Sequence record: PZ386957.1
Origin: a phage
Length of the DNA: 64,000 nt
Strand: one strand, 5' to 3'
Shown here: positions 1 through 64,000 of the stretch, in pieces
Layout: every line of letters starts with the position of its first letter
How positions within the stretch are numbered: the first letter of the stretch is position 1
The notes under the pieces: generated by a model
The model's database searches: none
Told to the model about the DNA's origin: nothing
The model's input: the letters and a program-made list of their open reading frames with translations, nothing else
Program-made: the position numbers and the translations under genes

Positions 1-605
1 TTTGCGGCGTCAATAACAAGTAGTTTCTTGTACGCCTTCATTTTAACACTGTAAGTTTGCCAAATCAAGTCTTTGGCTACCTTGTCGTGTTCGTCGATTA
101 TATTTAGAAAGCTATCTAACAACATAAACGACTCAAACGATATAATCCGATTTTGCAGTAGTTTAAAAATACCGCTTGTTTCGGTTGCGGGATTATATGT
201 AATTAGCTCTTTAAGAGTAACCCCGCGTTTCTCTGAGAAGTATACCAGACTTTTAATGTCATCGTCAAATCGTGTTGCAGCATCAGTGATCTTACCGATA
301 TACTCCATGTAAAATCCGTATGCGTCAACATCAGTGATTTCACCTACCCATGCATCGGTATTAGCTACCAGATTGCTTAGGAATAGGAAGTATAATTCTC
401 TTAGATTGTACTTATCCGCTAATTTCGCGAAATAATACTTATCTCTGCGTTTATTGAATGCGGCATCAGACAACCGCATCCTCCAATTATATTTTACGCA
501 ATCATAACGCCCGTTCATATGAGCTTTCATCATGCAATATAACATATACACAGATTTAGCATTAACTCGCATATCTGGATCTGGAGGAAGACGGTTTCTG
601 ATCAT
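1..605 (-). CDS. 59: gp59 helicase loader (partial; 3' end lies beyond window start)
   Basis: Minus-strand translation from ATG at 605..603 gives MIRNRLPPDPDMRVNAKSVYMLYCMMKAHMNGRYD..., matching remembered T4 gp59 (KSVYKLY...HMNGKYD). Not in ORF track because it runs off the window edge. Confidence 0.8.
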   Translation of the reverse strand, partial: MIRNRLPPDPDMRVNAKSVYMLYCMMKAHMNGRYDCVKYNWRMRLSDAAFNKRRDKYYFAKLADKYNLRELYFLFLSNLVANTDAWVGEITDVDAYGFYMEYIGKITDAATRFDDDIKSLVYFSEKRGVTLKELITYNPATETSGIFKLLQNRIISFESFMLLDSFLNIIDEHDKVAKDLIWQTYSVKMKAYKKLLVIDAA

Positions 606-614
606 ACATACCCC

Positions 615-884
615 TTAAATATCGAGAGTGTTGGTCGGTTCGTCGATCACTCCCTTCCTGAGCGTTCTATTTACTATACATTCTTGTGTGATCTTGTCAA
701 TAATGGACACCGGAATATATTTCTGATAGTGACCATATTCTATAGAGTTTTCCTCTACAAACTGCGTTGTTGCTTCAAGATAAGTCAATCCCTCTTCAAC
801 AACCAGTTTTTCGATTGCAAGACCGTTTGCTGTTTTGTTCGCGGCTTTTACCGCATGTTCATTAAGCATTGAACACCCGATCAT
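615..884 (-). CDS. 33: gp33 late-transcription co-activator
   Basis: ORF track; segment EEGLTYLEATTQFVEENSI...IPVSIIDKI matches remembered T4 gp33; position between 59 and dsbA. True start may differ (overlaps upstream ORF). Confidence 0.75.
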   Translation of the reverse strand: MIGCSMLNEHAVKAANKTANGLAIEKLVVEEGLTYLEATTQFVEENSIEYGHYQKYIPVSIIDKITQECIVNRTLRKGVIDEPTNTLDI

Positions 885-1137
885 AGAGTTCTACCGCCTC
901 GTCGCGTTCTTCTTCGAATTGTTCGCGCTGCTGCTGGTGATACAGCTTAAACAGGATACCCCACATTTTACCGTCTACGCCCAATTCTTCTTTGGCGCGT
1001 TTCTTGATTTCCTTGATCTTATCGCCGTAGGCTTCTTGAATGGTTTTCTGATCGCTGGCTTCTTTAATCAGTTGTGCCAGGGTATTGCCGTGAATAGACT
1101 CGTCGAATACTACTTTATCTGCTTTTTGTTCAGTCAT
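862..1137 (-). CDS. dsbA: DsbA-like small dsDNA-binding protein (by size and synteny)
   Basis: 91 aa ORF directly upstream of gene 33 on minus strand, the T4 dsbA position; no motif independently recognised. Confidence 0.4.
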   Translation of the reverse strand: MTEQKADKVVFDESIHGNTLAQLIKEASDQKTIQEAYGDKIKEIKKRAKEELGVDGKMWGILFKLYHQQQREQFEEERDEAVELYDRVFNA

Positions 1138-1141
1138 AATA

Positions 1142-1744
1142 TTAACCCTCTTTACTAATTAATTGAAAACCACGTTCAGCTTTAGAAATCGTGCTAGGTT
1201 GTAAATCAGCGTTCACATATTCTAGCATCATTTCTCTGATAATGTCAAGTGCTTTTTCGTCACCTGATTTTAATTCGAACTCAAGTTCATAATGAGTATT
1301 AACAGCATCGAATTCACCATATACATCTCCATAGTAGAAATTGTCTTTGCACATTTCTACTATACCATATCCAACATCAAGTGTAAACACCCTGCGATTT
1401 GTCATTACTTGCAATCGCGGTAAAACATTATTGGAGTTTATGTCTAGACCATCAACAAACTTATCAAAATCAGAAAATGTTGAAAATGTAATTTCTTCTC
1501 GGTTGAATAACCCAGATTCACTACCACCAAACTTGACCATGATCAATTCTTTTTCAACGTCAAGTCGTGCGTAAATTCCTTTACGTCGTAGTGCTAGGTC
1601 ATCGGTGTCATAATAAAATTCGTTTTTGGTGTAGGCATTTCTGCTTACAATATGATAACCATCACACATTGCTACCCACGCATCTAATATAGAATCTTCA
1701 CCATCACATGAGCTTGCGTAGTATTTTAATTCAAGTTCTTTCAT
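1142..1744 (-). CDS. CYTH-domain (triphosphate tunnel metalloenzyme / CyaB-like) protein
   Basis: N-terminal ELELK (ExExK) motif, YYDTDDLALRRKGIYARL, and C-terminal LDVGYG...ELEFELK acidic strand pattern typical of CYTH fold; inserted between rnh and dsbA. Confidence 0.55.
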   Translation of the reverse strand: MKELELKYYASSCDGEDSILDAWVAMCDGYHIVSRNAYTKNEFYYDTDDLALRRKGIYARLDVEKELIMVKFGGSESGLFNREEITFSTFSDFDKFVDGLDINSNNVLPRLQVMTNRRVFTLDVGYGIVEMCKDNFYYGDVYGEFDAVNTHYELEFELKSGDEKALDIIREMMLEYVNADLQPSTISKAERGFQLISKEG

Positions 1745-1754
1745 ATGTCAACCC

Positions 1755-2702
1755 TTAGAATTCCCCTATTTTCTGCAACATTTTAACTAACGCATTTGTT
1801 ACAAAATAGTTATAAATTTTACCGCGTGGTGCTGGTTTAGATTTTTCCCATGACTCCAGAATCTGATTCTGGATATTGTCTGGGATCTCGTCAAAGTCAA
1901 TCAACTGACGGTTTTCATCAAATCGGCGTGCTTCTTCCTCTGTCATCAAAGACTTAGGATCTTCGGCATCGAAAATTTGCTCTAACCATTTGGTCGCAAC
2001 TGGTTTAGCTCGTTCACCTTCCAATCGAGAGATAATAAAATCACTACGGCACTTGACAGAAGCTACACCGTCTTTTGCGTCACCCTTAACACATTTTACC
2101 ATAAGGTCTTTGTACGGGCTACCATATTTGCATTTCTTCCATGCTTTTTGTACTGGTGCCCACTGCTTCACATTTTTGTATTTGTGTAACTGAGTGTAGT
2201 CACCGTCGCCGGAGTTAATAAGAACTTGACGTCCTTCAATAGAAAACTTTTTAGTTAATACAGCGATTATATCATCAGCTTCAACTTTGTCAACCTTAAT
2301 AACGTGATAAGGCATGTTTTCTTTAAACTCTTCGGTGATCTTATTGATCGCAGCAAAGATCATATCCCAATCACGCGGATCTGCGTCTCGCTTTTCCTTA
2401 CGGTTGCGCTTGTAATAAGGTGCAATATCGCGTCGCCAGTAACCTTTGCTCGAATCAAATGCAAGTACCGTAATCGGGTATTGCTCTTTGAATTTTGTCA
2501 TATTATAACGCATGGTGTCAAGGATAAGATGACGGATCATGCCTTCACTAATAGGATCTTCCGGTTTAAAGGTATGCGAGATAGTAGCAATCATAAGCTG
2601 TGACATATCAATCAAATGCACACCTTCCGGCAGTTTATCTTCTGGATCATCAAAAAAATCATTAAGTGTAGCGGTAGTTTTTGTAAACGGGTTATACGTC
2701 AT
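1755..2702 (-). CDS. rnh: RNase H (5'-3' exonuclease, FEN-1 family)
   Basis: 315 aa; GYWRRD, YYKRNR, KVEADDIIAVLTKKFS, SGDGDYTQLHKY, VKQWAP, ASVKCRSDF, PRGKIYNYF match remembered T4 RNase H. Confidence 0.92.
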   Translation of the reverse strand: MTYNPFTKTTATLNDFFDDPEDKLPEGVHLIDMSQLMIATISHTFKPEDPISEGMIRHLILDTMRYNMTKFKEQYPITVLAFDSSKGYWRRDIAPYYKRNRKEKRDADPRDWDMIFAAINKITEEFKENMPYHVIKVDKVEADDIIAVLTKKFSIEGRQVLINSGDGDYTQLHKYKNVKQWAPVQKAWKKCKYGSPYKDLMVKCVKGDAKDGVASVKCRSDFIISRLEGERAKPVATKWLEQIFDAEDPKSLMTEEEARRFDENRQLIDFDEIPDNIQNQILESWEKSKPAPRGKIYNYFVTNALVKMLQKIGEF

Positions 2703-2704
2703 AA

Positions 2705-2890
2705 TTAAGTTCTCTCCACTCTCACAACAACATATTCGCCAAACGAGCTAGATACTTCACGGTCATATCCGTACTTCTCCATAACTCGCAGAATTGCATT
2801 GTTTAATTCAGCACGAAAATAATTGTAATCCTTATCGGGGATTCTGTCAACTATCCATTTTGCACCATCTGACAAATCAACTTTAACCAT
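2705..2890 (-). CDS. hypothetical protein (61 aa)
   Basis: ORF track; stop abuts rnh start (2702/2705); no motif recognised. Confidence 0.4.
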   Translation of the reverse strand: MVKVDLSDGAKWIVDRIPDKDYNYFRAELNNAILRVMEKYGYDREVSSSFGEYVVVRVERT

Positions 2891-2925
2891 ATTATCACCC
2901 TCTTATTATTTGTCAAGTCTCATTT

Positions 2926-2933
2926 TATAAATA
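2926..2933 (+). promoter_or_regulatory. late promoter box TATAAATA upstream of gene 34
   Basis: Exact TATAAATA 29 nt upstream of gene 34 ATG, followed by AGGAG RBS. Confidence 0.7.
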
Positions 2934-2961
2934 ATCTCATACTATAACAGGAGATCATATA

Positions 2962-5900
2962 ATGGCAGATTTACTAAGTCAACATTTTAAGGCCACATTT
3001 GGCTTTGATGCTGGTAATGAAAAGGTCGTCAATGTAGCATTGGCTGATAAGAACACTCTCACCGATGCCGTTAACGTTGAATTTTTCAATTACCATAACG
3101 GTATTACGCAGTATGACACAACTCGCGGTTATGATCAATACGGTACTGCAATTTATCAAAACCGTCCTTACTATGCAAAGGAAAACATCGCGAAGCCAGC
3201 GGGAGAATTTGATCCGACTAAATGGCAAGCACTGCGTACTGATCCGCGTTGGGATTACATTGCAGCGACTTCCGGCGATACTCCCCTAAAGTCTGGTGAT
3301 TATATCGCTGCGGATTGCCAATTTGCAAACTTAACATTCTCCATGCCTACTAAGCCAGCCGAAGGCGATACTATAACAGTAAAAGATATCGGTGGCAAGT
3401 GCGGTGTAAACGAATTGTCGTTCCTCGCATCTGGTCATGAGTTCTATCATAATGGCACAGTATACAATAGAAAATGGTATTGCACAACTCCTTATTCGAT
3501 GATGTATTTCATCTTTGCTCGTGGACGTTGGCATGTATACCAGACTGGAACAGAGCCGCGCGGGGTATATGCACAGCCAGCTATTGATCCAATCCAGATG
3601 CAAAACGGAGATCAGGTATTCCGTCGCAGTTCATTAGGTAATATTGTATTGAAATTACCTAAGTTTGCAAATAACGGTGATATCATCAATACCACGGACC
3701 TGGATGGATTGACCGCAACAAATCACGTTACCATCAAGACACACGAAGGAGCGCCGGACCATTCTATTGGTGCAGTCGGTGTAAAAGAGATTGTAGGCAA
3801 ACGTAGTGGTCACGGTGTATTCATCTTTGATATTACTGAAAACTTATGGCGTGTTTGGGATGGTGATCAGTCTGTACGCTTAACGCCTATCGCATCGGAT
3901 ACCCGCTTGCTGCCTAACACGTATGTCGCTGTATTCGGTGATCGCAATGTCACTTTAACATTGCCTACTAACGTAGAGATCGGGGATCGTATTCAGGTCG
4001 CATTACAATACATGCACGGTACACAAACTTGCAAGATTGTAACGTCTGGGGCAGATACCAAAATTTTAATGCAGAAAAACATGCTGCAATTCCCTAAACG
4101 CAGCGAATATCCGTTTAATGGATCTGATACGTGGAAGGAAGTAACAGAGTTATCTTTCAGTGCTGCAACTGATTATGTTCCGTATCTGGAGTTCTCTTAT
4201 TCAGAAGGTGATGACGGTAAAAAACACTGGTTAGTAGCACATGCTCATCCTATCGTAGAACGGGTAGATCCGACTCGTAAAGATCGTGTGGGTGTAATTG
4301 CGCTGGCTACTCAAGACGAAACCAATAAAAACCATGAGCAGAATCCGAGCGACGAAGTAGCTGTTACCCCTCGTGTGTTGGCTAATAAAACCGCAACCGA
4401 AACACGACGCGGTATTGCAAGAATTGCTACGCAAGCAGAAACGCATCAAAATACTGGTTCTAACTTCCTTGATGATGTTATCGTTACACCTAAAAAATTA
4501 AATGATTGTGTTGCTACTGAATCACGTCGTGGTGTGCTGGAAATTGCAACGCAAGCAGAGACTAACGAAGGTTTAGACGATACCCGCGCTATTACTCCTA
4601 AGAAATTAGAAGAACGTCGCGCGAGTGAAACGTTGGCAGGGATTGCGGAAATTATTACGGCTGGCGGTAACGCTGCGGCAGTTCGTGGTCAAGCTGGTTC
4701 CGGTATCTACGATATCAATGACCATGCTAAAATCGTTACTCCCCATAACCTGAATGAAGTTAAAGCGACAGAAACATCTCGCGGTGTAGGTTATCTGGCA
4801 ACTGACGCAGAAGTACAGGGAGCGACCGAAGCAACACCGCAAGATGCATTGTTAATCACTACCCGTACTTTGACTAAGCGTATTGCAACAGAAACGCGCA
4901 CGGGGATCGCGGAAATCGCTACTCAAGCAGAAACCAATCAGGGGCAGCTTGATACCCATATTGTTACGCCGTTAAAACTCAATAACCGTCGTGCAACCGA
5001 AACGCTACATGGTCTAGCAGAAATCGCAACTCAGGTTGAATTTGACACAGGTCGAGATGATGCTCGCATTTCTACCCCATTGAAGATTAAAACCTTCTTT
5101 GAGAATGCACAGCGTTTGAAAGTAGATCCTACTCAGGGGCTTAACCTTACTGGCGATTTGTGGCAAGGTATTACTATTCGCGGTCTGGATGCTGACGAAG
5201 CAACTAAAGGCGTTGCTAAAGTCGCTACTGTCCAGTTAACCGACGCTGGTACTGATGATACCACAATCATTACGCCGAAGAAATTACAAGGTAAAAAAGC
5301 CACTGAAGTTAAAGAAGGTATTATTCGTGTTGGTACTCAAGCCGAAACCGTAGCAGGTATACTGGATGATGTGGCAGTATCGCCGAAGAACTTCAAATAT
5401 GTTGTTCAGGTTGATGACACATGGAAAGCAACGGAAGCGCGTCGCGGTTTTCTGAAAGTATCTACAAAAGAAAACTGTTTTGTTGGTAATGACCTTGCTG
5501 GTTCCACTCAAGCAATTGATCAATATCTGCATGATGGAATCGCAGTTACCCCGCGTGGTTTAAACTATGCACTGGCTAACTTCTTACCTAAAATGGCAAC
5601 CGCTCAGAATAGTTTGAAATTAGGCAACGTAGAAGCCGCTAAATGGGCGCGTAGAGACGTTGATCAGACTATCGAGGCCAATTACACGTTTAAGAAAAAT
5701 ATCAACGTGGAGGGTGATTTAGAGTGCTTAAAATCAGGTACGTTTGAAACACTGTATGTAACCAAAAATTCAACTGACGAGGCGAGCACCGGAAATCTGG
5801 TATTAGGTATCCGTGGTCAAAATGGTCATACCGGAATTGCATTGCATGGCACAACCGGAGATATTGAGAACTCATGGGCTATGCTCGTAGGCGGTACTGG

Positions 5901-6693
5901 TACTGGACAAATTACCAGCCCAACTGCAATTGCTTTCGGTGCGATTAGTGATATAGGGGCAATTGACCATTATGCATTCGCGGTAGAACGTAATGGTGAT
6001 GCGGCAGCATATCAGGACTTTATCGCAGGTCGTAACCTGTATGCTAAACAAGGTGGATTGTACATCGTCGATCACGAAAACGCAGCCATGACTTACTCAG
6101 GCGGTATTCTACATATTGGTCACGGTAAAGTCAATATTAAAGCTGGTTATCAGGAATTGACTACCGAAATCGCCGGACAAAAATATCAAATTGTCCATAA
6201 AGGAAACGCCGACGATGTTCTTGATCGTCAATTCGTCAAGAATGCTGGTGATACTATGGTCGGTAAACTGATTATGGACAATGCCGCAATTGTTTCTGTT
6301 AAGCATGAAGCTAGCGCAGCGACCGCCCCAGCCGTAGGTAATATCGGTTTCTGGAATATGCGCGTTACTACTCCATCAATCCGTGATTCTTATCCTGAAA
6401 AGAAAAACGGTACTTTGATGCAATGGGGTACTGATGCCGATGGTCTTACTCAGATGTGGTCGCCTGATGGTACACACAAACATTATATCCGTTCCGGTAC
6501 TGGTGGTCAATGGTCTGCGTGGGGTGAAATCTACACCAAACAGAACAAGCCTACCGCGCAGGAAATCGGTGCAATGGTTGCTGATGGCGGTTTAACCAAC
6601 TCTATGACCGTTCGAGATTGGGTTAAAATTGGTAACGTGAAAATCGTTGCAAATAACCTTACCCGGACAGTTGATTTTATTTGGGAAGATTAA
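2962..6693 (+). CDS. 34: gp34 long tail fibre proximal subunit
   Basis: 1243 aa; N-terminal NVALADK, repeated TETRRGIARIATQAET / TPKKLN motifs, C-terminal RDWVKIGNVKIV...FIWED as in T4 gp34. Confidence 0.92.
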   Translation: MADLLSQHFKATFGFDAGNEKVVNVALADKNTLTDAVNVEFFNYHNGITQYDTTRGYDQYGTAIYQNRPYYAKENIAKPAGEFDPTKWQALRTDPRWDYIAATSGDTPLKSGDYIAADCQFANLTFSMPTKPAEGDTITVKDIGGKCGVNELSFLASGHEFYHNGTVYNRKWYCTTPYSMMYFIFARGRWHVYQTGTEPRGVYAQPAIDPIQMQNGDQVFRRSSLGNIVLKLPKFANNGDIINTTDLDGLTATNHVTIKTHEGAPDHSIGAVGVKEIVGKRSGHGVFIFDITENLWRVWDGDQSVRLTPIASDTRLLPNTYVAVFGDRNVTLTLPTNVEIGDRIQVALQYMHGTQTCKIVTSGADTKILMQKNMLQFPKRSEYPFNGSDTWKEVTELSFSAATDYVPYLEFSYSEGDDGKKHWLVAHAHPIVERVDPTRKDRVGVIALATQDETNKNHEQNPSDEVAVTPRVLANKTATETRRGIARIATQAETHQNTGSNFLDDVIVTPKKLNDCVATESRRGVLEIATQAETNEGLDDTRAITPKKLEERRASETLAGIAEIITAGGNAAAVRGQAGSGIYDINDHAKIVTPHNLNEVKATETSRGVGYLATDAEVQGATEATPQDALLITTRTLTKRIATETRTGIAEIATQAETNQGQLDTHIVTPLKLNNRRATETLHGLAEIATQVEFDTGRDDARISTPLKIKTFFENAQRLKVDPTQGLNLTGDLWQGITIRGLDADEATKGVAKVATVQLTDAGTDDTTIITPKKLQGKKATEVKEGIIRVGTQAETVAGILDDVAVSPKNFKYVVQVDDTWKATEARRGFLKVSTKENCFVGNDLAGSTQAIDQYLHDGIAVTPRGLNYALANFLPKMATAQNSLKLGNVEAAKWARRDVDQTIEANYTFKKNINVEGDLECLKSGTFETLYVTKNSTDEASTGNLVLGIRGQNGHTGIALHGTTGDIENSWAMLVGGTGTGQITSPTAIAFGAISDIGAIDHYAFAVERNGDAAAYQDFIAGRNLYAKQGGLYIVDHENAAMTYSGGILHIGHGKVNIKAGYQELTTEIAGQKYQIVHKGNADDVLDRQFVKNAGDTMVGKLIMDNAAIVSVKHEASAATAPAVGNIGFWNMRVTTPSIRDSYPEKKNGTLMQWGTDADGLTQMWSPDGTHKHYIRSGTGGQWSAWGEIYTKQNKPTAQEIGAMVADGGLTNSMTVRDWVKIGNVKIVANNLTRTVDFIWED

Positions 6694-6696
6694 TTT

Positions 6697-6716
6697 AAGG
6701 GGGCTTTGCCCCCTTT
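6697..6716 (+). terminator. GC hairpin after gene 34 (weak terminator / attenuator)
   Basis: GGGGGCTTTGCCCCC followed by TTT then GGAG RBS of gene 35. Confidence 0.4.
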
Positions 6717-6725
6717 GGAGTTATT

Positions 6726-7865
6726 ATGTCAGAAGAAATCGAATTGCGCAATACAGGAATTAAATTTGCACATTTTGATCAAGATTCCGTAACATTTAAC
6801 AGCATATCAGAAAACAACTCTGTGATGTATAAGCTGGAAGTGCGCGGATCTAATAGTGATTCGACTAAACCAGCAAGGATCAGATTCAATGGCGTAGAGA
6901 TTACTGGCACTGGCTATCAAGTCGGTTTGAATTTTAAAGTGTTGACTCCAACCGGACAACTCCACGAAGAAAAGATATTCTATGGACGTGGTGCAGCCTT
7001 AGCAATGCGCGATTATCTCAATACCCTGAAAGGGGATTATATCATCGCAATGGCCTCGCATGGTAAATTGACACCTGATCCAGTAAATGATGAAATATTC
7101 AATCGATTAGGATCAGTATCATATCCAAATCATATTCTATTACAACAAATGCCGCAAGTTAGTTATGCAGCAATCTATTCTACTAAAATGGGTAAAGTCG
7201 TTTGTGAAGGTATGCAAGCATCACACGGAGAAGGGCAAGATTCATCTATACAAATAGAGAAAGTCTATGATACAATAGATGATTTGGCAATTACCGGAAT
7301 CCCTCAACGATTCTTAGATTATCCAGTGGAATATGTTAGCGAAGACGCAGAACACTTTGAATTAGTACAATGGCCTAAAAACGAAATATCCGCGCCTATG
7401 ACAGACTTTAATATCAAGGCAGGAGATAAGCTATCTATTTCATTTGAGCTATTCAGAGATGATGCAGCGGCTTCTGCTGGCGTGACCGCAAGGTTCTTCC
7501 ACAATTATTTTCTGGAAGGAACTTATAAAACTGGTGTACGTTACAATGCAACAAAACGCGATCAGTGGGAAAGGTTTGATGCGGTGTATACTGTACCGGA
7601 AGGAGTTGATAGTGTAGTAACTGGCTGTATCCGGTATCCAACTAACTCCAGTGAAGGGATTGTTAAGGTGCGCAATATTCTGATTACCCAGATTAGCGGA
7701 GTAGTCAAAACCGATGGTCCTACTTCCTTTGGTGTTAACGGTGTTAGAACTACAAGCATTCAAGATAACGGTGACTTCACTAATCCGGTTATGAGTCTGC
7801 TTAAATTACCGCGAGACAACAAACATCTTACTTCCAATAACTTTAAAGAATTTGATGTTGATTAA
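6726..7865 (+). CDS. 35: gp35 tail fibre hinge protein
   Basis: 379 aa ORF between 34 and 36, T4 gp35 size and position. Confidence 0.7.
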   Translation: MSEEIELRNTGIKFAHFDQDSVTFNSISENNSVMYKLEVRGSNSDSTKPARIRFNGVEITGTGYQVGLNFKVLTPTGQLHEEKIFYGRGAALAMRDYLNTLKGDYIIAMASHGKLTPDPVNDEIFNRLGSVSYPNHILLQQMPQVSYAAIYSTKMGKVVCEGMQASHGEGQDSSIQIEKVYDTIDDLAITGIPQRFLDYPVEYVSEDAEHFELVQWPKNEISAPMTDFNIKAGDKLSISFELFRDDAAASAGVTARFFHNYFLEGTYKTGVRYNATKRDQWERFDAVYTVPEGVDSVVTGCIRYPTNSSEGIVKVRNILITQISGVVKTDGPTSFGVNGVRTTSIQDNGDFTNPVMSLLKLPRDNKHLTSNNFKEFDVD

Positions 7866-7869
7866 CCAA

Positions 7870-7900
7870 AAAGCCGATCCTTGTGGTCGGCTTAATTTTT
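7870..7900 (+). terminator. rho-independent terminator after gene 35
   Basis: AAGCCGATCC-TTG-TGGTCGGCTT hairpin followed by AATTTTTAT. Confidence 0.65.
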
Positions 7901-8030
7901 ATGGGAATGGTTAAAACTTAACCAAAACGGTGATCTTTATTATCCTGAAAGATACACGTTTGATTAATAATTAATCATCAAACAAATAGTGCCTCCGGCA
8001 CTCGCGAAGCGATAATTTTTTACTTAATTT

Positions 8031-8038
8031 TATAAATA
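8031..8038 (+). promoter_or_regulatory. late promoter box TATAAATA upstream of gene 36
   Basis: Exact TATAAATA about 33 nt upstream of gene 36 ATG, with GAGGAAAT RBS. Confidence 0.7.
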
Positions 8039-8070
8039 CTCAGTATTATAACTAGATTTGAGGAAATCTT

Positions 8071-9561
8071 ATGGCAGATTTGAAACATGGATCTACAGTT
8101 GGTGGATCACCGATTTGGACTCAAGGTAACTTGACAATCCAACCAGCGGGAGATCAACTATTCTATAAAGGTCATAAAATATACACTGCTTCCGACCGAC
8201 CTTCTGCTGGTGATGTTGATTCGGTTAGTGCTACCGAAGGTGGTACATTTCAAAGACCAGTTCATTTCAATGAAGGATTGAGTGTAGGTAGCGCATCGGC
8301 AGGTGAGACAAAAAAGAACGGATTATTCCCCGGTCAAAGCGATGCTGCTAATTTTGACGGTGTAAGTTGGGGTTTGCATTCATGGAAGTCAATTGGCTTT
8401 GTAAATGCCCGTGATGGCGTTATAATGGCATATATTGACACAACCACAGGTGATTTTAATACTAAAGGTTCCATTAATGGTGTAAACGTCAAAGACTCAG
8501 GTCAACGCGTCTATAGTCCGGTTAATAAGCCGACAAATAATGATTTGGATTTAGTTTCTCGTCGCGGTGATACTCTCACCGGAACTTATAATCTAAACAC
8601 TGTTACCGTTAAATTGTCTGTTGATTCTAAATTGGTGGCGAGAGATCGTGATTTAATTAACTTTGATGCAAGCAAGATTTATTATGGGAATACCGTAGAT
8701 TCTTTGGTATTCCGTAGTAAAGCAGAGCCATTAATTTATGTTAATGGTAAAGAAGGTAAATTCTATCACACCAATAATAAACCGACTAAGGCCGACGTTG
8801 GTCTAGGTAATGTCACCAATGATGCACAGGTTAAGCGTGCCGGTGATATCATGGAAGGTAATTTGCAAGCGCCTAGAATGTTGGCTACAAATGATCCGGC
8901 TGGTCCTAATGAACTAGTTAGATTAAGCTATTTTGAGAAAAAATCAATGGTAGCCAATCCAACGATCATCGGTACTGCTGATTGGAATACACTTATTGAC
9001 CGTGGTATCTATCGTGTAGAGAATGCTGGTTCTGGTACTAATATACCCTCAGATAGTTATTACTATGGGGTGTTAATGATCTATCGACCAGAAGATGCAA
9101 CGGGAACTCGTCGAATTGTTCAAGTTTATTACCCAGAGTCGATTAATCATCCGGTTTGTTGGCGTTCTTGTTCTGGTACTTCGTGGACTGCATGGAACTA
9201 TGTAGATCACCGTAAATTGGCTGATGCTCGCTATGTTAATGTTACTGGCGATAAGATGTCTGGTGCTTTATCTGTTCCTGCTGGGAATGGTGTTCGTACT
9301 ATAAGCACTAACTATAACGGTGATAACTATTACGTTGGTCTTAATAGCTTAGACGGCGTTGCTATGATCGAGCGGGTGAGCGACCTTAAGGCAAAAGAGC
9401 GTTTAGGTATTACTCATGATTCTAAGATTGTATTTGTTCGTTCTAAGAACAACACACAAACACAAGAAACATTAGAATTATATCATGAAGGCCATAAACC
9501 TACTCCTGCCGAAGTTGGCGCTGTTCCGCTTAACGCAGTAATTGATTTCGGTACTTTCTAA
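8071..9561 (+). CDS. 36: gp36 tail fibre protein (enlarged, 496 aa)
   Basis: N-terminus MADLKHGSTVGGSPIWTQGN...PAGD resembles T4 gp36 N-terminus; position between 35 and 37. Confidence 0.75.
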   Translation: MADLKHGSTVGGSPIWTQGNLTIQPAGDQLFYKGHKIYTASDRPSAGDVDSVSATEGGTFQRPVHFNEGLSVGSASAGETKKNGLFPGQSDAANFDGVSWGLHSWKSIGFVNARDGVIMAYIDTTTGDFNTKGSINGVNVKDSGQRVYSPVNKPTNNDLDLVSRRGDTLTGTYNLNTVTVKLSVDSKLVARDRDLINFDASKIYYGNTVDSLVFRSKAEPLIYVNGKEGKFYHTNNKPTKADVGLGNVTNDAQVKRAGDIMEGNLQAPRMLATNDPAGPNELVRLSYFEKKSMVANPTIIGTADWNTLIDRGIYRVENAGSGTNIPSDSYYYGVLMIYRPEDATGTRRIVQVYYPESINHPVCWRSCSGTSWTAWNYVDHRKLADARYVNVTGDKMSGALSVPAGNGVRTISTNYNGDNYYVGLNSLDGVAMIERVSDLKAKERLGITHDSKIVFVRSKNNTQTQETLELYHEGHKPTPAEVGAVPLNAVIDFGTF

Positions 9562-9565
9562 TTTT

Positions 9566-9591
9566 AGCGGGGATTCTTTCCCCGCTTTTTC
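9566..9591 (+). terminator. rho-independent terminator after gene 36
   Basis: AGCGGGGA-TTCTTT-CCCCGCT followed by TTTTT. Confidence 0.65.
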
Positions 9592-9632
9592 TAAATAATA
9601 CTATTCTAATAACTGTTTAAGGATTTTATAAA

Positions 9633-12389
9633 ATGGCAGATTTAAGCAGAATCCAATTTAAACGCACTAGCACAGCCGGACGTAAACCTGATGCGAATAT
9701 TCTAACTCCGGGTGAACTTGCTATTAACCTAGCGGATCGAGAACTATATACAAAAGATGATGACAATAATGTAATTACTTTGGGACACTTTCGCGGTGAA
9801 TTGCCAACTGATGCAAATTTAGATAATTATGGACCTACTGGTAAGTTTACTGGTATTTGGTCTAAAGCAACTTCAACCAACGCTCAGCCAACACATAAAT
9901 TCCCAGAAGATAATGCTGTGGGTGTATTGGAAGTATTTGCCGCTGGACAATTTGCCGGAACTCAGCGTTATACTGTTCGGTCTGGTAACGTCTATATTCG
10001 TTCCTTATCTGCTAAATGGAATGGTGTAGATGGTCCGTGGGGTGCGTGGAGGAATATTCAAACTGGTACACGACCACTATCAACCACATTGGACTTGAAT
10101 ACTTTAGGTGATGCATCTCATTTTGGTTTATGGAGGAATAGTTCAAGTTCTATTGCATCATTTTCTCGAAATTACCCAGAAGAAGGCGGTCTCGCGCAAG
10201 GTCTTTTAGAAATTTATGAAGGCGGTAACTATTCGCGCACACAGCGTTATACTACACGTATGGGTGTTGTGTATGTTCGTTGTCTTGCTGGTGCATGGGA
10301 TTCAGAAGCACCGAATTGGGGAGCGTGGCAACAAGTTGGTAACGTGACACCAGCGACTTTCTATGACGGAGACCTTAATAATTTTCGTTCTCCTGGTTTA
10401 TATAATATTTTAGGCACTGATGCCGTTATTAACTGTCCTACAGGGGAAGGGCTACCAGCCGTTATTGTTGGTTTATTGGAAGTTAAACAACGTGCTTCTG
10501 GTGGTGCAATTTTCCAAAAATTCACTACTGCCGGAACGGGAACTACTACCCGTGGACGTATTTTCGAACGTGCGATGACCAATAATATTTGGGGTGCATG
10601 GAACGAAGTATATACGTCTTATTCTCTGCCAATTACTTTGGGTATGGGTGGTGTTAAAACTCAGTTAACCGCGCTTGACTGGCAAACTTTCGATTTTGTT
10701 CCTGGTGCTATGTATAGCGTACCGTTGAACAAGATGACCAATATACCAGCAAATATGGATTGGGGAACTATTGATGGAAACCTAGTAATGCTGGCAGTAG
10801 GTCCGAGCGAGCATACCGGAACAGGTCGCACCGTTCAGGTTTGGCGTGGTACTGTAAGTCAAGCGAACTACCGTTATTTTGTCGTTCGTGTCGCCGGTAA
10901 TCCAGGAAACAGGACTAACACTTGTCGCCGTGTTGTTGTGGAAGATGGTCGCCATACATGGACAGCACAACAAGATTTTAATGGTGCTGTTAACTTCGGT
11001 AGCTCAACAACGTTTAAATCAACTACGACATTTAATACAGAAGTTAAATTCCGCTCATCTAACGCATTTCGTATGTATGGTGGTAACTTCGGTGCATTCA
11101 TGCGCAATGACGGTGAAAGTCTTTATATTCTTTCCACCAACGAAAATGATCAAGATGGAAACTTTAACACCAATAGACCTTTCCGATATCAATTGAAAAC
11201 TGGCGATGTTACTCTTGGTGGAACTAGCGGTGCTAACGCTTTAGTATTAAAAGGTGGTTCTCTTGCTGCTACCTTTGGTGGTGACATTAACTTGAGTAAA
11301 GGATATTTGACGTTTGAGGCTGGGCGATTATATTCTCGCGATTACTTCCGGTTTAACCATTGGGGTGATAGTAATAATGCGCGTGATAACATTATTCAGT
11401 TAGAAGATAGTCAAGGAGCACATTTTTCTACTGAACGTCAAATGTCAAACGGTGCAATTAAAACTAAATTCTTTGGACAAGTTGAGTCGAATGGACGGTT
11501 AACAATCAATGCACCAGGTGATGCTATTGTATTATCAACAACTGCTGGTAATTCTTTGCATATTCGCGGTGACGTAGGCGGGAATAATAACTGGTATATT
11601 GGTAAGGGTGGTGCTGATAATTCGCTAGCATTTTATAGCTATGCTACTCAGGCGGCAGTACATATCACAAACAACGGTGAGATTGCGTTAAACCCGCAAA
11701 ATACCGCAGTGGTTAACGTTAACCGCGACCGTGTGCATATCAATGGAACAGGTTGGGTTGCCCGACATTCCGGCGCATGGGTTGGCCAATGGAGAGAAGA
11801 AGCACCATTATTCGTTGATCACGGTAACGTTGGAGAGGATAGCTATTATCCGATTTTGAAAGGAAAAAGCAACATCACGAATCAAGGATATACTACTGCC
11901 GTAGATTTTGGTATACGTCGTGTTCCTAGCAAATGGGGTCAAGCAATTATTCGAGTTGCTTCTGCGGAGGCTTCACCTGATGCTGGTCATCCTCAAGCTG
12001 TATTTGAATTTCATCATGACGGATTATTTTATTCGCCAGGTAACGGTAATTTTAACGATGTGTATATTCGTTCTGATTCTCGTCTTAAGATCAATAAAGA
12101 AGAATTGGAAGATGGTGCAGTTGAAAAGGTATGTAGACTGAAAGTTTATACCTACGATAAAGTTAAGTCTATTAAAGATCGTAGTGTTATTAAACGTGAA
12201 GTTGGTGTTCTTGCTCAAGATCTTGAAAAAGAATTGCCCGAAGCTGTATCTAAAGTTGAAGTTGATGGATCTGATGTTCTGACAATTTCTAACTCTGCTG
12301 TGAATGCTCTTTTAATTAAGGCTATTCAGGAAATGAGCGAAGAATTGAAAGCCGTTAAAGCTGAACTAGCGGAACTTAAAAAGAATTAA
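9633..12389 (+). CDS. 37: gp37 distal long tail fibre with C-terminal intramolecular chaperone (S74-like) domain
   Basis: N-terminus MADLSRIQFKRTSTAGRKPDANILTPGELAINL resembles T4 gp37; C-terminal ~110 aa (SDSRLKINKEE...VGVLAQDLEKELPEAV...coiled coil) resembles self-cleaving chaperone domains of tail fibres/endosialidases. Confidence 0.85.
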   Translation: MADLSRIQFKRTSTAGRKPDANILTPGELAINLADRELYTKDDDNNVITLGHFRGELPTDANLDNYGPTGKFTGIWSKATSTNAQPTHKFPEDNAVGVLEVFAAGQFAGTQRYTVRSGNVYIRSLSAKWNGVDGPWGAWRNIQTGTRPLSTTLDLNTLGDASHFGLWRNSSSSIASFSRNYPEEGGLAQGLLEIYEGGNYSRTQRYTTRMGVVYVRCLAGAWDSEAPNWGAWQQVGNVTPATFYDGDLNNFRSPGLYNILGTDAVINCPTGEGLPAVIVGLLEVKQRASGGAIFQKFTTAGTGTTTRGRIFERAMTNNIWGAWNEVYTSYSLPITLGMGGVKTQLTALDWQTFDFVPGAMYSVPLNKMTNIPANMDWGTIDGNLVMLAVGPSEHTGTGRTVQVWRGTVSQANYRYFVVRVAGNPGNRTNTCRRVVVEDGRHTWTAQQDFNGAVNFGSSTTFKSTTTFNTEVKFRSSNAFRMYGGNFGAFMRNDGESLYILSTNENDQDGNFNTNRPFRYQLKTGDVTLGGTSGANALVLKGGSLAATFGGDINLSKGYLTFEAGRLYSRDYFRFNHWGDSNNARDNIIQLEDSQGAHFSTERQMSNGAIKTKFFGQVESNGRLTINAPGDAIVLSTTAGNSLHIRGDVGGNNNWYIGKGGADNSLAFYSYATQAAVHITNNGEIALNPQNTAVVNVNRDRVHINGTGWVARHSGAWVGQWREEAPLFVDHGNVGEDSYYPILKGKSNITNQGYTTAVDFGIRRVPSKWGQAIIRVASAEASPDAGHPQAVFEFHHDGLFYSPGNGNFNDVYIRSDSRLKINKEELEDGAVEKVCRLKVYTYDKVKSIKDRSVIKREVGVLAQDLEKELPEAVSKVEVDGSDVLTISNSAVNALLIKAIQEMSEELKAVKAELAELKKN

Positions 12390-12431
12390 GGAAAACTCCC
12401 AGGGAAGGGAAACTACTAAGGAGAAACGGCT

Positions 12432-12671
12432 ATGGTCTATAATATCGTCATTGGTGCCTTGTCTAGTTTCGGAATGAAACTATTATCAAAGTTAATTAGT
12501 GAAAAGATGCTCACTAAAATTTTCTTCTATTGCGCTCGTCGTCTTGCGGCATATACCAATACGCCAATTGATGATCGTTTCGTGGAAGAACTTTATAAGG
12601 AGTTTAATAAAGATCAGTCAGAAGATAGCAACGAGCAGAATAAAACGGGTGACAGTCAAGTACCTAAATAA
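12432..12671 (+). CDS. hypothetical small protein with hydrophobic N-terminus (79 aa)
   Basis: Strong RBS AAGGAGAAACGGCT before ATG; occupies the T4 gene 38 position between 37 and t; no similarity to gp38 recognised. Confidence 0.5.
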   Translation: MVYNIVIGALSSFGMKLLSKLISEKMLTKIFFYCARRLAAYTNTPIDDRFVEELYKEFNKDQSEDSNEQNKTGDSQVPK

Positions 12672-12705
12672 TGGTACACTGTCATAGTTATTTTTAGGGC
12701 ATTAT

Positions 12706-13362
12706 ATGCAAGTTTCTGAAAAAGAGAAAGACTTTGCTATCTCAAATGTCCTGCGCGCTATTTTCACAACTAAAAGCACGGAGTTGCTCGTACTTCGTGT
12801 TTTTGCTGCCGTTGTGTTGTCTATATTAGCATTTGTCGTTTATAGCAAAAACGAGTTGTTTGCGCTTTATAAAGAAACTCGTTATGAGACTTATGCTCAC
12901 GTTCTCCAGGTAGAAAAAGACCGCAATTTTGATAATGCAGCACAGGAGCAGTTACAGATAGTTCATGTGTCGGCAGATGCCGATTTTTCTGCTGTTTTTA
13001 GCTTTCGTCCAAAAAACCTAAACTATTTCGTTGATTTGGTGGCATATGAAGGAAAGCTACCGCATACAATCGATGAAAAGAATTTAGGCGGATTCCCTAT
13101 CAATAAAACGAGTGAAGAATATCGTAGGCATCTTTTAGGTAAATCCTATTTTACCGATAAAGATTTCCAGTATATTCCGTCGAGGGAGAAAAAATTAGAG
13201 AATATCGATATAGGATTCATGTATTCTTGTCCTATATTCAATCTCGATAATGTCTATTCTGGTAGTATCGCCATTGCATGGAAGAATAAACCAGATATTG
13301 ACATTGAGAATTTAGATACTCTTTGTAGTCAATCTGCCAGAATCCTCGGAAGGATTAGATAA
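12706..13362 (+). CDS. t: holin T
   Basis: 218 aa; YKETRYETY, EQLQIVHVSADADFSAVFSFRPKNLNYFVD, YEGKLPHTIDEKNLGG, MYSCPIFNLDNVYSGSI, SARILGR match remembered T4 holin T. Confidence 0.95.
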   Translation: MQVSEKEKDFAISNVLRAIFTTKSTELLVLRVFAAVVLSILAFVVYSKNELFALYKETRYETYAHVLQVEKDRNFDNAAQEQLQIVHVSADADFSAVFSFRPKNLNYFVDLVAYEGKLPHTIDEKNLGGFPINKTSEEYRRHLLGKSYFTDKDFQYIPSREKKLENIDIGFMYSCPIFNLDNVYSGSIAIAWKNKPDIDIENLDTLCSQSARILGRIR

Positions 13363-13367
13363 ATTAA

Positions 13368-13400
13368 AGGGGGAGCCTTTCGGCCTCCCCTTCTTTTTTA
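13368..13400. terminator. bidirectional rho-independent terminator between t and the convergent minus-strand cluster
   Basis: AAGGGGGAGCC-TTTC-GGCCTCCCCTT with T-runs on both strands. Confidence 0.7.
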
Positions 13401-13646
13401 GTGACGCATAGAAGCGCCTGAATCGCATTTTGACGCAGTATGATGAAAACATGTGGCGTACCAGTCATCGGCTTGTTTGTCCTCGTCAGAGAACGCATAA
13501 TTTCGTTGTATGCCGTTTTCTACTTTGACCAGTGCAATAGCTGTTTCTGGAAGATCAATCAATCGGACAAAATCACCATCTTCCCACTCTACACGAGCAA
13601 TATCATAACCCATCTCAAAATATGCAATCGCTTGTTCTAATTTCAT
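13398..13646 (-). CDS. hypothetical protein (82 aa)
   Basis: ORF track; first gene of a tightly packed minus-strand array; no motif recognised. Confidence 0.45.
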   Translation of the reverse strand: MKLEQAIAYFEMGYDIARVEWEDGDFVRLIDLPETAIALVKVENGIQRNYAFSDEDKQADDWYATCFHHTASKCDSGASMRH

Positions 13647-13975
13647 TCTGGAAACTTCCCGTAAATGTTCTCTGCCAACATACGCGCATCGCTAATGATA
13701 TCTTTCATGCTATGACCGTAGTGTTCAGCCATTGAGTTGATACAATCAACAAATAAATTATAACGGCGACGGTTTAAGATTTCTTCTCTGTTATAGTTTT
13801 CATACTTGACGGTCGAGTGTGCTTTCTCGATTGCCTTAATCGCTATATTGACTTCATTAATAATGGTTTTAGCATTATATGCGCCACGACGGATCAGGAT
13901 ATTTGTCAATTCTCTTGCAATATCTTGCAATTCTTCATATTCATGTTCAAACATAATCAACCTCTCAAAATACAA
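13643..13975 (-). CDS. hypothetical protein (110 aa)
   Basis: ORF track; 4-nt overlap with neighbour; no motif recognised. Confidence 0.45.
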   Translation of the reverse strand: MYFERLIMFEHEYEELQDIARELTNILIRRGAYNAKTIINEVNIAIKAIEKAHSTVKYENYNREEILNRRRYNLFVDCINSMAEHYGHSMKDIISDARMLAENIYGKFPE

Positions 13976-13978
13976 TCC

Positions 13979-14311
13979 TTACAGATGAAAACCTGTTACG
14001 ATCACCGCATCGATCATACCGCTAGGGATAAACGGTTCGCCCTCTTTTATTTCAACTTTGAATTGATGCCATTTTGCTAATGCTTCTTCCGGTACACCCA
14101 GCGATTCGGCGTCTGCTTTAGTTTCATCCATAATCCAACTAGGCTGCATGAGGGCATAGTTTACATAGTCCATTTCTGGGGTCATGTCATCAATGTTAAT
14201 ATATTTGCAGTTGACGCGTTTCAGAATTTCAAATTCTTTATCGTCAACCTGTACCATATACAATTCAGTAGTTTCTGGAATCAGTTCCCATACAATCAGT
14301 ACATTTTTCAT
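13979..14311 (-). CDS. hypothetical protein (110 aa)
   Basis: ORF track; compact operon context. Confidence 0.45.
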   Translation of the reverse strand: MKNVLIVWELIPETTELYMVQVDDKEFEILKRVNCKYINIDDMTPEMDYVNYALMQPSWIMDETKADAESLGVPEEALAKWHQFKVEIKEGEPFIPSGMIDAVIVTGFHL

Positions 14312-14319
14312 AGTTCACC

Positions 14320-14688
14320 TCACTTAACAAAGATTTTCTTTAATGCTTTCAGGATCGTTGCTTCCGGCGCTTCTTCCGGTGGAGGAAGCAATTCTACCAC
14401 TTCCTCTTCCAACTCGATATAGTCTACCAGATATTCTACATAAAATGCAAGTGCTTCCATGAAATTAAATGCTACATCCGATTCACCGCACGCACCAACA
14501 TGCATTGTATAAACATCGCTGCGATCAAGTTTGTGGATACTGCCTAGATAGTTTCGGTTATACCAAACTTCCCACACTTTCAGTTTTCCGGTTTTGGTTG
14601 CTGTTTTATAGTCGGTTTCGTAGTGGTGCAATTGACGTTGCAGGTCATTGATAATAACACATTTTTCGTAATTGTTTTGAATTTCCAT
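14320..14688 (-). CDS. hypothetical acidic protein (122 aa)
   Basis: ORF track; compact operon context. Confidence 0.45.
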   Translation of the reverse strand: MEIQNNYEKCVIINDLQRQLHHYETDYKTATKTGKLKVWEVWYNRNYLGSIHKLDRSDVYTMHVGACGESDVAFNFMEALAFYVEYLVDYIELEEEVVELLPPPEEAPEATILKALKKIFVK

Positions 14689-14698
14689 GATGTAATCC

Positions 14699-14890
14699 TC
14701 ACTTATCGTTAAGAAGTTCTAAAACTTTCTGTCGTACTTTGTCAATATTAGTTGATTCAAAAACTGTACGGTATCCCCAGCTTTGACCGTATGATCGCGA
14801 GCAATCCCCATATCCCCATTGTTCAACCTGATAGTATTCAAGGAATGGGTGTTGCCGAACTATGATACCATCACGATTAAAAATTACCAT
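14699..14890 (-). CDS. hypothetical protein (63 aa)
   Basis: ORF track; preceded by the conserved AGAGGATTATATT-ATG style leader. Confidence 0.4.
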   Translation of the reverse strand: MVIFNRDGIIVRQHPFLEYYQVEQWGYGDCSRSYGQSWGYRTVFESTNIDKVRQKVLELLNDK

Positions 14891-14912
14891 AATATAATCC
14901 TCATGTCAAAAC

Positions 14913-15206
14913 TTATCTTCGGTTGTAATTCTGCCACTTTCGGTAATACTGCTTGTAAACCTGTTTTTCGTTTTCGCCATCTTTACTATACATGTTATCT
15001 ACCATCAAGTCAATAAGACCTTCCGGTGTCTGGTAGTTACCCGCTCGGATAAGTTCTTTAATTAAAGTGTCCTGATGATCTTTGTATACTACGTTAATGA
15101 TGGTCTTTTCTGCTTTCTTCGTCCCGATCATCCGGTGATTAGCTTTCATTGCATCCCACCAATCTTTTGTGATCTTCATGCTATTGAATTTCATAGTTAC
15201 TTGCAC
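14913..15206 (-). CDS. hypothetical protein (97 aa)
   Basis: ORF track; overlaps downstream gene start by 10 nt. Confidence 0.4.
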   Translation of the reverse strand: MQVTMKFNSMKITKDWWDAMKANHRMIGTKKAEKTIINVVYKDHQDTLIKELIRAGNYQTPEGLIDLMVDNMYSKDGENEKQVYKQYYRKWQNYNRR

Positions 15207-15961
15207 CCGTACTGGTCAATGTATGTTCTTGAATAATTTTTATGTACTTCTAAGCGAATCATATCTTGATTATCACGCCACACATAATATTTTTTGTTAT
15301 CCACTTGACCTTCATATTGCATAGCACCATTCTGATGCGTCACGGTTTTTGTTTTTGCTTTATGTGCGTTATAATTATCACGATACACAAATTCAATAAT
15401 TTCCCCGTCTTTTACTTTAAGTTTAAGTTCACCAGAGTTATAACGAGGATAACCAGGGTCTTTAACTACTTTTGTTTCTACCCCGTCGTGGATTTCCCAT
15501 TCATAGTGAACATCGCATTGTAATGTCATATCGCCTGTAAATCCTTTTGGTTTCTCTTCAACCTTCGGTTCTTCCACTACCTTTTCTTCCTGCTTTGGTT
15601 GTTCTTCAACCTTCACAGAAGTCTCTGAATCGCTCTCTGGCGATGTTTCTTCTTTAGGTAATACATTCATCAAGTTTTGGATTTGAGCGTTATACACAGC
15701 TTCCAGTGGCTGAATCTGCCCGATATTGATCATTGTATCACGAACAGTTTTATTCCAGTTGCGTTGCTCTTGTTTCAGAGACGGATCAATCTTAACAGCC
15801 TTAACATATACTTCATGGAGTTTAGAATCCAGTGCGGAGATTGACTCATTAGCACAAATAAACTTCTCTGATTTGGTAGTAGCCTTAGTGCAATCGAAGG
15901 ACGCAGCATTAGCACCGAAAGCAGTAGCAGAAAGAACTATAGCAGCGATAATGTTTTTCAT
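15197..15961 (-). CDS. secreted protein with N-terminal DUF1311 / LprI-like (lysozyme-inhibitor family) domain
   Basis: Signal peptide MKNIIAAIVLSATAFGANA; then SFDCTKATTKSEKFICANESISALDSKLHEVY...QRNWNKTVRD, the C..C...LD..L...Y...QR.W...RD pattern of DUF1311; Lys/Glu-rich linker; C-terminal beta-rich domain. Confidence 0.6.
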   Translation of the reverse strand: MKNIIAAIVLSATAFGANAASFDCTKATTKSEKFICANESISALDSKLHEVYVKAVKIDPSLKQEQRNWNKTVRDTMINIGQIQPLEAVYNAQIQNLMNVLPKEETSPESDSETSVKVEEQPKQEEKVVEEPKVEEKPKGFTGDMTLQCDVHYEWEIHDGVETKVVKDPGYPRYNSGELKLKVKDGEIIEFVYRDNYNAHKAKTKTVTHQNGAMQYEGQVDNKKYYVWRDNQDMIRLEVHKNYSRTYIDQYGCK

Positions 15962-15989
15962 AATATATTCCTCAGTGTTTTGTCTTGAT

Positions 15990-16024
15990 GGGAGTATCTT
16001 ACTACTCCCTTAATCCGGTGTCAA
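15990..16024 (-). promoter_or_regulatory. early sigma70-type promoter with inverted repeat around -10 (PeSL-like)
   Basis: Minus strand TTGACA-17 nt-TAAGAT; GGGAGTA/TACTCCC inverted repeat flanks the -10; AGGAATATATT ATG follows. Confidence 0.65.
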
Positions 16025-16031
16025 CTACTTT

Positions 16032-16187
16032 TTAAATTTCTTCTACAGTAAAGTCTTCAATGTTGTTGTGCTCGGAGAACGTTGCCAGACCAGCATCCCA
16101 CGCATCATCCTCAGAGAAGAATACACCATAACGTTCATATCCTTTAGCGCCTTCAAATTTAACCATTAATTTGTGAGTATGTTTCAT
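16032..16187 (-). CDS. hypothetical protein (51 aa; start moved to internal Met with RBS AAGGAGAATC)
   Basis: Track ORF 16032..16250 would overlap the promoter; internal ATG at 16187 has strong SD. Confidence 0.4.
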   Translation of the reverse strand: MKHTHKLMVKFEGAKGYERYGVFFSEDDAWDAGLATFSEHNNIEDFTVEEI

Positions 16188-16218
16188 TTTGATTCTCCTT
16201 CGTTGTCTTGATGAGTTC

Positions 16219-16247
16219 ATTGTAGGGGATCGGCGATCCCCTGTCAA
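16219..16247 (-). promoter_or_regulatory. early sigma70-type promoter with palindromic spacer
   Basis: TTGACA-GGGGATCGCCGATCCCC-TACAAT on minus strand. Confidence 0.6.
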
Positions 16248-16257
16248 CAACTATTTT

Positions 16258-16470
16258 TTAATTTTTACCCGCTAGTGCATTAATACGCATTTTCTGAATA
16301 GCCATGATCTGGCTTACTGCTTCTTCTTTACGTTCTTGTGTGATAACGTGACCAGATTCCGCAAACTCCCCCGCAACATCTTCTACAATCTCGCGAACTT
16401 GAGAACGTCCAAAGATGCGGTTTCCTTCGTAGCTCATAAACTCGGTCACTACTTGCTCAATAGATTTCAT
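16258..16470 (-). CDS. hypothetical protein (70 aa)
   Basis: ORF track; RBS AAAGGAGAATCATC before ATG. Confidence 0.45.
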   Translation of the reverse strand: MKSIEQVVTEFMSYEGNRIFGRSQVREIVEDVAGEFAESGHVITQERKEEAVSQIMAIQKMRINALAGKN

Positions 16471-16495
16471 GATGATTCTCCTTTCGTTTGGTATG

Positions 16496-16529
16496 GGAGT
16501 ATCTTACTACCGACGACCTTTGGCGTCAA
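16496..16529 (-). promoter_or_regulatory. early sigma70-type promoter (TTGACG-17-TAAGAT)
   Basis: Minus strand TTGACG, 17-nt spacer, TAAGAT, then ACTCCC. Confidence 0.6.
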
Positions 16530-16718
16530 CTAATTTTTATGGAATTTTAAATTATTTTCGACCTTCATCCATTCCGCGTATTCTTGCGCGGCTACTTTCG
16601 GATTTAGTCCGTCTTCGTACATTGCATCAAGTAATTCTTCGTCGGTGGGCTTATACCCTAGATAAGCCGCAACCTGATTTTTCCAAATCTTATACCAGTT
16701 CATATTATCACCAATCAA
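16530..16718 (-). CDS. hypothetical protein (62 aa)
   Basis: ORF track. Confidence 0.4.
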   Translation of the reverse strand: MIGDNMNWYKIWKNQVAAYLGYKPTDEELLDAMYEDGLNPKVAAQEYAEWMKVENNLKFHKN

Positions 16719-16980
16719 GAGCGCGTGTCTCTGCGTCTTCCCATGCTTGATTCATTACCGCCGTGAAAACATATTCTAAAGTATCATCTTTCGCAAATCC
16801 AAAGATCTTAGACGGGATATCTTCAATTGCTACTCCAGCAACTTCTGCATTACGCGCTTGGCAATAATGCAACTCTAAGTTATCGAGATAACGACCGCCT
16901 AATTTCTCCATATCATCCCAGCATTTCCAATAGCCTACTTTATCTGCGATTGCTAACACTATGCTGTTTTCGTTGTTCAT
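16708..16980 (-). CDS. hypothetical protein (90 aa; start moved to internal Met)
   Basis: Internal ATG at 16980 preceded by AGGAGAATCAAAG; track start 17046 would overlap the promoter. Confidence 0.45.
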   Translation of the reverse strand: MNNENSIVLAIADKVGYWKCWDDMEKLGGRYLDNLELHYCQARNAEVAGVAIEDIPSKIFGFAKDDTLEYVFTAVMNQAWEDAETRALDW

Positions 16981-17014
16981 CTTTGATTCTCCTAGTTCGT
17001 TTCGGTATGTGTGT

Positions 17015-17043
17015 ATTATGCAATGTTGGATTCTGGAAGTCAA
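17015..17043 (-). promoter_or_regulatory. early sigma70-type promoter (TTGACT-17-CATAAT)
   Basis: Minus strand TTGACT, 17-nt spacer, CATAAT. Confidence 0.6.
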
Positions 17044-17057
17044 CAACTTTTTTCAAA

Positions 17058-17084
17058 TAAAAAAGCCGACCACAAGGGTCGGCT
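17058..17084 (-). terminator. rho-independent terminator
   Basis: Minus strand GAGCCGACC-CTTGT-GGTCGGCT followed by TTTTTTAT. Confidence 0.7.
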
Positions 17085-17094
17085 CAATAATCAG

Positions 17095-17475
17095 TTACTT
17101 GCTAAATTTCTTTTTAGCTTCATCGACTGCATGAGATGCCAGCACCGCCGCCGCATGTGCACTTTTATCTGTGTTACAGAGAACACCCAGATAAACATCA
17201 CGCCAAAGTTTAATCATCTCATAGATCATATCAATATCATTTTCTTGCTTGTTGGCGATGGTATTCGTCGTTATCTGGTACGGTGACGGCTTAACCTGTG
17301 CTGGATCTGCCATCGGGCTAATCGGTGTCGAATCAGTCATAGGCTTTACTTTAAATACGTCATCATACCACGGTTTAACGGTTGTACCGTACAGTTTATA
17401 AGGATTTTTGTCTGGATCAACCATCCATGTATGATGAATATCTAAACCATTTGAAGTAATGCGTCGCTCAGTCAT
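17095..17475 (-). CDS. hypothetical protein (126 aa)
   Basis: ORF track; 4-nt overlap with upstream ORF. Confidence 0.45.
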   Translation of the reverse strand: MTERRITSNGLDIHHTWMVDPDKNPYKLYGTTVKPWYDDVFKVKPMTDSTPISPMADPAQVKPSPYQITTNTIANKQENDIDMIYEMIKLWRDVYLGVLCNTDKSAHAAAVLASHAVDEAKKKFSK

Positions 17476-17681
17476 GTTTTGCCCCCCTCTGATAATTCTT
17501 TCATCAAATTGTCAATCTTTGCTCGGTGTTCTGGTGTGTTTGTTATCTCTGCTAATTTGTTCAGAGATTCAATGGTGATGCGGTTTGCCTCTTCCATCGT
17601 TTCAACAACCATTGGCACGATCTTTTTATTGTTTAATAAGAAAGCGACATACCCACCAACCGGATAATCTTTCATAATCAC
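17472..17681 (-). CDS. hypothetical protein (69 aa)
   Basis: ORF track; 4-nt overlap with gene 52. Confidence 0.45.
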   Translation of the reverse strand: MIMKDYPVGGYVAFLLNNKKIVPMVVETMEEANRITIESLNKLAEITNTPEHRAKIDNLMKELSEGGKT

Positions 17682-19036
17682 CCCTTCAATTCTTTAAGGT
17701 CTTTCTTATACTCTTTCAAAGATGTGGTTTTCATCCAATAATCATATTCCTTATGGTGTTTTTCTGCATCTTTGACCAGTCGATCATATTCTTCTTGCGT
17801 TACGCTGTACAGTGGCATAGAAACGAGTTTATCAGCGTACTGGCGCAGTTTTTCGTGTTCCTTGATGGATTGCATTACCTCGGTCTTTTTCTTTCCCTGT
17901 AACGCGATCTCGCCCTTAATTACGCGATCAATAAATTCGGCTTTAGCCATTGCATAATTGTAGGCTTCGAGTGTCTCCGCTTGCATATGCTCAATTCGTT
18001 TATCGACATACCCTAAACGAATCTCGACAAATCGACGAATTAGGTCGCTTGCTTTCTCGAATACCTCTACTCGTCCACGTTCATTAACAACGACTATATT
18101 TTGTGCGACAAGCTGTGTCAGCTTAAAATCTTTCATGATCTGCTCATGTCGATGATCTTCGTTGTCGCTTTTGAAGTAGTCACGTTTCAGAGTAACTTCA
18201 AACCGAAAACCTTCTTTAGAGCACCGATCATTATATGAGACAATAGCGCCTTTTTCTTCCAGTACATCAAGTACAGCGACATAGCTTTCACGGTCAAACT
18301 TATAGGGAACTTCTGTTATTGTCAGCTTAGTTTTGCCGTTTAGTTCATATGTACCCTCTAGAATAACACCATCTCGGTCATCACGCGGGATAACTTTACC
18401 AGTAAATTTCGGGAATTGAACACTAGGTTCTTTATCCAGTTTTCCGGCTAGTGCTAGCTCTGTGCATTCAATAAGGCTTTCCAGTGAATGCGGTAAAATG
18501 TCAGTTTTATACCCTGTAGCAATACCACTAACACCATTAGCTAATACCATTGGCACAACTGGCAAGTAGAACGCTGGCGGAATATGTTCTAAATCTTCGT
18601 GCTTTGGTGCGCATTCCATATCTTTATAGATTTTAAAGAAGTTTTCATGCACACGAGCGAAGATATAACGTGCTGCACCTGCTTTCTGGACTAAACGCGA
18701 TCCAAAGTTCCCTTGACCGTCAAGCAGTGGAGTATTATTGCTCCACGTATTCGCCATGAGTGATCCTGCTTCTACGGCATTAGTTTCCCCGTGGTGATAA
18801 CCTAACTCAGCGACACCCGATCCAATATCTGCCATCTTACGGAATTTCTTACGGTCGCCTTTACTCTTTTGTAAAGCACATTCCATAACAAAGCGTTGCA
18901 CTGGTTTAAGTCCATCTACTAATTGAGGAATACCGCGTTCCTCTGCGGAATAGATCGCATATTCCTTAGCTTCATTATGTACAATGCTTTCAAGGCTGCG
19001 GTAAGTAACTGATTTATTCATCTTCACCTCATACAC
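17678..19036 (-). CDS. 52: DNA topoisomerase II medium subunit gp52 (GyrA-like)
   Basis: 452 aa; PQLVDGLKPVQRFV, GNFGS, ARYIFARV, GVSGIATGYKTDILPH are GyrA/ParC-type motifs as in T4 gp52. Confidence 0.92.
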   Translation of the reverse strand: MYEVKMNKSVTYRSLESIVHNEAKEYAIYSAEERGIPQLVDGLKPVQRFVMECALQKSKGDRKKFRKMADIGSGVAELGYHHGETNAVEAGSLMANTWSNNTPLLDGQGNFGSRLVQKAGAARYIFARVHENFFKIYKDMECAPKHEDLEHIPPAFYLPVVPMVLANGVSGIATGYKTDILPHSLESLIECTELALAGKLDKEPSVQFPKFTGKVIPRDDRDGVILEGTYELNGKTKLTITEVPYKFDRESYVAVLDVLEEKGAIVSYNDRCSKEGFRFEVTLKRDYFKSDNEDHRHEQIMKDFKLTQLVAQNIVVVNERGRVEVFEKASDLIRRFVEIRLGYVDKRIEHMQAETLEAYNYAMAKAEFIDRVIKGEIALQGKKKTEVMQSIKEHEKLRQYADKLVSMPLYSVTQEEYDRLVKDAEKHHKEYDYWMKTTSLKEYKKDLKELKG

Positions 19037-19391
19037 GCTTACAAATCACATTCTTTACTTTATCAGATTTATCAGCCCAATCCAATAGCCATTTTAACGG
19101 AAGGATTGACACAATAAACGGGGCAGCAATCAAAGCAAACATGATACACCGGATAATCAAGAAAACGCAAGTAACAAAGCTAGCGATAGTGATCCCGACA
19201 AAACAAAATACCATAGAAAACAGAGTAATGATATAGAAAGGCCAGAATACCCACTCCCGCATCTTAACGCCTTTGTATTCCCTGAATTGCTTAAAATCTA
19301 CAAACAATTCTCGGATAGACGCATACAGGACCGAAAAATCATCTTTCATTGCTCGAAATGAGCAATCTTCTATTTTGGAATGACCTAGCAT
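19029..19391 (-). CDS. small membrane protein (2-3 predicted TM helices)
   Basis: Hydrophobic stretches WVFWPFYIITLFSMVFCFVGITIASFVTCVFLII and FALIAAPFIVSILPL; real start may be internal Met. Confidence 0.45.
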   Translation of the reverse strand: MLGHSKIEDCSFRAMKDDFSVLYASIRELFVDFKQFREYKGVKMREWVFWPFYIITLFSMVFCFVGITIASFVTCVFLIIRCIMFALIAAPFIVSILPLKWLLDWADKSDKVKNVICKRV

Positions 19392-19393
19392 TA

Positions 19394-19687
19394 TTAACCG
19401 CCTTTCATCATTGATACTGGAATTGTTTTCTGATTTGTGTATAAGTGGCCTACTTCAAATTTTTCCTGAATCACCACAACGTTACAATATCCACTGTCTT
19501 TAAGTTTTCTGATAATGTCTCGCTTTTGTTCGTCGGTGATAGGATTGACGGTTCTCACCAATTCACCGCAAATAATAGCACCATCTTTACAATTACCAGT
19601 AACTTTCATGCTACGACCGTGAACAACAACCACATCACCGTAAATCACATTTTCGTCGTCGTATTTGGTAATAATCGTGACCGTCAT
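19394..19687 (-). CDS. hypothetical protein (97 aa)
   Basis: ORF track. Confidence 0.4.
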   Translation of the reverse strand: MTVTIITKYDDENVIYGDVVVVHGRSMKVTGNCKDGAIICGELVRTVNPITDEQKRDIIRKLKDSGYCNVVVIQEKFEVGHLYTNQKTIPVSMMKGG

Positions 19688-19732
19688 AATGTATTCCCTC
19701 TAAGAAAGGCCGCGCAAAGCGGCCTATGTTGA

Positions 19733-20050
19733 TTATTGTTCTACAGTATAGCCGTTGTTTTCAAGCCATGCAATAACAATCTTTTCACCAATTTCATCGA
19801 GCATTTCATCAGCGCCATATTCTTTAATGAAAGTCGATGGATCGTTATTGCTTACTACGTGCTGAATAACAACATGTTCAGGGATTGCATCTAGCAGTTC
19901 GCTATGATCATACTCATTAACGATATCTTCAACGGTAACATTATTAGCCAGATCCACATCGTCTAAAGTCACCGTAACGCGTCGAGATGTATATACTACC
20001 TGTTCTACTTCAACATGTGCACTTTCGCAAGTGACCTTCATATCAATCAT
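19733..20050 (-). CDS. hypothetical acidic protein (105 aa)
   Basis: ORF track. Confidence 0.4.
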   Translation of the reverse strand: MIDMKVTCESAHVEVEQVVYTSRRVTVTLDDVDLANNVTVEDIVNEYDHSELLDAIPEHVVIQHVVSNNDPSTFIKEYGADEMLDEIGEKIVIAWLENNGYTVEQ

Positions 20051-20064
20051 AATTAATTCCTCTA

Positions 20065-21066
20065 TTAGTAATGGCTAAAACCTTCGGTTACATCTTCAAC
20101 CACATAGTAACGATGACAGCGCATTTTGGCATTCGCATAATCTTTCGGGATACTTACAACGTGACGCGGATCAACTTTGCATTTAATGATTCGGCCTCGC
20201 CCACCGCCATAGTGCGGAATATAGTGTTTCGCTGCAACGTGGAGGCCATTAGAGCAAGTACGGTCATCATCTGGGTCCACATCTTTACGTTTCATTTTAA
20301 CCGTTCGTCCTGGGCTATTATCAAACGTATGCGTAAAGAAATCTTTATAATCAACATCAACACGTTTCCATGCATAGAAACAACCGTCTTCCACGATCTC
20401 AATGTCGTTGTGCTCTAAGAAGTCAAACAAACGATCTACAGCCTTACGGCTAGGGTTTTTCTTGCACTTCTCAAAGAAGTTCAGATAGTGCGTATATGGC
20501 TTATTCTCTTTAATCGACTCCACAACTCGACGAGTCAGATTATTATCAAGAACAATATTATGATAATACACAATACCATTTTCGATACGGAAAGCACCGT
20601 GATAATATACTTCAACCGCTTTCTTAATGTCAATCAGCGTAATTGCTTTAATGAAATCATTCTGCTTAACTGCCTCCAGTGCTTCATTAAAGTTAACATG
20701 TGATGGATCAGCAGTATAAACAATGTCACCACATGTAATAGTAATAAATTTAGATGAGGCTATTGCTACGATTTTTGAGGAAGTAGTCACGGGCTTTTTT
20801 GCGCGTTCACCACCTTTTCCTTTACTGGTTTTACGGCGTGTTTTACGGTTTTCTAGTGCCTTGCGACCTTCCGCTACTGCGTCTTTCTGAATCAGTAATA
20901 CACGGGAGGCAGTGCGACGAGATACGCCAAATGCTGCCGCAAGTGCTTCGCGGGTAGTAAACTTACCTTCGCCCCACTGTTTAGCCAGTTTGATTTGTTT
21001 TGCAGAGTCCAGACATTGAACGTTACGGTCAGAGACGGTGATTTTTGCTTTAGTCATATTATTCAT
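20065..21066 (-). CDS. rIIB: RIIB lysis-inhibition / rapid-lysis protein
   Basis: 333 aa; N-terminal HTH (TTREALAAAFGVSRRTASRVL) and C-terminal CSNGLHV...KVDPRHVVSIPKDYANAKMRC...VVEDVTE resemble remembered T4 rIIB; immediately downstream of rIIA. Confidence 0.75.
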   Translation of the reverse strand: MNNMTKAKITVSDRNVQCLDSAKQIKLAKQWGEGKFTTREALAAAFGVSRRTASRVLLIQKDAVAEGRKALENRKTRRKTSKGKGGERAKKPVTTSSKIVAIASSKFITITCGDIVYTADPSHVNFNEALEAVKQNDFIKAITLIDIKKAVEVYYHGAFRIENGIVYYHNIVLDNNLTRRVVESIKENKPYTHYLNFFEKCKKNPSRKAVDRLFDFLEHNDIEIVEDGCFYAWKRVDVDYKDFFTHTFDNSPGRTVKMKRKDVDPDDDRTCSNGLHVAAKHYIPHYGGGRGRIIKCKVDPRHVVSIPKDYANAKMRCHRYYVVEDVTEGFSHY

Positions 21067-21119
21067 TCCTCTATTAGTTGGGCGACTCTCGCCGCCCGAT
21101 TCACATCATTATACCAGAA

Positions 21120-21251
21120 TTATTTTGCTTCTACAACCTTGCGGATTGTGCGGTCTGATACATTATAGATTCGTGCCAGTTCGCCTTTAGTCAAGCCGCG
21201 AGCGTATTGTTTACGGATGGTTTCTTTCTGGATAGCGGTCAGTTTAGTCAT
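21120..21251 (-). CDS. small HTH protein (43 aa) between rIIA and rIIB
   Basis: Not in ORF track (<60 aa). ATG 11 nt after rIIA stop, SD AAGAGGTGA; MTKLTAIQKETIRKQYARGLTKGELARIYNVSDRTIRKVVEAK, an HTH resembling the rIIB N-terminus. Confidence 0.5.
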   Translation of the reverse strand: MTKLTAIQKETIRKQYARGLTKGELARIYNVSDRTIRKVVEAK

Positions 21252-21262
21252 AATATCACCTC

Positions 21263-23371
21263 TTAAAATTTAACATTCTTAACCAGTTTCATAAAGTCTT
21301 GTGCGCGTTTGTCGTTATGTAGAATACGATACCAGTTATCTACAATATCATACAGTAACGGGCTATTCTCTTTAAACTTCGCACAGACTGCTTTAATTCG
21401 TTCGTTTGCTGCCGTGAATTTTTCATCACAGATCTTTTTAGTTTCTTCGTCCATAATCCAACGAGTACGAAGGAGTAACTTGGAAACCTCTTTATTATAA
21501 TGACGACCGTACAGTCTGTCAATAAATTCTGGAATACAGCGTTCTAATTCATCGTCATGATACAGCATAGTGATCACGCCCAGATATTCGCCATACCCCA
21601 GATGGTTGGTCTTAACCTTCTTAGCCAGACCAGCCAGCTTACCGCGAACAAATTCTAGCGCACATTCCAGTTGTTCGTCAACGAGATATTTTTGTGTCTC
21701 GTTACGGGTAATAATATACTTTGTTACCCCGAAGTAGTCAAGCGCCTTGTGTAAGGTATCTTCATTGTAAATCGATTGACGGCTGCGGCTTTCAAATGCA
21801 TCACCTACACGGAACATATGCAAACCGGACAGTTCGCGGATCTCAGCCGCTTTCATGTGATGGCTGGTTTGGTGCCAATCATCACCAATCTTTTCCATGA
21901 TATACACGTTAGGCAGCTTAGGAGTCGTTTCACGCTGTGTACGCTCGGTCTTCTCCGGCTTAACTGCTTTAGCACGCAGATCATCGGCCTCAGACACTTT
22001 AATCACGGTCATTTCCGATTCATCATAATACTGTTTGATATACTCGAAAGTCTCCATGTGTTTTTCGTTGCTCTGACGGAACACCAGTACTTTTTTATTG
22101 ATGCCGTATTCCTGGACCATGCCGTTAAGAGTCAGTGCACGCAATTTCGGTTTATCGGTATCATCAATTACACACAGAATATCTTCTTTATGAATCCATA
22201 CAAAGTGCGTAATGTTGTATTGACTGCTAACGAAAGCAGGGCGCAATTTGCTGATCGTGTGTCGAGTACGATACAGAGTATACACTTGACCTTCTACGTC
22301 ATTAGGTGAATCTTTACCAGCATTCACAAACTTATTATAGATTTCTACCGGGTCATCCCACTGTCCGATCTTACCCATCTTGCTAATAATATTACGTTGA
22401 GTCGATGAATACTCGCTCATAAATTGCGCAAGTTTACGCTCTGTTTTAATGTTGGCGATCTTCTCTTTAACCTTTTCCAACATCATTTCATTGATTTCTG
22501 CAATGCGTTTTTCGATGTTCGCTTTAGTCTCAATTGACAAGTGAACTTCTTCACGCGATGGCATCAGGTCCAGATCACCTAACTCGAAATTGATGTAAAT
22601 GGTCTGGTGCTGGCGGTTTACAGCTTCTAACCATGTCCCGCGAACATATTCATACGGGATCGGATACTGGATCTTACCCATGATTGCATATACCACGTAG
22701 GAATCGTTATCACGTCCATCACAAACATAATAATTATCAAAGCTAGGGAAATAATTAATTTCGATTGCATTGATATTAGGTTTGTGTTCCCCAAAATGAC
22801 GCAGTACAAATTGCGCTTCTCGATGCCATGTCTGAATGTCTTTTTCTTTCACTGGAATAGTGATTTTCAGACCATTGTCTTCATCGGTCGGTTCGTCGAA
22901 AATCTGCACCATTTTCGGCATAGAGTTTTGCACAAATGCCGTAAAGCCATAAGCGCGACCATTGTAATAGTTTACGATTGTAAAGGTGTCGGTGTAGCTA
23001 TACGCAGATTTCGCACCTAAACCAAAAGATCCAATATAATCATTAGTCTGGTCTTTTGTTGATTCAAAGTAAACCGTAAACAGTTTTTCTAATTCCTTCT
23101 TAGATACAATGCCAGTACCATAGTCACGCACAGAGAAATAAGGTTCAATTGCGGTAGGCAAATGAATATCAAACGGACGATCTAAGGTTCCGGCTTCTTT
23201 GTGAGTGTCGGTAGCATTGCATGAATACTCACGGACGCAAGCACGCTCACAATATTGATAAGTGTTCTTAGAAAGCACCATAAAAGCCTTGCTGCTTGCT
23301 TTCAGAGAAAAATCAACCGCACCGCTCAGATCACTGCCAAATACTTCTTCATTATCAATATGCATTTTCAT
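21263..23371 (-). CDS. rIIA: RIIA protein (GHKL-type ATPase domain)
   Basis: 702 aa; SVRDYGTGI, DYIGSFGLGAKSAYSYTDTFTI, YGFTAF and overall architecture match remembered T4 rIIA. Confidence 0.88.
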   Translation of the reverse strand: MKMHIDNEEVFGSDLSGAVDFSLKASSKAFMVLSKNTYQYCERACVREYSCNATDTHKEAGTLDRPFDIHLPTAIEPYFSVRDYGTGIVSKKELEKLFTVYFESTKDQTNDYIGSFGLGAKSAYSYTDTFTIVNYYNGRAYGFTAFVQNSMPKMVQIFDEPTDEDNGLKITIPVKEKDIQTWHREAQFVLRHFGEHKPNINAIEINYFPSFDNYYVCDGRDNDSYVVYAIMGKIQYPIPYEYVRGTWLEAVNRQHQTIYINFELGDLDLMPSREEVHLSIETKANIEKRIAEINEMMLEKVKEKIANIKTERKLAQFMSEYSSTQRNIISKMGKIGQWDDPVEIYNKFVNAGKDSPNDVEGQVYTLYRTRHTISKLRPAFVSSQYNITHFVWIHKEDILCVIDDTDKPKLRALTLNGMVQEYGINKKVLVFRQSNEKHMETFEYIKQYYDESEMTVIKVSEADDLRAKAVKPEKTERTQRETTPKLPNVYIMEKIGDDWHQTSHHMKAAEIRELSGLHMFRVGDAFESRSRQSIYNEDTLHKALDYFGVTKYIITRNETQKYLVDEQLECALEFVRGKLAGLAKKVKTNHLGYGEYLGVITMLYHDDELERCIPEFIDRLYGRHYNKEVSKLLLRTRWIMDEETKKICDEKFTAANERIKAVCAKFKENSPLLYDIVDNWYRILHNDKRAQDFMKLVKNVKF

Positions 23372-23385
23372 AATATAATCCTCAA

Positions 23386-23643
23386 TTAATTAAACTCTTC
23401 TTTGTCCATTTCTGCGTAGATTACATCCCACGCCCACAAATCAACAAATGCATTATATGTCACTGTGCAATCGTTGTCAATCACTTCTTTCGCATATTTC
23501 TTGATGTTTTGGTAGGAAATTTGCGAATCAATTTTGTGCTTACGAAGGTGCGCATATTCAAACCTCAAGCATTTCATAAACAAATCCATTGATTTCTTGT
23601 CTCTGTTGTGATGCGAGACCATAAAATCAAAACTTCGATTCAT
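23386..23643 (-). CDS. hypothetical protein (85 aa)
   Basis: ORF track; upstream of rIIA. Confidence 0.4.
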   Translation of the reverse strand: MNRSFDFMVSHHNRDKKSMDLFMKCLRFEYAHLRKHKIDSQISYQNIKKYAKEVIDNDCTVTYNAFVDLWAWDVIYAEMDKEEFN

Positions 23644-23654
23644 TTTTCTACTCC

Positions 23655-23849
23655 TTATACATTTTCAATCACCCATTGCAGATGGGCTTCTGCGTCAACC
23701 AGTTCAGCGCGGCTTTTCTCTAAGCACTTGCTGTATTCTTTACGTTCCCAATCAGCAATTTCGTTATTCAGGACTTCTTCATAGTAAGCAATTACGCCTT
23801 TCAGGTCTGAAACTTTACGGCTTGCCAGTTCGATGTAATGGTTACGCAT
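23655..23849 (-). CDS. hypothetical protein (64 aa)
   Basis: ORF track. Confidence 0.4.
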   Translation of the reverse strand: MRNHYIELASRKVSDLKGVIAYYEEVLNNEIADWERKEYSKCLEKSRAELVDAEAHLQWVIENV

Positions 23850-23887
23850 TTTGATTCTCCTACTTGGTATCTCGTTTCGATGGGGAC

Positions 23888-23916
23888 ATTATGATATATC
23901 CCCGATCCAGTGTCAA
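23888..23916 (-). promoter_or_regulatory. early sigma70-type promoter (TTGACA-17-CATAAT)
   Basis: Minus strand TTGACA, 17-nt spacer, CATAAT, flanked by GGGGA/TCCCC. Confidence 0.55.
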
Positions 23917-23924
23917 CAACTTTT

Positions 23925-24224
23925 TTAATCTTTTTTCAGTGCATCCATTACTCGCTCTGCGATCAGTTCTCTTAAGCACTGATAACCATGATATTTGATT
24001 GCAATGTCACGCAGATCATTAACCAGTTCCCGTACTTCATGGTCTTTCAAATCGTCTCTGTATTTCGATTTAACCGTGTCTTTAGGTGGATTGCGGATAA
24101 CCTGAAAACCTTGTTCTGCAATCACTGCGGCTTCTCGTTGGCGTTCATGCTGTACGGTGTTTTTGATCAAATCAGCTTCCATGAACTTTAATACATTAGC
24201 CATCATATTACCTTTCTTACTCAT
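23925..24224 (-). CDS. hypothetical protein (99 aa; start moved to internal Met MSKKGN)
   Basis: Track start 24305 overlaps the promoter and gene 60 end; internal ATG at 24224 has SD GAGGA. Confidence 0.45.
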   Translation of the reverse strand: MSKKGNMMANVLKFMEADLIKNTVQHERQREAAVIAEQGFQVIRNPPKDTVKSKYRDDLKDHEVRELVNDLRDIAIKYHGYQCLRELIAERVMDALKKD

Positions 24225-24258
24225 TGTTAAATCCTCATAAAATAAAAGGGAGACTCTC

Positions 24259-24286
24259 ATTATAGAGAATCTCCCTTGTATGTCAA
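24259..24286 (-). promoter_or_regulatory. early sigma70-type promoter with inverted repeat around -10
   Basis: TTGACA-16-TATAAT with GGGAGATTCTC / GAGAGTCTCCC flanking the -10. Confidence 0.6.
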
Positions 24287-24289
24287 GTG

Positions 24290-24815
24290 TTATGATTGCA
24301 TCCAATCACGGCGTAAACTTGGATCATCGCCGTAGAGCATATCGAATAGCTCTTTGTAATTTTCTGGTAAAGTGATAATTTCCGTAACTGGTTCGTTAAT
24401 CACCTTGTGATAGTCTGATTCAGTCAAAGATGCCAACCCTTTGATGTATCGAATGTTATAACCTTTGATGTTATCACGGTCGGCTTCAAAGTCGTCAAGG
24501 CTATAGTACCAGCGTACATCATCACCTTTCTTTGGTTCCGCAATGATAATAGGTGTTTTCACAAACTTAATTCTACCTTCCTCGAACATTTCAGGCCAGC
24601 GAGCAAAGAAAGAAATAAGAGACGGTTTAATAGACCCTAAGCCAATAATCTCGATGTAAAGTTAGTTAGCCCGAAGGCTAACCATCGGTATCTGCGTCAG
24701 TCATTATCGCGATGTTTTTATACATTGTCGTTGGAGTCCGACGACGGCGTACATTCGTTTGCGCTTTGTATGCTACCATGTTCACATTCTGTGTGTCGAT
24801 TTTCTTTAATTTCAT
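24290..24815 (-). CDS. 60: gene 60 topoisomerase II subunit (GyrB C-terminal-like) with programmed translational bypass (coding gap)
   Basis: Segment 1 (24815..24681) encodes MKLKKIDTQNVNMVAYKAQTNVRRRRTPTTMYKNIAIMTDADTDG then TAG; after a 37-nt gap the frame resumes at GGC 24643 as LGSIKPSL...RYIKGLASL...DWMQS (track ORF 24290..24589). Both halves align with remembered T4 gp60 either side of its hop. Confidence 0.8.
24644..24680 (-). other. translational bypass (hop) coding gap with take-off hairpin
   Basis: Take-off GGT (24683..24681) followed by UAG and hairpin AGCC-UUCG-GGCU, as at the T4 gene 60 take-off site; landing GGC at 24643..24641. Confidence 0.75.
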
Positions 24816-25650
24816 CGATATACCTCACTAATTCTTCGTCATTATATGGATTATAACCATCTTTAAATCTGTCAAACATCTTAACGACCGATTTTCTAGG
24901 ACAGCTAAGGTTTAACGCTTTATGACATTTAGCCGCGCCAGTAGCTTTAAATCGATTAGGATCGTAGTTTGACACAAACCAATCATAAATGTCAATCGTG
25001 TGGATAATCGCTTCTTTTGGTGTTAATGGTTGTTTATACCATTTCATGCTACGCATTACAGCAGCACCAGCAAGAGACGCTTTTCTAATTAATTCTTTGT
25101 TGTGTTTGTTTATTCCGTAGAACTCACCTGATAGAACAAGCGGATCATCGACCGCTAATTGTCTACGTTCGCCTTTATCGTTGATATAGATTGTTCTGCC
25201 TTTTGCTTTCTTATTATCAAAGTGTCGGCCTTTATTCAGTCCTACATAAAGATCCTTGTTTTGTTTGTATTCCTCTTTAGAAATTATAACACATTTACCA
25301 TCACTGACGCGTTTAACAGACAAACGACCTACCATCATTTCTTTAGAGAAGTTGGAAACTACTGTTCTATGTTGTTCTCTCGCGAATTGGTACATTGCAC
25401 CTGTCTTATATTTTCCGCTATTTGTCATGCGGTTTAAGGCGTAGTGCATTTTTCTGTTGTTATAAATCTTGGTTAACAGTATATGAGCAAGAAAGTGCTC
25501 TCTATATGTAAACGAAACAAGATTGGAATCGTCATCACTCCCACCCATAGATTTGGGTAGGATGTGATGAACTTCGATACCTTTATCACGAACGAGACCT
25601 CGTAACCGGCCTTTTTCTACTAGTTGGTTATAGATCTTTTGATAATTCAT
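24718..25650 (-). CDS. HNH homing endonuclease (MobA-like) inserted between gene 39 and gene 60
   Basis: 310 aa; EVHHILPKSMGGSDDDSNLVSFTYREHFLAHIL is an HNH motif; 4-nt overlap with gene 39 stop; 3' end overlaps gene 60 segment 1 in another frame. Confidence 0.8.
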   Translation of the reverse strand: MNYQKIYNQLVEKGRLRGLVRDKGIEVHHILPKSMGGSDDDSNLVSFTYREHFLAHILLTKIYNNRKMHYALNRMTNSGKYKTGAMYQFAREQHRTVVSNFSKEMMVGRLSVKRVSDGKCVIISKEEYKQNKDLYVGLNKGRHFDNKKAKGRTIYINDKGERRQLAVDDPLVLSGEFYGINKHNKELIRKASLAGAAVMRSMKWYKQPLTPKEAIIHTIDIYDWFVSNYDPNRFKATGAAKCHKALNLSCPRKSVVKMFDRFKDGYNPYNDEELVRYIDEIKENRHTECEHGSIQSANECTPSSDSNDNV

Positions 25651-27185
25651 AACATTCTCTTAACCTCCACCCATTCACCGTTAATCAATACTTCATCGTT
25701 AATATTAACAATAATTTTCTCACCTTGCAAGTCTAGCTCGAAAAACTCACCATCTACCATTTCTTCGGAGGTGGGAACACCAAACTGTAAACCAGTGATC
25801 GCCATAATGTTAAAAATTTCGGCATTTTTAACAATTGCAGTTTCTGGTTGTCCCCACGTTGTAAGAGTTTTACCTCGCAACGGGAAACCGCCATGTAAAT
25901 CTTGATCACGTACAGAGATCAGATAGTTGATCGCGGAATCACCTTCCGTCAAAAACAGGGTAGTTTCTGCGTCAGTTCCAATAAGGTTAGCTTTAACGTG
26001 TTTTGCTACCTTAGCCCGTTTTGCTGCCTTTGCTGCCTTAGTCGCTGCCGCTTTATCTGCTGCCTCTTTGCGTGCCAATACGACCGCGATAATAGGCATG
26101 ATAATATTTTCTTTCTTCGCAATGACTTTAGCCAGCTTTTTAAAATCCAGATCAATGTGACGCTTGATATCACCAGTAGGGTTAGTCAAACGTTCTTTCG
26201 TCTGGGAATCAAAACGCAAGTTAGGCAATTCACGAACAATCAAAATACAGGTCAAACCAGACTTAACCGCAGCTTTAGTAACATCAACTTTATATTCTTT
26301 CTTGATTCGTTTTACAATTTCCTCACATAGATCATCTGTTACATAGTCTACGTGTGTTCCCCCGTTTTTGGTAAACAGACCATTAGCAAAGGATACTGAT
26401 TTAAAACCTTCACCTTCAACCGCAGGAACTAGAGCAAGTGAAAAGTTTTTATCCTCGATGACAAACGGATCATCATTGTAGAGTTTAGCATACTCTTTGA
26501 ACTTGCTGGTGATTCTCTTTCCGTTAAACTTAAACGTGATTTTAGGAAAGATAACACTCAAAGAATACAGACGGTCACAAATCACATCTGCAATCTCTTG
26601 TGACATAATCATCCCTTCAAAATGATCAAAATCAGGACAAAATGTAACCTTTGTTCCCTTTAATTTTGATGGCTTAGATGACCATGTAATATTTTCCGCA
26701 CCGTTGGTACATTGTACGGTTAATTCATTCTCGCCATCGCACGTTACACCCGTAAACCATGCGGAGAAGTATGCAGTTAACGCGCTGCCGATCCCATTCA
26801 TTCCCATAGTAACGCGGTTGGTATCATCAAAGTTAGATCCGGCTTTAGCTCGTGTCCATGCAGCGACTGGTTGCGGGATCTGTTTTCCTTCCGGTGTCGT
26901 TACGATATGTTGAGGAATACCGCGACCATTATCCGTTACCGATACAATGTTATCTTGAATATCTACGCTGATTACATTAGCAAAATCAAAATTTGTTCGG
27001 ATTGCTTCGTCTACAGAGTTGTCGATGATCTCATCGATGATTTTAACTAGCCCAGGAACATATGATACAGTTGTCCATTTACCATACAGGAATCTATTAT
27101 GTGATTCGTATGTAGTAGACCCGATATACATCGATGGTCTCTTAAGGCAGTGAGCACGATCATCTAAGAGTAAAAATTCACTCAT
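25647..27185 (-). CDS. 39: DNA topoisomerase II large subunit gp39 (GyrB-like ATPase/Toprim)
   Basis: 512 aa; IIDNSVDEA, DNGRGIP, GKQIPQ, GLTCILIV and Toprim region typical of GyrB-type ATPase, as in T4 gp39. Confidence 0.92.
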   Translation of the reverse strand: MSEFLLLDDRAHCLKRPSMYIGSTTYESHNRFLYGKWTTVSYVPGLVKIIDEIIDNSVDEAIRTNFDFANVISVDIQDNIVSVTDNGRGIPQHIVTTPEGKQIPQPVAAWTRAKAGSNFDDTNRVTMGMNGIGSALTAYFSAWFTGVTCDGENELTVQCTNGAENITWSSKPSKLKGTKVTFCPDFDHFEGMIMSQEIADVICDRLYSLSVIFPKITFKFNGKRITSKFKEYAKLYNDDPFVIEDKNFSLALVPAVEGEGFKSVSFANGLFTKNGGTHVDYVTDDLCEEIVKRIKKEYKVDVTKAAVKSGLTCILIVRELPNLRFDSQTKERLTNPTGDIKRHIDLDFKKLAKVIAKKENIIMPIIAVVLARKEAADKAAATKAAKAAKRAKVAKHVKANLIGTDAETTLFLTEGDSAINYLISVRDQDLHGGFPLRGKTLTTWGQPETAIVKNAEIFNIMAITGLQFGVPTSEEMVDGEFFELDLQGEKIIVNINDEVLINGEWVEVKRML

Positions 27186-27284
27186 TATTAAACCTCTTCA
27201 TAACATATCCATAACTTACTGCAACCGACACAAAGACGGCTGCAACAATCATATTAAAAATTGAGTGATTGTCAAGTATATGAC

Positions 27285-27458
27285 TCATGATACGCGAACA
27301 TTTTTATCATAATACCCGCCATTGATACCGCGCGGGGCAGTTAATCCCTGTTTGCATTCTTTACCACATTCAGGGCATTCTGCCTTTTCACGCTCTGAAA
27401 TTTTGCGGATTTTCTGAAACTGACCGTGTTCTTCACAAGAATAATCATATAACGGCAT
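27285..27458 (-). CDS. FmdB-type zinc-ribbon protein (57 aa; start at internal Met)
   Basis: MPLYDYSCEEHGQF...CPECG; CxxC...CxxC zinc ribbon; ATG right after dexA stop with SD AAGGGGA. Confidence 0.5.
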   Translation of the reverse strand: MPLYDYSCEEHGQFQKIRKISEREKAECPECGKECKQGLTAPRGINGGYYDKNVRVS

Positions 27459-27459
27459 A

Positions 27460-28128
27460 TTATCCCCTTTGTTTCTTAACTGAATTTGGATCTGGATTTT
27501 CTGGTAGGTCTTCCAGACCCATAGCATAACGTTGTGCATAGATTAGCATAAGAATATCGCGAGCGCAATCATGAATTGCATCATGCGCGATAAATCCGTC
27601 TAGCGTACCCATTGGTAAAGGACATTCACACATACCACGATGCATTAATGTACGCTCAATGGCGGTACGAACATCTCGGATATTCCAGAATCGCACAGGT
27701 TCAAGATTGAACGTCTCACGGGTATTATGAGCACGTCGAATCATATCAACTAGCAACGGAATATCAAAAGCATTACCGCGTGACCACATTACGGATTTAA
27801 CCGGATCTACCCCTATAGACTCACAGAAAGCGTTAAAACGAGCTAATCCGGTGTTGGTTGATACTTCCGTACCATTTGTGATTAATTGCTTTCTCATGCC
27901 TTCTGAGGCGGTATTCTTCCACCATTCAACCACACCATGATCAAACACCCTTACACCTTTCTGGGAAGGAATATCAAATTTTACCAGAAAGGAATTATCA
28001 ACCAGTTCTTTAAAAGTCGGTGGATTGTGCGGATCTTCTTTAAAACCAATTGCAGCCATATTGATTACCGCTCCATCAGGCGGATAACCTAGACTTTCAA
28101 AGTCAATCATTAAATCCACTGGAAGCAT
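27460..28128 (-). CDS. dexA: exonuclease A (DnaQ-like 3'-5' exonuclease)
   Basis: 222 aa; IDFESLG, VEWWKN, NAFDIPLL, LEPVRFWNIRDVRT, CPLPMGTLDGFIAHDAIHDCARDI, YAQRYAMGLED match remembered T4 DexA. Confidence 0.9.
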   Translation of the reverse strand: MLPVDLMIDFESLGYPPDGAVINMAAIGFKEDPHNPPTFKELVDNSFLVKFDIPSQKGVRVFDHGVVEWWKNTASEGMRKQLITNGTEVSTNTGLARFNAFCESIGVDPVKSVMWSRGNAFDIPLLVDMIRRAHNTRETFNLEPVRFWNIRDVRTAIERTLMHRGMCECPLPMGTLDGFIAHDAIHDCARDILMLIYAQRYAMGLEDLPENPDPNSVKKQRG

Positions 28129-28371
28129 TTAAATATCCTCCGCGATGTGTCGGCATAACTCCAGATCGTTTTTATCCAGAATGAAACCGCTACAATCAAT
28201 AATTCCTTTACCGTAATTATCGGCTAACAGTCGGTCCGTTGCCATGTATGCGCGTACCTTGTTGTTAAAATTCATTACATGTTGTGCATAATCACAATGA
28301 ATCTTTTGACGGTTCCACGCAACAATTGATTGTAGATGTATTACATTAGCCATATCATTAATAACAACCAT
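28129..28371 (-). CDS. hypothetical protein (80 aa)
   Basis: ORF track; abuts dexA. Confidence 0.4.
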   Translation of the reverse strand: MVVINDMANVIHLQSIVAWNRQKIHCDYAQHVMNFNNKVRAYMATDRLLADNYGKGIIDCSGFILDKNDLELCRHIAEDI

Positions 28372-28372
28372 A

Positions 28373-28555
28373 TCAAAAACCTCGCTTAGTGAAATGTTCG
28401 ATCATTTTATTGATACATGCAGCTTCACTATCGCCGGACACGTTCCAGCCGTATAGACCCCATCTAAAACACATGGTAACAGTTCCATTGTGACGGCTGA
28501 CCGTCACATTATCAAATTCTGGGATACTTCGCATAATCATAATAATATTCCTCAA
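28373..28555 (-). CDS. hypothetical protein (60 aa)
   Basis: ORF track; 4-nt overlap with dda. Confidence 0.35.
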   Translation of the reverse strand: MRNIIMIMRSIPEFDNVTVSRHNGTVTMCFRWGLYGWNVSGDSEAACINKMIEHFTKRGF

Positions 28556-29943
28556 ATATAGTCTACACGATACCGCGCACGGGTAACACCGACATATAAT
28601 AACTGCATTGCCAATTCAAAGTCAACATTATCTGTACACATGCAAGGAGTATACAGGAACACGCGGTCTACGCTGATCCCTTGTGACTTATGAATGGTGC
28701 AAGCTGGCAATGCTTTTACATTCAAGAACATACGTTTCATCGTCCAGAAGGAATCCCAATCTGGTTTAAATTTTGGATTCTCTTTCTTCATTTCGCGATA
28801 TTGTCCGGCGACCGTATTCAGATAGATATAGAAAATGTTCTTCTGACGTTGTTCTGTCAGAATGTTGATTTCTACCAAATCTGGTTTATCTGTAGTGATT
28901 CCGACTGCATCTAAACCGACTTTCTGATTTAGGATTTCTTTGTCTTCGTCATCATCGACGCTTTCCACTTTCAGAGTATAGCCTAAAACTGGTTGCGGAT
29001 CTACCCCCGTGCAACGTAATGTAAATTCGCGCGGGATAACCTCTTTAACTCGGATCATCTCACCATTGTTAAAAATAACATTGGGAATCTTCTTCCCGCG
29101 TTCATCTCGCAGATATTCGATCAACGGTTCCTGAGTAACCAGAATTTCATCTACAATCACGGGTTCATCGGTGTTATAAACGCGCTTACGCACAATTTCA
29201 TTGAGTTTTTCGACGCTCTTGTTAGTGTAGGCCAGAATACGGTTTTCCAGCAAGTCTTCCGGCGTTTTAACGGCTTCAAAATAATGCTTCATGAACTCTG
29301 GCAGCGTTGAGCTATGGAATACACCCTCGTTGTCGCACTGCTTTTCGAATACCCATTTACCATTACGGACAGCGGTCGCCACATCAATTATTGGTGCATT
29401 GGATCGTTTAATCTCTGTAAGTTCTACATTCTGGAACTTTTCATCCGTGAAGAAAGGAGAAATTGACGTTGCACCACTCGGATCGACTGGTCGCAACTGG
29501 TGCGGATCTCCTACTGCAATAACCACAATTCGCCCGTTGATACTCTTCATGAGGATATCAAATAGTTTCTTATCGACCATACTCGCTTCATCAACAATGA
29601 TGATCTGCACATCATCAAGTTTAGGAGTATCTTTTTGCTCAAATACTTGAGTGTCTTCATAGTTGGTCGGATTGAGTCGCAGAAGTGCATGTAAGGTAAA
29701 CGCTTGACGGCCTACCGCTTTACTCAAAACCTTTTTAGCCTGGTGGGTAGGTGTTGCCAAAACCACACCAGTTACACCACGGCGGACCATTTCTTGAACA
29801 ATGAATTTCATCATTGCAGTTTTACCAGTACCAGCCGCACCACGGACCGTTGTGTGCTTCTTTTGTTCAATGCGTTTCATTAGAACATCAAAAGCATGTT
29901 TTTGTCCGTCTGTCAACATATCGAAAGTTAATACTCTGCTCAT
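28552..29943 (-). CDS. dda: Dda DNA helicase (SF1B)
   Basis: 463 aa; GAAGTGKT, ATPTHQAKKVLSK, VDEASMVD, GDPHQLRPV, ISPFFT, EIKRSNAPIIDVATAVRNGKW, LYVGVTRAR match remembered T4 Dda. Confidence 0.92.
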   Translation of the reverse strand: MSRVLTFDMLTDGQKHAFDVLMKRIEQKKHTTVRGAAGTGKTAMMKFIVQEMVRRGVTGVVLATPTHQAKKVLSKAVGRQAFTLHALLRLNPTNYEDTQVFEQKDTPKLDDVQIIIVDEASMVDKKLFDILMKSINGRIVVIAVGDPHQLRPVDPSGATSISPFFTDEKFQNVELTEIKRSNAPIIDVATAVRNGKWVFEKQCDNEGVFHSSTLPEFMKHYFEAVKTPEDLLENRILAYTNKSVEKLNEIVRKRVYNTDEPVIVDEILVTQEPLIEYLRDERGKKIPNVIFNNGEMIRVKEVIPREFTLRCTGVDPQPVLGYTLKVESVDDDEDKEILNQKVGLDAVGITTDKPDLVEINILTEQRQKNIFYIYLNTVAGQYREMKKENPKFKPDWDSFWTMKRMFLNVKALPACTIHKSQGISVDRVFLYTPCMCTDNVDFELAMQLLYVGVTRARYRVDYI

Positions 29944-30257
29944 TATCCTAAAATCCTCACCTTGCGAACACAGATAGTATTGAGTTCTCGTCGTACCCGT
30001 TCTTTTTCATATTCAGGAATTTTGTATTCTATACCATCCCGAACAATTTCAGAAGACCGGATTATACCAAATTTTCGTTTAGGTACAACCTTGTATTTCG
30101 GTTCACCCGCCAATAGACTCTCACAATAATCTATCTGATCACACATTGACGCTAACGCAGCATCATGTGTTTCGCAAGTTAGGACGCGACCTTTAGCGTC
30201 CACCGAGTATTGAAAGAATCCGTCTTTATCACGATAACATACAGCAAATACATGCAT
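29943..30257 (-). CDS. hypothetical protein (104 aa)
   Basis: ORF track; start overlaps dda stop. Confidence 0.4.
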   Translation of the reverse strand: MHVFAVCYRDKDGFFQYSVDAKGRVLTCETHDAALASMCDQIDYCESLLAGEPKYKVVPKRKFGIIRSSEIVRDGIEYKIPEYEKERVRRELNTICVRKVRILG

Positions 30258-31012
30258 TATAAACCTACCTTCGCTTTCATCAATTCAATCCACGACGCAT
30301 CAATCGGAAGCCCGTATTTCACGCGTTCTTTTTGTGCTGGCGTTAAGTTCTCATACTTAGAAAGAGATTCAATCAAAACGCTGGTATATTTTAGCACGAT
30401 TTCGGTATTGTTTGCAATAGCCTTAAGTTTTTCCTCTTTCTTGTTTATTTCGCTAAGGGCTTGCTTGAGATCTGCGATTTTCTGATAACGTTCCTCCATA
30501 CGGAAGAGAGTATTTTTAATCGCTCTTTCTGCTGCCTCTGCTTTCTCCGGTTCGTTGTGCTTTTTGTGGCGCTCGATTGCTAATTTCTTTTCTTCGATCG
30601 CCATTTCCTGATTCTTAATGCGACTCTCGTTAAGTTCGATCCATTCGATGTACTTCGCACGTAGGGCAATTTCATCATCAGAAAGTTTACCGTTAGTTCC
30701 TAGTTCCTGGATCTCTTTAAGAGATTCGATAGTGTGATTACCACGGAAAGAATTGTATTTCAGTTTAACCGGAATTACGTTGCCATCAACATAGCCCAGA
30801 TTGCAATCAATGCGCTCTAAGGAGAGTCCATCATCACCTTCACCGAAAGCCTCACCGGAATAGGCGCAATGAGTCTGACGGTAAATGTTGCGAACAGTGA
30901 CTAAGCTCATAGAGAAGTCTTTGTTACGACGTGAAGCGCCAGCCATGATAGAGTTCAGACGGAAAACAACCAGCGCCAATTCTTCGTTAGATTTAAAAGC
31001 AAACAGTTTCAT
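30257..31012 (-). CDS. srd: Srd-like protein (tentative, by size and position after dda)
   Basis: 251 aa with long C-terminal coiled coil; located where srd lies in T4. Assignment is from synteny and size only. Confidence 0.35.
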   Translation of the reverse strand: MKLFAFKSNEELALVVFRLNSIMAGASRRNKDFSMSLVTVRNIYRQTHCAYSGEAFGEGDDGLSLERIDCNLGYVDGNVIPVKLKYNSFRGNHTIESLKEIQELGTNGKLSDDEIALRAKYIEWIELNESRIKNQEMAIEEKKLAIERHKKHNEPEKAEAAERAIKNTLFRMEERYQKIADLKQALSEINKKEEKLKAIANNTEIVLKYTSVLIESLSKYENLTPAQKERVKYGLPIDASWIELMKAKVGL

Positions 31013-31073
31013 AATTGATTCTCCTTAGTTGGTATGTGTGTATTATTGTCTATCTGGTTTGTGTTGTCAACAC

Positions 31074-31577
31074 TTAAATTAAAGAAAATTTGTAAATTTC
31101 TATCAGGTCGCCGTTGCACGCGTAAACTTCCTCGATCTCATCTAAGATCATGGTCGTTCCGATCTTGTAAATGCACTCTCGCTCATCCGCTAACATCGCA
31201 TACAGAGACAAACGGGTAGTCGGGTTATCATATTCTTTCGACACCACGCGATCAATAGCATGTTCGTAATAATTCATGCAAGGCTTAGTTGGTTTTATTG
31301 CAATAACCTTCCCGGTTGCATAAACATCTGTTGCAAAGTCTTCTGCTGTTGATTGTAGTGGCGTAAAGCTCATAGGACGCTCTACAACGAAAGAATCACC
31401 CACAATTAAGGTATCCAGCTTACGACCTTCTCTTTTGCTCACACCGCGATACAGGGCTTCGTGGTGCACTAATCTTTCTGTCTTCTCAATAAGTGAATTA
31501 AGGATGTTCATGTCGATGTTATCCTTAGAGTTCATCACTTCATCAATAACATTAAGTTCTTCCGGTGTAAATTGCAT
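31074..31577 (-). CDS. putative ADP-ribosyltransferase (ModA/ModB-like), tentative
   Basis: R (LYRGVS), S-T (PLQSTAEDF) and E-x-E (ADERECIY) elements in ART-like order; start moved to Met with SD GGAGG. Low confidence. Confidence 0.35.
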   Translation of the reverse strand: MQFTPEELNVIDEVMNSKDNIDMNILNSLIEKTERLVHHEALYRGVSKREGRKLDTLIVGDSFVVERPMSFTPLQSTAEDFATDVYATGKVIAIKPTKPCMNYYEHAIDRVVSKEYDNPTTRLSLYAMLADERECIYKIGTTMILDEIEEVYACNGDLIEIYKFSLI

Positions 31578-31644
31578 AATAAAAAGCCTCCAATCTTTCG
31601 ACTGGAGGCATGATAAAACCATTATAGAGTAGTGTCAACTAATT

Positions 31645-32169
31645 TTAGTAGCCGCGTTCTTGACGGGCGAAATTTTCGGCATTTTTCAGGTAATACAGAA
31701 TAAACAATTCTTTAGCATCAATGCCCAACGGAATCAACTTAGACAAAATGAAATGGAGTGCGTCCACGGCCTCAAATTTCGCCTCAAGTTGGTCTTCTGG
31801 TGACAGTTCGGAGAATTTACGCGCTCGCGCTTCCCCGTGGTTCTTTTTCCATACTTTCCAAACCGCGCTTGCATCTTTACCGTTAGACATTCCACCTAGT
31901 GATGTGTAAAGCTCTCGTGTTTCGTCTGCGATTGCGTCATCCATCAGGCGCATCCAATCAAGGATTTCACCACAAGTCTCTAGCTTAGTTGGGTTCGCCA
32001 CCCAATCAAATTTTTCTGATAAAGAAACCTGTAGACCTGTTTGCATGTCCAGCATCACCTGAAACGGATCTTTACCGTCCATAATCGCACCATGATAAGC
32101 GGCGATTGCCGCATCGAGATCTTTTTCGTTAACCAGTTTAGCGCAAGAATTAAATTCTGACATATTCAC
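31645..32169 (-). CDS. 56: dCTP pyrophosphatase gp56
   Basis: 174 aa; DPFQVMLDMQ, ASAVWKVWKK, SPEDQLEAKFE, LYYLKNAENFARQERGY match remembered T4 gp56. Confidence 0.85.
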   Translation of the reverse strand: MNMSEFNSCAKLVNEKDLDAAIAAYHGAIMDGKDPFQVMLDMQTGLQVSLSEKFDWVANPTKLETCGEILDWMRLMDDAIADETRELYTSLGGMSNGKDASAVWKVWKKNHGEARARKFSELSPEDQLEAKFEAVDALHFILSKLIPLGIDAKELFILYYLKNAENFARQERGY

Positions 32170-32173
32170 CTCA

Positions 32174-33202
32174 TTAAAATTTACAATATTTCATAAACCG
32201 CATTTTAGCCATCAGACCTTGTACGGTGTTCTCTTTGATATATTCCATGATCTGGTCGCGTGTAGCGCCCTCGTCCTGAATCATGGCGTTAACGTCTTTA
32301 GAATGCCACGGGCAACGATCCCACAAAACAATCTTTTCCCCCGCATTGATAAACTTTTCCAGTCGGTGCATTGTATCGGCTGACCGTGGTTCCGCATCAA
32401 GTACAAACACTCGCTGGTCTGGGAAAGGGATTTCATCTAATCCCAGAGTACCGCCAGTAATTGCACACCCGTTATCAATAAACAATGAATCGATCGGACC
32501 TTCTAAGAAATACACTGGCTTACTCGGATCGGCGCGTTCAAGACCATAGACCTTACTCGCTAACTCGTGAGTTTTAATCGTCATATATTTGGTCTTTCCG
32601 TAATCCTTTCTCAATGCTCGCCCCTGAATGGATTCTATCTTGTTCTCGCGGTTAAAGATAGGAATCACTAAACGCGGTTCAGGTTGTGGATTCTTGAAAG
32701 TATCAGCCTTAATGTGATTTGCTACCTTTTGCCATTCTCTCGTGAAATACAGAAGATCCCATTTATCGTGGGGAATGCAACGATCACTGACATACTTTAT
32801 TATAGGATGATTAGCCGGAAGAGTATCTAATCTTTCACAGAAAGGCAATGTTTGCACTTTCTTAATTTCCGGCTTTTCAACTTTTTTCAGTGGTTTAAAC
32901 GTAGTGCTTTTATGATCGCCTTGTTCTTTTCGTCTTTCCATAAGCCATTCCCTGAATAGGTCCGGCTTATACTGCTTGAGGAACTCCCCTAGCGGCTGAT
33001 TATAGTTACAGTTGAAACAGCCGCATCGCAAACTATCTTTATATGTATAGATACGGAATCGCGCTTGAGTATGATTTTTCTTTGAGTCACCGCAGATCGG
33101 ACAACTTGCTACCAGTGTAAATGAGCTAGTATGCAACCGTTTAAAATTTCGTTCGCCGTATATGGCTTTTTCCGCTATTTCATAATCTGCGTAGTAAATC
33201 AT
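32174..33202 (-). CDS. 61: DNA primase gp61
   Basis: 342 aa; N-terminal zinc ribbon CPICGDS...CGCFNC, Toprim FLEGPIDSLF and VLDAEPR; T4 gp61 size. Confidence 0.9.
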   Translation of the reverse strand: MIYYADYEIAEKAIYGERNFKRLHTSSFTLVASCPICGDSKKNHTQARFRIYTYKDSLRCGCFNCNYNQPLGEFLKQYKPDLFREWLMERRKEQGDHKSTTFKPLKKVEKPEIKKVQTLPFCERLDTLPANHPIIKYVSDRCIPHDKWDLLYFTREWQKVANHIKADTFKNPQPEPRLVIPIFNRENKIESIQGRALRKDYGKTKYMTIKTHELASKVYGLERADPSKPVYFLEGPIDSLFIDNGCAITGGTLGLDEIPFPDQRVFVLDAEPRSADTMHRLEKFINAGEKIVLWDRCPWHSKDVNAMIQDEGATRDQIMEYIKENTVQGLMAKMRFMKYCKF

Positions 33203-33211
33203 AATAACCTC

Positions 33212-33415
33212 TTATAGCTCAAATTTCATGAAAGTTCCCACACTTTCATTTTCATTCTCTCCGTTTTCATCTAAGCCAAATTTGTAGACACTACCATCTG
33301 GCGATGTGTAAGAGAATACACGAAAACGGCCTACCGGATCAAGTTCTTCAAGAACATATTCTTTTCCGGCTTCAAAAAGTGCATATGTGCTTTTAAGACA
33401 TTTCATCGTAATCAT
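33212..33415 (-). CDS. hypothetical protein (67 aa)
   Basis: ORF track. Confidence 0.4.
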   Translation of the reverse strand: MITMKCLKSTYALFEAGKEYVLEELDPVGRFRVFSYTSPDGSVYKFGLDENGENENESVGTFMKFEL

Positions 33416-33603
33416 TTAAGCGCCACCGACAACAGAATGAGAACTACACCAACATACATTGTGATCTCGGATAACTTTTCTGTTTTTGTTTTGTGTCCAG
33501 ATAATCCGAAAACAACAACACCGATAATAGCGGACAGCAAGCCAACGATAAACATGATGATACTAAGCACCGTCTTTCTCCTTCTTGCGTTTTTCTTTAC
33601 CAA
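33412..33603 (-). CDS. small membrane protein (63 aa, two TM helices)
   Basis: Basic N-terminus then LSIIMFIVGLLSAIIGVVVFGL and ITMYVGVVLILLSVAL hydrophobic helices. Confidence 0.45.
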   Translation of the reverse strand: MVKKNARRRKTVLSIIMFIVGLLSAIIGVVVFGLSGHKTKTEKLSEITMYVGVVLILLSVALK

Positions 33604-33735
33604 CTACACTAGGTCCACGATTGGTAATAGATCCGCTCGTTTCCCCTGCTGCGATCTTCTCAGGATTGCCGCCAGCATCGCCAGCGGTCATATCTTCTTT
33701 GAGTTTATTTTCTTCAACAAACTGTTTAAAGCCAA

Positions 33736-34110
33736 TCATAGAATAATCTCTTTCAGTAAGTCAACAATCTGGTCTTTCGTCAGTTTATCCTGATTCTCTA
33801 CAATCTTGATAACACAAGCGTTAACGTCTTTTCGAGTCACGCGGGAGATCGTTTTAATACGATGAAACGGTTCGTAGAAATATACTGCTTCATTATAGAG
33901 CGCAGCAATTTTTCGACGCATTTGATCTTTATCCGCCAGAAAAACAATTGCAGTTTTCGGATCTACACCAGCCACATCATAAAGTTCGGCGACTCCCCAG
34001 CGTCCTTCCGGTTCAACCATACCAGCATGTTTACCGTTAATGAAGATGAGAACATCCCCGTTGTTCGCGGTTTTAAATGCTACATCTTCCGGCGTAATCA
34101 TATTTTTCAT
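33736..34110 (-). CDS. hypothetical protein (124 aa)
   Basis: ORF track. Confidence 0.4.
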   Translation of the reverse strand: MKNMITPEDVAFKTANNGDVLIFINGKHAGMVEPEGRWGVAELYDVAGVDPKTAIVFLADKDQMRRKIAALYNEAVYFYEPFHRIKTISRVTRKDVNACVIKIVENQDKLTKDQIVDLLKEIIL

Positions 34111-34140
34111 AATATAGTCTCCTTAGAGTTTCATTATAGA

Positions 34141-34776
34141 TCAATCGAATGTAGAAAGCAAATGTTTTGTTTCTTTCAGTTGTCGTTCAAGATCTTTGCG
34201 TTTCTCTTTAAGTTGCATTTTAGCATTATTTCGCTCTCTTGTAACCTCTTTATCAATGCTCTTATTCCACTTATCAATATCAGAATAAGTTGGCATACCC
34301 AATTCTAGACCTAATGCGGTTGGATACAGGGTAACAGTCCATAAACCGCTAATCTTCTTAAATAGGTCGGGGTGTAGTGTACTATCTACATCTTCCGGTG
34401 TCAACTCTTTTTCTTCTTTCAGTGGTGGGATCTCGTCATATGGTTCCAGTGCATTTACTTTAATATCAGATACCTCATCAAAGAATCCGCGTACATCCGC
34501 AGGAAATACACAAGCAATTTCCCAACCGTGATCACGCAGAGAAGTAATATTTTTCACTCCCCCACCATGTGTGATGATTGATGTGACATTGCCATCAAGG
34601 TCCACCGAATTTACGAGAAATGGCTTATCGTCTGTCAGATCATTATAAAACTGTGCTTCGGCTGTAGTCATCTCCAGAAACAGATCTCGGATCGGACGAC
34701 CATCAGGTGCGTTACCTTCCTTGAGAGTATAAAAGCGACTTACGATCCATTTTTGCGGTAAAGCATTAGCGATCAT
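34141..34776 (-). CDS. hypothetical protein (211 aa)
   Basis: ORF track; C-terminal coiled coil. Confidence 0.45.
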   Translation of the reverse strand: MIANALPQKWIVSRFYTLKEGNAPDGRPIRDLFLEMTTAEAQFYNDLTDDKPFLVNSVDLDGNVTSIITHGGGVKNITSLRDHGWEIACVFPADVRGFFDEVSDIKVNALEPYDEIPPLKEEKELTPEDVDSTLHPDLFKKISGLWTVTLYPTALGLELGMPTYSDIDKWNKSIDKEVTRERNNAKMQLKEKRKDLERQLKETKHLLSTFD

Positions 34777-34826
34777 GTTATATCTCCTATCAAATCATTC
34801 ACCAGCGCCCCGTAGGGCGCATTTTA

Positions 34827-36239
34827 TTAGAAAGTCATGTTATTTGCTAGCTCGTCGAGTTTTTCGCGTTTCTCGGCTTGCTGTGCGCTTTGTGGTTTAA
34901 TTTGTGCGTTCTCCTGGTCGGCGATCTGGTTTGGAACTTCATACCAACGCTGATTTCCTTTTTTCACACCAACGTTAAAGCGAGAATAATAGTTCTTATC
35001 GCCGTAACGAGATTTGATCTGCTTGAGCAGTTGAACGCCCATTTTTGCAAGGTCTTCGGTTTCAATCACACCCAACATAAAATCGGCTGTAGCCGGAAGA
35101 CCTGCGGATTCAGCGGTATCACTCATGTTAAGGTCCGATGCATCCCATCCCGCGCGAGTAGTCTGTGCCGCAGTCCAGCCAACAACATCCCACTTAACAA
35201 AAAATCCTCGCAGTTCTTCCGCAATAGCCTTAACTAGTGTGTAACTGTTTTCAGAGTATACACGCAAACGAGACGATGCGCAAATCCCCAGATAGTCAAC
35301 AATTACAACATCAGGTTTAAACTGTTTCTTGAGTCGCAATTCATTCATTAACGCCTCAAAGTGGTTGGAGTTCGCGCCACCAGTCGGATATTGCTTGATC
35401 ATCAGCTTGCCGATTGGACGTTCTCCGGCTTTCTTATTCTTAACACGTTTCATACGTGCCGAATATTCAGCAAAAGAAACATTACCATTATCCAATTCAT
35501 CTAAGGTAATGTCAAGCAAGTTTGCGTCAATACGTTTTGCTACTACGTGCTCTGCCATCTCCATTGAGATATACAGGACATTATAACCACATTCCATATA
35601 ATCGGCAGCGAGAGAACATAAGCCCAATGATTTACCAACGTTTACACCAGCAAGCAACACATTCAAGGTCTTTTTCTCTGCCCCACCTTTCGTTATTTTA
35701 TTCAGACTAGGCAGCTTAAACGGGATCTTATTCGCTTTAGTCTGATATAACAAGAATCGTTTTTCAAAGTCATTAAACCAGTCATGACCTACATCAGAAT
35801 CAAACGTAATGGATAGTGCCTCCTGCATGATCTCAGGAATAGCGCCCTCGCCTGGCAATTTCTTATTCTGTTTTTCTTTTGGTAGCTGTGCGTTCGCCTG
35901 AATCTCTAGCGCCCGTGACATTGCATTATACATAGCACGGTCACGAATAAATTTTTCTGTTTCCTTCATTAACCAATCAAGGTCTTCCGGTGTATTCTCC
36001 AAAGAATCAAGAAGAGTTTTAGCCCCTTCATATGTTGTCTGATTGCCTCTCTCCTTGTCTAAAGCAATCTGTAATGCTGTAGGGGTAGGAATATTGGAAT
36101 ATTCGTCTACATGCTTTTTAATCAGCTTATAAATCAGTTTTTCTTCGTCTTCGGTGAAGTAGTCCGCTTTAAGATGAGGCCATACATTCGTGAAGAATGT
36201 GCCATTATAAATCAACTGTGAAAAGATAGTTTTAATCAT
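34827..36239 (-). CDS. 41: replicative DNA helicase gp41 (DnaB-like)
   Basis: 470 aa; Walker A GVNVGKS, VLYISMEM, PDVVIVDYLG, RecA-like core as in T4 gp41. Confidence 0.9.
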   Translation of the reverse strand: MIKTIFSQLIYNGTFFTNVWPHLKADYFTEDEEKLIYKLIKKHVDEYSNIPTPTALQIALDKERGNQTTYEGAKTLLDSLENTPEDLDWLMKETEKFIRDRAMYNAMSRALEIQANAQLPKEKQNKKLPGEGAIPEIMQEALSITFDSDVGHDWFNDFEKRFLLYQTKANKIPFKLPSLNKITKGGAEKKTLNVLLAGVNVGKSLGLCSLAADYMECGYNVLYISMEMAEHVVAKRIDANLLDITLDELDNGNVSFAEYSARMKRVKNKKAGERPIGKLMIKQYPTGGANSNHFEALMNELRLKKQFKPDVVIVDYLGICASSRLRVYSENSYTLVKAIAEELRGFFVKWDVVGWTAAQTTRAGWDASDLNMSDTAESAGLPATADFMLGVIETEDLAKMGVQLLKQIKSRYGDKNYYSRFNVGVKKGNQRWYEVPNQIADQENAQIKPQSAQQAEKREKLDELANNMTF

Positions 36240-36241
36240 AC

Positions 36242-36553
36242 TTAGCCTCCAACTACACGCATAACAAAGGTCTTGAGTTTATACCAGAAAGTTTCTTTTT
36301 TCAACTTTTCTTCTGCTTCTTTGATCTGCGCGGTTAACGCCTTAATGACGTGAGGATATACCACATCACGATCTGACGGCGTGGAGTAGTCGACCACAAT
36401 ACCTTTAGTGTCTGGATCGTATTCAACATTATGAATATAGACAATATGATGCTCTCCCTCTTCATCAACAATTATCAGTTCCTGAATAACTGTCTTCATT
36501 GCTTCTTGAATCAAGCCGTGTGCTTCTTCTAAACTCGTTGGTTTCTTATCCAT
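36242..36553 (-). CDS. 40: gp40-like head vertex assembly protein (tentative, by synteny)
   Basis: 103 aa between 41 and uvsX as in T4; hydrophobic C-terminus. Confidence 0.45.
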   Translation of the reverse strand: MDKKPTSLEEAHGLIQEAMKTVIQELIIVDEEGEHHIVYIHNVEYDPDTKGIVVDYSTPSDRDVVYPHVIKALTAQIKEAEEKLKKETFWYKLKTFVMRVVGG

Positions 36554-36575
36554 AATATAATCCTCTCTAGATATG

Positions 36576-36598
36576 AAAAAGGGGCACGTAGCCCCTTT
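36576..36598 (-). terminator. rho-independent terminator downstream of uvsX
   Basis: Minus strand AAAGGGGC-TACGT-GCCCC followed by TTTTT. Confidence 0.65.
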
Positions 36599-36608
36599 AC
36601 TACCATTG

Positions 36609-37679
36609 TTATGCTAACATATCTTCGATTTCTTTGTCAACTGCTTCGTCGCTGATCACTTGCCCCAGCTTATAATGGTCATTGATTGCTTCGTTAAACT
36701 TATCGTTTGTCAGAAGTGGTTTCCAGAACTCAATGCTGTTGGTTTCTTTAGCACGGAACTTTCGTTCTTCGGTTTCCATCTCTCCGGTCTCAGTATTCAG
36801 GATGGAACGAGAATACCAGCCGTTTGACGGTTTCACTACCCAACCTAACTCTACAGCCAATTCTAGCAAACCGGAATAAGGATCGATACCACCGCTAAAG
36901 GTTACGCTAATCGGGAACTTAGATTTTTCTTTAACGGTTCGTGATTTTTCCGCATTCAGGATAAAATCATAACCAGTAATTTCGGTTCCTTCTTTCTGTT
37001 GACGACGACCGATAATAAAGCATTCGTTGGCGCTGTACATTGCGCCCGTACCACCGGACATAACGGTCTTGCTAAACATTTCTTGCGTTTCGTATGTGTG
37101 GTTAATCGCAATGCACGGAATGTCATTCATAGTCAGATATGGTGTAATCATACGGAACAAGCCTTTAAGTGCTTTAGCTCGCGTCATATCCTGCGCCGAT
37201 TTCTCATTAATCGCGTCTTCAACTTCTTTTTTGCTTGCTAAGTTACCGATTGAGTCAATAAAGATGATCACTTTATCTTCACGGGTAATTTGCTCAAGCT
37301 GGTTCATGATCTCAAATTTAAGTTCTTCGATGTTCTTGATTGGAACGTGTACCACGCGATCAGGATCTACACCCATAGATGACAGATATGCGGAAGTAAT
37401 ACCAAACTCAGAATCAAAGAACAAACAAGCCGCATCAGGATTCTGTTTCATGTATGCACTAACACAAGTTAATCCCATGTTTGATTTAAAGTGCTTAGAT
37501 GGACCAGCAAAGAAAATCAGACCAGATTGAAAGCCTTTTTTAAGATCACCAGAAAACGCAATATTCAGCATCGGGATCTTAGTGCGAGTATTTGTTTTTT
37601 CGTTAAAGAAGCTGGATTTAGACAGTACCGCAGTAGTTTTCAGGGTAGAGTTCTTTTTCAGTTTTTCCAGTACAGACAT
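36609..37679 (-). CDS. uvsX: UvsX recombinase (RecA-like)
   Basis: 356 aa; TKIPMLNIAFSG, GPSKHFKSN, FDSEFGIT, CIAINHTYETQEMFSKTVMSGGTG, EKSRTVKEKSKF match remembered T4 UvsX. Confidence 0.92.
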   Translation of the reverse strand: MSVLEKLKKNSTLKTTAVLSKSSFFNEKTNTRTKIPMLNIAFSGDLKKGFQSGLIFFAGPSKHFKSNMGLTCVSAYMKQNPDAACLFFDSEFGITSAYLSSMGVDPDRVVHVPIKNIEELKFEIMNQLEQITREDKVIIFIDSIGNLASKKEVEDAINEKSAQDMTRAKALKGLFRMITPYLTMNDIPCIAINHTYETQEMFSKTVMSGGTGAMYSANECFIIGRRQQKEGTEITGYDFILNAEKSRTVKEKSKFPISVTFSGGIDPYSGLLELAVELGWVVKPSNGWYSRSILNTETGEMETEERKFRAKETNSIEFWKPLLTNDKFNEAINDHYKLGQVISDEAVDKEIEDMLA

Positions 37680-37690
37680 TATTAATACCT

Positions 37691-37918
37691 CTATTCAGTT
37701 AATCCGTAATACTTTAATTGCTTCATTGTTATTCGATCTTTGTAGTGCTCTTGAATTAACTTTTTCATCGCATCAACATCGATCGTCACAAATACTTCGT
37801 TGCTGTGATTTCCGTGAACTTTCTTGAAGTGCTCTATCGCGTCCTCTCGTTCACGTCTAATCTTTTCGATATCTCTCATAGTATATTTCTCACGCTGGCG
37901 GGTATCGTCACCCAACAC
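37691..37918 (-). CDS. hypothetical protein (75 aa)
   Basis: ORF track; only ORF between uvsX and polymerase 43B. Confidence 0.4.
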   Translation of the reverse strand: MLGDDTRQREKYTMRDIEKIRREREDAIEHFKKVHGNHSNEVFVTIDVDAMKKLIQEHYKDRITMKQLKYYGLTE

Positions 37919-37940
37919 CCGCCATTATACACACTTTATC

Positions 37941-39380
37941 TTAAATGTCAAACAGGTCCGTAAGCGATGCCACTTTTTCATATTGCAGCTTTGCAGCCGT
38001 GGTAATGTTCTCCAGTGGTTTGACGAAAGTCTTATTGAACAACAAAGACCAGTCCAACCACTTTAACACCTCTGATTCAATTTCTGGAGGAATACGAGTA
38101 CCAGACAACCAACCAAAACAGATTTCTCCAAACGGATTTCGATCTTTGAGCGGTACGATCATAACTTTCTCGCCCTCACGAATCGGATCTAGTCCAAATT
38201 TTCGAGCATTACGATTATAACACAATACGCTCTTAACCGCATACGGACAGCCCTTAATCGGATACCCGTTTGAATCGCTGTATTTCTGTAGGTTGTTTGC
38301 AGATGATACCGCAGCAACCTCAAGATAGTCAAGTTTTCTAAATTCTTGCTCAAAAATACCGTAGTATTCCTGCAATGACTCTTCACCTTCCTGCAACATA
38401 CGACGAATACATTCTTTCAGTGATTTCTGACATGCTTTAGGTGTAGAACTACGTTGCGTTTCTAAGCCCATGATTTTTAGCTTAGGTTCAGCAAAGCGAG
38501 TTCCTTCCATATCCCAAACATTAAGAGCATAACGCTTTTTACCAGTCCAGAATCCACCGATACCCGCAGATTTCAACGGAGGACCAGCAATTGCCTCACG
38601 GTCCATAAACATCAAGTGCTCATAGTTGTTCATGTACTCGCATAACTCGCGATATCCCTTGTCGATAATAGGTTCCATTCGATGTTTACCGAAATTATCA
38701 AGGAAGTCAACAAGTTTTTCGGTATCGTCGAAACGGTCTTCCCCACCAACCTTATCAACAACATTGTTAACCAGCACATAAACGGAGTCAGTATCACAAT
38801 AACGAACATATGCAAAATCGGTTGTTCCGCAAAGTTCGTTTAAGTATTCGTTAATCTTACGCTCAATCCACTGAATTGCAAGCTGACCGAACAAAGTGAT
38901 CGCACTAGCATTACGCAGATCATACAAACGAAATTTCGGATTTCCTACATATTTTCAATGAGTCGCGCAACCAACTCACCCGCCGTTAGGCTGCTGCATA
39001 TCGCTATGCAGATAAGACTATATCACCTATCAACCGAAGTCAATAGCCCACCATTTCGAGCGCCATTAGCTTGCACCCTACACCGTTACACTCATCACGG
39101 TTAGTCGTTAGGCATTTACAGCATTATAGCTGATTTAGCACGGGATTGTCAACCAGTCCGTATACGTTGATATTCCCCGTTTAGATGGGTTTAAGGTGCG
39201 CTAGGATGTTTACGCACCATAAAGGCTGTTAATCAATACCTTTCGTGAAAGTTGGTTTGTGTTACATAGAATAGACTCGTCTTGACATATCGCTAGATGC
39301 CGTTCTAATTCCTCGATTGGTAACGAATCAAGATAGGCCAATTCTTCATCGGTGAAGTCTTTACGATGATCTATATTCAT
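37941..39380 (-). CDS. 43: DNA polymerase subunit 43B (motifs B and C), interrupted by a group I intron; exon 1 39380..39212, exon 2 38947..37941
   Basis: Exon 1 from ATG 39380 encodes MNIDHRKDF...CNTNQLSRKVLINSLYGA (motif B); spliced to exon 2 gives YGA-LGNPKFRLYDLRNAS...YCDTDSVYV (motif C). Track ORF 37941..38927 is the exon 2 part. Confidence 0.8.
38948..39211 (-). ncRNA. group I self-splicing intron (td-like, subgroup IA2-type core), ORF-less, 264 nt
   Basis: Minus strand has ACGGGGAA, GACAATCCCGTGCTAAAT, TAAATGCCTAACGACTA, TAGGGTGCAAG, CTCGAAA, GATATAGTCT, CTGCAT...ATGCAG as in the T4 td intron; P1 pairs exon GGUGCGU with GCGCACC (U.G at splice site); ends in G. Confidence 0.8.
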
Positions 39381-40198
39381 GATATATCTTTCTCCTTAAG
39401 CCGACAATTGTTAAAATGCCAGCGTTTTAAAGACTGTGCAACTCCAGATTTACCGCAATGTGGACATACAGCAATAATTTTCTTGCTTTCTTCCCAGCGT
39501 TTCTTTGCGGCTTCTTTCATCTTTTCTTTAGAGTCGTCAGACATTTTCTTACCTTTCATGCCCTTAACGCAATCTGGATTTTCTGCTATTCTAGCAAGCA
39601 TTCTTTGTCTTTGCAACTCTTTTTTCTCGTCGCTCCACCCTGCGGATATTTTATCACGTTCTTCCTGTGATAGCGTCTTACCAACTTGTTTGTGTGGATT
39701 TTTAGAATAATATTCTTTTAATCCTTTAGCGATCTTTGCCTTTGTATCATCAGAGTGAGATTTGTCAATATCTTTGTTGCTATTATACTTCTCGATGTTT
39801 CTTTTTGAAACGGCATCATAAAATTCTTTGTTTGACTTTCTCGTCTTTTTGATACCGTTAGAAACTTTGACAGCAATTACCGGATTTTTCATCGGGTTAT
39901 TGTCGCCGGAAGTGTCGATGTGATAGAAGCCACCGACACCGCCTAACGTGATGTTATATGTATCAGACCGCTTTAGAAAGTCTTCGTTTACGATCTCGGC
40001 CTCTTTGTCATAAGCGTCTTTCTCGTTATCATATTCAAACAGAATATCTTTATGGAAGTTTTCGACCCCATACTTCGCGATAGCTCGTTTGATATGAATA
40101 CCGCTACCCATATATGAATCATCTGGGTCGTCGGTCTTGTGTACACCAACATAGATCATATTGTTTATCTTATTTGTGATCCGATACACATAATACAT
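39377..40198 (-). CDS. GIY-YIG homing endonuclease (Seg-like), free-standing between 43A and 43B
   Basis: 273 aa; N-terminal YYVYRITNKINNMIYVGVHKT...YMGSG GIY-YIG motif, basic C-terminal region with CPHCG zinc finger; ATG overlaps 43A stop (TAATG), stop overlaps 43B ATG (ATGA). Confidence 0.85.
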   Translation of the reverse strand: MYYVYRITNKINNMIYVGVHKTDDPDDSYMGSGIHIKRAIAKYGVENFHKDILFEYDNEKDAYDKEAEIVNEDFLKRSDTYNITLGGVGGFYHIDTSGDNNPMKNPVIAVKVSNGIKKTRKSNKEFYDAVSKRNIEKYNSNKDIDKSHSDDTKAKIAKGLKEYYSKNPHKQVGKTLSQEERDKISAGWSDEKKELQRQRMLARIAENPDCVKGMKGKKMSDDSKEKMKEAAKKRWEESKKIIAVCPHCGKSGVAQSLKRWHFNNCRLKEKDIS

Positions 40199-41715
40199 TA
40201 TTCACCTCGTCGTTTCTTTAACATCTCCTTAATCTTTTCAGCATTACGGTCACACGCCAACATCATGTTTTTGTACTGTTTACGCTGGTCGAACACCTTT
40301 TTGATTTCAATCGGTACTACACCCTGAATATCTTTTCGATACATCCAACCGTTAGGAGAACATGAGTATTCATCGCTAGGCCGTTCCGCTGTTTTATTAA
40401 TATAGTCGATCATTGGCGCGGTGTCAAATGATCCAGCTATAGTTTCCGGCGAAATGTTAACCTGTCGGATGATAGACGGATACAGACTTGTTAAGTCAAA
40501 GCTCATCATCCAACGGTAAGCATTAGGTACTGGTTCTTTTACAAAAGCACCTGGATACGTCTGCTTAGGCTGTATCTTATTTTCCGGTACTACTTTACCC
40601 TCAGCTTTCAGAGATCCGAAGATAATAGCATCCCATACCTTCATCGGGTTATACACATGGTTAAATTTAATCTTTGCATAGTAGCATAGACTATACACAA
40701 GATCGATAAATCCGCGCTTTTTATCAATCGCCAATACACGATCAACGTCGCCGATGTTATAATCGATGTAAAGTTGATGGTTGTCATCACGCAATTTCTT
40801 TAACGGACCATCATAATCAACCTTACCGATTCCTGTCTCATATTCAGCAACATAATCTAATGCATATGTTGGTTGAGTCGTAAAGCTGAATTTCTTGTAC
40901 AGGTCAATGTAATCAAGGCTTTCGATCCCCATGATCGTAAATGCTTCACGCTCGTTGCCAAAATCATCCTGTGAGATTCGGGATTTAATCTTACCGCACG
41001 GGCTTAATCGGTTTGCCGTTCGACTTCCAAACTTATTACTGATACGCTTAATGATATACGGGATATCGAATGTTTCTGTGTTCCAGCCAGTGAAACCAAC
41101 TGGTCGATTTTCCTCAAAGAATCGGATGTATTCTAACAGCAATTCATCTTCCGTATCGTAGACGTTATAAACAACACGCTCTACTATATCAGGTCGAAGA
41201 ATAGACTTTCTTGCTTCCCATATTTCACCGTTTTTGCCTTTCAAATCAAAGACAAAGAAACGATCATGTACGGAATCATAATGCGTAATTGCATCAATAG
41301 GATATTTTGCTTCTTCTGGCTTCGGGAATTCCGGCGCAGTAACCTCAATATCAACCCATGCTACACGGATTTTATTTCGGTCATATCGAATCTCACCCTT
41401 GTATGTGTCGGATAGATAGGAGATGATAAAATCATCCATTCCTAACGCCTCTTGCCCCATCTCTCCCATCTTTTTACGCCATTTGTTGGCCTCGTTCATA
41501 GATGGGAATTTTTTAGCAATGCAAGGCTTGCCATAGATATCTTTATAATTAGTAACCATACCAGGCGCGGCATGATGAAATAAAGTTGGCGTATACTCAA
41601 CGTAACGCTCTTGTTCTTGTCCGGTATCATCAATATAACGCTCGTAGATCTTATCACCTACTCTCTCACATGACAGAAAATACATAATATAAACTCCTTC
41701 ACTTACGAAAGACAC
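40198..41715 (-). CDS. 43: DNA polymerase subunit 43A (3'-5' exonuclease domain and polymerase motif A)
   Basis: 505 aa; exo motifs (VAWVDIEV, YNIGDVD) and motif A SFDLTSLYPSII; ends ~60 residues before motif B relative to remembered T4 gp43. Confidence 0.88.
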   Translation of the reverse strand: MSFVSEGVYIMYFLSCERVGDKIYERYIDDTGQEQERYVEYTPTLFHHAAPGMVTNYKDIYGKPCIAKKFPSMNEANKWRKKMGEMGQEALGMDDFIISYLSDTYKGEIRYDRNKIRVAWVDIEVTAPEFPKPEEAKYPIDAITHYDSVHDRFFVFDLKGKNGEIWEARKSILRPDIVERVVYNVYDTEDELLLEYIRFFEENRPVGFTGWNTETFDIPYIIKRISNKFGSRTANRLSPCGKIKSRISQDDFGNEREAFTIMGIESLDYIDLYKKFSFTTQPTYALDYVAEYETGIGKVDYDGPLKKLRDDNHQLYIDYNIGDVDRVLAIDKKRGFIDLVYSLCYYAKIKFNHVYNPMKVWDAIIFGSLKAEGKVVPENKIQPKQTYPGAFVKEPVPNAYRWMMSFDLTSLYPSIIRQVNISPETIAGSFDTAPMIDYINKTAERPSDEYSCSPNGWMYRKDIQGVVPIEIKKVFDQRKQYKNMMLACDRNAEKIKEMLKKRRGE

Positions 41716-41767
41716 TCATTATAGGGGAATCGACTTAGTTTGTCAATACCCCTATCCCATCAGTATC

Positions 41768-42130
41768 TTAGCGTCCGATCTGATACTTTTCGATCAGTGT
41801 CCATTCTTCTTTCTGTTTGAAAGACAGAACACGGAAGTTATTCACTTCGGTAGTTTCAAAATCACTATCAATCAGGGTACACAGATTCCACTGCGCAAGA
41901 AGTTTTGCAATGTTATTACGGCGTAACTCATCTTCCCACGTCATTTTAACACTACGACCATCTAATTTCAATAACTCCTTGAAGTGAACGATATAATAGC
42001 GCCCTTTCTTCTGGAGAATATGACAAGATTGATACAGTGTCTTGTCTCGATTATTGGCAATGCCGCAGCGGGTTAAAGTCTCCTTAATTTTAAGGAAGTT
42101 TTCAGGATTAATCAAATTAATTTCAATCAT
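41768..42130 (-). CDS. regA: RegA translational repressor
   Basis: 120 aa; PENFLKIKETLTRCGIANNRDKTLYQSCHILQKKGRYYIVHFKELL...NNFRVLSFKQK matches remembered T4 RegA. Confidence 0.92.
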   Translation of the reverse strand: MIEINLINPENFLKIKETLTRCGIANNRDKTLYQSCHILQKKGRYYIVHFKELLKLDGRSVKMTWEDELRRNNIAKLLAQWNLCTLIDSDFETTEVNNFRVLSFKQKEEWTLIEKYQIGR

Positions 42131-42131
42131 T

Positions 42132-42710
42132 TTACCACCTTTCTATAATCTTTTTAAGTCGTTTCCTTTCTGTTTGGTTCTTAGTAACACCCGCCAAAAG
42201 TTCATCGGTCGCATACGGTTTAATGTGCTTCAATAACTTGTCCATATATCCCTTTTCATTAGCCAAATCGAGATAAAACCGGGCGTCATCCATATTTACA
42301 CAATATGCTTTCGCCACTGCCATTAAAACCAATTTTTGGTCCAATTCTTCTGTTAGTTTAGCCCATTTACCGTATCGTTTCCCCTTAGAAATACTCTGTA
42401 AGAGATAATCAAAATGCATTTGATCTGGGAGGCCATGACCGATTAAATTCATCACATACGCGCTATATAGGCAATCTGCGTGCTGGGAAAGAGCGGTGTT
42501 AATCCATCTCTGGTTATATGCAGAATTGTTTCCCACATTAACGTGCTGTTTATCTAAGGTGATATGATCCATCAGAGCAAATAATGCATTGTCGGTTTTC
42601 TCGGTGAATGTATCCGCTAATTCAGACACCTTTTCCCAATCACGAGAGCGCCATGCAATTTCATGCTCGTTTAATTGTGTATCATCTTCACCGAAAAATT
42701 GACCTAACAT
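42132..42710 (-). CDS. 62: clamp loader small subunit gp62
   Basis: 192 aa between regA and gene 44; size and synteny of T4 gp62. Confidence 0.75.
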   Translation of the reverse strand: MLGQFFGEDDTQLNEHEIAWRSRDWEKVSELADTFTEKTDNALFALMDHITLDKQHVNVGNNSAYNQRWINTALSQHADCLYSAYVMNLIGHGLPDQMHFDYLLQSISKGKRYGKWAKLTEELDQKLVLMAVAKAYCVNMDDARFYLDLANEKGYMDKLLKHIKPYATDELLAGVTKNQTERKRLKKIIERW

Positions 42711-43699
42711 TATACGAACTCCAATTCAACCATTAATTGCATTAACAAAAAGACAATGTGAATCTCTTTATCAGCCGCGTGCGCAAACATCTGATTATTT
42801 TCACCGATAATCTCAGTGAGACGAATAATAGACGCTGGCTTAACTTGAGTATACAACTCATTATAAAGTTTCTTGACAAATTGAGCGTATGTATTGGTAT
42901 AGCGTGGTGCGAGTTTACGCACATTAGCAAACTGTTTAGTTTTAAGTGCTTCCACCACATCGGTTACTTCGGTATTGCTACTTTCGATAACCATGCTCAA
43001 TACGCCAGCATCAATTTTACCATGTTTAGCGTAGCGGTCCAAAAGTTTCATTACGCGTCGGAAGTCTGGGAAGTTCTGCTTAACCAGTTCCGCCAATACG
43101 CGCATTTCTTCTACTGGCACACCTTCTTTATCAAGAATTGCTTTGCACCGGACGATCATTTCTTTCATCATGCGAAGCTGATCATCTTTAGTCGGAGATC
43201 CAAACGTGATGGGATCAAATCGAGATCGCAACGCTGGGATAATACCTTCTAGATCGTTTGCTGTGATAATGAATGTCACGTTGTTTGAGTATGCCTCAGA
43301 GAAACTACGCAAGTGTCTTTGAGCGTCAGCCAACCCCGCTCGGTCATACTCATCGATAATAACAACTTTGCCTTTTTCTCGTTTTTCTTCATCGAGTGAT
43401 ACACTCTGCGCAAAGCGTGTAATCTCATCGCGGATAAAATCAATCTTACAATCTGCGCCGTTAACAAACAGATAATCAACACCCACATCTTCGCAAAGCG
43501 CCTTAGCAACGGTTGTTTTACCAGTACCCGGCGATGGGCTATGCAGGATCATAGAAGGGATTCGGCCTTGCTTAACAATCTGCGCGAAGATCTTTTTATC
43601 TGCTTCCGGCAGAATACATTCAGAAATTGATTTCGGACGGTATTTCTGTTCCCACTGAAACTCATTTTCATTAACACTCAGCATATAATCACCTCTCAC
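42710..43699 (-). CDS. 44: clamp loader large subunit gp44 (AAA+)
   Basis: 329 aa; Walker A SPSPGTGKTT, Walker B VIIDEYD, arginine finger region; T4 gp44 size. Confidence 0.9.
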   Translation of the reverse strand: MRGDYMLSVNENEFQWEQKYRPKSISECILPEADKKIFAQIVKQGRIPSMILHSPSPGTGKTTVAKALCEDVGVDYLFVNGADCKIDFIRDEITRFAQSVSLDEEKREKGKVVIIDEYDRAGLADAQRHLRSFSEAYSNNVTFIITANDLEGIIPALRSRFDPITFGSPTKDDQLRMMKEMIVRCKAILDKEGVPVEEMRVLAELVKQNFPDFRRVMKLLDRYAKHGKIDAGVLSMVIESSNTEVTDVVEALKTKQFANVRKLAPRYTNTYAQFVKKLYNELYTQVKPASIIRLTEIIGENNQMFAHAADKEIHIVFLLMQLMVELEFV

Positions 43700-43749
43700 A
43701 AATTACATCATTAAAACGGGGAGTATTTACACTCCCCACAAACATTATA

Positions 43750-44439
43750 TTAGTCGGTGTAGCTGGAGTCAAGGTCACACGCGATCATATAAGATACGGT
43801 TTCACTTGCCAGCCATACAGCCTTACGGCGAGTGAAGCTCAATTTGTAATCGCCGAAGTCGGTAGCAACCAGTTTCATGTTATCTTTACGAATAAAGAAA
43901 TGGAAGTCTGCGGTTCCGGCATATTCGCCCATATCAAGACAAAACATCTCATTCGGATTATTTTTGTCAATTTCTTCCCAACCTTTGATCATAAGACGAC
44001 CATCAATCGGTAGAAACTCAAGGCGATCCACTTTAAGCTGATTGCTCATTTTCATAAGCTGTTTCAGATCGTCGTTGCTCAGTTCGTAATCTACATCGCT
44101 TGCAGGTGGAGTAACTCGGCCTTTCGGTGATACGATAGCAGCAGCACTAGCACCAGGATAATTAATTTTCAGACGATCGTTAGACACACGAATGTTACCA
44201 GTGCGGTTATCAACCGTAATATCTGCTTCATCGCCTACCAGATTCAGGATACCCAAGAAAGAGTTAAGATCATAGATCCCGATTTCGTGTTCCAGTTCTT
44301 GATTCAGAGTCGCTTCACCATATACAACGTTTGTCATGTTTTTGGTGATCAGGACGTTTCCTTTTTTCAGGATGATACCTGGGTTAATAGCGGAAAAGTT
44401 TTTCAGGGTAGCAATGGTTTCTTTAGTCAGTTTCATCAA
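43750..44439 (-). CDS. 45: sliding clamp gp45
   Basis: 229 aa directly downstream of 44 on minus strand; T4 gp45 size. Confidence 0.85.
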   Translation of the reverse strand: MMKLTKETIATLKNFSAINPGIILKKGNVLITKNMTNVVYGEATLNQELEHEIGIYDLNSFLGILNLVGDEADITVDNRTGNIRVSNDRLKINYPGASAAAIVSPKGRVTPPASDVDYELSNDDLKQLMKMSNQLKVDRLEFLPIDGRLMIKGWEEIDKNNPNEMFCLDMGEYAGTADFHFFIRKDNMKLVATDFGDYKLSFTRRKAVWLASETVSYMIACDLDSSYTD

Positions 44440-44466
44440 ATCACCTTTATCATGTTAATCAATTAA

Positions 44467-44871
44467 TTACGGGTTTACTTCGTGTTCGTTACGAATCTTG
44501 AGCATTTTGTTTTGGAAGTTTTCCGCAGCTTGCTCATCAATAGTATGAGTATACTTAAATCCAATGTATGCTGTCAAGTATTGTTGCAGAGCATAGACAG
44601 TAACAGGATTCTTTGCGGTCTTCTTGCCTTCTAGATATACCAGATCACCACGAACATCAAACGCAAGTTTACGACGAATCACATTATCAACAAACTCATC
44701 AACAACAAAATGCCAAATGTTGCTATCGGTTCCAATATCAAAATTAATCACACAGCCTTGTTTGACATAATCAAACGGTATCGGGAATAGTTTATAGTCA
44801 AGTTCGATAAACATTAATTGTTCTTTTAAGCTCATACGTTTCATTCTATCACTTCCCATCAGCAATTGCAA
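44467..44871 (-). CDS. hypothetical protein (134 aa; possible RpbA by position)
   Basis: ORF track; between 45 and 46 where rpbA lies in T4; no motif recognised. Confidence 0.4.
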   Translation of the reverse strand: MQLLMGSDRMKRMSLKEQLMFIELDYKLFPIPFDYVKQGCVINFDIGTDSNIWHFVVDEFVDNVIRRKLAFDVRGDLVYLEGKKTAKNPVTVYALQQYLTAYIGFKYTHTIDEQAAENFQNKMLKIRNEHEVNP

Positions 44872-45241
44872 TCAGACGAGTTACCACTACGCTAGCGGCT
44901 TCAATCAGCAGTTCATCGGTGTCAATCTGATAACCCTTTTCGAGAATATCTTTACCACGAATAGTTTTAGCGCCTTTAGCAATTGAATCATCGTAATACT
45001 TGCGCATTGCCGCGATCCATTCTTTTTGTACCATATCATCAATATGCGCGTACAGTTCAAAGCGTGCTTGCTGCGGGATAACCTTCATTTTAGCTTTCTC
45101 GCTTTCCGGCATTTGCAGTACCCACGCTTTACGGATCTTGTTCATTGCTCGGTCAAATTCGAGGCTGGTTTTCTTGTTCTGAATGTCTGCTACAGTAATT
45201 TTAGCCAGGTTTGCGGAAGTAGTCATAATATTAATCTCCAA
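44849..45241 (-). CDS. hypothetical protein (130 aa)
   Basis: ORF track. Confidence 0.4.
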   Translation of the reverse strand: MEINIMTTSANLAKITVADIQNKKTSLEFDRAMNKIRKAWVLQMPESEKAKMKVIPQQARFELYAHIDDMVQKEWIAAMRKYYDDSIAKGAKTIRGKDILEKGYQIDTDELLIEAASVVVTRLIAIADGK

Positions 45242-45256
45242 AATAAAATCAGTATA

Positions 45257-45487
45257 TCACGTTCTAAAGTTTGTTGCAACCCCAGCATCAGGGTAATCAA
45301 GTTTATCAAAGTTGGGGACCAGCATAAACTCATGATGACGACAAGACAACATTTTTGTTATGTCTTCATCGCTGTATATGCTGTTTTTCATATCCCCCAT
45401 ACTAACGACATATTCTTCACCGGAATATAGATTGATTAAGGTATACAATTCTAACTCCGGCTGCGTTACTCTGTCAAATGTTAACAT
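45257..45487 (-). CDS. hypothetical protein (76 aa)
   Basis: ORF track. Confidence 0.4.
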   Translation of the reverse strand: MLTFDRVTQPELELYTLINLYSGEEYVVSMGDMKNSIYSDEDITKMLSCRHHEFMLVPNFDKLDYPDAGVATNFRT

Positions 45488-47171
45488 TCATTTCAGTGAA
45501 TCGCCCACGTTTAACCATCTTGAGATGACGGCTAAAATCATCAGGGTTATGGTCACGATGGCTGATAATATACACGTTATCATCTAACTTGTCAATGATG
45601 GAATCAAGTGCTTTTACGCCTTGAACGTCCGTAGCCCCATCATAAATTTCGTCGAGTACCAACAAAGAAATATTAGTACCAGATACTTTACCAGCAACAT
45701 CACGCCACGTAAAGAGCATCGCAAGATCAATACGTGCTTTTTCGCCTTGACTGAATGATGTATACGAAAACGATTCACGCCCCCGTGATTTAATTGTTTC
45801 GTTAAACTCTTCATCTAACGTAAAGATATAATCCGCTTCCATGATATCAAGATAATACGCAATCCGATCATTGAAATATGGAATATATTTCTTGACGATA
45901 GACGCCTTAACACCGGAATCCTTCAACATTTCTGTCACAAATCCACGATGATATTTTTCAAGAACTAGCTTTGATTTTTCATTAGTGATCTCTACCAGTT
46001 CGTGTTCCAGTTTAGCAAGTTCTTCGGAATTGTCAACCCTTTCTTTTTGCAATTCCTGCATTGCTTTCTGAATCTGTTTAGCACGACCTACAGATGCCGT
46101 TAAATTCGCTCTCTGCGACTCTATAGCGCGTTTAATTTCCAAGACCTTAGTTTGTGCTGTCTGGAAAGAATTGGCTTTCTCTGCGTATTCTACGCGTTTC
46201 TCGTCAATCAGAGACAGTTTATGTTCCGCTTGTGCTTTTTGTTCGCGTACAGCTTGATCATTACCTTGAATGATCGGTTGTGTGCACGTAGGACAGACCC
46301 CGCCTTTCTCATGCATATGAATAACACGGTCAAAGTTCTGGATCTGCGCACCAATCTGTGCGATAGCCGTATTAATTTTAGCCAATGCCGCGCTAGGATC
46401 TTCCGGCATAACAACAGCCAATAGCTCATCGGTCAAGCGAGTTTCTTCGGCTTTAAATGCTTTAGCCGATTCTACCTCTTTATCATACATATTCTGTAAA
46501 CGCTGGAGATTCTCGGCACTCGCCTTGCCAGCGTCTTCTATGTACTTTTTATGAGTGTTGATTTGTTGCTGAACGTGATTAGCTTTCATTTCCTGCATTT
46601 GGATATTCTGGGTTATCTCGCGCACATACGCTTTATTCAGTTTATCCATTTCGCCTAGCGTAGCAATATCAAGCAAATCCTCGACCAGTTTACGGCGACC
46701 CGCTGCCGGAAGACTCATAAACGGAACATAACCAGCAGTGCCTAAAACAACGATCTGTTTAAAGCTGGCTAGGTTCATGCCTATGATACCTTCAAAATAT
46801 TCCTGAAAGTCTTTGGTGCTTGCGCTCTCGTCGATCTTTTGACCGTCGCGATGCACTTCGAATACTTCCGGTTTTTGACCACGTTTGATGTAAAACTCTT
46901 TCCCGTCCAGTTCAAACCAGACTTCGACTAACAGTTTCTTTTTGTTGACGCTGTTAATCAATTGGCCTTTCTTGATACTACGAAACGGTTTACCGAACAA
47001 CACAAAGCAAAGCGCCTCGATCATTGTTGATTTACCAGCACCGTTAACACCAGTGATTAGTGTCTTTTTGAATCCGTCTAGCTGAATCTCAACAGGTTCA
47101 GCACCCACGCTCATTATATTTTGATAGCGCAAGGTTTTAAAATTTAACTTTGCCATTAATCCACTCCGCAA
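45474..47171 (-). CDS. 46: recombination endonuclease subunit gp46 (SbcC/Rad50-like ATPase)
   Basis: 565 aa; Walker A GVNGAGKST, long central coiled coil with CPTC zinc hook, C-terminal signature/Walker B LLVLDE. Confidence 0.9.
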   Translation of the reverse strand: MRSGLMAKLNFKTLRYQNIMSVGAEPVEIQLDGFKKTLITGVNGAGKSTMIEALCFVLFGKPFRSIKKGQLINSVNKKKLLVEVWFELDGKEFYIKRGQKPEVFEVHRDGQKIDESASTKDFQEYFEGIIGMNLASFKQIVVLGTAGYVPFMSLPAAGRRKLVEDLLDIATLGEMDKLNKAYVREITQNIQMQEMKANHVQQQINTHKKYIEDAGKASAENLQRLQNMYDKEVESAKAFKAEETRLTDELLAVVMPEDPSAALAKINTAIAQIGAQIQNFDRVIHMHEKGGVCPTCTQPIIQGNDQAVREQKAQAEHKLSLIDEKRVEYAEKANSFQTAQTKVLEIKRAIESQRANLTASVGRAKQIQKAMQELQKERVDNSEELAKLEHELVEITNEKSKLVLEKYHRGFVTEMLKDSGVKASIVKKYIPYFNDRIAYYLDIMEADYIFTLDEEFNETIKSRGRESFSYTSFSQGEKARIDLAMLFTWRDVAGKVSGTNISLLVLDEIYDGATDVQGVKALDSIIDKLDDNVYIISHRDHNPDDFSRHLKMVKRGRFTEMNVNI

Positions 47172-47400
47172 TCACACATTCCATAATATTAAATGCTAAC
47201 ACATCTTCATCAATGTTGTAAACACTTGCCGCCTTCACTTTAACTAATGTGTCTCTGCGATCTGGCAGCATGATCACATAATCCAGTGTCGCAGGGTCAT
47301 ATGTCATAAAGGGATCAATGTAAATCCCTTTATTCAATGCCAGATATTCGCGAAGACCTTCTATAACCCTGTGTCTAAGGTAGGTCATCGATAGAATCAT
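47137..47400 (-). CDS. hypothetical protein (87 aa)
   Basis: ORF track; between 46 and 47. Confidence 0.4.
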   Translation of the reverse strand: MILSMTYLRHRVIEGLREYLALNKGIYIDPFMTYDPATLDYVIMLPDRRDTLVKVKAASVYNIDEDVLAFNIMECVIAEWINGKVKF

Positions 47401-47981
47401 TTTAGTTTATGTTCCTCTAAAAATTCTTCAATTTCACCTTGCAGGTCTTCCGCTTGCTGTTCCAGAATATCGCGAAACTCACCTACACTCAAGCGGTAAT
47501 CACATTTCACCAGTCGATGCGGGAGAATATACCCTTTATACATCGTCTCTGACGCTTCCAGGAATACCCCGCTATGCATAACAGAGATCCACCCTGTTAA
47601 CGTCAAAGGTGTATTCGGAAAATAATATTTGCTGGATTGTTTCCACTGGACGAAAGCACCATATACAATCGGATTATATTCACCGACAACACTCTTAATA
47701 ATGGATTCTACCCTGTCTTTTACAAAGTCGCCAATGTCCATAGTCACCATCAACTCTTGTGGGTGAATCACTTTAAGGTAACGACGATAATCATCATCAT
47801 AGTACAGCTTAACCACTGGTCCACCCCACATAGACGAAATATTCGCTTTCAGATATCCATAAATCGGATTCTTATCATAGGATTGTTTTAGCGTGTAGTT
47901 ATGCAACAGCGTAATAAAATGTTGCATCACCTCAACCGCGCCCGTAATCGTATTCATAATATGTCCCCCTTTCAATTTCAT
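47397..47981 (-). CDS. hypothetical protein (194 aa)
   Basis: ORF track. Confidence 0.45.
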   Translation of the reverse strand: MKLKGGHIMNTITGAVEVMQHFITLLHNYTLKQSYDKNPIYGYLKANISSMWGGPVVKLYYDDDYRRYLKVIHPQELMVTMDIGDFVKDRVESIIKSVVGEYNPIVYGAFVQWKQSSKYYFPNTPLTLTGWISVMHSGVFLEASETMYKGYILPHRLVKCDYRLSVGEFRDILEQQAEDLQGEIEEFLEEHKLK

Positions 47982-48276
47982 ATTGTTTCAGGTCTTCTAA
48001 AAGCTCATCCATTGCTTGTTTCAGCACATGACGCAGAGTAAAGTAATAGCTTTCATCAAATTCTATTTCCGCGCGAGGGATAGAGCGAATCTTACACTTA
48101 ACGGTAGTATCAGTGAGTCGCTTTTCGACCATCATCCGAACTTCTTCATGCTCTTTGGAATACCATACATCAACGGAGATCCCCTTACGTCGAGCAAACA
48201 TAGGCAAAGCTGCATTAAATTCTACTACTTTTTGTGCAAGTGTTTTCATTTTACATACTCCACGATTCACGGGCAA
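47932..48276 (-). CDS. hypothetical protein (114 aa)
   Basis: ORF track. Confidence 0.4.
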   Translation of the reverse strand: MPVNRGVCKMKTLAQKVVEFNAALPMFARRKGISVDVWYSKEHEEVRMMVEKRLTDTTVKCKIRSIPRAEIEFDESYYFTLRHVLKQAMDELLEDLKQYEIERGTYYEYDYGRG

Positions 48277-48496
48277 TCACATTCTGGGTAATATCAGCAA
48301 TCTTACGGGATACGATGTTTGTTAGCCCCTCTTTGGTGATATTTTCACGATCAAATGGGATTTCGTCATGAGTCCATAACCCAGAGTTAGACCGAAATGA
48401 TAGCATATACTGACCATCTCGTACAACCTCAAATACATGGATCTTAGTGAACTTCGCTAAACCTTCGTTGATTTTGTTCAGTGCATCAGTAATCAT
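48251..48496 (-). CDS. hypothetical protein (81 aa; start moved to ATG with SD GGAGG)
   Basis: Track start is a non-ATG codon; ATG at 48496 preceded by GGAGGTTATATT. Confidence 0.4.
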   Translation of the reverse strand: MITDALNKINEGLAKFTKIHVFEVVRDGQYMLSFRSNSGLWTHDEIPFDRENITKEGLTNIVSRKIADITQNVIARESWSM

Positions 48497-48523
48497 AATA
48501 TAACCTCCAATCAATTTTTAGAG

Positions 48524-48552
48524 AGTATAACGGGGATTTCTCCCCGCGTCAA
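48524..48552 (-). promoter_or_regulatory. early sigma70-type promoter with inverted-repeat spacer
   Basis: TTGACG-CGGGGAGAAATCCCCGT-TATACT on minus strand. Confidence 0.55.
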
Positions 48553-49578
48553 CTAATTTTTTGCGCTATTTACTTCGGCTAAAAGTTCATCAGAAATACG
48601 CTTGACCGCCGCAAGTTCTTCCGGTTCTAGGTTTTGTTCTTCCAGATATTCATAGACCATCTGAATAGTGCTTTTAACCTCAATAACACCAGTTTCCTGT
48701 GATGCGCTACTCTCCAGCTTATGGACCACTTTTAGCTTGTGTACAACGGCCTCTAACGCGCTTTCTAACTTAGTTAACCCATTATCAGCGACCGTTGCGA
48801 TAAGACGCACACTAAGCCCCTTATAGCGTTCTACATCGATTTTATCATCTGACGGGTAAGTGATACGCACATGATAAGTTTTGTCGTTCTGGATAAACTC
48901 TTTTTTGTGTGTATCGGTATCAAATACCCAAAAACCACGCGGATCATTTTCGTCACCAGCCGTTAGTGTGTATGGTGTACCGATATACGTTACGTTACCG
49001 CCATCACTGATAGTATGAAAGTGACCAGAAAACACTTCACGGTATTTCTTGAGGAAGTCCGCGCTATAACCTTCGGATTTTAACCCTTTATAGAAATAGT
49101 AACCGGACAATTCCCAATGACCTACACAATATTCGCTAAATGAATTTTGAATAAACTCTAAAACCTCGGATTTATTGTCATCACAAAACCACGGGAACAG
49201 GTCGAATGATACCCCGTCAAAGCTAACGGTTTCCGGCTTATCAATGACCTTAATGCAATCATACTGGCTTAACACTTCACGCGGTGCGTTAGGCTGGATC
49301 TTGTTTCGTTTAAACATATCATGATTGCCTACCGTGATATAACAGGTGATTCCTGCCTCTTCCAGTAATGGGATGACCTTAGTACGGTTAAATTTCATGG
49401 TTTCATGAGTTATCGCCTTGCGGCAATCAAACCAATCCCCTGTCTGAATCCATGTCTTAATATCATGTTCTTTTGAGTATTCAACCGCTTTCTTGATGGT
49501 ATCAAGAATATAATCATGTACCCACGGATCATCGCCACCGATACCAGTATGCAGATCACCCAAAAGCAAAATTTTCAT
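48553..49578 (-). CDS. 47: recombination endonuclease subunit gp47 (SbcD/Mre11-like phosphoesterase)
   Basis: 341 aa; MKILLLGDLH, GDWFD, VGNHD, GHFH metallophosphatase motifs. Confidence 0.9.
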   Translation of the reverse strand: MKILLLGDLHTGIGGDDPWVHDYILDTIKKAVEYSKEHDIKTWIQTGDWFDCRKAITHETMKFNRTKVIPLLEEAGITCYITVGNHDMFKRNKIQPNAPREVLSQYDCIKVIDKPETVSFDGVSFDLFPWFCDDNKSEVLEFIQNSFSEYCVGHWELSGYYFYKGLKSEGYSADFLKKYREVFSGHFHTISDGGNVTYIGTPYTLTAGDENDPRGFWVFDTDTHKKEFIQNDKTYHVRITYPSDDKIDVERYKGLSVRLIATVADNGLTKLESALEAVVHKLKVVHKLESSASQETGVIEVKSTIQMVYEYLEEQNLEPEELAAVKRISDELLAEVNSAKN

Positions 49579-49668
49579 AGTCTCTTCCTCTCTTCGTTTT
49601 CGATGCTCTCACTATATCATAGAAAAATAAAAAGGGAAACCCCTTTCAGAGTCTCCCTTATAAAGCCA

Positions 49669-49956
49669 TTACAGCATACTTAATACCGTTTGACGTGTAC
49701 TAACCCACATAGCGGAAAGCAGTTCTGGAGTGTGTGGCTGTTTGTAGATATCACGTAATTTTCCGATAGCGTAGATATACGCATCACGGTTATCATCGAT
49801 GATAGCTTGTTCAGCCCACCGCTTAAGGCGTGCAATCTCTCGCGAGTTCTTACGCAAGATCTTTTCCGCTTTCTTAGCGGCTTTCGCCTCTAGTTCTGCT
49901 TGTACTTTGTCTACTTCATTCACTACAATCTGGTCATGTTGTTCATCGTAAGTCAT
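49669..49956 (-). CDS. hypothetical protein (95 aa)
   Basis: ORF track; between 47 and 55. Confidence 0.4.
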   Translation of the reverse strand: MTYDEQHDQIVVNEVDKVQAELEAKAAKKAEKILRKNSREIARLKRWAEQAIIDDNRDAYIYAIGKLRDIYKQPHTPELLSAMWVSTRQTVLSML

Positions 49957-49957
49957 A

Positions 49958-50191
49958 TTATTTTCCTTCTGGGATATAGTCGATGATTAAAGAAAATTCA
50001 TCTTCTGATACATTATAGCTATGTGAGATTGTACCCGTCAAGACCTCAAGATCCGGTGACTTGATATTACACGGATCGATAATCACCGGAACGCCGCAAT
50101 CTCTCAAAAATAATTTGGCGAAATACGGCACAAGGTCAGTTTCAAACTCTGCTTCTTCCAGCAAACGGGAAATATTAATTTTCAATCTCAT
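49958..50191 (-). CDS. hypothetical protein (77 aa)
   Basis: ORF track. Confidence 0.4.
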
Positions 50192-50708
50192 AGAATTGGT
50201 CCAGGCTAGGCAATTCCTCGGTCAATACATCTTCAACCTTCGGCGCTTTCGGCTTATTGACCGATTCCTCGTAATTGTTGATCTTATCGTAAATGTCCTG
50301 AATGAATGCCTCATCAGCAATCTGGCACATATCAGCGTCGCGTTCGTCATATACATGATGCACAAAATACTTATATTTTGCGGCTGTCGCTGTTCTTTCT
50401 TTTTTAATGCGCTGTACAAAGGCATTAAAGCACGCTTGCGTAATGTAAGCATGAGGATTTTTATACTTTGTCTCGTCAAAATTAATCAAACCTTTGACCG
50501 CCGCTTCGATTCCATCGTCGATCATTTCTTCGCGCCATGTTTGACTATAACCAGAAAAGTTAAAACGCCGTGATAGATTTTTAGAGATTTGCATAATTGC
50601 TAGACCGATTTGATCGCTCATTGGAACTTGTCGACCTTCGGCTGCAATTCGCTGTTTCCAACGACAAATTTCTTCGTAAAGTTCTTTATTGTTTACATAA
50701 TCAGACAC
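50175..50708 (-). CDS. 55: late sigma factor gp55
   Basis: 177 aa; [76 protein letters not shown] match remembered T4 gp55. Confidence 0.92.
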
Positions 50709-50748
50709 TTCGCACCCTCGCTATTATTTAGGAAATAACCCTTTCGGG

Positions 50749-52221
50749 CTATCTCCATTCTCGTTTATATTTGCGGTCTTTATCAATCCACTGTTGCACC
50801 ATCTCTATTGATTCAGGATCATTTTCATCAAGGGTAAACCCTTTCTTCTTCATGCGGTATTTGAAACCATCAAATCTTTTAGCCTCATCACTGGTCATAT
50901 TATGTTTCTTTTTAAATGATTGCTTACTCTTACGTTGACCACAATCAAGCTGAATCATTTTATCAGTGATAATTTTTGCATTAGGGAAAAATTCTTTGAT
51001 GTATTCAGCCAAAGGCCAATCAGGAACATAGAGATTTACTTCCTGTGTTGATTCGTTATCACGCAAATTGCTACGGAGACACAACTGAAAAGCCGAATCA
51101 AGATAATCGGTTAAATGACGCGCATCAACAAAATCATTGACAGGAAGATCACAACTACGTGCTAATCCGCGAAGAATATCAATTTCCCACGGACGAGCGT
51201 TATAGCTATACAATACCGCAACATTAGTATGATGTATATAATAGTTAAGACCATGTGGACCATATGATAAGCGAACACCTTTACCGCGTGTTGCGTATTC
51301 ACGGTCTTTGTTTACTGTATAGATGAAATTATCACCACATTCATTTATAACCAGGTCAATCATCTTTTCAAATGTACCATTAACCTTAGATTGATTTCGT
51401 GACCATCTCTCGGAATCGGTCATCAAAATGATGTTAACCCGGTGAGTATTCTTATACTCAGTAAAATACAATCTAGATCTTAACTCACTTTCGACAAATT
51501 CGCAACCAACATAATGTTTAAGATACTTCCCGCTATATGTTCGTTCCAGTTCAGCACTTGCTATAGTGACTTTCTTGAAATTTTCCCATACATGATGCTT
51601 TGTGTCGTTCAGGAAAATAACCCGTGATCCATTTTCTCGATGGCCATCATTATGCTTCACCATAACGCGAATCTTACTATTCAATAACGCTCCATAAAGC
51701 GATGTAAGCGCACTATCGATATAATCTAACCCTTTCTTACCCTCATCTAGTTTTTGCTTGATATAGGGCGTTTCAGAAGGTTTTAGAATTAATTCCTGCA
51801 TATCTTCCGATTTATCGGCTATTGGTTCGCAATATTTCAGAATCATACCCAAATTAGATTTAAGTGCGCATTCTTCAAACTCAACCAATTTAGGAACTTC
51901 GTCAATATAAAGGCTATAATCATTGAATAGCTTAGAAGGTTCCAGCGAGGCAAGCGCGTTATGTGTAATAAACAACACATCAATATCATCTCTAAGAGAT
52001 TGAATAATAGACGCTTGCACTGTCATGTAACTTTTTAGTTTGCTGTCACTATCAATCAAGACAGCACGACCGCCTAACTTCATAAACTTATTGTAAGATT
52101 GTTCACTTAAAACACGCGTTGGTGAAGCAATAACCGCTTTTTCTTTTGTCTCTAGGACGTGGGAAAGAATTGCGTCAGTCTTCCCCGCTGCTGGTAATGC
52201 GATTAATGTTTCAATTTTCAT
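50749..52221 (-). CDS. helicase-like P-loop NTPase (Walker A, motif Ia-like, DE-box)
   Basis: 490 aa; ALPAAGKT (Walker A), SPTRVLSEQ (motif Ia-like), LYIDEVP (Walker B/DExx), basic C-terminal tail; no T4 counterpart recognised. Confidence 0.5.
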   Translation of the reverse strand: MKIETLIALPAAGKTDAILSHVLETKEKAVIASPTRVLSEQSYNKFMKLGGRAVLIDSDSKLKSYMTVQASIIQSLRDDIDVLFITHNALASLEPSKLFNDYSLYIDEVPKLVEFEECALKSNLGMILKYCEPIADKSEDMQELILKPSETPYIKQKLDEGKKGLDYIDSALTSLYGALLNSKIRVMVKHNDGHRENGSRVIFLNDTKHHVWENFKKVTIASAELERTYSGKYLKHYVGCEFVESELRSRLYFTEYKNTHRVNIILMTDSERWSRNQSKVNGTFEKMIDLVINECGDNFIYTVNKDREYATRGKGVRLSYGPHGLNYYIHHTNVAVLYSYNARPWEIDILRGLARSCDLPVNDFVDARHLTDYLDSAFQLCLRSNLRDNESTQEVNLYVPDWPLAEYIKEFFPNAKIITDKMIQLDCGQRKSKQSFKKKHNMTSDEAKRFDGFKYRMKKKGFTLDENDPESIEMVQQWIDKDRKYKREWR

Positions 52222-52526
52222 TAGAAACCCTTACGTCGTGCTTTCTGGCATTTCTTGATCGCCTTATCCGAAATTTCACGTTTCGGGGCGATCTCTTTAA
52301 CGCCAAATGCTTTCACTCCAAATTCAGAAAGAATATATTCTACCATCAATTCACGCACACGCGCTTTACCGATATTCACACCATTATTTTTCAGATATTG
52401 CTGGCCTTCTACTTGCATAAGGTCCAGATCTGCATCAGTGATATTAATCTCTTCCATGCGTCCAAATCGAGAGTAAACCATGTGTGCGATTGCATTGTGT
52501 ACTAACATAATATATTCCTCACTCAA
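52221..52526 (-). CDS. hypothetical protein (101 aa)
   Basis: ORF track; start overlaps upstream ORF stop. Confidence 0.4.
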   Translation of the reverse strand: MSEEYIMLVHNAIAHMVYSRFGRMEEINITDADLDLMQVEGQQYLKNNGVNIGKARVRELMVEYILSEFGVKAFGVKEIAPKREISDKAIKKCQKARRKGF

Positions 52527-52529
52527 GAA

Positions 52530-52688
52530 TTACTTAATGATACTTACTTTACCAGATCCGTGACAATGAGCGCAACACCCATCACCACGCAATCCTGTTC
52601 CGTTACAGTGTTTACACTTCTTCAAAGGTAAAGCCATTATGGCAAATAAAGCAATAATGAACACCGAAACTAAATTCTCAATAATCAT
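52530..52688 (-). CDS. small membrane-anchored zinc-ribbon protein (52 aa; not in ORF track)
   Basis: MIIENLVSVFIIALFAIMALPLKKCKHCNGTGLRGDGCCAHCHGSGKVSIIK: one hydrophobic helix then two CxxCxGxG DnaJ-like units; SD GAGGG; alternative start at internal ATG 52637. Confidence 0.4.
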   Translation of the reverse strand: MIIENLVSVFIIALFAIMALPLKKCKHCNGTGLRGDGCCAHCHGSGKVSIIK

Positions 52689-52947
52689 AAATCGCCCTCA
52701 GTTCTTTATAGCCTCCAATGTGCTCGTTGTCAATGAATATCTGGGGGTATACAAATCGGAGGCTGTCTTTACCCAACCTCCCCGCCAGTTCTTCAATCAT
52801 ATCACGGTCGGGAATAATGTCAACCCCGACCTGCTTGAATACTGGTTTAAGTGTATACGGAATACCCAGATCATCCAGTAGCTTCATTGCACTAATACAA
52901 CCATAACAATGATAAGCCTCTTTCGGTATACCGTATATCTCGATCAT
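52678..52947 (-). CDS. glutaredoxin-like protein (NrdH-like)
   Basis: 89 aa; CYGC active site near N-terminus and VYPQIFIDNEHIGGYKEL glutaredoxin C-terminal motif. Confidence 0.75.
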   Translation of the reverse strand: MIEIYGIPKEAYHCYGCISAMKLLDDLGIPYTLKPVFKQVGVDIIPDRDMIEELAGRLGKDSLRFVYPQIFIDNEHIGGYKELRAIYDY

Positions 52948-53420
52948 TTCTCAGCCTTTAATCTTTCCAGTTCTTCTTCCAGTTCCTTGATGCGTTGTTC
53001 TCGTTCAAAATCACGCTGTAACTTAGTGGCGAATACTCGTTTAAACTGATTGTAATCATCGATTTTAAACACTTCTTCTTCGCCATAGCGACGTACAGAA
53101 ACTTCGTAGTTATTGAAGAATTGTTGCATCATTGCTTCGGATGATAGTTCTGCTGATACTACTTTAAAATATTGATCTTCTGTAGGCGAAAACCAATTGC
53201 AAGCATAAAGATAAACCTTTTCATTGTCTGGACACTGGTAAGCCTTACCATCGATTTCAATCACAGAAACATATTCAGGTATAGTAGATGAATCAATAGC
53301 TAAGACTTTAAACTGACGGTCCCCGATAAACTCGGAGATCGCACGATTCGCATCACTGATCGCAAATGCTTTACGCGCTTGTTCGTTTTTCCACTGATAG
53401 GTCATGCCAACAACAAACAT
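52944..53420 (-). CDS. member of repeat-containing paralogous family (one N-terminal repeat unit plus coiled-coil tail)
   Basis: MTYQWKNEQARKAF...FKVLAIDSS...IEIDGKAY resembles the repeat unit in neighbouring genes; start moved to Met with SD GAGG. Confidence 0.5.
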   Translation of the reverse strand: MFVVGMTYQWKNEQARKAFAISDANRAISEFIGDRQFKVLAIDSSTIPEYVSVIEIDGKAYQCPDNEKVYLYACNWFSPTEDQYFKVVSAELSSEAMMQQFFNNYEVSVRRYGEEEVFKIDDYNQFKRVFATKLQRDFEREQRIKELEEELERLKAEK

Positions 53421-53421
53421 A

Positions 53422-54255
53422 TTACCAACCTCGCTCTTTACCAATCAAAAATTCAACTTCACGACGTTTAATGTCTTCTTGAAGGTCTTTAATCTTCTGG
53501 CGATCTTGCATGATTTCGTCCATTTTGTCAAGTGCTGCGATGAAATCATCGAAACGTTCAAAGGTTTTACCTTCATTTGCTTCGCCAAATTTAACCATTG
53601 TCAGGCCGTAACGACTACTAAACAGACGTTTCAACTGTCCAACGACCTTAGAATCATCGTTCACCTTTTCTTCTGGTTCTTTCACTGTTTCAACTTCACG
53701 AAAATATTTTCGTTCAAGCCCAACAAACCACACAGCATCAACATCATCATCAACACCCGCCGAATGAGGATTAAATGTTCCACAAGCATTATCATTATTG
53801 ACGTCGATCATAGTAACGAAACCAACAGAATCAACGGAAGATACCGTAAAAGTCTCATCTCCTATCCAATCAGCAATTTTACGGTTGATATTAGAACAGT
53901 GAGAAAACGTCACTTTTGCGTTTACATCTTTCCAAGTATAAGTTTTACCAACTTCCCATTTAGGAGGAACTTCTTCAACTTCACGAAAGAATTTTCTATC
54001 GAATGGACTAAAGAAATATGTTGATGTCCAAATGTCTTTTCCTGTAGCAGTTTTCGCCGTATGATAAACACCGTCTAGCTCTATTGCATCAATCCAACCG
54101 TTACCCTCGATCTCGATGATGGTAAATGGCTTGTCACCAATAGCTACACTAATATCGCTGTTAAGTGGAGAAAGACAACCGTCTACGTTAGTAATAAACT
54201 CAGTTTTAGCGTTTTCGTCTTTCCAAGTGTAAGTTTTACCAATTTCCCATTTCAT
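53422..54255 (-). CDS. member of repeat-containing paralogous family (two tandem repeat units)
   Basis: KWEIGKTYTWKDENAKTEF...RKFFREV and KWEVGKTYTWKDVNAKVTF...RKYFREV; preceded by AGAGGATTATATT-ATG. Confidence 0.55.
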   Translation of the reverse strand: MKWEIGKTYTWKDENAKTEFITNVDGCLSPLNSDISVAIGDKPFTIIEIEGNGWIDAIELDGVYHTAKTATGKDIWTSTYFFSPFDRKFFREVEEVPPKWEVGKTYTWKDVNAKVTFSHCSNINRKIADWIGDETFTVSSVDSVGFVTMIDVNNDNACGTFNPHSAGVDDDVDAVWFVGLERKYFREVETVKEPEEKVNDDSKVVGQLKRLFSSRYGLTMVKFGEANEGKTFERFDDFIAALDKMDEIMQDRQKIKDLQEDIKRREVEFLIGKERGW

Positions 54256-54267
54256 AATATAATCCTC

Positions 54268-54732
54268 TTAACCGATTTTATCAAGTTCGTTTAATGCTTT
54301 CTCTGCTTCCTGTATAGCTTGCACCCTTTCCGGCATTTTGTCAAGAAAATCTTTCAACTCTTCAAAACTGGAGATATGACGCAAGGCGTTAGCACCGATA
54401 GCCGCATGTGATTTGCATTCAAAGCGAATTTTATAATTATCCATCGCCAACTTGAGAAGATCAATTAGTTTAGATTCTTCTGGAATAATAATTTCTTCAA
54501 ATCTGCTACGGTCATGATCCAGAAACCAACAAGATAGACCTACATCGGTTGAACTCATATAAGTTCCATCATGAAGATATACAGACCGCACGTATCCTTT
54601 TTTCGCATCAACCGACGCAACTTTAAACGGTAATCTCAGATATTTCAAATAATCAACATCATACCATTTAAAAAATTGGTTTGCATCTTTTACATCTTTC
54701 CACGCATAGGTCTTACCAGCTTCCCATTTCAT
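54268..54732 (-). CDS. member of repeat-containing paralogous family
   Basis: MKWEAGKTYAWKDVKDANQFF... plus conserved C-terminal helical module (FLDKMPERVQAI). Confidence 0.5.
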   Translation of the reverse strand: MKWEAGKTYAWKDVKDANQFFKWYDVDYLKYLRLPFKVASVDAKKGYVRSVYLHDGTYMSSTDVGLSCWFLDHDRSRFEEIIIPEESKLIDLLKLAMDNYKIRFECKSHAAIGANALRHISSFEELKDFLDKMPERVQAIQEAEKALNELDKIG

Positions 54733-54736
54733 AATA

Positions 54737-55267
54737 TCATCTCTCATTTTTGATACGTGATTCTAATTGGATCATACGGTCGCGCGTTTGCTTGTATTCA
54801 CGGATAGCACCGATCCGGCTAGGCATACCATCTAGGACGCTCTTAATCCCTTCTAGGGTAGTGATTTTAGCAATGCTATTATGTAACCCCATCTTATCGA
54901 TCAACTGAATGTCGTAGGCTTCCATAAGCAGTCCCAGACGTTCTAAGGTTAAATCTTGTTCTTTATCTTCTTCCGATTCTGGAATCTTAGGTTCAATAGT
55001 AACTTCGGTAAAGAAACGACGCTCACCACCCCAAAACCACACACCGGAACAGTCAATAGGGGATTCTTTTAAAGTCATGGAGTCGAAATCACTACCAATA
55101 ATAGTAATTTCTCTAACATCACCATCGTCGTCAATGTCTTCTACCTTAAACGGGCGACCAGCCAACAGGTCCATAATACATCTGTTAATACCAGACGAAA
55201 ATTTAGTCAGTTCGGCTTTCGACGCTTCGCATTCAATCTTGTAAGTTTTACCAACTTCCCATTCCAT
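54737..55267 (-). CDS. member of repeat-containing paralogous family
   Basis: MEWEVGKTYKIECEASKAELTKF...GERRFFTEV plus C-terminal helical module (VLDGMPSRIGAI). Confidence 0.5.
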   Translation of the reverse strand: MEWEVGKTYKIECEASKAELTKFSSGINRCIMDLLAGRPFKVEDIDDDGDVREITIIGSDFDSMTLKESPIDCSGVWFWGGERRFFTEVTIEPKIPESEEDKEQDLTLERLGLLMEAYDIQLIDKMGLHNSIAKITTLEGIKSVLDGMPSRIGAIREYKQTRDRMIQLESRIKNER

Positions 55268-55277
55268 AATAATCACC

Positions 55278-55787
55278 TCAAATAATTTTCACTGGAATAC
55301 TATTAACAATCTTGTATTGTACTTGATTGTCAGACCCCCGCCACGGCTTCTTCGTTGGCATATCTTTAATATAACGCCCATCGATGAACATGTCAACTGA
55401 TTCTACAATTTTTCTTTGCTCATCATTCAATTGGTCAAGGGTATAACCGGACCATAGCCAAATATCTTTATTTGGCATCCATGATTTTACTTCATCGATG
55501 ATCCGCTGTACACCCTTTAAATTGCGTTTATACAGTGGATCACCACCTAAGAATGTTAGCCCCTGAATAAAATCAGGTCTAAGCAGATCCAGAATCAATC
55601 CCATTGTATCATCGGTGAATGGTTCCCCGTTCTTAGGATTGAGTAGGCTAGCATTAAAGCAACCATCACATGCGTGTGAACATCCGGTAACGTAAAGGGA
55701 GACTCTCACTCCCTCACCGTTAACCATATCACAATCTTTAATATCGGCATAGCGTAGTTTGCCGTATGTATCAGAACTCATATTCAA
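55278..55787 (-). CDS. nrdG: anaerobic ribonucleotide reductase activating protein NrdG (radical SAM)
   Basis: 169 aa; CSHACDGC cluster motif (CxxxCxxC), GLTFLGGDPL; adjacent to the nrdD region. Confidence 0.88.
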   Translation of the reverse strand: MNMSSDTYGKLRYADIKDCDMVNGEGVRVSLYVTGCSHACDGCFNASLLNPKNGEPFTDDTMGLILDLLRPDFIQGLTFLGGDPLYKRNLKGVQRIIDEVKSWMPNKDIWLWSGYTLDQLNDEQRKIVESVDMFIDGRYIKDMPTKKPWRGSDNQVQYKIVNSIPVKII

Positions 55788-55923
55788 TTACCCCGAACTC
55801 GTTTACAATCTGCGCTTTATAGTAACCACCGCGAGATGCTAATAGATAAGCTGGGCTTAGGTATTCGTATTCACGGATTTCTACTTGTGCGTTTTCAGTT
55901 TCCCAAATCAGTAAAGTCCACAT
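55771..55923 (-). CDS. hypothetical protein (50 aa; start moved to internal Met)
   Basis: ATG at 55923 preceded by AGGAGAATCAAAT and an upstream promoter. Confidence 0.35.
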   Translation of the reverse strand: MWTLLIWETENAQVEIREYEYLSPAYLLASRGGYYKAQIVNEFGVIEYEF

Positions 55924-55965
55924 ATTTGATTCTCCTGTAAAGTTGTATCTCGTCTTGATGAATAT

Positions 55966-55994
55966 AGTATAGGGGATCTCGCGATCCCCGTCAA
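55966..55994 (-). promoter_or_regulatory. early sigma70-type promoter with palindromic spacer
   Basis: TTGACG-GGGATCGCGAGATCCCC-TATACT on minus strand. Confidence 0.6.
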
Positions 55995-55998
55995 GCAT

Positions 55999-56547
55999 TT
56001 ATTTTAAATTTTTTCGAATGTATTCAGACCATTCCTTCCCTGTCAGTTCGGTCCCATTCTGGAAACTGAAATATTCATACGGCATCGAGTCAAGATAAAA
56101 CAGGATCATACATCGCGCCATATAATACCAATCACGATTAAAGTAAACTACGTTATCACCAGTACCATCAACCCCTTTATCATAACCATCGCTGGTACGG
56201 GCGACCCATTGAATAGTATCATTTTTCTCACGGATAGTCACAGGTTCCCAATATCCAGCACATCCAGCATGACCACACGAACAAGTAAGGAAATATTGCC
56301 CTTTTGCTTTGTTGTCATCCCATTCACGATGGATTGGTTCGATCTCGTGAAACAGTGCCAAACAATCATGATTATGCAACACTGGCTTACCATCAATCAA
56401 TGCATGGAATGTATACAAACGACCCGTAGACAAATAGCTATCCTCACGCTCAACCAGTTCAATAGCAATCTTTTTAGCTCGTTCTTTGTGTCGTTGTGCT
56501 TTACGCTTACGGTTTAATGATTTCATATTCACCTCACACATTATCAA
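55999..56547 (-). CDS. hypothetical Cys-rich protein (182 aa)
   Basis: ORF track; HNHDCLALFH and CSCGHAGCAGYW could bind metal; function unknown. Confidence 0.45.
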   Translation of the reverse strand: MIMCEVNMKSLNRKRKAQRHKERAKKIAIELVEREDSYLSTGRLYTFHALIDGKPVLHNHDCLALFHEIEPIHREWDDNKAKGQYFLTCSCGHAGCAGYWEPVTIREKNDTIQWVARTSDGYDKGVDGTGDNVVYFNRDWYYMARCMILFYLDSMPYEYFSFQNGTELTGKEWSEYIRKNLK

Positions 56548-57083
56548 AGGTCGCGATATAGTACATTATGAAAATGAGAACTTGCATTACCAATATTGTA
56601 GATAACAAATTCTTCATCCGGCGCTTGCGCTACAAATTGAGTATGAGCAACCGCTACGACTTTAAAAATACGATCCGTGATCTTGTGCTTAATTTCTGCC
56701 CCTACTTCCATAGGAACATATTCATTTGTTTCTGTTTCAGTCGCAAAACAGCCATCTTCTTCATAAGCACGAACAAATCGGTCGCAATCAGTACGCTTAA
56801 CAAATTCAAGAGTATATAATTCTCGTGAATTGTCGGTATAGACCAATACAGAATTATTATGATAGCGAATCACATACAGGTTATTATCATCGTCAATTAC
56901 GCAAAAGCTACGGATTCCTTCGCCTTGACTCCAGCAGATATTAACCACCGTTCCTCTAATAAAAAAACTTTCCTTTAAATTAAAACTAGTCAATGTGCTA
57001 GCGTGCATTTTAACAACAACACCATCACCAATTTCCAGTTTACGAAGTTTAACTTCTTTGCTCAGTACACAAAACATCATCAT
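56544..57083 (-). CDS. hypothetical protein (179 aa; start moved to MMMF Met)
   Basis: ATG at 57083 preceded by AGAGAGGACAAT and promoter TTGACA-16-TATAAT. Confidence 0.45.
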   Translation of the reverse strand: MMMFCVLSKEVKLRKLEIGDGVVVKMHASTLTSFNLKESFFIRGTVVNICWSQGEGIRSFCVIDDDNNLYVIRYHNNSVLVYTDNSRELYTLEFVKRTDCDRFVRAYEEDGCFATETETNEYVPMEVGAEIKHKITDRIFKVVAVAHTQFVAQAPDEEFVIYNIGNASSHFHNVLYRDL

Positions 57084-57111
57084 ATTGTCCTCTCTTTGTT
57101 TCGATGTGAGC

Positions 57112-57139
57112 ATTATACATGAGCTAATCATGTTGTCAA
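57112..57139 (-). promoter_or_regulatory. early sigma70-type promoter (TTGACA-16-TATAAT)
   Basis: Minus strand consensus -35 and -10. Confidence 0.6.
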
Positions 57140-57150
57140 CACCCCAAAAC

Positions 57151-57177
57151 GAAAAAGCCGACCCTTTCGGATCGGCT
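57151..57177 (-). terminator. rho-independent terminator downstream of nrdD
   Basis: Minus strand AGCCGATCC-GAAA-GGGTCGGCT followed by TTTTC. Confidence 0.7.
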
Positions 57178-57182
57178 AAAAA

Positions 57183-59045
57183 TTACATGTGCTTAACGCG
57201 GTTTACCATCTCGGAGTGTTTCCCGTGGTTAAATGGACGCAGATCAACAGATCCAAGATATCCACTAACGCGGCGGATAACATTCATCTTTTCCAGATTG
57301 TCATTGCCGCAATCAGGGCAAACAAAACCAGACTCGGTCGCTCTCATTTCCTTATTAGATCCGCATACATGACATACATCAGAAGGAGTATTAACACCGA
57401 AGTAGTGCAATTTATCCATTGCATAGTCTACTACAGTTTCAAGACCTTTCAGGTTGTTTTTCATGTCTGGGAACTCAACATAAGAGATCATGCCACCGGA
57501 CGCCAGACAGTGATAATCTTTCTCAAAGTCGATTTTCTCAAACGGTGTAACCTTCCGGTCTACGTCAAGGTGGAATGAGTTGGTGTACCAGTCTTTATCG
57601 GTAGCACCCTTAACAATACCAAATTGCTCTCGGTCCAGTCGATTAAATCGATAGCAAAGGCTCTCGGCTGGCGTACCGTAAAGACTAAAACCAAGTCCGG
57701 TTTCGTCCTTCCATTTTTCAGTATAATGACGCAAGATCTTAAGAATATGTTTACCGTATCGCTGCGCATCTTCCGAATCAAACGGATGAACACCAAACAG
57801 GACGCTCAATACCTCATGTAAACCAATATACCCAAGAGAGATACTAGCGCGACCATCTTTCAGCACTTCCAAAATTTCATCGTTTTGATGAATACGGAAA
57901 AATGCACCTTCGGTATACAGTACAGGGGCAACATTGGCTTTAGCACCTTTTAAAGCGTCTACGCGACTCATGAGAGCATCAAAACAAATAGGCATACGAT
58001 TAGCTAGCTCTTGTTCGAATAGCTCAATTCTGCGCATTACAGACGCTTTACCAGCACGACGCGCGGCAATAAGGGCAATACGCGGAAGATTCAGAGTCAC
58101 AACACCCAAGTTATTACGTCCGTCTAATACTTCTTCGCCTTTCTCATTATGCCACACACCCAGGAAGCTACGACAACCCATCGGGCTAACCGGAACACTA
58201 GATCCGGTGATACTACGGTTATTCTTCGCAGAGATATAATCAGGGTAAAGACGCTTACTAGAACATTCCAATGCAAGTTGCTTAATGTCGTAGTTCGGAT
58301 CTTCCGGTTTAAGGTTTAATCCTTCTTCTAAGAACATCACCAGCTTAGGAAACACCGGAGTTATACCATCTTTACCTAAACCTTTAGTTCGAACTTTCAG
58401 GATCGCTTTCTGAATCAGTTTTTCTTCCCAGCTAGTACCCATACCAAAGGTTAAAGTCACAAAAGGCGTTTGACCGTTGGTGGAGAACAAAGTGTTGATT
58501 TCATATTCCAACGCTTGATACCCGTCTAAAGTTTCTTTTTCTGTCTTCTCTTGTGCATAGAGAGTATCAGCTTTGATTCCGTAGGTTTCGGCATCAGCAA
58601 GGTGTTTATGATATGTTTTCTCAACATACGGTGCTAACACCTGATCGATGTTTGCAATTGTGGTCCCGCCATATTGATGACTTGCCACCTGTGCGATAAT
58701 TTGAGCGGTTACAGCACAAGCAACGCCGATTGATCTCGGACTTTCGATTTGTGCACTACCCAATTTAAAACCATTCTCTAACATGTCCTTGAGATTAACA
58801 AGACAGCAGTTAGTAAACGGCATAGCGGGTGCATAATCCATATCATGATAATGAATATCACCGTCTACATGCGCTTTATAGATGTGCTCAGGTAACACGG
58901 TTTTAGCAATCTGTTTAGACACAGCGCCAGCAATCAGATCTCGACGTGTCGGGAATGTTCGCGCGTCTTTGTTCGCGTTCTCTTTGCTTACTTCGTTTTC
59001 TTTACCCGTTGCAATCTCTGTAATGTCTTTGATTAGTTTTTCCAT
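57183..59045 (-). CDS. nrdD: anaerobic ribonucleoside-triphosphate reductase NrdD (glycyl radical enzyme), uninterrupted
   Basis: 620 aa; C-terminal zinc ribbon CHVCGSN...CPDCG and glycyl radical motif RRVSGYLG; T4 NrdD size without intron. Confidence 0.92.
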   Translation of the reverse strand: MEKLIKDITEIATGKENEVSKENANKDARTFPTRRDLIAGAVSKQIAKTVLPEHIYKAHVDGDIHYHDMDYAPAMPFTNCCLVNLKDMLENGFKLGSAQIESPRSIGVACAVTAQIIAQVASHQYGGTTIANIDQVLAPYVEKTYHKHLADAETYGIKADTLYAQEKTEKETLDGYQALEYEINTLFSTNGQTPFVTLTFGMGTSWEEKLIQKAILKVRTKGLGKDGITPVFPKLVMFLEEGLNLKPEDPNYDIKQLALECSSKRLYPDYISAKNNRSITGSSVPVSPMGCRSFLGVWHNEKGEEVLDGRNNLGVVTLNLPRIALIAARRAGKASVMRRIELFEQELANRMPICFDALMSRVDALKGAKANVAPVLYTEGAFFRIHQNDEILEVLKDGRASISLGYIGLHEVLSVLFGVHPFDSEDAQRYGKHILKILRHYTEKWKDETGLGFSLYGTPAESLCYRFNRLDREQFGIVKGATDKDWYTNSFHLDVDRKVTPFEKIDFEKDYHCLASGGMISYVEFPDMKNNLKGLETVVDYAMDKLHYFGVNTPSDVCHVCGSNKEMRATESGFVCPDCGNDNLEKMNVIRRVSGYLGSVDLRPFNHGKHSEMVNRVKHM

Positions 59046-59089
59046 TGTATCACCTATGAAAAAGCGGGATTTCTCCCGCTCGTTGATAG

Positions 59090-59584
59090 TTATTTTACCA
59101 GTTCTGCTAATTCTTTTTCCGCCGCTTCCAGTTCAGCTTTCAGTTGTTTGATCTCTTGTCGCTTCTTATTAGCGGCTTCCTGCTTACTATTTCGGATAAC
59201 CTGATCTAGATACAACTCCCAATCCTGAATATTTTTGATAATGTAGCCGTCAACATTAATTGGTCGGAGATTCAGTACAGCTTCCAGTTTAGTTGCAAAA
59301 ACTTTAATTGCTGGGGTGAAGTATTCATATTCGTTATCTTCAAACCAATAACCTAGACTTGCATTCTCAATACGAAGATGAAGTTTAAGATCAAGGTCTT
59401 TATCATCGGTATATAGGTCTTTTACACACCCCATAGAATTAACAACAACTTTAAAACGAATTTTATCTACACCACCAAAAACATCTTCAAGAATATCAGC
59501 AATTGAGCTATTAGCGCAAGATTGGTCGCTGAATGCGTCAAGGTTTTCTTTAGTTACAGTATACCAAACATCTTGTACCCACAT
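59090..59584 (-). CDS. hypothetical protein with C-terminal coiled coil (164 aa)
   Basis: ORF track; AGAGGATTATATT-ATG leader. Confidence 0.45.
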   Translation of the reverse strand: MWVQDVWYTVTKENLDAFSDQSCANSSIADILEDVFGGVDKIRFKVVVNSMGCVKDLYTDDKDLDLKLHLRIENASLGYWFEDNEYEYFTPAIKVFATKLEAVLNLRPINVDGYIIKNIQDWELYLDQVIRNSKQEAANKKRQEIKQLKAELEAAEKELAELVK

Positions 59585-59614
59585 AATATAATCCTCTCGT
59601 TGTTAAGTGGGAGT

Positions 59615-59642
59615 ATTATAGCATACTCCCTTCGCATGTCAA
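59615..59642 (-). promoter_or_regulatory. early sigma70-type promoter with inverted repeat around -10 (PeSL-like)
   Basis: TTGACA-16-TATAAT with GGGAGTA/TACTCCC flanking the -10. Confidence 0.65.
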
Positions 59643-60817
59643 GCACTAACTTTTTTCTTTACTGCTTTCACCTTCTGGCGAATTGCTCGAATCTCTTCGA
59701 TCTCTTTTTCAGTCTCTTTAACAATTTCTTTGCGATTCTGAATATCTGTATCGAGATTATCATCAAGTTTAGGCAGCATGTCAATCAAGAACTTTTTAAA
59801 GTCTTTCAGGTTTCGAATAACAGCACCTTCGCCCATTACCGCAACACCCACACCATCCGGCAGATCACCAAACAGCTTAACCAGTTCAGACAGATGATCA
59901 TGATCTTCTAGTGCTTCTTCCGGTTCAGATGGCAGTTCAACAAAGTTATAACGTTCATCATTGCTGATCAAGTGATACCAGCAAAGCCCGAAAGATTTCG
60001 GTGTATATTCTACACCATCAATTTCAACCGCGTCAACACTTCCATAATCATCTACTTTAGTTACCTTAAATCCTTGTCCCAGCTTTTGAACAATTTCAAC
60101 AACATGACTTGATACAGTTTCAGCGGTAAACCAATATGGCAAATTATGCTGATTTGGCTTGTAGCGTTCACCTACTTTAAATCTCTGACCATCCGCTTGC
60201 ATAGAATGAAATTGTTGTTTCGTGATTTCCGCGAAGTATTCAAATTCGCCACCATCAAACACACAAGCCCATTGATCACAAAAACGATCTGCCTTAACAG
60301 TTTCACCTTTCGCGGTGATCATGGTAGCTGATCCGTGCAATTCTTCTTCAACTAAAAAGCCATATTCGACAAAATCAACAAGTTTCATAGCTTCTTTGTG
60401 ATCTGGATCATGCTCTCCCCAGAATCGCTTAAATTCTTGCAAACCTTCTGGGGTAAACGAATAACATTTACCTTTTTCAAAGTAAGTCGGCATTGCATCC
60501 TCTTTCTTGTTCATCGCTTCGTATGCCTCTTTTGAGATGCGTTTAAAGTATTTACGCTCATTGTGCATAATCATAGTAGCCCAATAATCAACAATATCAT
60601 TAGCGGAATAAACTACATCTCCAGCTTCAATAGTAATAACATGACCGTGGTCATCTTTTTCTAATACTTTAAAGCCCTTTTCTACGATTTCAGCAACCCG
60701 AATATGACCACGGCGCGAAGCATCGGTCAGAATAATTGAATAGCGAGAAAAGTCTAGAAACTCATCTTTACCGCCTTCACGGAATGCATAGTAATGACCT
60801 TCAAAGAATTTAGCCAT
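59639..60817 (-). CDS. member of repeat-containing paralogous family (three or more repeat units plus C-terminal helical module)
   Basis: 392 aa; repeated units around NERKYFKRISKEAYEAM, GKCYSFTPEGLQEFKRFW, GFKVLEKDD, GFKVTKVDDYGSVDAVEIDGVEY; C-terminal LKDFKKFLIDMLPKL module. Confidence 0.55.
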   Translation of the reverse strand: MAKFFEGHYYAFREGGKDEFLDFSRYSIILTDASRRGHIRVAEIVEKGFKVLEKDDHGHVITIEAGDVVYSANDIVDYWATMIMHNERKYFKRISKEAYEAMNKKEDAMPTYFEKGKCYSFTPEGLQEFKRFWGEHDPDHKEAMKLVDFVEYGFLVEEELHGSATMITAKGETVKADRFCDQWACVFDGGEFEYFAEITKQQFHSMQADGQRFKVGERYKPNQHNLPYWFTAETVSSHVVEIVQKLGQGFKVTKVDDYGSVDAVEIDGVEYTPKSFGLCWYHLISNDERYNFVELPSEPEEALEDHDHLSELVKLFGDLPDGVGVAVMGEGAVIRNLKDFKKFLIDMLPKLDDNLDTDIQNRKEIVKETEKEIEEIRAIRQKVKAVKKKVSA

Positions 60818-60848
60818 AATATAATCCTCTCGTTGTTTAGATGGGAGT

Positions 60849-60877
60849 ATCTTACTACTCCCGTTTCATCATGTCAA
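60849..60877 (-). promoter_or_regulatory. early sigma70-type promoter with inverted repeat around -10 (PeSL-like)
   Basis: TTGACA-17-TAAGAT with GGGAGTA/TACTCCC flanking the -10. Confidence 0.65.
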
Positions 60878-61440
60878 GCGTTAAATGACTTTTGGATCTC
60901 TTTCAGTTCAGCTACTTTATCGGCGCTATATTTTGCTTGATGTTCCATGCGCTTAAGCTCACCTTTGATATAGGTTTCTAGCTTAGGTTTATTCTCAATC
61001 AGAAAATCTTTCAAGTCATCGGCATTTTTAAAGTATAGCTGATTATCAAAGCTAAAATCTTCCAGCGTCAAGGATACCAAAGAAGATTTCGCAAACAAGT
61101 TAATCAGATCTTCCAGAGATTCTTCTTTCTTAACTGGTTTCATTTCTTCAAACTGCTTTTTAGTGATGCGTTTAAAGTATTTGCGCTCGTTTGCAGCAAT
61201 CAGAACAGATGCACCTTCATACCCATGAGTTTCTACCAGATACACACGCCCCATCGCATCAACAGTGAGAACTTTAAAGCCGTTACAAAGCACGTCATAC
61301 AAGAACTTATTATGTTGCGGACATCGTTTGATAAATTCTGCGGCTGTTTCTGCACTACGGAAAGTGTAATAACGACCTCGTTCAAAAGCAGCATCATTTG
61401 AAGACTTAGCCGGATACAATTTATACGTTTTCTGTACCAT
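60874..61440 (-). CDS. member of repeat-containing paralogous family
   Basis: GRYYTFRSAETAAEF...GFKVLTVDAMGRVYLVE...NERKYFKRITKKQFEEM plus C-terminal LKDFLIENKPKL module; start moved to Met with AGAGGATTATATT leader. Confidence 0.5.
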   Translation of the reverse strand: MVQKTYKLYPAKSSNDAAFERGRYYTFRSAETAAEFIKRCPQHNKFLYDVLCNGFKVLTVDAMGRVYLVETHGYEGASVLIAANERKYFKRITKKQFEEMKPVKKEESLEDLINLFAKSSLVSLTLEDFSFDNQLYFKNADDLKDFLIENKPKLETYIKGELKRMEHQAKYSADKVAELKEIQKSFNA

Positions 61441-61454
61441 AATATAATCCTCTA

Positions 61455-61727
61455 TCATTTCACTAATTGAACAGCACGAAACAGAATGCGGTCACACGGA
61501 AGAAGCATAAATTCCCAACGCGGATCAAAGTCTTTAGCGGTATATGTTTTCCCATCAACCGAGATTTCACTTACATAACCAATAGGTGACACTTTAAGAA
61601 CAGTAAACCCATTCTTGATGACTTCGTAGGTATCTTTCAAACCTTCGTAGTCATCCTCTAGGAAGTCTTTACGTGCTTGCTCAGATTTAAAAACATAGGC
61701 CACACCGGATTTAAACATCTTACGCAT
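61455..61727 (-). CDS. member of repeat-containing paralogous family (single repeat unit, 90 aa)
   Basis: MRKMFKSGVAYVFKSEQARKDFL...GFTVLKVSPIGYVSEISVDGKTY; start moved to Met with AAGGAGAATCAACA leader. Confidence 0.5.
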   Translation of the reverse strand: MRKMFKSGVAYVFKSEQARKDFLEDDYEGLKDTYEVIKNGFTVLKVSPIGYVSEISVDGKTYTAKDFDPRWEFMLLPCDRILFRAVQLVK

Positions 61728-61757
61728 TGTTGATTCTCCTTCTTGATTAGATGGGAG

Positions 61758-61786
61758 TATTTTACTACTCCCATTTCTTATTGTCA
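61758..61786 (-). promoter_or_regulatory. early sigma70-type promoter with inverted repeat around -10 (PeSL-like)
   Basis: TTGACA-17-TAAAAT with GGGAGTA/TACTCCC flanking the -10. Confidence 0.65.
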
Positions 61787-61790
61787 ACTA

Positions 61791-62279
61791 CTATCTTAAT
61801 CTTTGTATAAATTGTTTCTTATACTTCTTCGTGATCTCTTCTCTTGTATCAGCGTCACAGTAATCGAAACCTTCTGCGTCCATAATAGCAACCATCTCCG
61901 CGCGTGTCAAGCGTGAAAATCGTTTTACTTTATCAACAGCATATTGAGGATGTAAATGATTGTTGGTGTAGTCTCCTTTGATGTAATTAACATAGTTTGT
62001 AGCCCAAACAACGAAATCAGCACCTAAAGCACCAACACCAAACCGTTTAAAGTCTCCGGTCAACGATCCTTCTAGGCGGTTGCAACACGAATGAAGCAAT
62101 CCCCTTACGCGGCCTTGCCCTTTACCATCTAGATCGTGGTCGTGGTCAAGATGGTTTTTGCTCATATCCTCAAAAAGTGGCAATTGACAAAGGGGGCAAA
62201 TGCCCCCCTGTTTTTCGAATAGTTCTTGTTTGTACTCTTTAGCACTCTTAGCAGTCAGTAACATAAATTCACCCTCCAA
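61791..62279 (-). CDS. 49: endonuclease VII (Holliday junction resolvase) gp49
   Basis: 162 aa; CPLCQ...NHLDHDHDLDG...GRVRGLLHSCCN zinc-binding/HNH-like core and C-terminal helix match remembered T4 endo VII. Confidence 0.9.
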   Translation of the reverse strand: MEGEFMLLTAKSAKEYKQELFEKQGGICPLCQLPLFEDMSKNHLDHDHDLDGKGQGRVRGLLHSCCNRLEGSLTGDFKRFGVGALGADFVVWATNYVNYIKGDYTNNHLHPQYAVDKVKRFSRLTRAEMVAIMDAEGFDYCDADTREEITKKYKKQFIQRLR

Positions 62280-62288
62280 AGAAGGTAT

Positions 62289-62582
62289 TTAACCATGAAT
62301 CTTGTTTTTGACTACAAAGGATCGGAACTCATCAAAGCCACCAATATAATCACCATCATAGAAAATCTGCGGCATGGTGGCAATAACTTCTACCCCTGCG
62401 CGATCCTGAATATCGGCAATGATAGAATCAATCTTTACAGGGCGACCGTTTTCGTCCACACCATCATTAACCGGAATGTAGATGTAAGGGATCTTACGCG
62501 CTTCACAAAGGCGCTTTGCATTCTGGCAATACTTACAGTTGTAACCTTCAAAACCAAAAATTTCTACCATGTTATACCTCAA
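62289..62582 (-). CDS. nrdC: thioredoxin/glutaredoxin NrdC
   Basis: 97 aa; CKYCQNAKRL active site and MPQIFYDGDYIGGFDEF match remembered T4 NrdC. Confidence 0.88.
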   Translation of the reverse strand: MRYNMVEIFGFEGYNCKYCQNAKRLCEARKIPYIYIPVNDGVDENGRPVKIDSIIADIQDRAGVEVIATMPQIFYDGDYIGGFDEFRSFVVKNKIHG

Positions 62583-63391
62583 TCTACGTTAGTTACATAA
62601 ACTTCTTGCGTATCAGAAGACTTGCCACCTGAACGATCTAGGCAATAGGTCTTATTCAACAGGACGCAGTTTAAATCATTCCGCTTGATAAAATCAAGCA
62701 AATGGTTGTTAACTTTCCCTTTGTGGTGAGTAACATTGCTTAATCCAAACTTAGTACCGCTAGACATTAATGATTCTATCCACATGTAGAATTTAATCTC
62801 TTCTTCTTCACTCCAGAACTTATTATATTCTGCCGACGTGATCCAATATGGCGGGTCCAAATAAACGAAATCACCGGGCAAGATCTCGATCTCGTCATAA
62901 CGACCAGACGTAAAATTGATTCGACCGTCTTTGTTTTCTTCTTTAAAATTCAGGACACGCTCTACCGCGTTTTCGTTAAAAGTCCGGCGACCAAAATTAG
63001 CATTAAATTCGCCCTTTCGGTTATGGCGGTTAATGTTGCTAAAACTATGCTGAATCAGAACAAACAGAGATAGCGGATCTGGATTCTCGTTATACTTCTT
63101 GCGGAATGCCATATAAGAATCTTTATCATCACGAGACAAACCATTCTCGGCAATAATCCGCTTGATCGTAGAAACCGGATCAGGGCACTCGTCAATCGCT
63201 TTGTAAGCATCAATTAAGCGGTGATCATAGTCATTAGCCAGAACATCCCCTTCGACGTACAGAGACACGCTCAAACCGCCACAAAAGGCATCGACAAAGC
63301 GGTTATAGTGCTTAGGGAAATACTTACTAACACCTGGCAATAACTTTTCCTTATTGCCAGTATAGGGAATTAAACCTAATGCTTTCTTCAT
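62579..63391 (-). CDS. dam: DNA adenine methyltransferase Dam
   Basis: 270 aa; AYTGNK-like N-terminus (PYTGNKEKLLP), RFVDAFCGGLSVSL (motif I), DFVYLDPPY (motif IV), YNKFWSEEEE match remembered T4 Dam. Confidence 0.9.
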   Translation of the reverse strand: MKKALGLIPYTGNKEKLLPGVSKYFPKHYNRFVDAFCGGLSVSLYVEGDVLANDYDHRLIDAYKAIDECPDPVSTIKRIIAENGLSRDDKDSYMAFRKKYNENPDPLSLFVLIQHSFSNINRHNRKGEFNANFGRRTFNENAVERVLNFKEENKDGRINFTSGRYDEIEILPGDFVYLDPPYWITSAEYNKFWSEEEEIKFYMWIESLMSSGTKFGLSNVTHHKGKVNNHLLDFIKRNDLNCVLLNKTYCLDRSGGKSSDTQEVYVTNVD

Positions 63392-63822
63392 TATCCCTTC
63401 CTCAAATAAGTTCTTTCAATTTCTACCAGTTCGAAAAATTCATCCCAATCACACGGAAAATTGCAGTTTCCGAAATGATCCTCTTTGTAAAGTTCTTTAC
63501 CGGATGGCAGCTTAATATCTGTTACGCTGTAGTATCCGCAACAATCGCAATCACCATCTGTATATTCTGTTTTGGTAGGAATATCCATCATTGCCAGATA
63601 CAAAGGTACATCGTCTTGCTCAAAGTTCATGTAACCTTCATGGTCGAATGAAACAAAGTTATCATCGCCACCGAAAGGGATATAGTGGTCATAATCGGTT
63701 ACAGGTTGACCGTGCAATTCCCATTCTACAATTTTAACATTACCGCTAAACTTGATACCCATAATTTCAACAAGAAAATGAGTATCGTCAATGTAAATCT
63801 TACTAGGAGTTGGATAAACCAT
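63391..63822 (-). CDS. hypothetical Cys-rich acidic protein (143 aa)
   Basis: ORF track; DGDCDCCGYY and GNCNFPCDW Cys clusters; leader GAGGATTATATA-ATG. Confidence 0.45.
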   Translation of the reverse strand: MVYPTPSKIYIDDTHFLVEIMGIKFSGNVKIVEWELHGQPVTDYDHYIPFGGDDNFVSFDHEGYMNFEQDDVPLYLAMMDIPTKTEYTDGDCDCCGYYSVTDIKLPSGKELYKEDHFGNCNFPCDWDEFFELVEIERTYLRKG

Positions 63823-63832
63823 TATATAATCC

Positions 63833-64000
63833 TCATATCTCAGAGAATAGAATCTCTGTTAGCTTCACTGACTGCTCTCTGAATGTTAGCGTATACTCGA
63901 AAGGAAAGTCAACACCCAATTTCAGAAGAGAATAGCCTACCGCCTCTTTATGCTTGTCGGTTAGGGCGATCCTAACCAATTCCCGTTGAATCTCTTTAGG
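63833..64000 (-). CDS. hypothetical protein, C-terminal fragment (5' end beyond window)
   Basis: Open minus-strand frame to window edge ending ...FREQSVKLTEILFSEI with stop at 63833; its stop abuts the RBS of the next gene. Confidence 0.3.
   Translation of the reverse strand, partial: PKEIQRELVRIALTDKHKEAVGYSLLKLGVDFPFEYTLTFREQSVKLTEILFSEI

What the first reader, a model, noticed from the sequence alone, without database searches (positions are those of the whole stretch)
39377..40198. DNA polymerase gene split into 43A and 43B by a free-standing GIY-YIG endonuclease gene
The family B polymerase is encoded as two cistrons: 43A (exonuclease domain and motif A) and 43B (motifs B and C). They are separated by a GIY-YIG endonuclease ORF whose ATG overlaps the 43A stop (TAATG) and whose stop overlaps the 43B ATG (ATGA). 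The junctions are translationally coupled, so the polymerase is probably a two-subunit enzyme, unlike T4 gp43 which is a single chain.
Basis: partly seen in the sequence, partly recalled or inferred. Interest (0 to 1): 0.75.

Follow-up and report, generated by a model that had tools for sequence, protein, structure and literature searches.

The report
Split phage polymerase: endonuclease plus intron

Summary
On the minus strand, 43A (41685..40198, 495 aa) ends in TAA, which overlaps the ATG of a 273-aa GIY-YIG ORF (40198..39377). That ORF's TGA overlaps the ATG of 43B (39380).

The 43B frame stops after 56 codons, inside motif B (…NSLYGA). A 264-nt group I intron (39211..38948) must be spliced out to restore …LYGA-LGN… and reach motif C.

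Splice-site pairings, a terminal G and strong covariation support the intron. The Rfam score is below that family's threshold.

The layout 43A | free-standing GIY-YIG endonuclease | short 43B exon | ORF-less intron | 43B exon 2 is the one described for Aeromonas phage 25. It is also present in phiAS4 and coliphage G2285.

The window is about 94% identical to 59 Krischvirus isolates, and none of them has the insert. Six metagenome contigs carry the same cassette at 89% identity.

Differences from phage 25:
- There is no intercistronic spacer.
- The intron belongs to another lineage, closest to the T-even nrdD intron.

Verdict: a new member of a known kind, of moderate interest.

In passing: relatives of this endonuclease are often paired with 5-11-nt inserts containing a stop codon at the same motif-B site. 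These look like ribosomal hop sites.

The parts
41718..41746 (-). Promoter-like site upstream of 43A (TTGACA-17-TATAAT, 12 of 12). It probably drives early transcription of 43A, the endonuclease and 43B.
   Evidence: RB49 has an annotated early promoter at the equivalent position upstream of gene 43.
40198..41685 (-). Cistron 43A: 495 aa plus TAA. It holds the N-terminal, 3'-5' exonuclease and palm motif A parts and the first fingers helix of the family B polymerase.
   Evidence: ATG 41685 behind AAGGAG. Residues 1-489 are 97% identical to RB49 gp43 1-489. Pfam DNA_pol_B_exo1 and DNA_pol_B.
39377..40198 (-). Free-standing GIY-YIG (Seg-like) homing endonuclease gene, 273 aa. Its ATG overlaps the 43A stop (TAATG) and its TGA overlaps the 43B ATG (ATGA).
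   Evidence: Pfam GIY-YIG 26.1 bits against a cut-off of 22.6, NUMOD3 weak. PHROG homing endonuclease E 1e-46. 37-47% identical to the endonucleases in the same position in phage 25, phiAS4, Aes508 and G2285. dN/dS is 0.096 against the 86%-identical copy in L005. Y5, Y16, E66, N82 and a C-terminal CPHC…H…C motif are conserved in 11 homologues.
39212..39380 (-). 43B exon 1 (169 nt). It codes for an imported N-terminal fingertip segment plus motif B up to …KVLINSLYGA and the first base of the Leu codon.
   Evidence: Residues 1-33 resemble the 43B N-termini of the other cassettes (G2285 14 of 33, phage 25 12 of 33) more than native RB49 (9 of 33).
38948..39211 (-). ORF-less group I (IA2-type) intron, 264 nt. 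The 5' splice site follows U39212 (P1 GGUGCGU/GCGCACC with a U·G pair). P10 is UAGGA/UCCUA. The terminal G is G38948. P7.1 and P7.2 are present.
   Evidence: Rfam RF00028 37.9 bits, E 2.8e-7, below the gathering score of 50. The MFE fold recovers P1, P3-P6, P7.1, P7.2, P8, P9, P9.1 and P9.2. Covariation: 96.7% of cells paired, 23 of 66 pairs changed on both sides, slid controls 35-44% and 2-4 pairs. Splicing restores …LYGALGNPKFRLYDLRNA…, colinear with RB49. 92.8% identical to the L005 copy although flanking dS is 0.6-1.0.
37941..38947 (-). 43B exon 2 including the stop: the rest of the fingers, palm motif C (YCDTDS) and the thumb.
   Evidence: Spliced 43B residues 2-391 are 94% identical to RB49 gp43 503-892.
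38887..40245 (-). Tract that looks imported relative to RB49-type genomes: the last ~45 nt of 43A, the endonuclease, exon 1, the intron and ~60 nt of exon 2. It may extend upstream to about 40485.
   Evidence: All 59-70 Krischvirus records align in two pieces and skip this tract. Sliding identity to RB49 is 0.95-0.99, then 0.81-0.84 (CDS nt 1201-1400), then 0.63 and 0.42 around the split, then 0.82, and 0.94-1.00 from CDS nt 1683.
39123..39152 (-). Perfect sigma-70 consensus (TTGACA-18-TATAAT) inside the intron, spanning P5'/P4' to the P6a loop. Its function is unknown.
   Evidence: TTGACA-17-TATAAT is kept in the L005-type intron, read from the sequences.

Best explanation
The region is a composite mobile cassette that has entered gene 43 of an RB49-like (Krischvirus) coliphage.

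Components:
- A free-standing GIY-YIG homing endonuclease gene sits in the DNA that codes for the tip of the polymerase fingers domain. It divides the gene into 43A and 43B.

Proposed expression (inferred):
- 43A, the endonuclease and 43B are transcribed together from the early promoter upstream of 43A.
- Each cistron is translated from its own Shine-Dalgarno sequence, helped by the overlapping stop and start codons.
- The intron removes itself from the mRNA, which restores the 43B frame.
- gp43A (495 aa) and gp43B (391 aa) assemble into a two-subunit polymerase.

Proposed spread (inferred by analogy with phage 25 and the collaborative-homing model):
- In a mixed infection, the endonuclease cuts the intron-less motif-B region of gene 43 in a related phage.
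- Repair from the cassette-bearing genome copies the endonuclease, the intron and the flanking polymerase codons.
- The intron breaks up the target sequence in the carrier genome and so protects it from its own enzyme.

Shown here: the anatomy, the homologies, the conserved intron fold, purifying selection on the endonuclease, and the foreign-looking tract. Inferred: splicing, cleavage specificity, subunit assembly and homing.
For: Anatomy and overlaps.

Break position:
- 43A plus spliced 43B are colinear with single-chain RB49 gp43 (886 against 892 aa). The only divergent patch is at RB49 residues ~483-535.
- This maps to RB69 gp43 ~508-514 at the fingertip.

Intron:
- Rfam E 2.8e-7.
- P1 with U·G, P10 and the terminal G are visible in the sequence.
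- Canonical helices appear in the MFE fold.
- 23 of 66 pairs show double changes and 96.7% of cells are paired, against 35-44% in slid controls.
- P1 covaries with the exon in phiAS4: GGAGCUU/GAGCUCC.

Endonuclease:
- Pfam and PHROGs hits.
- Conserved motif residues.
- dN/dS 0.096.

Same layout elsewhere, with a homologous endonuclease and an intron after the same nucleotide:
- Phage 25, annotated as split by a group IA2 intron.
- phiAS4.
- G2285.
- Sequence-level comparison.

Literature:
- The phage 25 endonuclease and intron are treated as collaborative homing, and its 43A and 43B co-purify with polymerase activity (PMC2988022; PMC2993671; PMC3984707).
- Fingertip splits are tolerated (PMC3061061).

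Lateral acquisition:
- 59-70 Krischvirus isolates at ~94% identity lack the insert.
- There is a divergence tract around it.
- The 43B N-terminus is cassette-like and not RB49-like.

Support for motif B as the target: in other lineages, genomes with a homologue of this endonuclease have the same site disrupted by another intron lineage or by 5-11-nt inserts.
Against: - No experiment was done on this phage. Splicing, cleavage and subunit assembly are all inferred.
- The Rfam score (37.9 bits) is below the family's gathering score of 50.
- The endonuclease is only 37-47% identical to the characterised phage 25 enzyme, so its target could differ.
- Contigs L011-L014 carry a 56%-identical endonuclease with an uninterrupted 43B. 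An intron at motif B is therefore not obligatory for carrying such a gene. Their site does read CTC instead of TTA/TTG.
- The 5' edge of the imported tract is not sharp.
- No late promoter or RBS-sequestering hairpin of the kind that restrains other T4-type endonucleases was found. How the enzyme is regulated is unclear.
Confidence: 0.85

Rival explanations
1. The endonuclease and the intron are two independent, unrelated insertions. The endonuclease homes to its own insertion point in the fingertip-coding DNA (intronless homing). The intron is an old passenger that spreads only by linkage.
For: L011-L014 and L086 have an endonuclease of this family but no 43B intron. L098 and L115 keep a motif-B insert without any endonuclease. 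The window's intron is a different lineage from the phage 25 intron. The pairing is therefore loose.
Against: In every lineage examined, the endonuclease sits ~170 nt from a disrupted or recoded motif-B site. This holds for two intron lineages and four kinds of mini-insert. The reviews treat phage 25's endonuclease and ORF-less intron as collaborative homing, in which the endonuclease target is the intron-insertion site. The foreign tract spans both elements.
Confidence: 0.1
2. The endonuclease is no longer mobile. It is kept because it benefits the phage, for example by excluding the genomes of co-infecting relatives, or because its reading frame now supplies the ribosome-binding site and coupling needed to express 43B.
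For: Strong purifying selection, dN/dS 0.096. The 43B Shine-Dalgarno sequence lies inside the 3' end of the endonuclease gene, and the stop/start overlap NTGA recurs in distant relatives L086, L087 and L015.
Against: This does not exclude homing. Marker exclusion is what homing looks like from the recipient's side. The patchy distribution argues for ongoing mobility: the cassette is absent from 59 isolates and present in a few metagenome lineages.
Confidence: 0.04
3. The interruption is an artefact or a dead gene: a mis-assembly, a pseudogenised polymerase, or an endonuclease ORF that lies inside one large intron or an intein.
For: None beyond the unusual look of the locus.
Against: Six independent contigs share the layout. 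Both polymerase halves are under strong purifying selection, dN/dS 0.04. The 56-aa exon carries essential motif B and has to be translated. No intron hit spans the endonuclease. No Hint or intein domain was found, and the endonuclease is in a different frame with its own start and stop.
Confidence: 0.01

Closest known systems
Aeromonas phage 25 gene 43 cassette: seg43(25) GIY-YIG endonuclease plus Intron 25.g43B (Petrov, Ratnayaka & Karam 2010, as cited in PMC2988022 and PMC2993671). The same layout occurs in phiAS4 and related Aeromonas phages (Aes508, Aes120, Aes512, Aes002 carry the homologous endonuclease).
   Same: The order is 43A | free-standing GIY-YIG endonuclease | ~56-aa 43B exon ending …NSLYGA | ORF-less group I intron | 43B exon 2. 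The break is at the fingertip. The intron follows the same nucleotide, the first base of the Leu codon after LYGA. The endonucleases are homologous over their full length.
   Different: The endonucleases are only 37-43% identical. The window has no ~45-nt intercistronic spacer or hairpin, and its 43A stop overlaps the endonuclease ATG. The introns share only a 33-nt P7'/P9 stretch, so they belong to different lineages. The host genus is Krischvirus on E. coli, not Tulanevirus on Aeromonas.
Escherichia phage vB_EcoM_G2285 (Mosigvirus, MK327933), whose gene 43 is annotated 'unable to determine intron/exon boundaries'
   Same: It has the closest endonuclease in any isolate (46.7% identity). It shows the same three-part layout and intron site in a coliphage.
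   Different: It has a spacer with a hairpin before the endonuclease. Its intron is of the phage 25/phiAS4 lineage (RF00028 83.6 bits). It belongs to a different genus.
Metagenome contigs L005-L010 (ENA ERZ27235410 k99_539 and Logan runs)
   Same: The same cassette, colinear at 88-89% nucleotide identity. The endonuclease is 86% identical at the protein level, the intron is 92.8% identical, and the TAATG and ATGA overlaps are the same.
   Different: The backbone is more distant (83-89%). L005 has in addition a 1.1-kb group I intron with a 274-aa ORF in motif A of 43A.
T-even nrdD (sunY) group I intron, as in Escherichia phage HY03
   Same: It is the closest relative of the window's intron core: 75% identity over 166 nt covering P6 to P9, with compensatory changes in P3, P6a, P7.2, P8 and P9.
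   Different: It sits in a different host gene and has a different guide sequence. It carries a 256-aa ORF (I-TevII by recollection) after P9, whereas the window's intron has no ORF.
Other genes-in-pieces made by free-standing endonucleases: mobE in Aeh1 nrdA, and mobA plus the 50-nt bypass in T4 genes 39/60
   Same: An endonuclease gene splits an essential replication or nucleotide-metabolism gene, the halves reassemble as subunits, and a nearby insertion is thought to protect the carrier from cleavage.
   Different: Those endonucleases are HNH-type, and the genes are different. The protecting element in gene 60 is a translationally bypassed gap, not an intron.

Membership tests
GIY-YIG (Seg-like) free-standing homing endonuclease | GIY-YIG catalytic domain | tested here: met
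   Pfam PF01541 scores 26.1 bits against a cut-off of 22.6, over residues 1-72. Y5, Y16, E66 and N82 are invariant in 11 homologues. No PDB relative is detectable by sequence.
GIY-YIG (Seg-like) free-standing homing endonuclease | C-terminal DNA-binding modules (NUMOD3 or zinc-finger-like) | tested here: inconclusive
   NUMOD3 scores 17.3 bits, below its cut-off of 20.4. A CPHC…H…C motif is conserved in homologues.
GIY-YIG (Seg-like) free-standing homing endonuclease | Own ORF outside any intron or intein, absent from close relatives of the host genome | tested here: met
   It has separate start and stop codons and its own Shine-Dalgarno sequence. No intron hit covers it. It is absent from 59-70 Krischvirus records.
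GIY-YIG (Seg-like) free-standing homing endonuclease | Site-specific double-strand cleavage of the endonuclease-lacking allele, and biased inheritance | not testable with these tools
   This needs enzyme assays and phage crosses.
Group I intron (subgroup IA2) | Match to the Rfam RF00028 covariance model at the gathering score | tested here: not met
   37.9 bits against a gathering score of 50, with E 2.8e-7 in a 4.1-kb search. No hit at gathering in the whole window. The phage 25, phiAS4 and G2285 introns score 64-84 bits.
Group I intron (subgroup IA2) | P1 with a U·G pair at the 5' splice site, P10, a terminal G, and exon ligation that restores the reading frame | tested here: met
   P1 is GGUGCGU/GCGCACC with U39212·G. 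P10 is UAGGA/UCCUA. The terminal G is G38948. The spliced frame gives …LYGALGNPKF…, colinear with RB49.
Group I intron (subgroup IA2) | Conserved P3-P9 core, including the P3/P7 pseudoknot and the P7.1/P7.2 extension, supported by covariation | tested here: met
   66 pairs in 12 helices: 96.7% paired, 23 pairs with double changes, 0 of 500 shuffles as good, slid controls 35-44%. P7 itself is invariant.
Group I intron (subgroup IA2) | Self-splicing in vitro or in vivo | not testable with these tools
   This needs RT-PCR and GTP-dependent splicing assays.
Split gp43 of the phage 25/44RR type | Break in the fingertip between the two fingers helices, with 43A and 43B colinear with single-chain gp43 | tested here: met
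   (RB69 ~508-514). The 43B N-termini align in register with phage 25, phiAS4 and G2285.
Split gp43 of the phage 25/44RR type | Intercistronic untranslated sequence (IC-UTS) after 43A | tested here: not met
   The 43A stop overlaps the endonuclease ATG. Phage 25, phiAS4 and G2285 have a spacer (about 45 nt in phage 25 and G2285) with a hairpin.
Split gp43 of the phage 25/44RR type | The two products form an active polymerase | not testable with these tools
   Reported for phage 25 (PMC2988022). Not tested for this phage.
Collaborative (trans) homing cassette | The endonuclease target coincides with the insertion site of a neighbouring ORF-less intron | not testable with these tools
   Indirect support only. 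The motif-B site is disrupted or recoded in all endonuclease-bearing lineages seen.
Collaborative (trans) homing cassette | Endonuclease, intron and flanking exon sequence are inherited as one tract | tested here: met
   A divergent tract at ~40245 (perhaps 40485) to 38887 spans both elements in an otherwise 93-99% RB49-like gene. The 43B N-terminus is cassette-like.

The most novel reading that the evidence does not exclude
The window's intron may be only one of several interchangeable 'target breakers' that travel with this endonuclease family.

At the same few nucleotides of motif B, different T4-like lineages carry different things:
- the phage 25-type intron;
- an unrelated nrdD-like intron (the window);
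- a tiny insert of 5, 9, 10 or 11 nt.

Each tiny insert has the same pattern. A take-off codon (GGU, or GCG in L015) is followed at once by a stop codon, and a matching landing codon restores the polymerase frame. If ribosomes hop over these inserts, they would be new natural cases of programmed translational bypass, created by the same arms race that placed the intron in this window. An E. coli phage carrying the cassette would make collaborative homing and split-polymerase assembly directly testable in a standard host.
Probability: 0.35. Interest if true: 0.7.

Novelty: new member of a known kind. Interest (0 to 1): 0.35.

Why it matters
The phenomenon itself is established. It consists of a fingertip-split gp43, a free-standing GIY-YIG endonuclease and a neighbouring ORF-less intron that spread together.

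This instance adds three things:
- **A tractable host.** The cassette sits in an RB49-like phage of E. coli, where crosses with dozens of cassette-free isolates at ~94% identity are easy. Cleavage specificity, co-conversion and the assembly of the two polymerase subunits could be measured directly.
- **Loose pairing of endonuclease and intron.** Homologous endonucleases at the same position are paired with introns of different lineages. This fits the idea that the enzyme's target site selects for any insertion that breaks it.
- **A more compact layout.** There is no intercistronic spacer, hairpin or late promoter. That raises the question of how expression of a potentially toxic nuclease is restrained.

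Tried and rejected
- **One large intron containing the endonuclease, or an intein.** Rejected. The only intron hit is downstream, the 56-aa exon carries motif B, and no Hint domain was found.
- **RBS-sequestering hairpins or late promoters controlling the endonuclease, as for I-TevI, segB and mobE.** Folds around both junctions are no better than shuffles, with z-scores of -0.12 and -0.70. There is no TATAAATA in or near gene 43.
- **PDB sequence search with the endonuclease.** Nothing significant.
- **Finding the window's own source.** The exact endonuclease protein is not in the contig index. No phage record covers 80% or more of the locus.
- **Exact-pattern scans for the window-type intron.** No hits in JGI metagenomes or IMG/VR. 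The covariation test therefore relied on the L005-type copy plus related nrdD-type and phiA047 introns.
- **IMG/VR search with the endonuclease protein.** No close relative; the best was 46%.
- **Petrov et al. 2010.** The paper is not held in the library. Its content is cited through reviews.
- **The JSE-type gene 43 intron mentioned in PMC2993671.** A motif-A intron with an HNH ORF, probably that type (JSE itself was not examined), is present in at least 12 Krischvirus isolates. It is not in this window.
- **Sliding identity for the intron.** The value of 0.51 was an indel-shift artefact. BLAST gives 92.8%.
Full report
**What is there.** All genes in this part of the window are on the minus strand.
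- The ORF listing shows a 505-aa ORF at 41715..40198 and a 273-aa ORF at exactly 40198..39377.
- It also shows a 56-aa ORF at 39380..39210 and a 328-aa ORF at 38927..37941.
- The sequence shows TAATG at 40200..40196, where the 43A stop overlaps the endonuclease start. GAGGTG lies just upstream.
- It shows ATGA at 39380..39377, where the endonuclease stop overlaps the next start. AAGGAG lies upstream.
- The real 43A start is ATG 41685 behind AAGGAG, which gives 495 aa.
- Pfam finds DNA_pol_B_exo1 plus the first part of DNA_pol_B in 43A, and GIY-YIG above its cut-off in the middle ORF. It finds the next part of DNA_pol_B in the downstream protein.
- PHROGs calls the middle ORF a homing endonuclease at E 1e-46.

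The ORF that starts at the ATGA ends after 56 codons, at …KVLINSLYGA, which is in the middle of polymerase motif B. The homologous sequence resumes about 260 nt later.
- Rfam finds a group I intron at 39213..38994, at 37.9 bits and E 2.8e-7. This is below the family's gathering score of 50.
- Reading the sequence gives a 264-nt intron at 39211..38948.
- The 5' splice site follows U39212. Exon GGUGCGU pairs with intron GCGCACC, which forms P1 with the canonical U·G pair.
- The adjacent UCCUA pairs with the first exon-2 bases UAGGA, which forms P10. The intron ends in G38948.
- Joining the exons gives …LYGA-LGNPKFRLYDLRNA… and a 391-aa 43B.
- The minimum-energy fold recovers P1, P3-P6, P7.1, P7.2, P8, P9, P9.1 and P9.2.

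I tested covariation on an alignment of five introns. They were the window's, the L005-type copy, an Aeromonas phiA047 intron and two nrdD introns.
- 96.7% of cells pair, and 23 of 66 pairs show changes on both sides.
- No shuffle out of 500 does as well.
- Sliding the partners drops pairing to 35-44% and double changes to 2-4 pairs.

I therefore treat the intron as real, although its Rfam score is below threshold.

**Relation to the unsplit polymerase.**
- 43A residues 1-489 are 97% identical to RB49 gp43 1-489.
- Spliced 43B residues 2-391 are 94% identical to RB49 503-892.
- The two products total 886 aa, against 892 aa for the single chain.
- Only RB49 residues ~483-535 are replaced by divergent sequence.
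- Against RB69 gp43 structures, the break falls at about residues 508-514. From established knowledge of the RB69 structure, this is the loop at the tip of the two-helix fingers domain.
- PMC3061061 records natural splits in this fingertip in T4-like phages 133, 44RR, 31, 25 and 65. It also shows that an engineered fingertip split of Pfu polymerase is fully active, and it calls AUGA an ideal sequence for coupled translation.
- PMC2988022 reports that phage 25's 43A and 43B products co-purify and have polymerase activity.

A two-subunit enzyme is therefore the best reading for the window. It remains an inference for this phage.

**It is a known kind of element.** tblastn with the endonuclease finds its best relatives (37-47% identity over the full length) inside the polymerase genes of other phages. 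These are coliphage vB_EcoM_G2285 and Aeromonas phages Aes120, phiAS4, Aes508, Aes512, 25 and Aes002.
- The phage 25 record annotates 43A, a GIY-YIG endonuclease, and a 43B 'split by group IA2 intron'.
- phiAS4 and G2285 have the same order.
- Rfam detects their introns at 64-84 bits.
- In all of them the intron follows the same nucleotide, the first base of the Leu codon after LYGA.
- In phiAS4 the exon reads GGAGCUU and the guide sequence reads GAGCUCC. This is a set of compensatory changes in P1.

The reviews describe the phage 25 intron as lacking its own endonuclease. They predict that it is mobilised by the free-standing one, and they treat the pair as an example of collaborative homing.

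**Where the window comes from, and how the cassette got there.**
- A 24-kb stretch of the window is 93-94% identical to 59 Krischvirus (RB49-like) records.
- Across gene 43, every one of them aligns in two pieces that skip the insert.
- None has a close copy of the endonuclease.
- Identity to RB49 runs at 0.95-0.99 over most of 43A and falls to 0.81-0.84 from about CDS nt 1200.
- It falls to 0.63 and then 0.42 around the split, and is 0.82 across the exon flanking the intron.
- It returns to 0.94-1.00 about 60 nt after the intron.
- The first 33 residues of 43B resemble the 43B N-termini of G2285 and phage 25 more than the native RB49 sequence. The scores are 81 and 66 against 36.

This is the pattern expected if one tract was imported by recombination from a divergent donor. 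That tract would run from about 40245 (perhaps 40485) to 38887 and hold the fingertip codons, the endonuclease, exon 1, the intron and a short co-converted stretch.

**The same cassette elsewhere.** The protein database holds an 86%-identical endonuclease (P0001) on metagenome contigs L005-L010.
- These contigs are colinear with the window from 40483 to 37600 at 88-89% identity, with the same overlaps.
- Between the window and L005, the endonuclease has dN/dS 0.096 at dS 0.78, so it is under strong purifying selection.
- The intron is 92.8% identical although neighbouring synonymous sites are close to saturation.

**How this instance differs from phage 25.**
- There is no intercistronic spacer. 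Phage 25, phiAS4 and G2285 have a spacer (about 45 nt in phage 25 and G2285) with a hairpin before the endonuclease. L087, L015 and L094 have a TATAAATA late promoter there.
- The window has neither feature, no TATAAATA anywhere near, and no significant hairpin at either junction. The endonuclease seems to be expressed with the polymerase from the early promoter-like site at 41746..41718.
- The intron belongs to another lineage. It shares only a 33-nt P7'/P9 segment with the phage 25-type introns.
- It is 75% identical over 166 nt to the nrdD intron of T-even phages, with compensatory changes in P3, P6a, P7.2, P8 and P9.

Homologous endonucleases at the same place are therefore paired with different introns at the same nucleotide.

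**Mechanism.** The steps below are inferred, and none was tested.
- Early transcription covers 43A, the endonuclease and 43B.
- Each cistron is translated from its own Shine-Dalgarno sequence, helped by the overlaps.
- The intron self-splices.
- gp43A and gp43B assemble.
- In mixed infection, the endonuclease cuts intron-less gene 43 near motif B, and repair copies the whole tract.
- The intron protects the carrier by interrupting the target.

The main rival is that the two elements are independent. It draws some support from L011-L014 and L086, which have the endonuclease but no 43B intron. However, L011-L014 read CTC at the site instead of TTA/TTG, and the L086 endonuclease is frameshifted.

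**Side observation: mini-inserts at the same site.** While collecting relatives, I found that many T4-like contigs with a homologue of this endonuclease between 43A and 43B carry no intron at the motif-B site. They carry a very short insert with an in-frame stop instead:

| Locus | Sequence at the site | Take-off to landing | Stop |
|---|---|---|---|
| L018, L019 | GGT TAG GT AAY | GGU to GGU, +5 | UAG |
| L087 | GGT TAG CTA GGT AAC | GGU to GGU, +9 | UAG |
| L028 | GGT TAA GTT A GGT AAT | GGU to GGU, +10 | UAA |
| L015 | GCG TGA CCC GG GCT AAC | GCG to GCU, +11 | UGA |

- A pattern scan for the +5 form found 14 JGI metagenome and 16 IMG/VR contigs.
- They give 14 distinct, strongly diverged polymerase contexts. 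In each, both the upstream frame and the shifted downstream frame are conserved.
- Where the upstream DNA is available, nearly all have 43A, the endonuclease homologue and 43B in order.
- L098 and L115 keep the insert in an unsplit gene with no endonuclease.

Each case has a take-off codon, a stop directly after it, and a matching landing codon. That is the pattern of T4 gene 60 bypassing and of the short 'stop-hops' seen with synthetic constructs. The 2016 recoding review lists only gene 60, Magnusiomyces mitochondria and possibly a Streptomyces phage as natural bypass cases. The 2022 preprint on gene 60 homologues does not mention the polymerase.

This is not in the window and is not proven. 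It does support the view that motif-B DNA is this endonuclease family's target, and it deserves its own follow-up.

**Verdict.** The split and the likely two-subunit enzyme are right. The intron, the composite mobile nature of the element and its prior description were missed. This is a new member, in Krischvirus, of the phage 25-type gene 43 cassette. It has a compact junction and an intron of a different lineage. Interest is moderate.

Noticed in passing
L018 ~4304-4326; L019; L028 ~460-490; L087 ~4403-4440; L015 ~4400-4440; L094-L123 (site positions): The window has its intron at one motif-B site (LYGA-LG|N). Many T4-like contigs have a 5-, 9-, 10- or 11-nt insert at that site. Each insert has a take-off codon (GGU, or GCG in L015), an immediate stop codon and a matching landing codon. 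After the landing codon the conserved gp43 frame resumes. The +5 form GGT-TAG-GT-AAY occurs in 14 diverged polymerase contexts. These are candidate programmed ribosomal hops, not described in the literature I could search.
   Followed up: partly
L098 ~6990-7260 and L115: The polymerase gene is continuous here, with no endonuclease and no 43A/43B split, yet it still carries the +5 stop-containing insert in motif B. Either the endonuclease was lost and the halves re-fused, or the insert exists independently as protection.
   Followed up: partly
window 39123-39152 (minus strand): A perfect 12-of-12 sigma-70 consensus (TTGACA-18-TATAAT) lies inside the ORF-less intron. It is as good as the two early promoters that flank gene 43. 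It is kept as TTGACA-17-TATAAT in the L005-type intron. No ORF follows it within the intron, and its purpose is unknown.
   Followed up: partly
L005 2590-3716; L011 3450-3717; L012 601-819; equivalent to window ~40483-40495: Relatives carry a second group I intron in 43A at motif A (DLTSLYPS). It is ORF-less in L011 and L012, and 1.1 kb with a 274-aa ORF in L005. The ORF-bearing form is 98-100% identical in at least 12 Krischvirus isolates (ELT4, JEP8, kvi, ECD7, Cognac and others), where the ORF is annotated HNH endonuclease or hypothetical. The window lacks it.
   Followed up: partly
L011-L014 (endonuclease at L011 4001-4669, 43B at 4666-5841): A shorter relative of the endonuclease (222 aa, 56% identical) splits gene 43 with the same TAATG and ATGA-type overlaps, but 43B has no intron. 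The Leu codon at the site is CTC instead of TTA/TTG. That removes the U needed for a 5' splice site and may alter the endonuclease target.
   Followed up: partly
window ~40245-40485: Identity to RB49 drops from 0.95-0.99 to 0.81-0.84 about 285 nt upstream of the endonuclease. The drop starts at the position where relatives have the motif-A intron. The imported tract may therefore begin at motif A.
   Followed up: no
L086 3501-4310: The endonuclease homologue appears frameshifted. Its conserved CPHC…WHF.NC C-terminus continues in another frame past the called stop. The final TGA overlaps a TTG start of an uninterrupted 43B.
   Followed up: no

What the first reader, a model, noticed from the sequence alone, without database searches (positions are those of the whole stretch)
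38948..39211. ORF-less td-like group I intron inside polymerase 43B, four codons after motif B
Between the short 43B exon 1 (ending KVLINSLYGA) and exon 2 (LGNPKFRLYDLRNAS...) lies a 264-nt segment whose minus strand carries group I core elements nearly identical to the T4 td intron (GACAATCCCGTGCTAAAT, TAAATGCCTAACGACTA, TAGGGT.CAAG, CTCGAAA, P9-like CTGCAT..ATGCAG). P1 pairs the exon end GGUGCGU with internal guide GCGCACC, with U.G at the splice site and a terminal G. Splicing restores the conserved YGALGN junction. The intron has no ORF but sits about 170 nt from the free-standing GIY-YIG gene, a layout suited to collaborative homing.
Basis: partly seen in the sequence, partly recalled or inferred. 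Interest (0 to 1): 0.85.

Follow-up and report, generated by a model that had tools for sequence, protein, structure and literature searches.

The report
ORF-less intron in split phage polymerase
An RB49-like coliphage carries a 264-nt self-splicing-type (group I) intron in its DNA polymerase gene, next to a free-standing nuclease gene that probably spreads both; the arrangement is already known from Aeromonas phage 25, but here it is in a new phage genus and uses a different ribozyme lineage.

Summary
Window 39211..38948 (minus strand, 264 nt) is an ORF-less group I (IA2-type) intron. It splits the Leu codon that follows ...KVLINSLYGA in gene 43B. Rfam RF00028 scores it 52.0 bits (gathering score 50, E=3e-12), but only in a local scan; both whole-window scans missed it. 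P1 (with U.G), P10, P3-P9, P7.1/P7.2 and the terminal G are all present. Eight same-site introns support the fold: 96.8% of cells paired, 24 compensatory pairs against 10.1 in shuffles. Joining the exons restores a protein collinear with RB49 gp43.

The layout (43A, GIY-YIG gene, 43B exon 1, intron, exon 2) is the cassette described for Aeromonas phage 25 (Petrov et al. 2010). It also occurs in phiAS4, the Aes phages and coliphage G2285.

What is new:
- It is the first case in a Krischvirus. It is absent from 50,697 GenBank phage records and from IMG/VR, but present on about 29 metagenome contigs.
- A 1,677-nt block covering the HEG and intron is 99.8% identical between genomes whose flanks differ by 5.4%, which indicates recent transfer as a unit.
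- The ribozyme core is of the nrdD/sunY type (76% identity). It is only 47-59% identical to the other gene-43 introns, although the HEGs form one family.

Verdict: a real feature, a new member of a known kind, of moderate interest.

The parts
38948..39211 (-). ORF-less group I intron (IA2 type, nrdD/sunY-like core), 264 nt. The first base is A39211 and the terminal (omega) G is G38948.
   Evidence: Rfam RF00028 scores 52.0 bits, E=3.2e-12. Helices P1, P3-P9, P7.1, P7.2 and P10 were checked base by base. Covariation on 8 same-site introns: 96.8% of cells paired, 24 compensatory pairs against 10.1+-1.7 in shuffles.
39206..39218 (-). 5' side of P1: the 5' exon strand GGUGCGU (39218..39212) and the 5' splice site after U39212. 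The internal guide strand GCGCACC lies at 39201..39195, and the P10 guide UCCUA at 39206..39202.
   Evidence: P1 co-varies with the exon in the Aeromonas introns (GGAGCUU/GGAGCUC); 2 pairs are compensatory in 4 of 8 sequences.
38943..38947 (-). The first 5 nt of exon 2 (UAGGA), which pair with the intron guide UCCUA to form P10 and define the 3' splice site.
   Evidence: These bases are invariant in all 7 Krischvirus-type variants. RB49, which has no intron, reads UGGGG here.
39212..39380 (-). Gene 43B exon 1 (169 nt; 56 codons plus 1 base), MNIDHRKDF...KVLINSLYGA. It carries polymerase motif B. Its start codon overlaps the HEG stop codon (ATGA).
   Evidence: The 56-aa product is found verbatim on 9 metagenome contigs.
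37941..38947 (-). Gene 43B exon 2 (1007 nt including the stop codon), (L)GNPKFRLYDLRNAS...DLFDI.
   Evidence: 96.9% identical to RB49 gene 43 nt 1675-2679. Only 51 of the first 60 nt are identical to RB49, which marks a co-conversion tract. The spliced protein matches Pfam DNA_pol_B.
39377..40198 (-). Free-standing GIY-YIG homing endonuclease gene of the seg43(25) family (273 aa), between 43A and 43B. Its ATG overlaps the 43A stop (TAATG), with the Shine-Dalgarno sequence GAGGTG upstream.
   Evidence: Pfam PF01541, 26.1 bits. Best tblastn hits are the HEGs in the split gene 43 of G2285 (47%) and of Aes120, phiAS4 and phage 25 (37-45%). dN/dS is 0.06-0.13 among variants. Junction sequence.
40198..41685 (-). 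Gene 43A, the N-terminal polymerase subunit (exonuclease domain, motif A and the first finger helix). The probable start is the ATG at 41685 (MYFLSCERV, as in RB49). It ends ...RNAEKIKEMLKKRRGE.
   Evidence: 92.9% identical to RB49 gene 43 nt 1-1449. Pfam DNA_pol_B_exo1 and DNA_pol_B. The tail aligns with the 43A tails of G2285 and phage 25, not with RB49's continuous fingertip.
38836..40512 (-). The recently exchanged block: the 3' ~315 nt of 43A, the HEG, exon 1, the intron and the first ~110 nt of exon 2.
   Evidence: 4 mismatches in 1,677 nt against contig L011, compared with 237 in the flanking 4,425 nt; Fisher p=2.4e-28.

Best explanation
The segment is a self-splicing-type group I intron (subgroup IA2, no ORF). 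It interrupts gene 43B of an RB49-like (Krischvirus) phage inside the codon that follows polymerase motif B.

It is one half of a composite mobile cassette. The other half is the free-standing GIY-YIG homing endonuclease gene, which sits in the split fingertip of the polymerase between 43A and 43B.

Proposed mechanism (collaborative, or trans, homing):
1. In a mixed infection, the endonuclease cuts the uninterrupted gene 43 of a cassette-free relative at or near the intron insertion site (TATGGTGCGT|TGGGGAATCC in RB49 and JSE).
2. Recombinational repair from the cassette-bearing genome copies the HEG, the split fingertip, the intron and some flanking exon sequence into the recipient.
3. In the donor, the intron and nearby synonymous exon changes disrupt the target, which protects the donor from its own enzyme.
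4. At the RNA level the intron removes itself: P1 with the U.G pair selects the 5' splice site, and P10 with the terminal G selects the 3' splice site. gp43B is then made intact and associates with gp43A to form an active two-subunit polymerase.
5. The three cistrons are translationally coupled through TAATG and ATGA overlaps.

Shown here: the identity of the intron, its fold and its covariation; restoration of the reading frame; HEG family membership and purifying selection on the HEG; transfer of the block as a unit.

Inferred: actual splicing, the cleavage specificity of the HEG, and assembly of the two subunits.
For: Intron identity: RF00028 at 52.0 bits, E=3.2e-12. All core helices plus P7.1/P7.2 and P10 are present. 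RNAalifold independently recovers P1, P3, P4, P5, P6, P8 and P9, with 31 of 76 pairs compensatory. My explicit model, including the P7 pseudoknot, gives 96.8% paired cells against 31-44% for slid controls, and 24 compensatory pairs against 10.1+-1.7, 0/500 shuffles.

Close variants: among 7 sequences there are 2 double compensatory changes and 4 wobble-preserving single changes. Only helix-end pairs are broken.

Splicing outcome: the ligated exons are collinear with RB49 gp43.

Cassette homology: 7 public loci have the same order, the same split position and the same insertion site. These include Aeromonas phage 25, whose record is annotated 'split by group IA2 intron'.

Literature: the phage 25 intron lacks its own HEG and is predicted to use the free-standing HEG (PMC2993671). 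The split 43A and 43B products co-purify and are active (PMC2988022). The collaborative homing concept is described in PMC3984707.

Mobility: the 1,677-nt block shows 0.24% divergence against 5.4% in the flanks, p=2.4e-28. Identity to RB49 drops near the junctions.

HEG function: dN/dS is 0.06-0.13.
Against: There is no RNA or biochemical evidence for this phage; splicing and cleavage specificity are inferred by homology. The HEG is only 37-47% identical to the phage 25 and G2285 enzymes.

The Rfam score is only 2 bits above the gathering score, and whole-window scans miss the intron. The thermodynamic fold is not distinctive (z=-1.32).

The near-identical block shows that the cassette moved as a unit. 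It does not show where the initiating cut falls. The HEG could cut elsewhere, for example at the fingertip, with the intron merely co-converted.

The experimental claim that the phage 25 HEG cleaves intron-free 43B sites comes from my recollection of the Petrov 2010 abstract. That paper is not held in the library.
Confidence: 0.85

Rival explanations
1. The intron is a passive hitchhiker. The GIY-YIG enzyme performs ordinary 'intronless homing' (like SegF or SegG). It cuts somewhere in gene 43 other than the intron insertion site, for example at the fingertip where its own gene is inserted. The intron, 165 nt away, is dragged along by co-conversion and gives no protection of the target site.
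For: The exchanged block extends about 315 nt upstream of the HEG and about 110 nt downstream of the intron. That is compatible with a cut anywhere inside it. Free-standing Seg enzymes are known to cause co-conversion from distant cut sites (SegG reference listed in PMC2993671). The ribozyme and the HEG have different histories, which shows they are not obligately tied.
Against: Two different ribozyme lineages sit at exactly the same nucleotide position next to the same HEG family in at least 8 phage lineages. That is hard to explain unless the site itself is what the HEG selects. The reviews state that the phage 25 intron is predicted to depend on this HEG. Exon bases next to the insertion site carry clustered synonymous changes relative to RB49.
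Confidence: 0.1
2. The intron is a dead relic that no longer splices, and the polymerase is made from three separate polypeptides: 43A, the 56-aa exon-1 peptide, and a protein that starts inside exon 2.
For: Gene callers annotate a separate 328-aa ORF starting at a TTG at 38927. The Rfam score is only marginally above threshold.
Against: The ribozyme is more conserved than the coding DNA around it. Between the window and L019 it is 92.8% identical, against 85% for the HEG and exon 1. Between the window and L011 it is 100% identical. Substitutions preserve pairing. The TTG ORF would lack LGNPKFRL and would separate motif B from the rest of the palm and fingers. P1, P10 and the terminal G are all intact and invariant.
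Confidence: 0.03
3. The similarity to a group I intron is chance or an assembly artefact, for example a chimeric contig that joins T-even intron sequence into a Krischvirus polymerase.
For: Whole-window Rfam scans found nothing. The core is 76% identical to a T-even nrdD intron.
Against: The same cassette was assembled independently on about 29 contigs from many samples and two assemblers, with 92.8-100% identical introns. The guide sequence is complementary to the gene-43 exon, not to nrdD. Precise removal restores the frame.
Confidence: 0.01

Closest known systems
Aeromonas phage 25 gene 43 cassette: 43A / IC-UTS / seg43(25) GIY-YIG HEG / 43B with 'Intron 25.g43B' (Petrov, Ratnayaka & Karam, J Mol Biol 2010, 395:457; cited in PMC2988022 and PMC2993671). 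It also occurs in phiAS4, Aes002, Aes120, Aes508 and Aes512.
   Same: The gene order is the same. The fingertip split position is homologous. The HEG belongs to the same family (37-45% aa identity). Exon 1 is similar in length and sequence. The intron is inserted at exactly the same nucleotide, after base 1 of the Leu codon following LYGA. The intron is ORF-less, of IA2 type, with P7.1/P7.2.
   Different: The host lineage differs (Escherichia Krischvirus against Aeromonas Tulanevirus). There is no intercistronic untranslated spacer: 43A and the HEG overlap by 1 nt, against a 44-nt spacer in phage 25. The ribozyme core is only 47-57% identical and groups with the nrdD, td and phiA047 introns instead (99.9% bootstrap for the separating split). 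The window's intron has no P6 extension, whereas phage 25's intron is 347 nt.
Escherichia phage vB_EcoM_G2285 (Mosigvirus, MK327933) gene 43, annotated 'putative DNA polymerase; unable to determine intron/exon boundaries' with an Intron_gpI feature.
   Same: It has the closest HEG (47% aa), the same split, the same insertion site and the same host species.
   Different: Its intron (232 nt) belongs to the phage-25 lineage: 73-76% identical to the Aeromonas introns and 59% to the window. It has a 55-nt spacer between 43A and the HEG. It belongs to a different phage genus.
The T-even nrdD (sunY) group I intron, which in T4 encodes I-TevII; compared here through phage SA20RB (OL960581).
   Same: It is the closest ribozyme. 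Core identity is 76%. P4, J6/7-P7 and P7.1 are nearly identical. The 3' tail is homologous (GCGACUCAU...GAAUAUAAUG).
   Different: It sits in a different gene with a different guide sequence. It carries its own HEG ORF after P9, whereas the window intron has none there. The window's P8 and P5 also differ.
The T4 td intron (which encodes I-TevI).
   Same: Same IA2 architecture. Two core stretches of 17-18 nt are identical. Core identity is 67%.
   Different: td carries an ORF in the P6 loop and has a P2 helix. It is less similar to the window's intron than the nrdD-type intron is. It sits in a different gene.
The phage JSE (Krischvirus) gene 43 intron (PMC2993671).
   Same: Same phage genus and same gene, and it is also a group I intron.
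   Different: The site is different: after ...DLTSL in motif A, at about codon 402. It contains a truncated HEG remnant; the intact 274-aa ORF version is on contig L019. It is not associated with a split polymerase. The window lacks it.
Collaborative or trans homing systems: cyanophage psbA intron with F-CphI (Zeng, Bonocora & Shub 2009), and T4 mobE with the nrdB intron (Wilson & Edgell 2009, PMC2790892).
   Same: A free-standing HEG next to an ORF-less or HEG-defective intron, with both converging on one conserved site.
   Different: The genes, the enzyme families (mobE is HNH) and the phages all differ. In the window's cassette the HEG also splits the host gene.

Membership tests
Group I intron (Rfam RF00028) | The covariance-model score reaches the family's gathering threshold | tested here: met
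   52.0 bits against a gathering score of 50, E=3.2e-12, full-length model match 1-253, in a local scan. Whole-window scans lose it to the filters.
Group I intron (Rfam RF00028) | A conserved core of P3-P4-P6 and P7-P8-P9 helices, including the P3/P7 pseudoknot | tested here: met
   All helices were found with standard pairs. P3, P4, P6, P8 and P9 show compensatory changes across 8 homologues. P7 is invariant, so it is uninformative for covariation.
Group I intron (Rfam RF00028) | P1 with a U.G wobble at the 5' splice site, and a terminal G at the 3' end | tested here: met
   GGUGCGU/GCGCACC with the U.G pair at 39212. The terminal G is G38948. The U.G pair is invariant in 8 of 8 sequences, and 2 P1 pairs co-vary with the exon.
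Group I intron (Rfam RF00028) | Self-splicing with a guanosine cofactor | not testable with these tools
   This needs in vitro transcription and splicing, or RT-PCR.
Subgroup IA2 (the T4 td/nrdB/nrdD type) | Extra helices P7.1 and P7.2 between P7 and the 3' strand of P3 | tested here: met
   P7.1 is ACCGU/ACGGU and P7.2 is GGGUGC/GCGCUC. P7.1 is nearly identical to that of the nrdD-type intron. The phage 25 homologue is annotated IA2. The definition of the subgroup is taken from established knowledge (Michel & Westhof classification).
Phage-25-type gene 43 mobile cassette (Petrov et al. 2010) | Gene 43 is split into 43A and 43B at the fingertip of the fingers domain | tested here: met
   43A ends ...RNAEKIKEMLKKRRGE and 43B starts MNIDHRKDF. 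These align with the phage 25 and G2285 break points. The fingertip location comes from PMC3061061.
Phage-25-type gene 43 mobile cassette (Petrov et al. 2010) | A free-standing seg-like GIY-YIG HEG lies between 43A and 43B | tested here: met
   Pfam GIY-YIG. The best homologues are the HEGs at this position in G2285, phiAS4, the Aes phages and phage 25.
Phage-25-type gene 43 mobile cassette (Petrov et al. 2010) | [quoted passage not shown] | tested here: met
   The insertion position is identical in all 8 lineages.
Phage-25-type gene 43 mobile cassette (Petrov et al. 2010) | [quoted passage not shown] | tested here: not met
   The 43A stop and the HEG start overlap (TAATG). Phage 25 has a 44-nt spacer and G2285 a 55-nt spacer. 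The IC-UTS is one of three separable elements in the published description, not a requirement for the HEG and intron pair.
Phage-25-type gene 43 mobile cassette (Petrov et al. 2010) | The intron is orthologous to Intron 25.g43B (same ribozyme lineage) | tested here: not met
   Core identity is 47-59% to that lineage against 76% to the nrdD type. A clade of all gene-43 introns appears in 2.8% of bootstraps. So the cassette architecture and the HEG are shared, but the ribozyme is not.
Collaborative (trans) homing system | [quoted passage not shown] | not testable with these tools
   This is supported only indirectly, by the unit transfer of the block and by statements in the literature about phage 25.
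Collaborative (trans) homing system | The HEG and the intron are inherited together with co-conversion of flanking exon markers | tested here: met
   The 1,677-nt block is 99.8% identical in backgrounds about 94% identical, p=2.4e-28. Identity to RB49 decays toward the junctions.

The most novel reading that the evidence does not exclude
The same polymerase site (the codon after motif B), served by one family of free-standing GIY-YIG endonucleases, has been colonised by two different ribozyme lineages. One is the phage-25/G2285 type. The other, seen here, is an ORF-less nrdD/sunY-type core whose 5' guide region has been re-set, or recombined, to match gene 43. If so, in collaborative homing the intron is an exchangeable module: the endonuclease's target site is the fixed point, and any intron that can be retargeted there is recruited as the protective partner. 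This would be natural evidence for intron core swapping, or for ectopic retargeting between genes of co-infecting T4-like phages.
Probability: 0.5. Interest if true: 0.6.

Novelty: new member of a known kind. Interest (0 to 1): 0.45.

Why it matters
It extends the split-polymerase, free-standing HEG and ORF-less intron cassette from Aeromonas phages to the RB49-like coliphages, which are widely isolated and used in phage therapy collections. In their deposited genomes (70 records matched here) gene 43 lacks this cassette.

For annotation, gene callers report four fragments here (495, 273, 56 and 328 aa) instead of a two-subunit polymerase plus a HEG. Standard Rfam scans of whole contigs miss the intron.

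For biology, the metagenomic variants give a natural population sample of a collaborative-homing element. It includes a clear recent-transfer block, a HEG under purifying selection, and a ribozyme whose ancestry differs from that of the HEG's other partners. This makes a standing question directly testable in an easy E. coli system (cassette-bearing phage crossed with RB49 or JSE): are the intron and the HEG in such pairs independent, exchangeable modules on the way to forming a composite mobile intron?

Tried and rejected
1. Whole-window Rfam scans at the gathering and E-value thresholds gave no hit. I rejected these as evidence of absence, because a local scan scores the intron above the gathering score. 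The homologous 43B intron on L019 was likewise missed in a 3.2-kb scan.

2. MFE folding of the intron alone gave z=-1.32, which is not discriminating. That is expected for a pseudoknotted ribozyme, so I did not use it.

3. I first read contig L012 as carrying a decaying, frameshifted HEG. I retracted this: the break is a run of 10 Ns in the scaffold.

4. I looked for a second group I intron in the window. Motif pairs at 13972/14416 (+) and 18092-18181 (-) gave no Rfam signal in local scans and lie antisense to the local genes. I rejected both.

5. I asked whether phage JSE's published gene-43 intron is the same element. It is not: it sits at a different site, in motif A at about codon 402.

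6. I looked for a T4-type late promoter (TATAAATA) or an RBS-sequestering hairpin upstream of the HEG, as in other phage HEGs. There is none near the cassette.

7. Exact-sequence look-up of the HEG and 43A proteins found neither in the collection. For 43A this is partly because I used the GTG-extended ORF. Only the exon-1 peptide gave hits.

8. The Petrov et al. 2010 primary paper is not held in the library. I relied on two reviews and one citing paper instead.

9. An IMG/VR scan for the 26-nt exon-intron junction returned 0 hits.
Full report
WHAT IS THERE. The window is from an RB49-like (Krischvirus) T4-type phage. A 3.9-kb stretch around the finding is about 94.5% identical to RB49 and 69 other records, but every match covers only 67% of the query, in two pieces. 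On the minus strand the ORFs run in this order:
- gene 43A: 40198..41715 as listed; the probable start is the ATG at 41685
- a 273-aa GIY-YIG ORF: 39377..40198
- a 56-aa ORF ending ...KVLINSLYGA: 39210..39380
- a gap
- an ORF that reads through LGNPKFRLYDLRNAS... to the end of gp43: to 37941

Alignment with the uninterrupted RB49 gene 43 puts the end of exon 1 at RB49 nt 1672 and the start of exon 2 at nt 1675. The only junction that keeps the frame and the RB49 peptide is 39212|38947 (GGTGCGT|TAGGAAAT; Leu codon T|TA).

IS IT A GROUP I INTRON? Yes.
- Rfam. RF00028 matches 38994..39245(-) at 52.0 bits (gathering score 50), E=3.2e-12, over the whole model. Scans of all 64 kb found nothing at either threshold. 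That is a filter loss and a practical warning, because the finder's own refutation criterion would have fired falsely.
- Helices, checked base by base. P1 is GGUGCGU/GCGCACC, 7 bp, with U.G at the splice site. P10 is UCCUA/UAGGA, 5 bp, directly next to P1. P3 is CCCAUC/GGUGGG. P4 is ACGGGG/UCCCGU. P5 and P6/P6a are present. P7 is GACUA/UAGUC. P7.1 is ACCGU/ACGGU. P7.2 is GGGUGC/GCGCUC. P8 is 8 bp with a UUCG loop. P9 is CUGCAU/AUGCAG. There is a terminal hairpin UGAGU/ACUCA, and the intron ends in G. There is no P2. P7.1 and P7.2 place it in subgroup IA2.
- MFE folding alone is uninformative (z=-1.32).

COVARIATION. Seven public phages carry an intron at exactly the same nucleotide of gene 43: G2285, phage 25, Aes002, phiAS4, Aes120, Aes508 and Aes512.
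- On the 8-sequence alignment A1, RNAalifold independently recovers P1, P3, P4, P5, P6, P8, P9 and the terminal hairpin, with 31 of 76 pairs compensatory.
- My explicit structure, including the P7 pseudoknot, gives 96.8% paired cells against 31-44% when partners are slid by 1-3 columns. It has 24 pairs with double changes against 10.1+-1.7 in shuffles (0/500).
- P1 co-varies with synonymous exon changes (GGUGCGU/GCGCAC against GGAGCUU/GGAGCUC).
- Among close metagenomic variants (92.8-98.5% identical; alignment A2) there are 24 variable columns. They comprise two double compensatory changes (in P5 and P6a), four single changes that keep wobble pairing, two breaks at helix ends, one indel at the inner end of P6a, and loop positions.

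CONTEXT: A KNOWN CASSETTE. The GIY-YIG protein (Pfam PF01541) has its best phage matches in the HEGs that lie inside the split gene 43 of G2285 (47%) and of Aes120, phiAS4, Aes508 and phage 25 (37-45%). Those loci have the same order: 43A, HEG, 43B exon 1 of about 57 aa, intron, exon 2. Phage 25's record says 'split by group IA2 intron'.

The literature describes this as follows. Seg43(25) is associated with the split gene 43, and 43A and 43B co-purify and are active (PMC2988022). 'Intron 25.g43B' lacks its own HEG and is predicted to use the free-standing HEG (PMC2993671). The primary source is Petrov, Ratnayaka & Karam, J Mol Biol 2010, 395:457 (reference list), which is not held. Natural gp43 splits lie in the fingertip of the fingers domain (PMC3061061).

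The window's break point aligns with those of phage 25 and G2285. Its 43A tail is of the cassette type rather than RB49's continuous loop.

WHAT IS DIFFERENT HERE.

(a) Host lineage. No record among 50,697 GenBank phages carries the cassette in a Krischvirus, and the junction 26-mer is absent from IMG/VR. The exon-1 peptide occurs on 9 ENA/Logan contigs, and a variant of it on about 20 more. Wherever the contig is long enough, the synteny is RB49-type: 44-62-regA-43A-HEG-43B-...-uvsX-40-41.

(b) No intercistronic spacer. The 43A stop and the HEG start overlap (TAATG, with GAGGTG upstream). The HEG stop and the 43B start overlap (ATGA, with AAGGAG upstream). Phage 25 has a 44-nt spacer and G2285 a 55-nt spacer. 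There is no TATAAATA late promoter nearby.

(c) Ribozyme ancestry.
- The core is 76% identical to the T-even nrdD/sunY-type intron, 68% to an intron in the tape-measure gene of Aeromonas phage phiA047, and 67% to td. It is only 47-59% identical to the other gene-43 introns, which are 73-92% identical to each other.
- On 148 shared columns, the split separating the five phage-25/G2285-type introns from {window group, nrdD, td, phiA047} has 99.9% NJ bootstrap support. A clade of all gene-43 introns appears in 2.8% of replicates.
- The HEGs, by contrast, are roughly equidistant. The window's is 37-47% identical to the others, which are 41-59% identical among themselves apart from the near-identical pair phage 25/Aes002 at 92%.
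- Region by region: the 5' 28 nt (P1 loop, guide, J1/3) are closest to phage 25 (22/28). P4-P6 (52/76), P7-P7.2-P3' (50/62) and the 3' tail are closest to nrdD.
- The intron is therefore either an nrdD-type ribozyme retargeted to gene 43, or a recombinant between the two types.
- Caveats: the alignment is short, the tree uses NJ on p-distances, and the 5' region is constrained by the exon.

EVIDENCE OF MOBILITY. Between the window and contig L011, identity by segment is 43A 93.7%, HEG 99.6%, exon 1 99.4%, intron 100% and exon 2 94.2%. The mismatch map shows a block at 38836..40512 (1,677 nt) with 4 differences, against 237 in the remaining 4,425 nt. That is 0.24% against 5.4%, Fisher p=2.4e-28. 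Relative to RB49, identity decays toward the cassette on both sides: 51 of the first 60 nt of exon 2, 48 of the last 60 nt of exon 1, and 43A from about nt 1260 onward.

So the HEG, the split fingertip, the intron and some flanking exon sequence were recently exchanged as one unit between diverged genomes. A second lineage (L019-L028) carries an older copy that has diverged along with its genome. HEG dN/dS is 0.06-0.13, so the enzyme is maintained by selection. RB49 and JSE retain the empty target TATGGTGCGT|TGGGGAATCC.

MECHANISM.
- Shown: the intron's identity and fold; restoration of the reading frame; HEG family membership and selection on the HEG; unit transfer of the block.
- Inferred: self-splicing; HEG cleavage of the intron-less site, with the intron and nearby synonymous changes protecting the donor; recombinational repair that copies the cassette; assembly of gp43A with spliced gp43B.
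- Main rival: the HEG cuts elsewhere and the intron hitchhikes (about 0.1).
- A dead intron, or an artefact, is very unlikely.

VERDICT. It is a new member of a known kind. One sub-finding is of real interest: the same site and the same HEG family, but a different ribozyme lineage.

Noticed in passing
L019:1776-2900 (ENA ERZ27235410 k99_539); also L021; compare JSE L030:5470-5996: In the second cassette lineage, gene 43A is additionally interrupted after ...DLTSL (motif A, about codon 402) by a second group I intron (Rfam RF00028, 31 bits, E=2e-5). This intron contains an intact 274-aa ORF with no Pfam hit. Phage JSE has the same intron with the ORF deleted; its flanks are 100% and 98.7% identical. 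These genomes therefore carry two introns plus a free-standing HEG in one polymerase gene.
   Followed up: partly
window 39123-39152 (-), inside the intron: A perfect 12/12 sigma-70 consensus (TTGACA, 18 nt, TATAAT) is formed by the 3' strand of P5 and the P6a loop, pointing toward exon 2. The TATAAT carries a 1-nt deletion in variants L016 and L017, so it is probably fortuitous. An internal promoter would produce unspliceable transcripts.
   Followed up: partly
window 1-64000 (method): Rfam cmscan of the whole 64-kb window misses a bona fide group I intron at both the gathering and the E-value thresholds. Only a scan of about 1.4 kb or less recovers it, at 52 bits. The 92.8%-identical homologue on L019 was also missed in a 3.2-kb scan. 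Phage introns of this type are likely to be under-annotated.
   Followed up: yes
L006:3810-6771 (Aes508) and L007:2596-5558 (Aes512): In these Aeromonas phages, 43B carries the same-site intron and is further broken by a split intein with a VSR-like endonuclease ORF between the intein halves. That makes four kinds of mobile element in one polymerase gene.
   Followed up: no
L009:2492-2749 (Aeromonas phage phiA047, OM033136): An unannotated ORF-less group I intron, a close relative of the window's ribozyme (68% core identity), splits a tape-measure protein gene. Pfam TMP_3 profile positions 2-107 fall in the upstream ORF and 110-190 in the downstream ORF. The record annotates both halves as hypothetical proteins.
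   Followed up: partly
window 37691-37918 (-) and 36242-36553 (-): Small ORFs flank uvsX. A 75-aa ORF lies downstream of gene 43, matching the 62-aa 'hypothetical protein' of RB49 and JSE. A gp40-like head vertex chaperone lies further on. Synteny with RB49 is otherwise intact, so the cassette is the only rearrangement in this 8-kb region.
   Followed up: no
L012:3620-3630 (ENA ERZ28637381 scaffold_280): The HEG on this contig appears split into 152-aa and 132-aa ORFs. The cause is a run of 10 Ns (a scaffold gap), not a frameshift. This is a caution against reading HEG decay from gene calls on scaffolds.
   Followed up: yes

What the first reader, a model, noticed from the sequence alone, without database searches (positions are those of the whole stretch)
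50749..52221. Unassigned 490-aa helicase-like ATPase next to gene 55
This ORF has Walker A (ALPAAGKT), a motif Ia-like SPTRVL, a DE-box (LYIDEVP) and a basic C-terminal tail, but does not match any T4 replication or recombination protein I can recall. It lies where T4 carries alpha-glucosyltransferase-region genes, and no glucosyltransferase-sized ORF is seen between 47 and 55. It may be an accessory helicase or NTPase acquired into a hypervariable slot.
Basis: inference. Interest (0 to 1): 0.5.

Follow-up and report, generated by a model that had tools for sequence, protein, structure and literature searches.

The report
Uncharacterised XPD/DinG-like helicase of T4-like phages
The ORF is real and encodes a complete two-domain helicase-type ATPase from a phage and plasmid family that was predicted in 2018 but never tested; it is an old resident of many T4-like phages, not a new acquisition, although this phage carries an unusually divergent copy swapped in by recombination.

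Summary
The 490-aa ORF at 50749..52221 (- strand) and its motifs are confirmed. The window is an RB49-like (Krischvirus) phage. The ORF has orthologues at the same position in 244 phage records, nearly all called "hypothetical protein". They belong to PHROG 2467 (E 1e-148) and pVOG 1685, which Kazlauskas et al. 2018 predicted to be a new virus and plasmid helicase family.

Distant bacterial relatives (hhalign E 1e-52) carry a C-terminal extension that looks like a primase with a PriCT domain.

The gene sits in T4's 55.1 slot, not in the a-gt region. Its start overlaps the stop of a homologue of T4 55.2, a host topoisomerase I inhibitor.

In this phage the gene body is only about 66% nucleotide-identical to RB49/JSE, while the flanks are 95-100% identical (dS 1.6 against 0.24; dN/dS about 0.15). 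That indicates an imported allele under purifying selection.

The most likely function is an accessory DNA helicase in replication or recombination. This has not been tested.

The parts
50749..52221 (-). 490-aa ORF encoding an SF2 helicase-like ATPase (PHROG 2467 / pVOG 1685)
   Evidence: ORF listing; PHROG 2467 at E 1e-148; 244 phage orthologues; AlphaFold model with pLDDT 87.8
52177..52194 (-). Walker A / motif I, PAAGKT (residues 10-15)
   Evidence: P10, G13, K14 and T15 are invariant in 27 homologues
52096..52128 (-). Motif Ia-like ASPTRVLSEQS (residues 32-42)
   Evidence: S33, L38 and S42 are invariant; A32, S39 and Q41 are conserved in at least 90%
51892..51912 (-). Walker B / motif II, LYIDEVP (residues 104-110)
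   Evidence: L104, D107, E108 and V109 are invariant
51604..51885 (-). 94-residue accessory domain (residues 113-206) inserted in RecA-like domain 1 between motifs II and III, the position of the XPD Arch domain
51550..51567 (-). Motif III-like TIASAE (residues 219-224), on strand 217-222
   Evidence: T219 is conserved in at least 90%. Position 224 is N in at least 90% of homologues but E in this allele.
50947..51456 (-). RecA-like domain 2 (residues 256-425)
51061..51090 (-). Motif VI-like FQLCLRSNLR (residues 378-387), putative arginine fingers
   Evidence: F378, Q379, L380, C381, R383 and R387 are invariant. The bacterial relatives conserve the same positions as YQAVMRxSLR.
50752..50946 (-). 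Basic C-terminal helical tail (residues 426-490; helices 436-439, 444-459 and 469-489)
   Evidence: pI 9.7; model; the least conserved region, although W478 is invariant
52221..52526 (-). Upstream gene, a homologue of T4 gp55.2 (DUF7570); its stop overlaps the helicase start by 1 nt
   Evidence: 44% identity to T4 gp55.2, E 3e-21. Pfam DUF7570 at 6e-29. It is directly upstream of the helicase in 18 of 29 IMG/VR loci. T4 gp55.2 is an E. coli topoisomerase I inhibitor (PMC4396842).
50175..50708 (-). Downstream gene 55 (late sigma factor), 99.4% identical to JSE
   Evidence: gp55 lies downstream of the helicase in 21 of 29 loci.
50750..52100 (.). Divergent-allele patch: about 66% nucleotide identity to phage JSE, inside flanks that are 95-100% identical
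   Evidence: Sliding identity. Per-gene identity. dS is 1.61 for the helicase against 0.24 for gp55.

Best explanation
The ORF encodes a catalytically intact superfamily-2 helicase or translocase. It is an orthologue of the PHROG 2467 / pVOG 1685 family found in non-T-even T4-like phages.

Proposed mechanism. ATP binds in the cleft between two RecA-like domains. The contributing residues would be Walker A K14/T15, Walker B D107/E108 and motif VI Q379/R383/R387. Hydrolysis drives movement along a nucleic-acid strand. The 94-residue domain inserted between motifs II and III, where XPD and DinG carry the Arch domain, would act as the strand-separating or strand-enclosing element. The basic C-terminal helices would add nucleic-acid or partner binding.

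Proposed role. Because the fold resembles XPD/DinG, I infer a DNA substrate and possibly 5'->3' polarity. Distant relatives have the same helicase module fused to primase-like domains, and the phage gene sits among DNA-metabolism genes (55.2, 46/47, nrdG/H; a DprA-like gene in some Aeromonas phages). From this I infer an accessory, pre-replicatively expressed DNA helicase that opens or remodels DNA during phage replication or recombination, for example on R-loop, D-loop or fork substrates. It would act alongside gp41, Dda and UvsW.

Shown here: the ORF, its conservation, the motifs, the predicted two-RecA fold, structural proximity to XPD/DinG, homology to the bacterial fusion proteins, synteny, and allele replacement. 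Inferred: DNA as substrate, unwinding activity, polarity and biological role.
For: - Motifs are invariant across 27 homologues.
- The model has pLDDT 87.8 and pTM 0.76.
- hhalign of the phage family against the roughly 800-aa alphaproteobacterial family gives probability 100%, E 1.2e-52, over 431 columns including the insertion.
- Those relatives carry a C-terminal extension with an AEP motif I-like IWLDNDGG, an invariant HGFD, and weak PriCT_1 and RepB_primase_C hits.
- Kazlauskas et al. 2018 independently report all3500-family primases fused to helicase domains whose closest homologues are T4-like phage pVOG 1685 proteins. The RB49-type orthologue kvi_185 is tagged VOG1685.
- dN/dS of 0.12-0.16 indicates purifying selection.
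- The gene is translationally coupled to the 55.2 homologue. In Aeromonas 25/44RR-type phages it is coupled to a phrog_768 "DprA-like recombination mediator" gene.
- There is no late-promoter consensus nearby; the only two TATAAATA sites in the window are at 2926 and 8031.
Against: - No biochemical or genetic data exist for any family member, as far as I could find.
- Sequence-level support for a helicase is thin. The only Pfam hit is DEAD at 28.7 bits against a cut-off of 26, covering residues 11-111. There is no Helicase_C, DEAD_2 or Helicase_C_2 hit. NCBIfam, PADLOC and PDB sequence searches found nothing.
- The XPD/DinG likeness is structural only, at 10-17% identity. The defining Fe-S domain is absent.
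- Polarity cannot be read from a model.
- These phages already carry Dda, so the gene fills no obvious gap.
- T-even phages do without this gene: T4 has 55.1 in the slot.
Confidence: 0.6

Rival explanations
1. It is an origin-binding or initiator helicase, analogous to herpesvirus UL9 or plasmid Rep helicases. It would recognise a phage DNA site through its C-terminal helices and open it for priming.
For: Kazlauskas et al. 2018 group pVOG 1685 with pVOG 9714, which they say is most similar to UL9. Relatives are fused to primase-like and PriCT-like domains typical of mobile-element replication initiators. One bacterial relative sits next to an integrase fragment. The tail is basic and helical. 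Bacterial relatives have an AT-hook-like GRPRKH after the core.
Against: There is no Pfam Herpes_ori_bp hit even at E<=10. No iterons or tandem repeats lie near the gene. The tail is the least conserved part. From established knowledge, T4-type phages start replication from R-loops and recombination intermediates without a dedicated initiator. The allele can be swapped without swapping its neighbours, which would be hard if it recognised a phage-specific site.
Confidence: 0.15
2. It is an RNA helicase or RNA-remodelling ATPase of the DEAD-box type, acting on phage or host transcripts.
Against: The motif is DEVP, not DEAD. Walker A starts at residue 10, which leaves no room for a Q motif. There is no Helicase_C hit. 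The best structural matches, by a clear margin, are DNA helicases of the XPD/DinG family. Relatives are fused to DNA primase-like domains.
Confidence: 0.07
3. It is mainly a host-interaction protein, either a counter-defence factor or a protein sensed by a host defence system. Its allelic diversity would then reflect an arms race rather than a core DNA-metabolism role.
For: At least three alleles, 67-79% identical to one another, circulate on near-identical RB49-like backbones. The gene lies in a plastic region next to other allele-variable ORFs. It is dispensable in T-even phages. Its fold class is shared with the defence helicases CasDinG, Hna and DdmD.
Against: dN/dS is 0.12-0.16 with every catalytic motif retained. 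The helicase dS is seven times that of the adjacent gp55, which points to import of an old allele rather than fast local evolution. There are no PADLOC hits. Conservation across several genera at one locus argues for a housekeeping function.
Confidence: 0.12
4. It is an ATP-driven translocase or protein-displacing motor that does not separate strands, comparable to Swi2/Snf2-like or Mfd-like proteins.
Against: XPD/DinG hits are clearly better and align about 80-100 more residues. None of the accessory domains typical of remodellers were found.
Confidence: 0.06

Closest known systems
[quoted passage not shown] 2018, PMC5862659)
   Same: Full-length profile match (E 1e-148). It is orthologous and syntenic with the RB49, JSE and kvi genes, and kvi_185 is tagged VOG1685.
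   Different: This allele is only 67% identical to the RB49-type protein. Its best match among 5.8 billion protein clusters is 79%.
XPD/Rad3/DinG/CasDinG family of SF2 5'->3' DNA helicases
   Different: There is no 4Fe-4S domain and no four-cysteine cluster (only C131 and C381 are invariant). The motif is DEVP rather than DEAH. There are no DEAD_2, Helicase_C_2 or PDB sequence hits. The protein is much smaller, at 490 aa. Polarity is unknown.
Helicase modules fused to archaeo-eukaryotic primases in bacterial mobile elements (all3500-family fusions in PMC5862659; the roughly 800-aa alphaproteobacterial proteins found here)
   Same: The helicase core, including the insertion and part of the basic linker, is homologous (hhalign E 1.2e-52 over 431 columns).
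   Different: The phage protein has no primase-like or PriCT-like extension. The bacterial proteins found here have the helicase at the N terminus, whereas the published fusions have it at the C terminus.
Herpesvirus UL9 origin-binding helicase / SPbeta pVOG 9714
   Same: The 2018 paper groups it with pVOG 1685. Both are SF2 proteins with a DExx box of the DEV type and a C-terminal DNA-binding region (the UL9 details are from my own knowledge).
   Different: There is no PF02399 hit at E<=10. There is no evidence of site-specific binding or of nearby repeats.
T4 UvsW (SF2) and Dda (SF1B) accessory helicases
   Same: All are accessory phage helicases encoded alongside the replicative gp41.

Membership tests
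Superfamily 2 helicases (core) | Walker A (GxGKT) and Walker B (DExx) in RecA-like domain 1 | tested here: met
   PAAGKT at 10-15 and DEV at 107-109 are invariant. Pfam DEAD scores 28.7 bits against a cut-off of 26.
Superfamily 2 helicases (core) | Second RecA-like domain carrying motif VI arginines | tested here: met
Superfamily 2 helicases (core) | Nucleic-acid-dependent ATPase and unwinding activity | not testable with these tools
   Needs biochemistry.
XPD/Rad3/DinG family | Closest overall fold | tested here: met
XPD/Rad3/DinG family | Arch domain inserted between motifs II and III | tested here: inconclusive
   A 94-residue insertion is at that position. Whether it has the Arch fold could not be checked, because the tools give no residue-level superposition.
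XPD/Rad3/DinG family | 4Fe-4S cluster domain with four cysteines between motifs Ia and II (missing in some DinG and CasDinG proteins) | tested here: not met
   Residues 43-103 form only canonical RecA elements. Only C131 and C381 are invariant.
XPD/Rad3/DinG family | Sequence-profile membership (Pfam DEAD_2 / Helicase_C_2; PDB homologues) | tested here: not met
   No such hits at E<=10. Relatives give only weak PADLOC and NCBIfam hits to type IV DinG (Csf4), and only in the Walker A region.
XPD/Rad3/DinG family | 5'->3' translocation polarity | not testable with these tools
   Needs tailed-duplex unwinding assays.
pVOG 1685 / PHROG 2467 | Full-length profile match and orthology with T4-like phage members | tested here: met
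   PHROG 2467 at E 1e-148 covers residues 1-487. It is syntenic with kvi_185, which is tagged VOG1685. The pVOG profile itself was not available.
DEAD-box RNA helicases | Q motif, D-E-A-D box, SAT motif, Helicase_C domain | tested here: not met
   The box is DEVP. Walker A begins at residue 10, so there is no room for a Q motif. The motif III-like sequence is TIASA. There is no Helicase_C hit.
T4 UvsW | Sequence homology to UvsW | tested here: not met
Herpes UL9-like origin-binding proteins (PF02399) | Profile match; site-specific origin binding | tested here: not met
   No PF02399 hit at E<=10. No repeats near the gene. DNA binding itself cannot be tested here.

The most novel reading that the evidence does not exclude
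The 55.2 gene and this helicase form a functional two-gene module. The phage inhibits host topoisomerase I through gp55.2, which would promote negative supercoiling and R-loop formation. The Fe-S-less XPD/DinG-like helicase would then process the resulting R-loops, D-loops or opened duplexes, either to create priming sites or to clear them. That would be a replication-initiation or conflict-resolution route that T4 itself lacks. It would be inherited from the same ancestor as the helicase-primase replication proteins of bacterial mobile elements.
Probability: 0.12. Interest if true: 0.7.

Novelty: new member of a known kind. Interest (0 to 1): 0.4.

Why it matters
T4-like phages are the best-studied model for replication and recombination. 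Even so, a full-size, catalytically intact helicase conserved in several genera (RB49, RB16/RB43, 44RR/25, Aeh1, and the Proteus, Serratia and Cronobacter phages) has no assigned function. Database annotations call it "hypothetical protein", "putative helicase" or even "DNA primase".

This work places it structurally next to XPD/DinG. It links it by homology to helicase-primase fusion proteins of mobile elements. It also shows a conserved coupling to a topoisomerase I inhibitor gene. Together these give concrete hypotheses that can be tested for polarity, substrate and partners.

For this window specifically, the gene is ordinary in kind: an orthologue of a known but uncharacterised family. 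Its one notable feature is a clean example of allele replacement inside an otherwise near-identical phage backbone.

Tried and rejected
- **PDB sequence searches.** The single protein and the family profile gave no hits at E<=10.
- **NCBIfam and PADLOC.** Nothing significant for the window protein. Relatives gave only P-loop-level hits to Cas3, Csf4, PbeA and CyRepA1.
- **T4 gp55.1 as a remnant of the helicase.** Rejected; there is no significant similarity.
- **Functional replacement of Dda.** Rejected. Dda homologues are present in the same phage groups.
- **Complementarity with MotA.** Inconclusive. No RB49-like phage appears among the 45 listed MotA matches, but 43 Aeromonas phage records do have MotA, so there is no clean anticorrelation.
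- **Iterons or an origin next to the gene.** Only short chance-level repeats were found.
- **Own promoter or terminator.** The consensus scans were not enriched over shuffled sequence. No late promoter lies nearby.
- **"DprA-like" neighbour in Aeromonas phages.** Pfam gave no hit. PHROG 768 carries that label at E 7e-66. No homologue is present in this window.
- **Literature.** I found no paper with experiments on this protein.

Full report
**1. The observation**

The ORF listing returns an ORF at exactly 50749..52221 on the minus strand, with an ATG start and 490 codons.
- ALPAAGKT at residues 8-15
- SPTRVL at residues 33-38
- LYIDEVP at residues 104-110
- a lysine- and arginine-rich tail

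The last 65 residues have pI 9.7, against 8.0 for the whole protein. The start codon shares one base with the stop codon of the upstream ORF (TAATG). G+C over the gene is 0.36-0.38, slightly below the 0.40-0.42 of its neighbours.

**2. Where the window comes from and how common the gene is**

Megablast of 45000-56000 finds 59 RB49-like (Krischvirus) phages, each at about 92% overall identity. A tblastn with the protein finds 244 phage records with full-length matches. They fall into these groups:
- Krischvirus, about 67% identity
- Morganella, Proteus and Serratia phages, 41-43%
- Aeromonas 44RR/25-type, 38-39%
- Cronobacter S13, 38%
- Aeh1-type, 35-37%
- RB16/RB43-type, about 36%

Nearly all of these genes are annotated "hypothetical protein". 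One is called "putative helicase" and one "DNA primase".

T4 itself has the unrelated 87-aa gene 55.1 at this position. The organism counts indicate that the gene is absent from the T-even genera, which make up most of the 1743 records that carry Dda.

A scan of IMG/VR returned 29 loci, all on T4-like contigs of up to 235 kb.

**3. Sequence-level classification**

- Pfam gives only a marginal DEAD hit on residues 11-111 (28.7 bits against a cut-off of 26).
- PHROGs gives phrog_2467, labelled "unknown function", at E 1e-148 over the full length.
- NCBIfam, PADLOC and the PDB sequence searches give nothing.

A 27-sequence alignment shows these positions to be invariant:
- P10, G13, K14, T15 (motif I)
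- S33, L38, S42 (motif Ia)
- T86, H87
- D107, E108, V109 (motif II)
- Y301, N304, R307
- G324, N326
- S339, N341, W345
- F378-Q379-L380-C381-x-R383-x3-R387, a motif VI-like pattern with two arginines

Motif III-like TIA(S/C)A sits at residues 219-223. That is about 110 residues after motif II, so an extra domain is inserted between the two.

**4. Structure**

AlphaFold2 with this alignment gives a confident model (mean pLDDT 87.8, pTM 0.76). Its parts are:
- RecA-like domain 1: residues 1-112 plus 207-250
- an inserted alpha/beta domain: residues 113-206
- RecA-like domain 2: residues 256-425
- three C-terminal helices: residues 436-489

Foldseek against the PDB puts XPD, DinG and CasDinG first (E 5e-9 to 1e-6).

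From established knowledge of XPD, the Arch domain lies between motifs II and III and the Fe-S domain between motifs Ia and II. Here an insertion occupies the Arch position. There is no Fe-S domain, and only two cysteines are invariant.

I therefore describe the protein as XPD/DinG-like in architecture. I do not file it as a member of that family.

**5. The wider family**

A profile search of 1.84 billion cluster representatives finds 1384 relatives at E<=1e-3 and 820 at E<=1e-10. Many are 750-890 aa long, with the helicase module at the N terminus. A few carry N-terminal extensions instead.

The 800-aa group is alphaproteobacterial: Mesorhizobium, Bosea, Methylobacterium, Azospirillum and Agrobacterium. 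One member lies beside an integrase fragment. Others match Sinorhizobium megaplasmids and the Agrobacterium jumbo phage Atu_ph07.

hhalign between the phage family and this group gives probability 100% and E 1.2e-52 over 431 columns. The aligned region includes the insertion and the start of the basic tail.

The C-terminal extension of these proteins has the following features:
- an invariant WLDxDG block, which resembles AEP primase motif I (hhhDhD)
- an invariant HGFD
- a terminal helical domain that gives sub-threshold PriCT_1 hits (best 3.2e-4 at 20.7 bits against a cut-off of 21.1) and RepB_primase_C hits

I could not confirm the primase fold by structure search.

**6. Literature**

Kazlauskas et al. 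2018 (PMC5862659) describe all3500-family archaeo-eukaryotic primases that carry C-terminal domains "only remotely similar" to SF2 helicases. They state that the closest homologues of those domains are uncharacterised proteins of T4-like phages (pVOG 1685) and of SPbeta (pVOG 9714, which they call UL9-like). [quoted passage not shown]

The RB49-type orthologue in phage kvi is tagged VOG1685. The family has therefore already been noticed, but only as a prediction. I found no experimental work on it.

**7. Genomic context**

The gene order on the minus strand is:
- nrdG
- four paralogous ORFs
- nrdH-like glutaredoxin
- a 52-aa CxxC ORF
- the 55.2 homologue
- the helicase
- gene 55
- a-gt.5 and a-gt.4 homologues
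- gene 47
- gene 46

The 101-aa upstream ORF is a true homologue of T4 gp55.2 (44% identity, E 3e-21; Pfam DUF7570). T4 gp55.2 has been shown experimentally to inhibit E. coli topoisomerase I (PMC4396842).

Across the 29 IMG/VR loci, a 55.2 homologue lies directly upstream in 18, usually with a 1-4 nt overlap of stop and start. Gene 55 lies downstream in 21. In the RB16/RB43 group gene 34 follows instead, yet the pairing of 55.2 with the helicase is kept.

In Aeromonas 25/44RR-type phages the overlapping upstream gene is instead a phrog_768 "DprA-like recombination mediator".

The only two late-promoter consensus sites (TATAAATA) in the window lie far away on the other strand. Together with the early and middle character of the neighbouring T4 genes (established knowledge), this suggests expression before replication.

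That is incorrect. T4's a-gt lies between genes 55 and 47, on the other side of gene 55.

**8. Allele replacement**

Against phage JSE, the flanking DNA is 95-100% identical. Positions 50800-52000 are only about 66% identical.

At the protein level the figures against JSE/kvi are:
- gp55: 99.4% identical
- gp55.2: 95%
- nrdG: 100%
- gp46 and gp47: 96-99.6%
- the helicase: 67.6%

A metagenomic contig (L008) carries a third allele, 79% identical to this one, on the same backbone (gp55 97%, nrdG 99%).

The helicase comparison with JSE gives dS 1.61 and dN 0.25 (ratio 0.16). Adjacent gene 55 gives dS 0.24 and dN 0.002. So the gene body has a much older coalescence than its flanks. It was imported by homologous recombination from a more distant relative, and it remains under purifying selection.

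Divergence is spread over the whole protein. It is greatest in the inserted domain and the tail.

No protein in the 5.8-billion-cluster collection is more than 79% identical.

**9. Interpretation**

The evidence supports a catalytically competent SF2 motor with XPD/DinG-like architecture. DNA as the substrate, unwinding activity, 5'->3' polarity and a role in replication or recombination are all inferences. They rest on four points:
- the structural neighbours
- the fusion of the same module to primase-like domains in mobile elements
- the DNA-metabolism neighbourhood
- the coupling to a topoisomerase I inhibitor gene

E. coli DinG is known to unwind R-loops and D-loops, and loss of topoisomerase I promotes R-loops (my own knowledge). 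This makes a functional link between 55.2 and the helicase plausible, but it is untested.

The rivals (origin-binding initiator, RNA helicase, host-interaction factor, non-unwinding translocase) are not excluded. Each has less support.

**10. Verdict**

The gene is a new, divergent allele of a known but experimentally uncharacterised phage and plasmid helicase family. It is not a novel acquisition and not a new kind of system.

Interest is moderate. It comes from three things: the lack of any functional data for a helicase conserved in many T4-like phages, the newly documented Fe-S-less XPD/DinG-like architecture, and the conserved pairing with 55.2.

Noticed in passing
window 52944-55276 (- strand): ORFs 54737..55276, 54268..54747, 53422..54255 and 52944..53444: Four tandem paralogous ORFs of 179, 159, 277 and 166 aa share an N-terminal domain of about 90 aa with the motif W-E-x-GKTY-x-WKD. 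The 277-aa protein contains two copies of it. Pairwise identity is 26-34% (E 1e-4 to 1e-12). There is no Pfam hit for the 166- and 277-aa members, which were the two scanned. These ORFs also vary by allele among RB49-like phages.
   Followed up: partly
window 53600-54000: A second divergent patch (58-65% nucleotide identity to JSE) lies inside the 277-aa paralogue, flanked by sequence that is 96-98% identical. There is also a smaller dip to 80% at 47800-48000.
   Followed up: no
window 52530-52688 (- strand): A 52-aa ORF has a hydrophobic N-terminal half and a CxxC-x10-CCxHC cysteine motif. It is 100% conserved in JSE and kvi and belongs to PHROG 3931 (unknown function). It is annotated "putative membrane protein" in phage W115.
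   Followed up: no
L042 1929-2504 (Aeromonas phage 50AhydR13PP); also L020, L021, L023 and L038: In Aeromonas 25/44RR-type phages, the gene that overlaps the helicase start by 4 nt is a 191-aa phrog_768 "DprA-like DNA recombination-mediator" rather than 55.2. It contains a GIGSR...GGADGAD motif. 55.2 lies two genes further upstream. No homologue is present in this window.
   Followed up: partly
P0060 and relatives (alignments A2 and A3); L005 10001-12460 (Azospirillum): Alphaproteobacterial proteins of about 800 aa combine this helicase module, an AT-hook-like GRPRKH linker, a primase-like domain (WLDxDG, HGFD) and a PriCT-like helical end. This is the reverse domain order of the published all3500 primase-helicase fusions. 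One lies beside a phage-integrase fragment.
   Followed up: partly
window 1-64000: Only two exact T4 late-promoter consensus sites (TATAAATA) occur in 64 kb, at 2926 and 8031. Both lie just upstream of large plus-strand ORFs that are probably tail-fibre genes. This is fewer than the 5.8 expected by chance.
   Followed up: no
Database records PP889458.1 (L041) and ON286974.1 (L004): Orthologues of this gene are annotated inconsistently in GenBank: "DNA primase" in Klebsiella phage phi1_146002, "putative helicase" in phage W115, and "hypothetical protein" elsewhere. The "DNA primase" label is not supported by the domain content found here.
   Followed up: partly
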